A stretch of DNA of 35,186 nt, from contig JAUCBJ010007109.1 of assembly GCA_032718475.1 (NCBI GenBank), positions 1 through 35,186 of the forward strand. The letters are read 5' to 3'. Positions 1 through 35,186 of the stretch are shown here, piece after piece. The position numbers were made by a program, and so were the translations under genes. The first letter of the stretch is position 1. Each line of letters starts with the position of its first letter. Below the pieces are notes generated by a model that ran no database searches, was not told where the DNA came from, and was given only the letters and a program-made list of their open reading frames with translations. Origin of the DNA: Nemertoderma westbladi. Taxonomy: Eukaryota; Animalia; Xenacoelomorpha.

Positions 1-205
1 CACTTTGTTCACTAATGTAACACATGCGAACACATTTTCGTTTTTCAAAGACAACCATATAAAATAAATATATACAATATTAATTGGCCGATTCGGTAAC
101 AGTAAAGATAATAGGTGACATTTTTCTACATAAAAAAATAATTATTACAAACTCATTATCATGTTTATTAATTATTTCTATGTTTAAACATTTTATATTT
201 TTAAG

Positions 206-442
206 GTGCAATAAGTAAACTTACAATGTGCTATAAAGCAGGACAAAAGCGGTTCAGTGGCAATATTAACAGACCTCGAGAACTATGTTCTAAGTGTTTA
301 GTAAAAACAGATTTGGGGGAAAATTACCACCCAAGATACGTAAATGAGATATTCTGCAGAAGTGCACACAGTCGGAAACCACTGCGTCATAGGAAATGGA
401 ATAACCTTAACAGCAATGCGTGTCTGGTTATCGACAGAAGAC
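206..442 (+). CDS. Internal coding exon of a cystine-knot growth factor (Trunk/PTTH/Noggin-like family); upstream exons lie outside the window
   Basis: Acceptor ttttatatttttaAG ends at 205 and donor GTAAGT starts at 443. Translation AISKLTMCYKAGQKRFSGNINRPRELCSKCLVKTDLGENYHPRYVNEIFC...NACLVIDRR. The C-x(n)-DLGxxxxPRYxxxxxC motif is characteristic of PTTH/Trunk/Noggin-like ligands. Confidence 0.8.
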
Positions 443-617
443 GTAAGTTTAAAACTTATATCTATGTATTCAGGTCCAATGACTACGTGAAATTATTAAA
501 AATTTAGTTATTGTGATGCGAAATGGGAAAGTGGAGTTAACGACAGATGACGTCACCATCAGATACCGCGAGCACCGACGCTAACGTGACAATAACTCTG
601 GATGGACCCGGATATAA

Positions 618-1346
618 GGGGGGGGGGGGGGGGGGGGTACACCATTTTCGGACAACTCCTCGATTGATCACTCTCAGCGTTTCAAAATTGTTTGGTTTTG
701 GCTTAAATTTGGAATATAGGTGCCTAAGATGCTATTCTACATGACAGGTCAGAAAAAAAAAATTTTCTCGCTATTTAATATTAGTTAATACTAGTTAGCA
801 ATAAAAAAAACTTGGTTGCGCTTAAAACCCTAAGGCTTTTACAGTTTTGAATCTAATCACCTGAAGAGTTTTTTTTATATGATAGATCAAAGATGGGGCA
901 ACATAAACTATCAGGTGAAATTTTGTGAAAATAATTTTGCACCGCCAGGTGGCGCTGCAAATTTATGCTAATTTTTAGGTTTGTTATAAATAGTATTAAA
1001 TTTCATTAACAAAAAATTTCGAAAAGTTGTCTGATACTTTTATGCAGGGTGCCTATCTAGACACCCACAGAAGGTTTCAGACTAATTGCTCAAAAATTGT
1101 AGAAGTAGTAGGGTTTTGAAGTTGACAATTTCATAATAAAAATGTTTGGAGATAATCGACCTTGCCTTATACATAGTTATAGTAATTTCAATAGGATTCC
1201 CTAAATGGAAATTGTTATAACTTGAAAACTAAAAGAGCTATTAAATAGCGGTTTTCAGATTTGAAAACACCATTCAGTAATGGTGCATTATAATAGACCA
1301 TAAAAAAATTTCGACATATTTTGGACCAAAATGGTACCCCCCCCCC
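618..1346. mobile_element. Non-autonomous TIR DNA transposon (Kolobok-like) in the intron
   Basis: Left end G-run+TACACCATTTTCGGACAA is inverted relative to right end TTGGACCAAAATGGTA+C-run. Flanks are ATAA (614-617) and TTAA (1347-1350). Purine termini with a TTAA-type target fit Kolobok. No transposase ORF. Confidence 0.55.
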
Positions 1347-2069
1347 TTAAGAATTCCCTTCGGAAGATGGCCGGTCAGGGTAATATACTCGGTATTACTC
1401 GCACGACCGCCCATGGGTTCCATTCCACTACGTCAACCAAACGCTGTTACACCCGCTATTACGCACTCAACTGCAAAGATTTGCCCTCCACTTTCCCATC
1501 TCATAACGCATCTGCAGTATTATTAGAATATAGGAAATTTGAATTTAATTTCTAACGAGTACTACTGTAATAATTCGCGATTGCAGAAAATAAAAAATTA
1601 ATTTAATTTAATTTAATTTTTAATGCATTTTTATAGAACACCCAAGTCCATCATATTTCATGGCAAATCGCTTTTTTTAATCGCTTTTCTACTTTTGCTA
1701 CAGTATTCTATTAAAATGTAGCCTACTTTCGATACTGTACTATATTATTATATTATTGGGGCAGCGACAAAGTAAGCGACCGTAGCATACGTGTAACGTT
1801 TTTCAATCGTGGTTCAGACTGTCTGCATGTCGGCAAATATTCAAAAGCTAATAACTTACTCAATCTTTGATGAAATATTTGGTACACATGTAGTTTATTA
1901 AATGTCTGAAATATGCACGAGTTAACTCAGCAGTTCGCCAGATTCCCGCTAGAAGGCGACTAGACATCGGTTGAAATCTATAATCGGCCTACTACATTGC
2001 AGCTACACATTGAGATGCTATGTGGTGTTTCAACAAAAAAGATTTGTGCCACCACCATGCAATTTACAA

Positions 2070-2598
2070 TTGGCTTGCTGTGATGCAGCCTGCATTAAGA
2101 ATGCTATGCCGGCTTGTCGACAAAATTAGCACCGCCACAACTCCCTATCCCCCATCACTTTCGCAATATTTTCCGCATCTCCAAGGCCAGTTTCCTTTAG
2201 GAGGTATCTCATGAAAGTCATGGGCTGTCCGCCATGCTTATTTTCTCCATGGCGCTGTCAAAGCAGAAGATTGTGTTCAGACTGGTCCTCATGGCGAAAA
2301 CAATGTCCTGCAAAGCGGAAGCGACTTTGTACTAGTGGACTAATGCCCAGCTTGGGGGAACCAAAGAGACACCTCCAATATTATATAGTGTCTAATTGGA
2401 GATGTGTGCATTGTACTTGACACAATGAACCCTACGTAGCATTCTTGTGAATGTGCCGTGCCATCCACAGATTTGGTGTTCTCAACAGTTAGAGCCCAGC
2501 ATGTAATGGTTTTACTGCTGATCTAAGTAGTAGAACCTTAAGTTTCTGACAAATTCTATGTGACTTCCAAATCCTGGACAGCCCATTCAATGAGGCCC
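2070..2598 (-). mobile_element. Degraded 3' fragment of the RTE-like LINE family seen at 8067-9302
   Basis: Reverse complement aligns by eye with about 8764-9297 (e.g. tccaggatttggaagtcac, ctttgcaggacattg, gacaagccggca.agcattcttaa), with many substitutions and indels. Confidence 0.85.
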
Positions 2599-2730
2599 GA
2601 CGTAGTTGAAATAGTGGTACCAGTACTACGTTTATAATTTATTATACGTTTATCTATAACATTACATAGCTAGTATTCCATGGAGAGAATTTCAAATACT
2701 GTATTATTGGTTGATCTATTTCTATTTTAG

Positions 2731-2891
2731 AACACGGGCGATGTCGACAGATAGAATATTTACATAATGTTCTATATAGACTTTCTAATGACCAGCAATG
2801 GCATTTGGGTCGCATTCCTATATACACGGGCTGCGAATGCGAAATGTTTCATCGTTCCTGGTTGATCCGGAACTACGCGGACTTCGAATAG
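2731..2891 (+). CDS. Terminal coding exon of the same cystine-knot ligand gene (missed by the ORF track)
   Basis: Acceptor tttctattttAG ends at 2730 and is phase-compatible with the donor at 443 (C|AA = Gln). It reads QHGRCRQIEYLHNVLYRLSNDQQWHLGRIPIYTGCECEMFHRSWLIRNYADFE* (TAG 2889-2891), supplying the CxQ, VLxR, W and CxC elements that complete the knot. Confidence 0.8.
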
Positions 2892-2936
2892 AATACACTT
2901 AGCCATTCAAGTCAGGTATCAAAGCTCACCAAATCA

Positions 2937-2942
2937 AATAAA
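2937..2942 (+). promoter_or_regulatory. Candidate polyadenylation signal AATAAA
   Basis: First AATAAA after the stop codon at 2891; the hexamer is common in AT-rich DNA. Confidence 0.35.
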
Positions 2943-3751
2943 GACGATTCATTCGGTTCAAAGCAGAAATGATGCTGTTTGTGTTATAATTGTGATTGTG
3001 ACGACCCCTACCTCAAACCTGGTTTCCCAATCACCTACGAAAATACGAAATTCTGCATTTACTCTAGTTTAATATATCTCTACTATATTTAACTGACTTA
3101 TGTAGAAATTAATGTATGCCATTGTCTGTATTAGTGTATACACTACTGTATTAGTAATATATTTTGAGCATTATTATTATATTTTGAAAAATTAATGGCC
3201 GTATGTTAAATATGAATTTTTTGAGCCATTTTTTAAATGTTTGCACGCAGTACAGTATTGTTGAATAAACAAGCCAGATATTACCTTTCAAAGATTCTCG
3301 AAATATTAAAACATCAACCATAATCACTAAAAATAGATGCTCATCTTTGATCGGTTTTTATCAGTAATAATTAATAAACAACTCGTATAATGAAAATTTC
3401 CTAATTGAAACACACAAATGGAGAAAGATTTCATATAAAAACGCAATACCTGTAACATAAGACATATAATATATAGAGTTTAGTTAATGGATCTGGGACC
3501 TTCACTGCACCGAACTGTTATGGATAGGTGGAATTTGTGTTGTGACAACACCTGAAAACAGTGACAACACTCAGCCACATTAAAAATACAGTGTTGTATG
3601 TAGTTTACCTTGTTCTTTCAACCACTACTGCATAGGACTATCGCATCGGAAGATCGCATAACATAATCCTAACTGCACATCGACATTCTTCACTACCGGT
3701 ATTCATTACTGTATCATAGGTTTAGGCCTATATCATTATTCTTACAGAGAT

Positions 3752-4029
3752 CTACAGTAGGTAGGCCTAGCACTTCCGTACTGAACTACAGTAGGTAGGC
3801 CTAGCACTTCCGTACTGAACTACAGTAGGTAGGCCTAGCACTTCCGTACTGAACTACAGTAGGTAGGCCTAGCACTTCCGTACTGAACTACAGTAGGTAG
3901 GCCTAGCACTTCCGTACTGAACTACAGTAGGTAGGCCTAGCACTTCCGTACTGAACTACAGTAGGTAGGCCTAGCACTTCCGTACTGAACTACATTAGGT
4001 AGGCCTAGCACTTCCGTACTGAACTACAG
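3752..4029. repeat. Minisatellite, 34-bp unit, about 8 copies
   Basis: Unit CTACAGTAGGTAGGCCTAGCACTTCCGTACTGAA, near-perfect. Confidence 0.95.
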
Positions 4030-4212
4030 GTGACTATAATACTTTAATTTAATAGGCCAGACGCCAGTCGGGTATTTTTATACGTACTGCTGTACGGAAA
4101 GGAACTCGCTGGTTCGCAAGTTTAGTGTACCGTTACGGCTGTACGGAATCAATATTTCAACCTTCGCCTATTAATTATTTCCATCGAAGATTGTTTATTA
4201 GCATTCAAACAT

Positions 4213-4389
4213 GATTACGGTCTACGGACTACGGTCTATGGACTACGGTCTACAGACTACGGTCTATGGACTACGGTCTACGGATTACGGTCTACGGACT
4301 ACGGTCTATGGACTACGGTCTACGGATTACGGTCTACAGACTACGGTCTATGGACTACGGTCTACGGACTACGGTCTACGGACTACGGT
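4213..4389. repeat. Minisatellite, 14-bp unit (7+7), about 12 copies
   Basis: Unit GACTACGGTCTA(C/T)G with minor variants. Confidence 0.95.
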
Positions 4390-4855
4390 TGAAAGACCTA
4401 CATAAACTACATGCAACACTGTAGGCCTAACTGGTTAGCAGTATTGCTGTATTGCACACTACTGAATTCATGATTTTGAGTGTTGTCCAGACAATTGGAG
4501 TGTTGTCTCCAGATGTTAAGAAGGAAGTGATAACAAGCAGACAACTCACACCTTCACCAAAGGAATGAGATATTTTCGTTGTTAGATCCGAGGGTCTCAA
4601 TTATTTTTAAAATTTGGTCCGAAAACTAATATCTATAATTTATTGTGCTAGAATTACAGATTTAGAATCCAATTAAGTGCATACAGCAAGAATACCGTAC
4701 TACTGTGGCTGAGTGTTGTCAGCGTTTTTAGGTGTTGTCACAAATTCCACCTATTCAACTATTATCTGCAAACACACCAAACATATATCATAATGCTTAG
4801 CTAGTTATTGGCTTCAAACATTTATAGCTTCCGACATTACACACTGAAACACACC

Positions 4856-4965
4856 ATAGAATTATATTAGTCGCATCAGAGATCCCGTTTAGAGACTACT
4901 GCGCACGTGGGAACCAAAATGGTTTCCGTAAAGGTCGTGGGACTAGGGATCCAATTCTGGAGCTT
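4856..4965 (+). pseudogene. Short RTE-like reverse-transcriptase fragment
   Basis: 4912-4965 reads NQNGFRKGRGTRDPILEL, the conserved QxGFRxxRST motif of LINE RTs, overlapping the TMEPILAL start of the copy at 8067. Confidence 0.6.
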
Positions 4966-4972
4966 CTGAAGC

Positions 4973-6054
4973 TTGGGTTAGGAGACTTTGTGTTTGGGTT
5001 AGGAGGTGGGCGTTATTTGGGTTAGGAGTTTGGGGTTTGTTTGGCTTATGATGCGGGCGTTGAATGGGTTAGGAGGTGGGCGTTGTTTGGGTTAGGAGGC
5101 TGGGCGTTGTTTGGGTTAGGAGGCGGGCGTTGTTTGGGTTGGGAGACTGGGCGTTGTTTGGGTTAGGAAGCTGGACATTGTCTGTGTAGGAGACTGGGCG
5201 TTGTTTGAGTTAGGAGTTTGGGGGTTGTTTGGGTTAGGATGCGGGCGTTGTTTGGGTTAGGAGTTTAGGGGTTGTTTGGGTTAGGATGCGGGCGTTGTTT
5301 TGGGTTAGGAGGCTGAGCGTTGTTTGGGTTAGGAGGTGGGCGTTGTTTGGGTTAGGAGATTGGGCGTTGTTTGGGTTAGGAGGCTGGGTGTTGTTTGGGT
5401 TAGGATGTGGGCGTTGTTTGGCTTAGGATGCGGGCGTTGTTTTGGGTTAGGAGGCTGGGCGTTGTTTGGGTAAGGAGGTGGTCGTTGTTTGGGTTAGGAG
5501 GTGGGCGTTGTTTGGGTTAGGAAACTGGGCGTTGTTTGGGTTAGGAGGCTGGGTGTTGTTTGGGTTAGGATGTGGGCGTTGTTTGGGTTAGGATGCGGTC
5601 GTTGTTTGGGTTAGGAGACTTGGTGTTTGGGTTAGGAGGTGGGTGTTGTTTGGGTTAGGATGTGGGCGTTGTTTGGGTTAGGATGCGGTCGTTGTTTGGG
5701 ATAGGATACTTGGTGTTTGGGTTAGGAGGTGGGCGTTATTTGGGTTATGAGGTTGGGGGTTGTTTGGGTTAGGAGGCTGGGCGTTGTTTGGGTTAGGAGA
5801 CTTGGTGTTTGGGTTAGGAGGTGGGCGTTATTTGTGTTAGGAGGTAGGGGGTTGTTTGGGTTAGGAGGCTGGGCGTTGTTTGGGTTCGGAAGTTGGGCGT
5901 TGTTTTGGTTAGGAGGTGGGCGTTGTTTGGGTTAGGAGGCTGGGCTTTGTTTGGGTTAGGAGGCTGGGCGTTGTTTGGGTTAGGAGACAGGGCGATGTTT
6001 GGGTTAGGAGGTGGGGGTTGTTTGGGTTTGGTGGTTGGCCGTAGTTGGGGTTAG
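4973..6054. repeat. G-rich minisatellite, 22-23-bp unit
   Basis: Consensus GGGCGTTGTTTGGGTTAGGAGG(C)T with many variants and strong G/T strand skew. Confidence 0.95.
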
Positions 6055-6989
6055 TTATTTACAATTATTGTTTACCCATGCCCCTAATAGTGGCATTAAA
6101 CAGATTCTTCGCCATCTACGTGGCTCGCTCAAAACCTGAAACATTGGAACTAAATTCGCCAGCATTGGAACTAAATTCGCATCCATTGGAATTCAATTAG
6201 ATTTCGTTTTTTCCTCGTTAGTTCGCCAAAATTGGAAATAAGTACGGGGAATCCCACACGCAGGGGTGTACCAGTTTGCCTACAGTACATATACGGCCTA
6301 CGTCATTGAGGGACAATATGTACTGCAATTATGTATGCACAATAAGAATAATAGTCTTGCATAATAAGAAAATAGTTCGCATGTCTCTACATACTAACAT
6401 ACACCCACTCATTCAATTAATTACAACTATTATTTGCAAGGTTACTGAATGTTATAACAAGAAGATGAATACTTTATAGTAAGTTTTGTGCAATTACTAA
6501 AGGTTATTTCATTTGACACAGTATGCAATCTTCCTGTTTACTAATGGTATTTCATGAGACGCAGAATGTAATTCATGTATTATCTATGCCTAATGGCATA
6601 TCATAGTCACCATTACTTAGATAGCACAATACACATGCATGACCAAAATTGAAATGTATAGCAGTAATATTGCACTGATCGCACATTTAATATACTTTTC
6701 AAATAATTGTCACTTAATTAAAAAAATAATTACGATAGTAAGGCCATTGTATACGAGTCAATCAAACACCCGAAATTTGAAATCAATCATAACCACATTT
6801 TTTCTATTCTTTATTATGTTTTTAATTTCAAAATTAAAAGTTTGGGTTTTTTTTTATTTAAATTTATTTTGTTGATGATATGTTGATTCCAGATACAGTA
6901 GTGGCGCACATTGACCGCAAGTGAGATAATTAATAGTTTATTGTTTTGGTTAGAAAACACCGTCATTCGAACCTGCTCCTTTCCCTTAA

Positions 6990-7805
6990 TTGTTTTAGGG
7001 GGGGGGGGGTAACACCCTGGTGTTTTTTTTAAATTTGTTTATATCTCCAATGTGGTTAAAGAAAACTATATACCATCGAAAAGAGAATGAACTCTATATG
7101 ATAAAGTAAGTCTGCCTATGCCTATAAGGATACCATACCAAAATACTACCTATGGCGGTTTTCCTGGTAGGAGAATTCATTTCTGATGTCAGTTTTCAAT
7201 TTTTTGGAAAATCTAGTCTTCTAACTAACTATCTGATGTCTGTCTGTGAGTCAGTTTGTCTGTCGGTCGGTCTGTCCGTCAAAATATAATAATTCGCACA
7301 TAATAGCTAAAAATGTCTCTATGGGGTTTTTCGTAGTCGGTAATTTCATTGCTGATGTCAGTTTTCCATTTTTTGCAAAATCTAGTCTTCTAAATAACAA
7401 TCTGATGTCTGTTTATGAGTCAGTTTATCTGTCGGTCTGTCCGTCAAAATATAATAATTCGCAGAAAATAGCTAAAAATTTCTCTATGGGGGTTTTCGTG
7501 GTCGGTAATTTCATTTCCGATGTCAGTTTTCGTAATTATCTGAATCTGAAAGACAGACAGACAGAAACGCAGGCAGACAGACTGATCAGGTTCCACAAAA
7601 TATGAAAACTTACAACATACATTTTGTAACATTAACATTGTTGCATTCTGACAGGCAGACCAAAAGAGAGACAAACGGACAGATAACCGTTTTTAGATTT
7701 GAAATCCTCATTAAATTCTGCTCTAGATAAAATTTAAAAAAATCCAAAATTTTAACCAGGGGGGAGGGGTTACCCCCCCCCCCCCCCCAACCCCCTTAAT
7801 TAAAT
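6990..7805. repeat. Interspersed repeat with about 165-170-bp internal tandem units and TCTG/CAGA microsatellites (Helentron/DINE-1-like or foldback; class uncertain)
   Basis: Block ctatggNNgttttc...atttcattNctgatgtcagtttt recurs near 7150, 7319 and 7483, with GTCT tracts and loosely inverted G-run/C-run ends (6994-7020, 7756-7800). Confidence 0.55.
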
Positions 7806-8066
7806 TAAACACATTTTTAAAACCCACCCCCATTGACTCGTTCATTCTTAGAAAATATAGGGTGAAGAAGATTTACGAAAAGCACCATATCACTGCCACG
7901 AATGCGTCAAATCCTGATTTATGTAGCACAAATATCAACATCAACATAATTAATCATAATGTACTGACTAAACAGGTGATCGATTGGTGCTAATTACCAC
8001 TGAGGTATAAGAGTTGGGTCTGTGAGGAAACTGGGTATTAACTAGTGACGGGCCTAGCAGGCCCGA

Positions 8067-9302
8067 CCATGGACCATGGAGCCCATTTTGGCACTTAGAA
8101 GGATAATTGAAGAGTTATCAAAAAAGAAAGACAGGCATCTGGCTGTTATATTTGTTGACTTCTTCAAGGCCTTTGATTCAGTCTCTCGCTCACGTATGTT
8201 CAGCATACTTTCATTATATGGGATTCCTGATGAAATTATTGCAGCAATCAGATCAGTATACGATGGTTCGACAACATTTGTGTCTACTGTTGATGGTGAC
8301 ACAGAACCATTTGAAGTGTTATGGGGCGTCCTCCAAGGAGACACACTTGCACCATTCTTGTTCATTATTGTGGTTGACTATGTTCTACGCATGTCCTTAG
8401 ATCATCATAATGATGATGGGGTGATGATAACTCCACCTACTGGCTCCAGAAGTCGAGGAAATCCTGCCAAGTACCTAACTGATCTAGACTTTGCTGATGA
8501 CTTAGGAGTACTCTCAGAATCATTAGAGGGAGCCCAGCGGCTCCTCAGCTCATTAGAACATGCTGCTTCTAGTGTTGGTCTTTTTATTAACTCCAGAAAG
8601 ACAAAAATTCTGACAGTTAACTTTGAAAGTCCTCAGCAAGTCTCTGATCGGATGAGCATAAGCTCAAAGGATGGTATGCTTGAGCATGTGGACGACTTCT
8701 GTTACCTGGGATCATGGATCCGGAAGTCAGGTGAGGACCTTCGAATACGTAAGGGAAAGGCATGGGCAGCCTTGAATAGGCTTTCCAGGATTTGGAAGTC
8801 ACCTAGAATTAATCGGAAACTTAAGGTCCGATTATTCAGAGCAGCAGTAGTTCCAGTACTCCTCTACGGGAGTCCATGCTGGGCTCTAACTGCTGAGGAC
8901 ACCAAATCTCTGGATGGCACATTCACAAGAATGCTACGCCGGGTACATTGTGTCAAGTACAATGCACACATCTCCAACCAGACACTATATAACATTGGAG
9001 GTGTCTCATTGGTTCCCCCAAGCTTGACACTAGAACAAAATCGCCTCCGCTTTGCAGGACATTGCTTTCGCCGTGAGGACCAGCCAGTGCATAATCTTGT
9101 ACTTTGGCAGCCTCATGGAGTGAATAAGCATGGTGGACAGCCCATGACTTTCTTGAGACGCATCTTAAAGGACACTGGCCTTAAAGATGCGGATGATCTA
9201 GCAAATGTCATGGGTGATAGGGAGTTGTGGCGGTGCAATTTTGTTGACAAGCCGGCACAGCATTCTTAAAAATGCAGCTGCAATGCAGCATGCCGATCCT
9301 AG
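8067..9302 (+). mobile_element. 5'-truncated RTE-clade non-LTR retrotransposon with perfect 12-bp TSD
   Basis: TAGCAGGCCCGA at 8055-8066 and 9303-9314 brackets an uninterrupted RT ORF and a very short 3' UTR with no poly(A). Confidence 0.9.
8076..9269 (+). CDS. Reverse transcriptase, C-terminal part of LINE ORF2 (N-terminally truncated)
   Basis: Motifs FVDFFKAFDSV, GVLQGDTLAPFLF, LDFADD, FCYLGS, LLYGSPCW and RLRFAGHCFR are typical of RTE-like RTs. The endonuclease and first RT motifs are absent. Confidence 0.9.
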   Translation: MEPILALRRIIEELSKKKDRHLAVIFVDFFKAFDSVSRSRMFSILSLYGIPDEIIAAIRSVYDGSTTFVSTVDGDTEPFEVLWGVLQGDTLAPFLFIIVVDYVLRMSLDHHNDDGVMITPPTGSRSRGNPAKYLTDLDFADDLGVLSESLEGAQRLLSSLEHAASSVGLFINSRKTKILTVNFESPQQVSDRMSISSKDGMLEHVDDFCYLGSWIRKSGEDLRIRKGKAWAALNRLSRIWKSPRINRKLKVRLFRAAVVPVLLYGSPCWALTAEDTKSLDGTFTRMLRRVHCVKYNAHISNQTLYNIGGVSLVPPSLTLEQNRLRFAGHCFRREDQPVHNLVLWQPHGVNKHGGQPMTFLRRILKDTGLKDADDLANVMGDRELWRCNFVDKPAQHS

Positions 9303-10425
9303 TAGCAGGCCCGATAACCTCTGCGTCTGATTTCATAAAAAACAGTTAACTGGTGGTAGCGGTTACAAATTTGAGTACCTGGCTACAAATCCATGTTCCA
9401 CGTTACAAATCAGTATGTTTGGTTACAAATAGGAGCACCCTGTTACAACCTGATGTCTCTGGTTATGATTTGTTACAAATGGTTACAATCTCAGCACCTA
9501 GTTTTTACAAATTTAATTGCCCAGTTCCAAATATAAGTATCCATAGTAATAAATCCAAGTGCCATGTAACAAATCTTAGTACCCATGAACAGATGAGACA
9601 GTCCAGTTACAAATTTGATTAGGACTTACTCAGTCACACAATTAAGCTAATTAAGCTCACATTAAGCTAATAGAAATTAATATATCTTTCATTCGATTCA
9701 GTGAGTATGTGAGAGGGCCCATCTTCCTGCGTGCAACAAATTACAAACTTGCAGTAGGATTAATGATTGCCTATGTTTTGAAGGGGAGTCTGACAGAGAG
9801 CAGTGATTTTTACATTTCAAACTATAATGTTAGCCTATGGAGATTAATATGAGACTGAGTCCCATACCGAGCCAAGCATATGTGCTGTGCATACTGGTTG
9901 AGACAAATGTGCATACATTCACGCCTACCTGCACGAATAACATGCACACATACATGCACGCATATATGCACGCGGCTAGGCTAATCTCACACAGCCAGGC
10001 AGGGAGCATGGCCAGGCCATACGTCTATAGGTCTTGCTGGGCCGCGCTGCCCGAACAGTGACTAAGCCGACCCTCACCCGGTTCGGCTCAGCATTTCAAC
10101 TTGCAAACGTGTAGATATAAAAAGAGACCGGTCAGCCTGTACTGGGGTGGGAGGATAGGATAGGCCTATAGCCTATACATACAGTGGATATCGTATAATT
10201 GACGTCATAATTGAAACAACAACTCAAGTAATATAACAGTAATGTATAACAAGGTGTTTTTGCTTAATGTAAATGACACATACAGTATTATATGTTTGCT
10301 ATTTATTTGTGAGATTATTGTGTGAGATATTTGTGACGTCATTACACAGTGGCGCGAGCAATGGCAAATGAATTATTATTTTATTTGCATTGCATCATTT
10401 GCATCATCGTGTTGATACTAAGTAT

Positions 10426-10860
10426 CAAACCCTAAAGGGGGGCAAACCCTAAAGGGGGTCAAACCCTAAAGGGGGGGCAAACCCTAAAGGGGGGCAAACC
10501 CTAAAGGGGGGCAAACCCTAAAGGGGGGGCAAACCCTAAAGGGGGCAAACCCTAAAGGGGGGCAAACCCTAAAGGGGGTCAAACCCTAAAGGGGGGGCAA
10601 ACCCTAAAGGGGGGGCAAACCCTAAAGGGGGGCAAACCCTAAAGGGGGGGGCAAACCCTAAAGGGGGGCAAACCCTAAAGGGGGGCAAACCCTAAAGGGG
10701 GTCAAACCCTAAAGGGGGGGGGGCAAACCCTAAAGGGGGGGGCAAACCCTAAAGGGGGGCAAACCCTAAAGGGGGGGGGGGCAAACCCTAAATGGGGGCA
10801 AACCCTAAAGGGGGTCAAACCCTAAAGGGGGGGCAAACCCTAAAGGGGGGGCAAACCCTA
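10426..10860. repeat. Minisatellite CAAACCCTAAA(G)n, mostly 17-18-bp unit, about 24 copies
   Basis: Directly visible; only the G-run length varies much. Confidence 0.95.
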
Positions 10861-11384
10861 CTAAACGGGCACATTTGGAAAAAATATTTTTTTCGTAAGT
10901 TGTGTGCAAATTACAAATTACTCCGTTACAATCTTGAAAATGCCACCACACATTGTTTTGATTAATTTTACCAATTAAAATTCAAAATACTAAGTTGTAC
11001 GCACAATTCGCACAAGATACTAAGTTGTAGTTGTTCAAATAATGATTTGCTTCGCGACACTTTAAAATATAAAATTTATCACATTAAAAGATAAAGACGA
11101 ACTCCTGTCTCGAACATGCACTTAAACTACTTACTGGTAGTTATAGTTACCGGTAATGTAGGAATAAGAATAGATTCCAAACACGCTTATTAATGCTCAA
11201 TCTATAGCAGATTTATTTCCATCCACTAATATGTTTAATATCAAGAAATTATCTACAGAGTTACATTCACAGTATGAAAAGTACTGGAAGGATAATATGT
11301 ATAATATGGACGGGAAATATAAGAGTTAAACCCTTTCGCACCTAATTCAAGATTTTATGTGTTCCCCAAAAACCTAAAGTAAAA

Positions 11385-11572
11385 TCACAAGTCTGAAGTC
11401 AGTCGGCCTTTTTGTCAGTTTGTCTGTCAAGACTTAAGAAATAATAAAATCTACTAACATTCCCGCTATGGGGGTTTTAAGGGTTGGTGATTTCATTTCT
11501 AATGTCAGTTTTTACATTTAAAAAAATCTAGTCTGTCTGTCTGTCTGTCTGTCGGTCTTTCTGTCAGTTTGT
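11385..11572. repeat. Second, partial copy of the 7.1-7.5 kb repeat unit
   Basis: Shares ctatggggg.tttt, atttcatttctaatgtcagtttt, aaaatctagtct and (TCTG)n with 7150-7535. Confidence 0.65.
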
Positions 11573-12659
11573 ACTACTGTAGGTGGTTGGCATTACACCA
11601 TATACCTAACACTAATAATGCACTCTACAAAGTACAGAAATATTAGAACGACATCCAGACTCTATACATACTGTACCTACTGCTGTAACATTTGCCTAAA
11701 TGCGCTAAATACAGCAACATACAGTAGTAATAGCTACAATAAGCACCTGATATGATATTCAAACCCATAGAGTTAAATACAAACCCATGACGCCTACGCT
11801 TGCTTCATAGCAGCATAGGGCATATAATGGATACAGCTTGCCAACACATTGTTACTATCAATATAGTGATGACCCATACACCCGCGTCATAGTTGCGAAA
11901 GGCGAAGAGCTGGTAGAGCATCCTTCAGGTAGGATGTTATGACCTTAAATAAAGTATCTCCATTTATACCACGCCTTAGCATCTCCCATCTCTATATTAC
12001 ATCCTTGAGAAACTAAGGAAATAATACTAGGAAATAAGTAAAAAATAAATAAGACGATATTTAGTGATTAATTAACTGTAGCAGTGTAGGCCCTAAGTAC
12101 AACAAGCACTGTGTGTGTGTGTATCTGAGGCGTGTGGATGTGTATCAGTGTATCTGAGGCAAAATAAAGGTGAGGCGAAGGTTGCCACATCCCACTTTAC
12201 CAACATATAAAAATCTGTGCTTGCAATCAAGTTCGGGTTTATTTGCTGTTTAGGTCTCATAATATGATAAGTCCTCCTTGTGCCCGGTGCCGCCTCTCCT
12301 TTGTTTTAATGCTGGCTGCATAAAGAGATAGTAAGTGGTACCTGGGAAGGACGAGCATGAATAAAAAGTTTCAGTAAAAAAGTAAAACATCTGATCTGAT
12401 TGGCTAAAAAGTTCATTGTCTGACAGATTGTTCAACAAATATGATAGACCTAGAGCTAACCGGTTAGAGGGAGTCATGGTTGAATTGGTGGAGGTCCCTC
12501 TTCTCGAGAAACCAGAGGAGACAAACGTGAGGCTTTCGGACTAAAACCTCCTAGGTCTCAAGATTCTAGAACAAGTACTGCTGCTGCTGCGCCCCTGGTT
12601 TCTCGAGAAGTTCCCATGGTTTCCCTGAATCGTCGATCTGCCTCGAATAAATCCGTACC

Positions 12660-13110
12660 GTGGCAGACGTTGTAAAGCATTGTGAGTATAGAGATACTCA
12701 TTGGGGATGTTTGTTTTTGCGTTCATTGCAGATTCGATCCCGACCGCAGGCTTTGTTGTTCGCTGATTTATTTACAACATTAAATACTTCGGATTCAGGT
12801 ACAGGGGCGTTGAACCAATTGTCAGTTTCCCATTCCTCAACATTTGAGATGGGAATCAGATCTATCCCTGGTTGACCCTTCCGAGTAGATTTTAGAGATG
12901 TTCCTAAAGACGGTAGGGTTCTCTACAGGAGCCGCGGTTGCTTTATTGTTCTCAATTAGAGAATCCCACGGCGTTAATTCTGCTTGTGCGAGTGTATTTA
13001 TTAGACATAGTTCTTCATAAGCTGTTCTTTTGTTGGCGATTAAATTTTTGTAAACTTTTCGGCTTTGGGCGATCCCAGTATAATTTGTTATCCGAGTCAC
13101 CAATCTGGGG
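12660..13110 (-). pseudogene. Degenerate LINE ORF2 fragment (region just before the RT domain)
   Basis: Minus-strand frame around 12715-12830 reads WFNAPVPESEVFNVVNKSANNKACGRDRICNE, matching the LINE motif ITxxEVxxAIxxLKNNKAPGxDGIxNE. It is frameshifted relative to ORF 12837-13103. Confidence 0.6.
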
Positions 13111-13514
13111 AGTAAAGTTCTGGGGGAACCGCACTGGAAATAAGTCGTCAGACTTTGCGCGTAATCGGCCTAGCGGCCGAAGAAAATTTACTTTACTTTT
13201 TACCAAGTCAGAGTTGGACCGACTACGTTGCTTTAAGATAAATTCTTCTTTCGACGCCTACATTCGTCGTCACACCGGGGTTGATTGTGCGAACGTTTCG
13301 CTCTAGAATCTCGCGGTGTTGATGAACTGGCGAGTGAATCATTCAGGATATCAGTGGCTTCATTGATGTTATTATCCGATGAACACCCGTAAAACTATTT
13401 ATACTTCCGGTGTCCAGGGTTCTGTTTAGCGGCAGGAGAGGTTTGGCGACCGGATCAGTTGTGAGTTCAACGATTAATATAACTTTTTGGTGTTTTCGTA
13501 TTGGATTACATATT

Positions 13515-13690
13515 ATATACTTATTTATAGGGAAAATGCTTTAACTGTTGTATCATATAATTCAACTGGCTTTGCAGCAGATAAGGTTGATTATAAAAAA
13601 ACATTCCTCTTGAATGCTGATATAATTTGTATACAGGAAACGTTTCTATTCGCCAGTTGCAGCTATAAACTTAAACATTATTTTCCAACT
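13515..13690 (+). pseudogene. N-terminal fragment of a LINE APE-type endonuclease
   Basis: LTVVSYNSTGF...DIICIQETFL matches APE motifs I and II; the frame ends shortly afterwards. Confidence 0.65.
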
Positions 13691-14177
13691 TCCTTTTTTC
13701 TACATATAACTAATAGAAAGCCAGCAAGCTGTCTTTAAACGAACCTGCCCCTCAAACCATTACCCTAAGTGAGCGAAAATGAAAACACGAAAATTGCCAT
13801 CAACTCAACGATAGAAACACAGGCTGCTGGTAATCATGAGGGCCTACTAGTAAGCTACTATACTATTTATTGAATGGATAGGCCCAAACTGCACTGAAGT
13901 AGGCCTATATTAGTTGCTAAATTTATTACTCTCTCACTCTAACCCAGACAGTAATCAAACATCAACTGTTAGTTTGTATAATGTATTACCCCACCAGATG
14001 AATAGCTCTTCCCAGTGAATCCTATGGGAATATCATTGTAAGCACTGGGCCGTTCAAATGTTTTATAAGTTGTGTTAATGCAATTGTGTTCTTTGCTATT
14101 TTAGATTACTTATTTTTGGTAAATTTAAGTTCAAACCACCATTTTTATTGATAAAGTTAATTGCATCATAATATTTG

Positions 14178-14419
14178 GAGACAGGGGGGGGAACTGGACG
14201 CAAAACCCGCCTTGACGAATTAATATCCCGCCTCAATGTTAAATTCTCAATTTAGGGAAAGGAGCAGGTTACAGTGGCCCGTTATTTTAACCAAAACAAT
14301 AAACTAAGCACAATAGAACAGGTTACAGTTTTATTTTTGAGAATAATCAGCTGATATTTGCGTCGAATTTCCCCTGGAGAGGGATGAATTTTTATTGCGT
14401 CCAGTTTCCCCCCTATCTG
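14178..14419. mobile_element. MITE with about 26-bp TIRs and 8-bp TSD (hAT- or P-type)
   Basis: gAGAcAGGGGGGGGAACTGGACGCAA...TTGCGTCCAGTTTCCCCCCTATCTG, with AATATTTG duplicated at 14170-14177 and 14420-14427. Confidence 0.85.
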
Positions 14420-14460
14420 AATATTTGTGTCTTTTATCCAAAACTTATATATTCCTAAAA

Positions 14461-16597
14461 ACTGTTTGTAACACTACTGTACTGTTGTAACCCTACTGTT
14501 TGTAACACTACTGTACTGTTGTAACCCTACTGTTTGTAACACTACTGTACTGTTGTAACCCTACTGTTTGTAACACTACTGTACTGTTGTAACCCTACTG
14601 TTTGTAACACTACTGTACTGTTGTAACCCTACTGTTTGTAACACTACTGTACTGTTGTAACCCTACTGTTTGTAACACTACTGTACTGCTGTAACCCTAC
14701 TGTTTGTAACACTACTGTACTGTTGTAACCCTACTGTTTGTAACACTACTGTACTGTTGTAACCCTACTGTTTGTAACACTACTGTACTGGTGTAACCCT
14801 ACTGTTTGTAACACTACTATACTGTTGTAACCCTACTGTTTGTAACACTACTGTACTGTTGTAACCCTACTGTTTGTAACACTACTGTACTGTTGTAACC
14901 CTACTGTTTGTAACACTACTGTACTGTTGTAACCCTACTGTTTGTAACACTACTGTACTGTTGTAACCCTACTGTTTGTAACACTACTGTACTGTTGTAA
15001 CCCTACTGTTTGTAACACTACTGTACTGTTGTAACCCTACTGTTTGTAACACTACTGTACTGTTGTAACCCTACTGTTTGTAACACTACTGTACTGTTGT
15101 AACCCTACTGTTTGTAACACTACTGTACTGTTGTAACCCTACTGTTTGTAACACTACTGTACTGTTGTAACCCTACTGTTTGTAACACTACTGTACTGTT
15201 GTAACCCTACTGTTTGTAACACTACTGTACTGTTGTAACCCTACTGTTTGTAACACTACTGTACTGTTGTAACCCTACTGTTTGTAACACTACTGTACTG
15301 TTGTAACCCTACTGTTTGTAACACTACTGTACTGTTGTAACCCTACTGTTTGTAACACTACTGTACTGTTGTAACCCTACTGTTTGTAACACTACTGTAC
15401 TGCTGTAACCCTACTGTTTGTAACACTACTGTACTGTTGTAACCCTACTGTTTGTAACACTACTGTACTGTTGTAACCCTACTGTTTGTAACACTACTGT
15501 ACTGGTGTAACCCTACTGTTTGTAACACTACTATACTGTTGTAACCCTACTGTTTGTAACACTACTGTACTGTTGTAACCCTACTGTTTGTAACACTACT
15601 GTACTGTTGTAACCCTACTGTTTGTAACACTACTGTACTGTTGTAACCCTACTGTTTGTAACACTACTGTACTGTTGTAACCCTACTGTTTGTAACACTA
15701 CTGTACTGTTGTAACCCTACTGTTTGTAACACTACTGTACTGTTGTAACCCTACTGTTTGTAACACTACTGTACTGTTGTAACCCTACTGTTTGTAACAC
15801 TACTGTACTGTTGTAACCCTACTGTTTGTAACACTACTGTACTGTTGTAACCCTACTGTTTGTAACACTACTGTACTGTTGTAACCCTACTGTTTGTAAC
15901 ACTACTGTACTGTTGTAACCCTACTGTTTGTAACACTACTGTACTGTTGTAACCCTACTGTTTGTAACACTACTGTACTGTTGTAACCCTACTGTTTGTA
16001 ACACTACTGTACTGTTGTAACCCTACTGTTTGTAAAACTACTGTACTGTTGTAACCCTACTGTTTGTAACACTACTGTACTGCTGTAACCCTACTGTTTG
16101 TAACACTACTGTACTGTTGTAACCCTACTGTTTGTAACACTACTGTACTGTTGTAACCCTACTGTTTGTAACACTACTGTACTGGTGTAACCCTACTGTT
16201 TGTAACACTACTATACTGTTGTAACCCTACTGTTTGTAACACTACTGTACTGTTGTAACCCTACTGTTTGTAACACTACTGTACTGTTGTAACCCTACTG
16301 TTTGTAACACTACTGTACTGTTGTAACCCTACTGTTTGTAACACTACTGTACTGTTGTAACCCTACTGTTTGTAACACTACTGTACTGTTGTAACCCTAC
16401 TGTTTGTAACACTACTGTACTGTTGTAACCCTACTGTTTGTAACACTACTGTACTGTTGTAACCCTACTGTTTGTAACACTACTGTACTGTTGTAACCCT
16501 ACTGTTTGTAACACTACTGTACTGTTGTAACCCTACTGTTTGTAACACTACTGTACTGTTGTAACCCTACTGTTTGTAACACTACTGTACTGTTGTA
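14461..16597. repeat. Satellite array, 34-bp unit, about 63 copies, with higher-order structure
   Basis: Unit ACTGTTTGTAACACTACTGTACTGTTGTAACCCT, almost invariant. A three-variant pattern recurs at 714- and 680-bp spacing. Confidence 0.97.
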
Positions 16598-16781
16598 TAT
16601 CGCTGTTTTATTAAATAATTGAGCAACAAAAAAGTACCAATTAAGGATAAAATTGCGCATTACTTTGGAAAAAAGTAGAACATTTTTTTTTCAATATTCT
16701 CTCGACCCTTTATTAACCTCGCTGACGCTCGGTAAATAAAATGCCTCGATAATAATAAATAAATTATACTTTTGTTCCCAT

Positions 16782-16903
16782 GTAATAAAGGTTCGCGTAG
16801 CGAGACCCCTAGTAATAAAGGTTCGCGTATCGAGACCCCTAGTAATAAAGGTTTTCGTATCGAGACCCCTAGTAATAAAGGTTCGCGTAGCGAGACCCCT
16901 AGT
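16782..16903 (+). repeat. Four tandem 30-bp units resembling Helitron 3' ends (hairpin + CTAG|T)
   Basis: GTAATAAAGGTTCGCGTAGCGAGACCCCTA x4, containing the hairpin GGT-TCGC-GTA-GCGA-g-ACC followed by CCTAGT. Confidence 0.6.
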
Positions 16904-18071
16904 TGTTTGCGCTTTTAAGACCTTTGACAGTTTAACCTGCCAAATTAGGATGTCTTTTAGATGATATATAGTCTTTAGCCTATGACGAGTATTTGATACA
17001 CTACATTAGCCGAAGCCAGTCTATGCGCAATCATTCACCCGCTGGATATACCCGGGAGACTGAATTCGGAAGCTTAATGATTGATGGTGTAAGCCTACCG
17101 TATTATTCGACTGATCGTAATATATAATCTCTTACAAATATTATTCACTTTCGGGAAATATTAACAGTTCCTTTAGGACGTGGCGCTCTAAATATGTAAA
17201 CAGAGTTGACTTAAACCAGACGCAATGAGATGGCTATAGATTCACGTATATGGCGCATTCTTTAGGAGATGCTTTGTTATCAGTCACAATCATACACAAT
17301 GCTGCACAATGCTGCACACCAATCTGCCGACCTTCACTAATTTTAGTCACATACAAAGAGAATAACAGACAATACATGTAGGGCCTATAAAATAGCATGA
17401 GATTCACTTCAAACCACTTTCGCAATCGTTTATCTGTAACCGGTCTCTCTAACCTTTAGTATATCAAGAAGGTTGGGTGTCTGACTATTGATCAGTATTC
17501 CAAATATAATCTTCCATCAACAAATATAATGAATAACCGACAGCAAAAGCAGTAATGTTAAGTAAGATATGCATGATATGTTTAGTAAGCATTGATAAGG
17601 TAACTCGATTTGCATTGGTATGGTTAGATAACAGATATACGTTCTATAATTAAGCCTACTAATGTAAGACTAAAGACTGAAACACGGAGGTGCCAAAAGC
17701 CGGTGTTCTTAGGCTCTGGGCAAAAACATAACACTGAATTCCTGAGTTTCTGTATCCACCTCCAACACAGAGACAAAAAACGCTCTGATTGGTCGACCGA
17801 ACAACGAGAGAACAAAGATACAAAGAAATGTCGACGTGGCAATATCAGCTGTTAGCCGTCGTCATGGTAGCGACACTGTTTTCAAGAGTATCGAGCTTAT
17901 TGCGTCCCGAAATTGCGGATTATGTCCTCTAAAGTACAAATACAGAAGAAATGGCTTTTATGTCCTCTAAAACACCAGTACAGTAAGGACACGGCCTTTT
18001 TATGCCCAGTAAACCAACTACAGAGTACTTTACGGGGAAAATAACCGGCTAATTACGCAAAAGCTTTTACA
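16904..18071 (-). repeat. 3' LTR (1168 bp)
   Basis: + strand TGTTTGCGCTTTT...GCAAAAGCTTTTACA, colinear with 28364-29536. Confidence 0.93.
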
Positions 18072-18079
18072 CCGCTCCC
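18072..18079 (-). promoter_or_regulatory. Short polypurine tract (GGGAGCGG) abutting the 3' LTR
   Basis: Minus strand reads ...TTCTGGGAGCGG|TGTAAAAGC, the canonical PPT position; the tract is short and interrupted. Confidence 0.55.
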
Positions 18080-18097
18080 AGAAAATGGGATTTAAGT

Positions 18098-19675
18098 CTA
18101 TAAAATATAACAAATCACAGTTTCTAAAATATAAAGATACTCTAAACAGTTAGTCTTTCTTACACAGATGGCGTTTACGCAGTTTTTTGAGGCTAGCAAG
18201 AGTCCTTTTCTCTTTGGGGCGAGCCACTTTACTAGGAGGGCTATAAATCCTGGGTGAAGGGTGCAATATGATTGCATCAGAAGGTGTAGGATTATGGTCG
18301 GGGTATCCGCCGTTTCGATATGCTTCTCCTCGAGCTGATTTTCCTCCGCTCGTAGCTGGATACGTTCATCCAAAAACTCTCGCAGAGAATGGGGTTGTCT
18401 AAGTTCGATATCTTCTTAGAGATTCTGGATTTCACAATCGAACTGAGATAAAGACAATTCGTTTATCGCTTGGACTTGCTGTTACAACTTACGTTTATCT
18501 GAACAAACGCAGGTTTCCTTTCTGATCTTTGTAGAATAGCGTTTAACTCGTTTGGTACAACGTTCTCCGCCACTTTGGTGACAGGTTATATCGTGTTAAG
18601 CCGCGACGGGACGATGGTAAGGGTTAAACGGCGATATTAAATGTCCGCGTCCCAATCCGGCTAGGCAGAATGGGCTAATATCTAGGAAGCCCACAACTGG
18701 GGTGCCACCGACTAATTGTTCAGGTAACACTAGATCTTTGAGCAGTGAGTACAGCTCGGGAGGATCCGTCATACTAATAGGATCAAGAGTCTGAAGTCTC
18801 ACTAGGGAATGAGGAGTTCTGATCGAGTATTCCGAAACTCTGATCATTGGTTTATTTAAGGATCGTCTGAGTCGAATGAGCGTAGGTGATACATCGAACA
18901 AGTTTCGCTCGAAACTCCCGTAAGTATAGCGAGTAAAACCGTGTTTAAAGCAACGTCTCCGCGGATGTTTATGTCTTTCCGTTTGTTGGTTGGGTCTTGG
19001 GCATTCATCGCAATAATACCAAAAACGCACGTCTTGTAGGGGAAACGCGAGTGATCTTTCTCCAGCTTACAATATTCCTCCATCCGTTCGAAGCTATCCG
19101 GTACAACAGGTAGCGATCGATCGGCGGTAAGATACATCATAGTGGAATAGAGCCGTTTGAGTTCTACCATGCGGTCATGATGTATACCTTGAGGATATCG
19201 AGTTTCTAGATTCTGTTGACTGGTAATATCGAGATAGGTTTCTCTCAAGAATTCCAGGTATTTGGTGGAGTCGCTGCATTTATCCGGCTCTTCGACATCT
19301 GCACTTTCGAGTCGGTTTCGAATAGAATTTTCGTGTTCGAGTCTCAGTTTATCGTTCCGCTTCCGCTGGGTATGATATTTAAATAAACCATTTCCCTTTG
19401 GTGTCTATATCGTTCGTATCGTGTAGGTCGATAGGATGACCAGTAGTTAAGAAGTCCATATACGTACCATTACGATGCGTATAGCGAGCGGTGAATTTTC
19501 TACAGTCTAACCCACGCGCAAGTTGCTCCCGGGACATTGGCGGTTAGATATAACGACCATCGTCCTCCGTAGTAGTTGGACCAGCGTCGCCGCGTATCAA
19601 GCTATCAACAAACGCTTGTAAAGGTAGAGTATATCGTTCCCTGATACCAAGATCATCTTCTATCAACTCAATCAT
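18098..19675 (-). pseudogene. Disrupted accessory ORF of unknown function in the env position
   Basis: Chain of same-strand frames: MIELIEDDLGIRERY... from 19675 (internal stop), an open frame 19404-18856, then 19030-18596 and 18373-18098. Higher GC than the neighbouring AT-rich UTR. No recognised domain. Confidence 0.4.
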
Positions 19676-20502
19676 ATCTGCTATATAAGTTTATCCATAT
19701 TATAATGAGTTTATATTTAGGCGAGCGGGCGTCGCTGCCTACCCCTCTCTGCCCCCGGACAGTGCGAGATCCTCAGCGCTGGTGTACTTTCGCCGATGTG
19801 CCTATCGCCAACGTCGTAGCTGCACAACGACTACAACAACCAGCACGAGTCACTCCACCGTCCGTCCCAAAGGCTTAGATATACTTCAGGTTCTTACTGG
19901 AGAGTTAGGGTTACTTTCACAATTGCGACTCGCTACTGTAAACACACCTTAGTAGTAACATTCACCTACAAACGCACAAATTCCACGTAACAGTCACAAA
20001 TGGTACACATTCTATCACACATTCGGGTCATTTGTCCGTTAGTCAAGTGCCTTCCAGAATGTCACGTTGTTATTATGTATCCTTGGATACTAGCGGTGTG
20101 CTATTTATTCCGTATGCTATTCAATACGCAAGCCCTTTATTGTTCTTTTAACTCACTTCTAATTCTAGCGTGGTTGTTGCCATGGTGACATTATGGAAAG
20201 CTAGCGGTAGAATTAGGGTAATTCTCATGCATACAGATCTGGGATGCTATTTAATAGTAATTCTTTAATTGTCAATATCCTCTCTATATATGATTTTATG
20301 AATTTTATCGGCTATTGACTATACATTGGAGATTCTCACACACAAATACACTTAATATAGTGAATCTCCGCTCCCATGATCTATTAATTAATGGAATTTT
20401 GGGAATGTTATAAATTGTATAAAATTGCAATTTATTAAATTTATTAAAGTATGAATTTAAATTTATTCCCTGAAATTTTATTATTTGATAGTTAAATTGA
20501 CA

Positions 20503-20810
20503 CAATTTGATTCCAGAGCAGGTCTGGGGACATAGGATCCTTAATTCTATGAAAATTGTCTTTTAAGAGTATCGGTAAGTGCTACGATATCTTAATCGAC
20601 TAGAATTGTTAAAGGATCTGAATTTTACAGATTTTGATTTATAGATTTGTAAATATTAAATAATTAATATTTAGGATGGGCACCAATTTATTCCAGAACT
20701 TGTCTGGGGACGTTAACCACTGATTCTAGAATTTTGTCTTTCAAGTATATCGGTGGGTGCCGCGATATCTTAATTGACTAGAATTGCAGATGGTCAAAGG
20801 ATTTAACAGA
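20503..20810. repeat. Diverged tandem duplication (about 180-bp period) in the element's 3' non-coding region
   Basis: caatttNattccaga..gtctggggac..ttgtcttt..atcggt..gatatcttaat.gactagaattg occurs near 20503 and near 20685. Confidence 0.7.
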
Positions 20811-21332
20811 TTTATTTTGCGTTTTACGCTACTGTTAAAGGGACATCACGCTACTATATGTATTATTTAATATACGGTATGAGAGCAATATCGCACGAAG
20901 CAATGTCAGTGTGAAGAGGCAAGTCGTTTCCAAGGTCTACCCAGAGCTTGGTTTAGCCGAGACACGAGGATCTGAACTTTGCATTCCTAATACTCTGCCT
21001 ACCAATAATACTTAAATATAGTAGGAGCTTTATTGTACTTTAATAAGTACGGATATTTCATCTTACTGTAGTCACGTATTTATAATATGATACGGACAGT
21101 AAGGAAAGAGAAAAAGAATTATTTCTCGCCGTCGCACTAAATATAATATACAAGTAATTAAGTAATAAACACTAATATATTGCACTAATCTACTAAATAA
21201 TCGCTAAATAACATTTGACTAAATAAAATTAAAGAAAACGATTATAATAAAATTACATAATAATACATACATAATATAAAATAATAAAAATAAATATAAA
21301 ATAATGTAGTCACACACCCACTCCGTATGTTG

Positions 21333-24300
21333 TTACGTTATGGAGTCCCTAGATATTTGTTGGATTAGGGAGGTGGTCGTGGGAAGAGTATCTTGCCTTC
21401 CATAGTTTCCGGACAGTTTTCGGTCTCTTTCCAGTAAACATAAACGACCAGCTGGGCGATTGAGTGGTTGTGTTACTTTCTCCGCTCCCTTGGCCTGTCT
21501 AATCTTCGCCGCCGGGTTAAGATGGGGAGGCCATTCATCTTCTTTACTTAGGAAGTCGGGTTCACCTAACCAGTCTGGAGTATCTGTAAGTTCTTGAGGA
21601 GTTGCTCCTCTGGAGGCGATGTCGGCTAGATTGATCGTCTCGGGGCAATGTCTCCATTGATCTACGTTGGAGTTGATGTCGTCATTATCTGAGGAGTATG
21701 GTGTTCCCTCAGTTGGGTCGTCAACTTCACTGCTCTCCACTTCCCGTTCACTTAATTGATATACCTGTTCTTTTGGTAATCTTTCCATAAGAGTTCTACG
21801 AGAAGGGCCAGTAAAGTACCAACCTACTCTAGTTCTTCCCGCATAAACTTGTAGAGGTTGCGGTTGAGCAGGCCGTTTCTCCAATGTCTCGAGCGCTTCA
21901 TGCGCATTTTGACCGATGAGTATTTGGACTCCAGGGTAATCGGTGTTGAATCTAGGTATTTCAAGCTGCTGGGTGAAATCGTCCTCATCCCAGTTATAAG
22001 GTTCCACTTGGCTGGTCGCGAAGTTCTTTATCGCTACCATTTTTACTGACCTTATGCTGTGTTCTCCTAGTTCATCCTGGGGGGTGGACAACGCACCTAC
22101 ATAATAATCTGCGATTACTGTAGATTTCCAAACCTGCATAATTCCTGACATGTTTAGCTTAGTTCGGAACTTGGGTTGTCCAGCAAAGATGTCTTCGGCT
22201 AGTTCTTTGTCGATGAATGTTCCTGTACTACCGGAGTCAAGGAGGGCGTTCACTACATAACTCCTTTTAGGTCCGTGGACCCTTACCTGTACTACAGGAA
22301 ATTCTCGGATTCCTACATTGGAAGGTGGTGCTTTCCAAGATGGTTGTCTGTCAGAAGTAGTTAGGGGGGGCTCGCTGTCGGTGTCTTTTTCATACGTAAG
22401 TGCTCGATACACTGCGGTATTTGTTAGGTAACAGGATTCGTTTTCGTCGGAGAATTCGTCCGTATAGAATCCTTCCATCTCAGAATATTGGTCAATGTCG
22501 TTCACATCACTGAATTGGACATGTAGTTCGGACTCACTTACCTGACTCGGGCTGTTTCGTTCGAATTCCGTGTGCAACAAGATATGATGTTTTGCGCCGC
22601 ACTTTGCACACCTTACGTCGGAGTAACAGGTTCGCCGTTGGTGTCCTCGTCTGAGGCAATTATAACACAACCGCTTATCCCACATGACTTCACGTCTGTC
22701 CTTTAGTGATTTCCTCAGGAATTCATCACACGCACTTAAACGGTGGGGCCCGTCGCACAGCACACATTTGGGCTTGATGTTACTTACTTTAACATGTGCT
22801 GTGTGGTGCACGTTCGTTCTTTCCTCGGGCTTTCTCACCTGAATTCTCTTAGGAGACGTAGGAGGAGTTTTTCTTACCTGTTCTCTCCTGTCATTGGTTC
22901 GAGACTTGAATTTACCTACCTGATCTTTAGGCATTTTATTGTCATAGTAAGATCTTTCAGTGTCTTTCCCGCTGTCTTCCTCTTGAGAAGCCTGGCTTTC
23001 GCCGTCGTCTGTATAACACACTGGTATTACCTTTCTCCTAGAAACGGGTTTCTCACTTACCTTGTTTTCCGGTGTCTTCTCTCTGGACTGCCTTAGGAGC
23101 TGTAATTTCACTTCTCCATCTAAGAATGACATGAGATCAGCCATGGTAGGGTCTCGTCGTTGTTGTTCCATCATATATAACACTTTCTTGTCCCAGCGTG
23201 TACCTACTCCACCCTTGGGCAAAGTAGATGCTAAGGCTCTAATAACCATAGCACTCTGATACTCATGAGACTTACCTAGCCAATCTAATTGTCTGCAGAT
23301 CTCCTGAATCTCATCGGAAAACTCTATAATTCCGCTGCTAATAAACTTTCGGGGCGCTACCAACTTTGCATACAAATACCCAGCTATGTTATTCCTATTA
23401 CCATACCTGATGTTTAGTGTATCCCAAACTTGTCTTAATCCGTCTGGATGTCCAATAAACTTTAACGCCATTAACTTGGGAGATCCTTCCAAGCACTCGA
23501 TGAGGAATCTAAGTTTCTCTCCATTAGATAGCACAGAGTTCTGTATGTTATCTTTGTAATATTCATTAAAAGGTAACCATTTCATCTCATCTCCATTGAA
23601 CTTGACGATCTCTCCCACCTTTACCGCTTGCCGGGCTTCGGTTCTAGCCATTTGACGCGTAAAACTTTCTTGGGCCATCGTGTTATTTAATATCGAGTTA
23701 TCGGTATATAAATTTCTCGGATTATGATCCGGTCTATAGGGAATATCATTATCAACAGGTCTATAATTACCCTTAATAGGGTTCACTATAGGAGTTTCTA
23801 CTTCGCTAGCAGTATATATGCGTGTAGGCTCCACACCTTGCGCATGAGATACTTCAGACCTAACAGGTTGACACATTGTTACAGAGGGTGGTGATATACC
23901 CTTTTGTAAATTTACTAATTTATCGAGTTCTAGCGCGATACTTTGCTGCACTTCTTGCAACTCTAATCTACTTTCCCTTACTGTGCCCTTGAATTGCTGA
24001 ACGGTCTCCTGCATCTGTCCGAGCAGGAGATCCATCCCCCGTCGTCTCTCATCCACCCATTCAACCGCCGAAGCGGGATTCGCCAACGTTGTAGCGGGCG
24101 GACGAGGGACAACGGGCGACAAATCATGAATATTTCGCTCGGAGTCCAGGGCATGAACTGTCTCATGGGCTGTTCTGCTGGGCACAGGTAGCTTAGTGCT
24201 GTGCAAAGGGAATTGAGAGGTAGGTTCAGGGAGTACAGGTGTCTCTACGACCGAAAGGGTGGCTTCGGGAACAGGCCTAATTATTTCAGGCTCATCTACT

Positions 24301-26147
24301 ATAGTAGGGAGTCTTTCTATTGTAATTATTTGGTCTGTGGGTTCTGTACTACCTAAGTTGGTGTTATTTAGTTGCCTTCTAACAGCTGGAGGCAAATCAG
24401 GCAATTTCTGACGGTGGAATGTTCTTTTACGTCTGCTTAGGTGAGATCTATTTCCTTTGCCTTCAGTATCGGTGGTATCGCCTTCCTCAGATGATGTATA
24501 TCCCTGTCTTTTGGGAGTAGATCGATTCATCATCTGCATATTACTAGCTGTTAACTGTTTATTAAAGTTGTCTTGTCTCTCTTGAAGATTTTCCAACTCT
24601 AGTTGGGTTGTCTCTTCAGATGCCCTCCGTTCTGCTTCTGCCACTGCTATTTTTCTTTCCGCTTCGGCCGCCTTTCTTTCCGCTTCTGCTGCTGCCACTT
24701 TTCTTTCCGCTTCAGCCGCCTTTCTTTCGGCTTCTACTGCTGCAGCTGCCACCTTTCTTTCCGCTTCGGCCGCCTTTCTTTCGGCTTCTACTGCTGCAGC
24801 TGCCACCTTTCTTTCCGCTTCGGCCGCCTTTCTTTCGGCTTCTACTGCTGCAGCTGCCGCTTTTGCCTCTGCCGCTGCCGCTTTTGCCTCTGCCGCTGCC
24901 TCTGCCGCTTTTCTATCCACTTCTACCGCTTTTCGTTCCGCTTCTGCCGCTGCCACTGCCGCTGCTGCTGTATTTCTATCTTCTATACGTTTTTTCTTTA
25001 CTTGTTCTTCTTGAACCTTAGCGATGCGGATGCTTTCATTGAATTTAGCTTGGTTCGCAGCTAACCTATCCACATCGATTGCGTCCAACACACGCTGGGC
25101 TCCTTCACTATTAGGGCTAAGCCCCTCTAACCTTCTCCTCAACTCTTCATCACCTAAAAAACGTTGATAGTCTGACAGATAGATGTCAATGGCATCCCTC
25201 TTATGCGGTTTCTCTGCCGTCGCTTCACTTTCCACTTGGGAAAAAGTAGCGTCTGTTGATTCTCCATGGGTTGAGCGCTCCTCCAGCTGAGCTTTCCACT
25301 GAGCTGTTCCTTGAACCTGGCGACTCACCCGTTGAAACCAAGTCTTTACGGCAACTTGCAACGACGTGTCTTGTCTTCTTTTAGAAGCCTCCTCAAAGGC
25401 CGATAAGATTAGCCTAATTCGCAGAATTCTTTCTCTAACTTGATAAAGCAGTTGTCCCTGCTCTTGAGGTCCTTGAGGTTGTTGAAACAGTTGTTCTTTT
25501 ACTCGCTCCATAGAGCTGAAGAATCCCTGTGCGTATCCGGCTGCGGACCTCTTCCACACAGCTGGATCGATGGTTTCCTTGGCTACTCCCATCCGGTGTA
25601 TGTCTTCCCAGGCAGCTTCTGATAAATCAAATGGGAGTCCGGGTCCGGGGAAGTTCCATTGCGACTCAACAATAGACTTCAGTTCTTCCTTTGTGTATCC
25701 CGCATAACTATCTTTAGTCGATTGCTTAGTTCTCGCCCAATCGATCTGGTGTTCTTCCACCGCAATCAATATCCTAGTGAGTACGGCTGCAGGCAGGATG
25801 AGAAGGGGATCCGAATAAACCGCATCCGTCATCTTTGCTCCGCGCTCGGGTGTCAGCTCTACAGTATCCTCACTACTGGAGCTGTTGGGCCGCTGAGAAA
25901 TAAGTTCTTGGCTCGCGGGTTGTTGCTGTTCCGCTGCTTCTTGGTCCCGCTTGACCTGAGCTCGAGTGCCTATGATAGACCTACGATGTTGGACCAGCCT
26001 AGGTTCTGATATTACTACTGGAGGGATGACCTTCCTCACAGTGGGAGGTGAACTGAACTTAGGACTAGACGGTTCTACACCTCTATCTGAGTCGCAGATA
26101 GTTACATCTAATAAACTGTCTGAGAGGTTCTGCTTAGTATCAGACAT
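21333..26147 (-). CDS. gag: BEL/Pao Gag-protease polyprotein with remnant RNase H and integrase C-terminal tails (1604 aa)
   Basis: DUF1759-type Gag (KFNGDEMKW...EKLRFLIECLEG...LNIRYGN, about 23630-23000); three Zn knuckles CVLC..H..C / CYNC....H....C / CAKC...HH.LLH (22766-22572); aspartic protease ALLDSGS...ILIG...TRVGW.FTGP (22250-21805); WRHCPETINLADIASRG...WLGEPDFL (RNase H tail); RPAGRLCLLE (Pol C-terminus). No RT YxDD region or integrase core. Confidence 0.93.
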   Translation of the reverse strand: MSDTKQNLSDSLLDVTICDSDRGVEPSSPKFSSPPTVRKVIPPVVISEPRLVQHRRSIIGTRAQVKRDQEAAEQQQPASQELISQRPNSSSSEDTVELTPERGAKMTDAVYSDPLLILPAAVLTRILIAVEEHQIDWARTKQSTKDSYAGYTKEELKSIVESQWNFPGPGLPFDLSEAAWEDIHRMGVAKETIDPAVWKRSAAGYAQGFFSSMERVKEQLFQQPQGPQEQGQLLYQVRERILRIRLILSAFEEASKRRQDTSLQVAVKTWFQRVSRQVQGTAQWKAQLEERSTHGESTDATFSQVESEATAEKPHKRDAIDIYLSDYQRFLGDEELRRRLEGLSPNSEGAQRVLDAIDVDRLAANQAKFNESIRIAKVQEEQVKKKRIEDRNTAAAAVAAAEAERKAVEVDRKAAEAAAEAKAAAAEAKAAAAAVEAERKAAEAERKVAAAAVEAERKAAEAERKVAAAAVEAERKAAEAERKVAAAEAERKAAEAERKIAVAEAERRASEETTQLELENLQERQDNFNKQLTASNMQMMNRSTPKRQGYTSSEEGDTTDTEGKGNRSHLSRRKRTFHRQKLPDLPPAVRRQLNNTNLGSTEPTDQIITIERLPTIVDEPEIIRPVPEATLSVVETPVLPEPTSQFPLHSTKLPVPSRTAHETVHALDSERNIHDLSPVVPRPPATTLANPASAVEWVDERRRGMDLLLGQMQETVQQFKGTVRESRLELQEVQQSIALELDKLVNLQKGISPPSVTMCQPVRSEVSHAQGVEPTRIYTASEVETPIVNPIKGNYRPVDNDIPYRPDHNPRNLYTDNSILNNTMAQESFTRQMARTEARQAVKVGEIVKFNGDEMKWLPFNEYYKDNIQNSVLSNGEKLRFLIECLEGSPKLMALKFIGHPDGLRQVWDTLNIRYGNRNNIAGYLYAKLVAPRKFISSGIIEFSDEIQEICRQLDWLGKSHEYQSAMVIRALASTLPKGGVGTRWDKKVLYMMEQQRRDPTMADLMSFLDGEVKLQLLRQSREKTPENKVSEKPVSRRKVIPVCYTDDGESQASQEEDSGKDTERSYYDNKMPKDQVGKFKSRTNDRREQVRKTPPTSPKRIQVRKPEERTNVHHTAHVKVSNIKPKCVLCDGPHRLSACDEFLRKSLKDRREVMWDKRLCYNCLRRGHQRRTCYSDVRCAKCGAKHHILLHTEFERNSPSQVSESELHVQFSDVNDIDQYSEMEGFYTDEFSDENESCYLTNTAVYRALTYEKDTDSEPPLTTSDRQPSWKAPPSNVGIREFPVVQVRVHGPKRSYVVNALLDSGSTGTFIDKELAEDIFAGQPKFRTKLNMSGIMQVWKSTVIADYYVGALSTPQDELGEHSIRSVKMVAIKNFATSQVEPYNWDEDDFTQQLEIPRFNTDYPGVQILIGQNAHEALETLEKRPAQPQPLQVYAGRTRVGWYFTGPSRRTLMERLPKEQVYQLSEREVESSEVDDPTEGTPYSSDNDDINSNVDQWRHCPETINLADIASRGATPQELTDTPDWLGEPDFLSKEDEWPPHLNPAAKIRQAKGAEKVTQPLNRPAGRLCLLERDRKLSGNYGRQDTLPTTTSLIQQISRDSIT
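24625..24970 (-). repeat. Coding tandem repeat (AAEAERK; three 54-bp units) forming an Ala/Glu/Lys-rich helical segment in Gag
   Basis: Protein AAAAVEAERKAAEAERKV x3 plus shorter variants; the frame is preserved. Confidence 0.85.
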
Positions 26148-26269
26148 GTTTGTTTACACAGTTGAATGTCTACTACTATATTACAGTCTAAGCAAGTCTA
26201 GTAATTCAGTGTTAACTGCTAGCCTAGTAATTAATTACCGATACTGCTACTCAGTGTAGCGTGATATAT

Positions 26270-26535
26270 AATATATTAGTATACCGGTATGCTTATAGTA
26301 TATATAAGTATTATTACAGACTAGTTTATCACAGAATACCGGTAGGTAATTTTAGCACAAATATATATAAATATATAATAGGCCTATCGTGAATACCGGT
26401 ATGCAGTTTACACTTATAGTGTATATATATAAGTATAATTACAGACTAGAATTAATTACAGAATACCGGTATGATTTCAACCTAAAATTTATAGAAATAA
26501 ATATAATAAGCCTATTGTAAATACCGGTATGTCAA
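26270..26535. repeat. Five diverged units of about 60 bp centred on ATACCGGTA in the 5' leader
   Basis: ataccggta near 26281, 26336, 26393, 26463 and 26521, with alternating units resembling each other. Confidence 0.65.
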
Positions 26536-27504
26536 TTATTTTAGAATAATTGAATTTCTGAATTTTAAGGGTTACTTGGTTACTTTAACTTACTTTATTA
26601 CCGTTATTTAAGCAGTAGTCCAACTGATATTGAGACCTAATTGTTGTATGGCAGGCCTACTATTTATAAATCGTTTGAGTTGATTTATAATATATATTAT
26701 ATACCCGTTGAAATGGGTTTTTGTCAATGTTTGAAATAAATGTTATTATTTCTGGGGGAGTCACTACACATAAGCTGTGCGCTCTCAGTGGAGTGCTACT
26801 TGTTAGACACTAAAACAAATAATTCTAATTTACCTAAGTTACTTAATACTACAAATTACGTACAATTCGGGTTGAGATTACAATCTCTAAATAAACACAA
26901 AAATTTAATTACAAATACACAAATACAAATTTTTAGGGTAATTTTACAAGAAGTCTACTAACCAGCCTAACAAAGGGTTAGAATATCTGGTTATTACAAC
27001 GGACAGGTTACTACGGTATTTGAAAATAATAAGTAGTAGTAAATATACTGCGTTGTCCAGATAGGAAAATACCACCGCCTGACGACCTATAACCGTATCG
27101 CTATAGGTACTACGTTATGTATCACGGAGTGTTCCTACCCAGAAGTTAATTACCGCGGTCTACCAGAACCAACGTGCCTATTAACCACTTTACAACACAA
27201 ATACACTGCCTACACACTAATCACCTTCGGAAAGTACTGTACACTAAACCCTAAATTAGGTACAAGTACTTGTACAACAAATAATTAGTAGTTAAAAATA
27301 CTTGAACAGCTAAAAGAACCACGGTATCTGCCGGAGTGACCAAAGCACAAAATCTCCAGTCTTTACCTACGCCGAGCAGCCCTGATGTAGTACCGGGGTT
27401 AGTTTAACTATAACGGTATGTATAACAAACACAATTACTGTAGGAATAAACTTGGGGATATGAATGTTGCGAATAATCGCATAAACTCTGAATAATAAAT
27501 ATTA

Positions 27505-28069
27505 TGCTACGCGTACAAACTACTCAAACAAAATGCAGACCAAATACTGACAGACTACTATCAAGCCTAAACAAACTACGGTATATGCAGACTCCAAAAT
27601 GATTAGTTAGTATGCGTTCTAACCCAGTAGTACGACTTATTCTTTCACAGGGGGTTTACCTCACAGCACTTGAAGCCCCTACTTTCCTAACTTAGCACTT
27701 TATCGGACAGATGCTCTACACACACCGAAATTTCCTCAAACCCAACAACAGCCAGACAACTATCCAGCCTACAAATTATCTAAATAAAATTATACGCTAC
27801 CCGTACAGACTACACAAACAAAGTACAGACCAAACGCTGGCGGACTCCTATCAGGCCTAAATAAACCACAGGACATGCAGACTCCGAAATGGTTAAGTAG
27901 TATGTGTTCTAACCCAGTAGTACGACTTATTCTTTAGATGGGGGTTTACCTTACAGCTATGGCTGCCCCTACTTCCTAACCGTTCTTTATCGGACATACA
28001 CTCTACATGCACTGCAATCCGTTCAGACCTAATCAACAGTTAGCCAACAGTCAAGCCTACAAATTATCT
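27505..28069. repeat. Diverged tandem duplication (about 290 bp) in the 5' leader
   Basis: Shared blocks including gttctaacccagtagtacgacttattcttt, gggggtttacct and gcctacaaattatct in 27505-27782 and 27795-28069. Confidence 0.85.
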
Positions 28070-28352
28070 GTACAATCTGAGCAGGCTTACACGCCTTCTG
28101 CTCAATACTGGCCTACAAATAAATAAAACTTGACAGAAACAAGTAAAATCTCAATAAAAAACCAGGGCGGCCGTCCCTGATTAATTATTAAGGCCTAACG
28201 GTATATAAATACCAAAATCGAATAATACTGATGTACCTGTACCGTAAGTACCGGTTCGGGCAGTTGGGCCTACAGGCCTACAGCAGTACAGGTTACCGTT
28301 CAACCGGTACCGGTACTTTAGACTTGATTGCTTACACCGCAATCCAGAAGCA

Positions 28353-28363
28353 ATATCTGTTAT
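28353..28363 (-). promoter_or_regulatory. Putative self-priming primer-binding site (ATAACAGATAT)
   Basis: Abuts the 5' LTR, lacks the TGG of a tRNA PBS, and is exactly complementary to LTR positions 29093-29103. Confidence 0.6.
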
Positions 28364-29536
28364 TGTTTGCGCTTTTAAGACCTTTGACAGTTTAACCTGC
28401 CAAAATTAGTATGTCTTTTGGATGATAGATAGTCTTTAGCCTATGACGAGTATTTGATACACTACATTAGCCGAAGCCAGTCTATGCGCAATCATTCACC
28501 CGTTGGATATACCCGGGAGACTGAGTTCGGAGCTTAATGATTGATGGTGTAAGCCTACTGTATTATTCGACTGATCGTAATATATAATCTCTGACAAATA
28601 TTATTCACTTTCGGGAAATATTAACAGTTCCTTTAGGACGTGGCGCTCTAAATATGTAAACAGAGTTATGACTTAAACTAGACACAACGAAAAGGCTATA
28701 GATTCACGTATATGGCGCATTCTTTAGGAGATGCTTTGTTATCAGTTACACTCATACACAATGCTGCACAATACTGCACACTAATCTGCCGACCTTCACT
28801 AAATTTGGTCACGTATAAAGAGAGCAACATACAATTTATGTCGGGCATATGAAATAGCATTAGATTCACTTCAAACCACTTAACATAGGTCGCAATCGTT
28901 TATCTGTAACCGGTCTCTCTAACCTTTAGTATATCAAGAAGGTGGGGTGTCTGACTATTGATCAGTATTCCGATATAATATTTCATCAACCAATATAATG
29001 AATAACCGACAGTAAAAGCAGTAAAGTTAAGGTATAAATGATTATTAAGTGAGTGAATTAACTCGGTAACTCGTTTGCATTGGTATGGTTAGATAACAGA
29101 TATACGTTATATAATTAAGCCTACTAATGTAAGACTAAAGACTGAAACACGGAGGTGCCAAAAGCCGGTGTTCTTAGGCTCTGGGCAAAAACATAACACT
29201 GAATTCCTGAGTTTCTGTATCCACCTCCAACACAGAGACAAAAAACGCTCTGATTGGTCGACCGAACAACGAGAGAACAAAGAAACAAAGAAATGTCGAC
29301 GTGGCAATATCAGCTGTTAGCCGTCGTCATGGTAGCGACACTGTTTTCAAGAGTATCGAGCTTATTGCGTCCCGAAATTGCGGATTATGTCCTCTAAAGT
29401 ACAAATACAGAAGAAATGGCTTTTATGTCCTCTAAAACACCAGTACAGTAAGGACACGGCCTTTTTATGTCCAGTGAACCAACTACAGAGTACTTTACGG
29501 GGAAAATAACCGGCTAATTACGCAAAAGCTTTTACA
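28364..29536 (-). repeat. 5' LTR (1173 bp)
   Basis: Direct repeat of 16904-18071; minus strand TGTAAAAGC...GCGCAAACA; CCAAT motif at 29253-29257. Confidence 0.93.
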
Positions 29537-29699
29537 AAGTGCATTGGATAGGCGTACATTTCTTGCACTGAAAGATTTTTCATACCTGTTATAGTTTTCT
29601 AGACAGTGTCAGACATGATTAGAAAAAATTCGAATTTTTTTGATAAAGTCTGATTTCAACTGTACCTGTAATCCAAAATATCGATTGTAATATATCGTT

Positions 29700-31255
29700 A
29701 GATACGGCTAAGTACATTCACATTTTTTCGGTTAATTTTTTCGATGATCGTTTCTCGAGATATCATCAAAGTACCGGAAACAAACTTTGGACGAACATAT
29801 ATCCGGTACCATTAGGCTTATTGGGTTCAAATTTTTTATTATCTACTTAGAACGCTCAAATGAATGTTATTTAGTTTGTAAGTTTTGCAATAAAATGCAT
29901 AGAAGCAATTTCGAAAAACCTGATCTTTTTGCGATCATGATCTGGGCATTTTCACCAGGCAGAATTGATTTTTTCTTTCGAGATTTTGGTAACCCACCTT
30001 TACCTTACCTACCGCATTTTGGTATATGGTTCGAGATTGATGGTACTGAATCTTTTTTACATTGAAACTTTTTCCATATGGGCAATTCTTCTGTGTCCGA
30101 TTTTTGATCAGAAATGATCTTTCTGATCGTGGCCAAGATCATGATCATGTACCTCCCAAAAAACGTTGTATGTAAAAGTCATATGCTACGGTTTGGCACC
30201 AGTCCCAAGTCCGTAGCATTAGAGGTTCTTAAGAACAACGCATAGCAACGCCTGTTGCTAGGGGACATTTTTGGCACTTTTGATCGTGAAAGTGATGAAG
30301 GCTATCTCGAGAACCACTGGGCTGTTTGAGCCAATTTTTTTTGTAATCAACTCAGAATGGTCCAGTGAACATTTCTTAGAATGAATATTTATTAGAATAA
30401 TCGATTTTAGCATGACTGATATTTGCACGATCATGATTTTGATCCCCAAGGAATTGATCTTTTTTATGCCGAAATTTTGGCCACCCTTCCTAAATCGAGG
30501 GTGAGGAATCTTTTTGTAATGTTAAGTTTTTCCATATGGTGAACTCACAGGACTTGATCTCCGAAAAAACCGAAAACATGATCTTTCCTGATCGTGGCCT
30601 GATAAAATTTCTTTTTTGAAATGTCGAAATATACAGAAGTTGCCCCTTCTCCATAGCAGTCAATTAATAAAAAAAATCGGGGTTCTGATAGATAGTTTTC
30701 GAGTACTTTTGAAAAACCGAAAAACACGATCTTTTTCGATCAGGAAGCGTATCTCGAGAACCGGTTGGCCGATCGAGCAAATTTTTAAATTGACTCAGGG
30801 CGGTGCGTTTGAATGTTTCTTACAGTATTGTTTAATCCCAAAAGCTTAGTTATGCTTTTACGAAGTCTGATCTTTACACGATCATGATCTTTTATTTTGA
30901 TCAGGAAGATTTTTTTTTTCTTTTCGAAAAATGACTACCCTCACTAAATCGATGATTACTAATCTTTTTGTAATGTTAAGTTTTTTGATTGGAATACGTC
31001 TTGAGTGTCAGATTTTTGATCAAACACAATCTTTGCTGATCACAGTCAAGATCATGATTGGGCACCTCCCAAAAAAAGTTTTCAATATAAAACCATATGC
31101 TGCTTACAGTTTGGCGCCAGTCCCAAGTCCATTGCATTAGCGGTTCTCGAGAATGGCACATAGCAATGAGGTTGCTAGTGAAGTTGATTTTTTTACTCAA
31201 ATTGGCCCGATCCGGAGAACCATAGACTTTTTTAATAAGACTTTTTTTTGTTATA
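29700..31255. repeat. Non-coding interspersed element built of diverged internal subrepeats (class not assigned)
   Basis: Recurrent tctcgagaa and gatcatgat motifs; gtttggc.ccagtcccaagtcc...gcattag.ggttct occurs near 30190 and 31109; aatcttttt.gtaatgttaagtttt occurs near 30507 and 30961. Confidence 0.55.
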
Positions 31256-31358
31256 TATGGCAAAAAGTCTTGTAATTAAAATTCGGGTGGGGGGGGGGGG
31301 GGGGGGGGGGTTAGGAACATCTTATTGTTCATTTTTGCTTAGTTGCTGAGATCGCTTA

Positions 31359-31775
31359 GCCCTACAAAACCCAGGATTCTATAATTCCCTTTTCGGGAGA
31401 CAAGTTCCGTGGCTGGCCAAAGTTTCGGTGTTCTCCGAACAAAGAACATAATCGGTTGGTAATGTATATTGGGGCCTATCAAAAGGCAATTACTGGTATA
31501 TTATCAGTATCTATATACCAGTACCAGTATCTAATACCAGACATTTTTGTTTTAGATGGGGGCTTCATAATGAGATGTGTCAGGCGTATATATATGTTTA
31601 CTCTGAGAATACCACGTTACGTAAACATATACCTTATATCTGCAGTACGAGCATTGATAAATCCATTCATGTTTGGGACGACACCTTTGGCATGGACAAC
31701 CATCCTGGTGATTTCGCAAGTACATTGCATGAAAAGGACATTGACGAGTTGAAACAATTAGGAGTATATACATAA
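31359..31775 (+). CDS. Tentative last two exons (about 31359-31454 and 31556-31775) of a host gene, weakly resembling a Cu-monooxygenase (DBH/PHM) C-terminus
   Basis: Phase-compatible GT (31455)/ttttgttttAG (31555) intron gives ...SGDKFRGWPKFRCSPNKEHNRWGLHNEMCQAYIYVYSENTT...CSTSIDK...*. The EMCxxYxY motif is suggestive only, and the first acceptor is uncertain. Confidence 0.3.
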
Positions 31776-32048
31776 CTATTTCTTATCAATTCTAGGTCTA
31801 GCGTACGAGATTGATTCCTGGTCCTATTGGCATAAGTTATCCCTATTGGTATTAGTCCGTGTCTGACTGTTCTGAGTGATGTTTGTGAATCATACATAAC
31901 GAAATTGGGATGTAATAGATATATAGGTTCAGTATGACAATGGCTCACACATAATATTTAATAATTGCAGAGTGAATGGAAGGCAGACATCCGGATGTTG
32001 TCTATTTTACTTGTTTAGGGCCTTCGATTCTTCGAGTCCTCCAGGGTG

Positions 32049-32237
32049 CAGATATGGGGGGGAAACTGGGCGCAATTAAAATTCATTCAACAATAAACTA
32101 AGCACAATAGAACAGGTTACAGTTTTATTTTTGACAGTATTCAGTTGTTATTTGCTTCGAATTTCCCCTGTATAGGGGTTAATTTTTATTGCGTCCATTT
32201 CCCCCCCCCCCCCCCCCCCCCCCCCCTCCCCTATCTG
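32049..32237. mobile_element. Second copy of the 14178-14419 MITE family
   Basis: CAGATAtGGGGGGGAAACTGGgCGCAA...TTGCGTCCATTTCCCC..CTATCTG with shared internal aacaataaactaagcacaatagaacaggttacagttttatttttga. No matching TSD. Confidence 0.75.
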
Positions 32238-33015
32238 ATGAGGACAGTAGACCCAAACATCGATGATGGTGGTACGTTTGACATGAGTATGGTTTATGTT
32301 ATTGGGATTATGGTTAGAAAATATAAGGGAAAGCCATCGGCAGCTTTGAATTGGCTTTCCTTACTGTGTGTGGTTCGAAAATAATTTTTTCTTAATTTGA
32401 TGGGATCCGAGAGTTTTTCGATACCAAATGTGGTAGCAATCTCAGAAAAATTTATTTTTCCATTTTTCAAATAGTTTCATTTTTCACCGGACCTCTAGAA
32501 CTTATTAATACATTGAAATATAACGCAATGCAGACAGAAAAAATCAAAAGCAAACATTTTTATGATCATAAATGGAACCGGTATTTCCAAATACCGGTTC
32601 CAAATTCATGCTGATGGTCCATATAATTCGAAACTAATTTTATTGTTCTATTAAAACTTAATTCCGAAATCGCAGCAGTTTTGTTTGTTATTTACTTACT
32701 TTTTATCATTGTGTTTAACAATATTATTTATAATGCAGTATGGATGAAGACTTTCTTAATAAAAGTGCAGCTACAATTTTTGACCTACTCAAAGTAGCAC
32801 ATTTAGAATAAAAATATTCGTTTTCAATTTTACTTTCAAAATCCTAAGCATTATGAATATAAATGTTTAAATAAGTATTTACAGTATATTAAAATTAACT
32901 TAATCCAAACATATGGGAATGTGAATTAATTTTACTACAACACAAAATTAATTGCTAAATGACTCTAATAGGTAACTATGGTTTTAGTCTATAAAACAAC
33001 ATTATAAATAATACA

Positions 33016-33688
33016 AGTATAAATATAAGTAAATATTACTCCTTGTTAGAGCAGTTCGTTACTAAATTGCTAACAGGAGTGTACTACAGTATAAATATAA
33101 GTAATTATTACTCCTTGTTAGAGCAGTTCGTTACTAAATTGCTAACAGGAGTGTACTACAGTATAAATATAAGTAATTATTACTCCTTGTTAGAGCAGTT
33201 CGTTACTAAATTGCTAACAGGAGTGTACTACAGTATAAATATAAGTAATTATTACTCCTTGTTAGAGCAGTTCGTTACTAAATTGCTAACAGGAGTGTAC
33301 TACAGTATAAATATAAGTAATTATTACTCCTTGTTAGAGCAGTTCGTTACTAAATTGCTAACAGGAGTCAGTGTACTACAGTATAAATATAAGTAATTAT
33401 TACTCCTTGTTAGAGCAGTTCGTTACTAAATTGCTAACAGGAGTGTACTACAGTATAAATATAAGTAATTATTACTCCTTGTTAGAGCAGTTCGTTACTA
33501 AATTGCTAACAGGAGTGTACTACAGTATAAATATAAGTAATTATTACTCCTTGTTAGAGCAGTTCGTTACTAAATTGCTAGCAGGAGTCAGTGTACTACA
33601 GTATAAATATAAGTAATTATTACTCCTTGTTAGAGCAGTTCGTTACTAAATTGCTAGCAGGAGTCAGTGTACTACAGTATAAATATAA
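33016..33688. repeat. Minisatellite, 72-bp unit (76-bp variants), about 9 copies, each with an internal hairpin
   Basis: Unit AGTATAAATATAAGTAATTATTACTCCTTGTTAGAGCAGTTCGTTACTAAATTGCTAACAGGAGTGTACTAC; three units carry an extra CAGT. Confidence 0.95.
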
Positions 33689-33970
33689 ATAATGTATCGA
33701 TGTCATTATTGGTCATTATTTTTGTCATAAAAGTGATTTACACGTACATTAATACTATACGTTTGTGCATATGTATGTAATCATTTTCACAATAAATTAC
33801 TGTGAAATATGTTTAGTAATTATCCTGTATTATGTTGATTAGAAAGTATACAGTAATTAATGAAATCTCAACAATTCTCATATTTTCCTATTTCGGTTAG
33901 ATTAATGGGCCGATCCCAATACTTAAAAACATTATCTACTCTTCTATAGAACTGCAATATCCAATCAAAA

Positions 33971-35186
<1,216 letters not shown>

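Follow-up and report, generated by a model that had tools for sequence, protein, structure and literature searches.

Candidate tRNA-independent self-priming in a BEL/Pao element of Nemertoderma westbladi and family-specific PBS-LTR pairing in its distant relatives

The window analysed here, a contig of 35,186 nt from the xenacoelomorph Nemertoderma westbladi (JAUCBJ010007109.1, assembly GCA_032718475.1), carries on its minus strand an element bounded by two TG..CA LTRs that are 94% alike, the 5' LTR at 29536-28364 (1173 nt) and the 3' LTR at 18071-16904 (1168 nt). In the direction of transcription, the 5' LTR is followed immediately by the presumed primer binding site (PBS, 28363-28353), a 2.2-kb leader (28352-26148) with an internal duplication (27494-27781 and 27783-28069), a single long ORF for Gag and protease (26147-21333, 1604 aa counted from the first ATG), a 3.2-kb stretch with short ORFs (21332-18084), and a polypurine tract (18083-18072) that adjoins the 3' LTR. 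The Gag contains DUF1759 (PF03564, Pfam E-value 7.7e-11) and BEL-type zinc knuckles, followed by an aspartic protease; its N-terminus is unusually long, with about 850 aa before DUF1759 and a tandem expansion rich in Ala, Glu, Arg and Lys (24630-24968). A short remnant 3' of the protease matches the segment that follows RNase H in BEL/Pao Pol, and the Pao domain (PF05380) was present in 9 of 9 matches of one protein search and in 15 of the 18 top matches scanned. Since reverse transcriptase (RT), RNase H and integrase are absent, this copy is non-autonomous. Its closest protein relatives are only about 30% alike overall, and neither an autonomous partner nor a close relative was found among the protein database matches, including a search of shorter proteins. 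The ORFs of 18084-21332 are 105-182 aa long; three of them gave no match in Pfam, and the longest (182 aa, 19404-18856) had no database match. Rfam returned no match for the leader and 5' LTR region (26100-29700).

No target-site duplication was found; the flanks of the two LTRs differ, and a 30-nt tandem array (16782-16903, 4.1 copies) starts exactly where the 3' LTR ends. The element is likely a recombinant or converted copy. The window also holds other repeats: two 34-nt tandem arrays of differing sequence (14461-16597, 62.9 copies, and 3752-4029, 8.2 copies, both with 99% matches), a G-rich 24-nt array with TTAGG-like words (4991-6054), a 17-nt array (10426-10860), a 72-nt array (33016-33693) and 405 perfect ACT repeats (33971-35186) that continue off its end. 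A 403-aa frame with RVT_1 and DUF6451 (8058-9269) is likely a fragment of a non-LTR element; a portion of it recurs, inverted and 82% alike, at 2095-2590.

An earlier note on this DNA had proposed that the element primes its own reverse transcription without a tRNA, on the grounds that the LTR contains an exact 11-nt complement of the PBS, that the paired stretch goes no further than the LTR edge, and that no TGG is present. This arrangement was confirmed. The 11 bases immediately after the 5' LTR, 28363-28353, pair exactly with 29103-29093 in the 5' LTR and with the second copy of that motif, 17638-17628, in the 3' LTR; the pairing ends at the LTR edge with no extension to either side, no TGG follows the 5' LTR, and no further complement occurs anywhere in the window. 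The chance of such a match was put at about 1 in 1000 in the note; dinucleotide shuffles of the LTR gave at least 11 nt at offset 0 in 28 of 20,000 cases and at offsets 0-3 in 67 of 20,000. A complement of this kind exists for 14 of 27,814 positions of the window, the PBS included, and under the looser scoring applied to the relatives described below 10 of 2,000 shuffles matched. The published rule for predicting self-priming, at least 10 nt of complementarity to the LTR beginning 0-5 nt past the 5' LTR (PMC6317226, accessible text), covers the element, with 11 nt at offset 0. Neither the window nor the 78 loci of BEL/Pao relatives contain a tRNA gene, and this LTR holds no complement of at least 11 nt that would span a splice junction.

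Conservation of the candidate primer (29103-29093, minus strand) was followed in assembled contigs from four of seven public runs, X1, X3 and X4 among them, in which the family is abundant, with 9,921 X1 contigs falling on 1.5 kb. Depth, taken as the sum over contigs and declining gradually across the motif, goes in X1 from 149,701 at 29094-29099 to 53,101 at 29088-29093 and 5,085 at 29082-29087 (398 contigs, 4 runs), and in X3 from 92,123 to 35,611 and 5,098 over the same intervals, so that the last step is tenfold in X1 and sevenfold in X3. Four of the 25 pieces displayed start at 29092, and 3 of 14 joints re-enter element sequence at 29091/29092 after unalignable sequence. The conservation edge marked by this fall in depth, by the contig starts and by the joints (29092-29091, minus strand) matches the predicted cut site, with a putative functional R starting at 29092, and a hypervariable stretch (29090-29026) lies directly after the primer. 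Depth dips right after the primer (29026-29077) and right after the PBS (28298-28349), dropping tenfold past the latter in X1, from 345,631 to 33,796.

None of the 12 substitutions listed lies within 29085-29130, in a table whose 2% threshold overlooks rare alleles such as the 3' LTR's own at 29109. The adjoining block 29104-29130 is just as invariant as the motif, and promoter constraint could therefore account for part of the motif's conservation. Both flanks are altered in two divergent versions of the family, one in X4 (a run labelled as a different organism) and one in X3, yet 10 of the 11 motif letters stay in register; the changes within the motif, T to C at primer position 6 and G to T at position 7, were seen for the primer side only and would leave one mismatch each if the paired PBS is unchanged. 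Of 47 loose ends, 19 were displayed, and none of these is intron-like within the motif. One X1 contig (depth 78) skips 29055-29163, motif included.

The two LTRs of the element differ unevenly along their length: there are 4 differences in the 444 nt through the motif and 53 events in the 729 nt beyond. The change point is best placed at 29075, and its support range, 29139-29065, takes in 29103. The switch in divergence to which the earlier note had drawn attention is therefore real, although its use there as an independent pointer to a transcription start near 29103 does not hold, because a gene conversion ending in the hypervariable stretch would look alike. The switch is compatible with self-priming, as it fits a strand-transfer mosaic broken at the cut site, but gene conversion halted in the hypervariable stretch would fit too. 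At five U3 positions (29204, 29206, 29221, 29372 and 29473) both LTRs have the allele that is rarer in the family, and at nine R-U5 positions (28420-28851) the LTRs differ from one another, many family contigs there also deviating from the 5' LTR. A single recent origin of U3 and two of R-U5, together with the missing target-site duplication, point to recombination or conversion.

As the note had observed, there is no well-spaced TATA box: the sole TATATA upstream of the motif lies 10 nt before it (29113) and occurs in the 5' LTR only. A CCAAT box (29257-29253, minus strand), possibly an upstream promoter element, is found 154 nt before the primer, and TCAGT occurs upstream of the motif at 29202 and 29145; these signals may point to a start further upstream than 29103. 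After the predicted cut this element has no canonical polyadenylation signal, and the stretch from the cut to the LTR end measures 729 nt, as against 71-278 nt in relatives.

In computed RNA folds the primer-PBS duplex is worth -10.5 kcal/mol. When the RNA is folded freely the two segments pair with a probability of at most 0.02-0.04, and forcing the duplex costs 4.9-15.3 kcal/mol, varying with the assumed start. A 6-bp U5 stem is predicted next to the PBS, and the sequence past the PBS is predicted, with no shuffle control, to fold locally instead, into a hairpin at 28344-28326 (minus strand). Of the two duplexes that flank the primer in Tf1, one is loosely predicted here. Segments of U3 (29383-29370 and 29402-29393) are also predicted, again with no control, to pair with the leader at 28349-28313 if transcription starts at about 29400, and an exact 10-nt complement to the leader just after the PBS is present at 29402.

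The earlier note had suggested surveying related BEL/Pao families for PBS/LTR complementarity. A metagenome scan, biased by its query toward one broad clade, confirmed 467 BEL/Pao loci, of which 78 were kept and grouped into 51 families; no BEL/Pao relatives were found in viral contigs. None of the 78 loci shows DNA similarity to the element's LTR, and searches of metagenome, viral and genome contigs did not recover the element's own PBS/LTR-end pattern. In a quick tree built from 58 Gag-protease rows, which contained no references from the named BEL/Pao clades (Sinbad, Suzu, Tas, BEL, Pao, Flow, Dan, Sparrow, Surcouf), the element sits on a long, unresolved branch outside the supported clade that takes in the 32 surveyed loci of the tree. 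The relatives are therefore distant, and their mechanism need not share an ancestry with that of the element.

In eight families both LTR ends could be fixed by direct repeats, after direct repeats without a CA edge, nested repeats and assembly overlaps had been left aside. A first pass at offsets 0-3 found five of the eight positive; offsets were then widened to 0-5, following the rule of PMC6317226 (accessible text), and the LTR end of L068 was reset. In this second pass none of the eight had the normal TGG PBS, and each PBS had a complement of 10-15 nt in the LTR of its own element. The complement is contiguous in two families; in the other six it exists solely across a GTAAGT..AG intron 76-164 nt long. 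Shuffles matched in 0, 0, 1, 49, 1, 0, 0 and 8 of 2,000 trials, and every PBS scored highest with its own LTR, the 72 cross pairs reaching at most 10. All eight carry AATAAA or ATTAAA 6-128 nt past the predicted cut.

A blind scan was applied to 56 of the 78 loci, representing 38 families, the remainder having a partial match or less than 250 nt upstream. Complementarity of at least 11 nt turned up in 19 of the 38 families; among cross-family controls it did so in 7 of 304, and these controls may be a little lenient where the partner contig was short. The 19 families below 11 nt include many with truncated LTRs. In 15 of the 19 positive families, against 1 of 304 controls, the last two primer letters are AC or AT and the next letter is C; the element's motif likewise ends in AT then C. 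Among 19 PBS 11-mers, from this element and 18 families (L009, which lacks the shared primer end, being excluded), 18 are distinct; primer and PBS covary across these distant families. Contiguous primers like that of the element occur in L006, L018, L028, L040, L059, L070 and L071. Where the relatives have a TATA-like box it lies mostly 85-170 nt upstream of the primer (L007 and L008 left out); in L040 the distance to the contiguous primer is about 120 nt. In L023 (1-214, 6769-7265), L040 (1-326, about 6694-7103) and L042, one LTR bears a GTAAGT..AG intron and the other has the exactly intron-less form at the primer junction. The mixed forms of L023 and of L040/L042 suggest that the intron was lost when spliced RNA was reverse-transcribed, or that copies of two types were assembled together.

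Conservation of the motif and the family-specific pairing of the relatives lend strong indirect support to the tRNA-independent self-priming that the earlier note had put forward for a BEL/Pao element, and the element likely primes itself in one geometry or another; the part of that proposal which had the transcript begin at the primer, exactly as in Tf1, is probably unnecessary. As to the geometry, we lean slightly towards an internal primer that is provided by the 5' LTR copy within a longer leader and not at the cap. Transcription would start in the 5' LTR upstream of 29103. The segment 29103-29093 would then fold back on the PBS, which lies some 740 nt further downstream; Gag would probably assist, since the duplex is absent from the minimum-energy fold. 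RNase H acting in trans from an autonomous partner would then make a single cut 3' of 29093 (29093/29092), freeing a 3' OH from which RT would copy U5 and R back to the cut; the subsequent jump to the 3' LTR would restore the primer together with everything upstream of it. A free 3' OH should need only a cut 3' of the primer, which can therefore lie inside a longer leader. By analogy, the splice-built primers of the relatives would imply such a leader, and because these primers span splice junctions and the TATA-like boxes lie mostly 85-170 nt upstream, a start at 29103 is probably not required. In many relatives the equivalent primer would come about when an LTR intron is spliced out, and the present family would have it ready-made.

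Self-priming exactly as in Tf1 would require an RNA that starts at 29103 or the adjoining base and whose first 11 bases serve as the primer. Tf1 is described as priming with its own first 11 bases, RNase H cutting between bases 11 and 12 (PMC7175516, accessible text), and the present primer resembles it in being 11 nt long, contiguous and at offset 0. The change-point range takes in 29103, the divergent variants are altered immediately upstream of the motif, and none of the loose ends displayed (19 of 47) is intron-like within it. We nevertheless regard this geometry as unlikely: there is no TATA 25-30 nt upstream, the CCAAT at -154 and the TCAGT at 29145 and 29202 may place the start further upstream, the relatives' primer crosses a splice junction or lies some 120 nt after a TATA (L040), and just one of Tf1's two flanking duplexes is predicted, loosely. 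Another version of self-priming takes the primer from the 3' LTR copy (17638-17628), in the same or a co-packaged RNA, with the TATA-like box at 29113 putting the start at about 29083. That box does lie inside the invariant block, and conservation stops about where such a start would be; but the TATATA is missing from the 3' LTR, the region around 29083 is hypervariable and in this unlike an initiator, the TATA-like boxes of the relatives sit upstream of the primer, and a cut there would presumably strip R from the priming RNA so that a second RNA would be required. We consider it very improbable.

Two further explanations do without self-priming. The primer might be a host RNA, such as an internal tRNA fragment or another small RNA, the LTR match being due to chance or to promoter function. 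BEL/Pao elements are described by the ICTV as primed by tRNA-Arg or tRNA-Gly (PMC8742986), half-tRNA priming is known in copia lineages (PMC6317226, accessible text), and a 1-in-700 match can arise when many stretches of DNA are scanned. This explanation must contend with a PBS that lacks TGG, with 10 of 11 motif letters retained in divergent copies, with the primer end (AC or AT, then C) that the element has in common with the relatives, and with the diversity of the relatives' PBSs, each of which matches its own LTR alone and often only after splicing; so many family-specific sequences speak against any small set of host RNAs, and we hold a host primer to be rather improbable. Alternatively, the pairing may be real and serve packaging, a dimer contact or shielding of the PBS, with priming by other means. 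The weakness of the duplex (-10.5 kcal/mol) suits such a structural or regulatory role, and the cleavage and extension that priming calls for are themselves inferred; against it, all positive families have a paired stretch that starts within 0-5 nt of the LTR edge and their primers have a common 3' end, which is the geometry required of a primer, and no alternative primer site is evident. We judge this the least probable of the readings weighed here.

Beyond this locus, we consider it fairly probable that a broad part of BEL/Pao has exchanged tRNA priming for a self-primer internal to the RNA, in many families spliced together from an LTR intron, and that the present element is a ready-made form derived from reverse-transcribed spliced RNA. 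If self-priming in BEL/Pao is borne out, this would be the third LTR superfamily to use it, after the gypsy and copia lineages named in the work cited below; it may make these elements independent of host tRNAs and spare them silencing by PBS-directed tRNA fragments, would account for BEL/Pao annotations without a PBS, and would offer a simple rule for locating LTR edges and R. The splice-built form of the relatives would couple the start of reverse transcription to host splicing, a link not found in the literature searched.

Among known systems, the element is by its proteins a high-copy BEL/Pao element, while lacking the PBS feature that the ICTV gives for Belpaoviridae (Semotivirus), an 18-nt PBS for the 3' end of tRNA-Arg or tRNA-Gly (PMC8742986). 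It shares with that family a Gag with DUF1759, zinc knuckles, protease, TG..CA LTRs of 0.2-1.2 kb and a polypurine tract; unlike it, the element has no 18-nt tRNA PBS and no RT, RNase H or integrase, and its leader is 2.2 kb long. By word search, primer sites are not discussed in the main text of three BEL/Pao papers (PMC3118150, PMC554778, PMC6238403), and the accessible parts of PMC3601003, PMC8220671, PMC5443660 and PMC7472051 add no case of BEL/Pao self-priming. Neither BEL/Pao self-priming nor a splice-built primer was found in a literature search conducted on partial texts and outside most subscription journals, Repbase, GyDB and supplements.

Self-priming has been reported or predicted for Tf1/sushi elements and predicted for the Tcn1 clade of gypsy and the TAR/Houba/Osr-1 lineage of copia (PMC6317226, accessible text), as well as reported or predicted for several fungal elements (PMC6934838, accessible text). 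The rule by which Tcn1 and TAR/Houba/Osr-1 were recognized applies equally to the present element; these are plant and fungal elements of other superfamilies, and a splice-built primer is not mentioned for them in the accessible text. The closest parallel is with Tf1, Tf2, Tj1 and the Tf1/sushi group, whose PBS has no tRNA match (PMC7175516, PMC10085805, accessible text): as in these, the element's 11-nt PBS adjoins the 5' LTR and complements LTR-derived RNA. Tf1/sushi elements are Ty3/gypsy chromoviruses, whereas the Gag and protease of the element are BEL/Pao, so that it is not a member of that group. Tf1 primes within a structure of three duplexes, the pretzel (PMC10085805, accessible text), which is not clearly predicted in the element, where about 740 nt separate primer and PBS; moreover, unlike that of Tf1, the element's primer is predicted to be internal and not located at the cap, and distant relatives split theirs by an intron. 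With these differences, the proposed priming of the element is akin to Tf1 self-priming, though outside the Tf1/sushi group.
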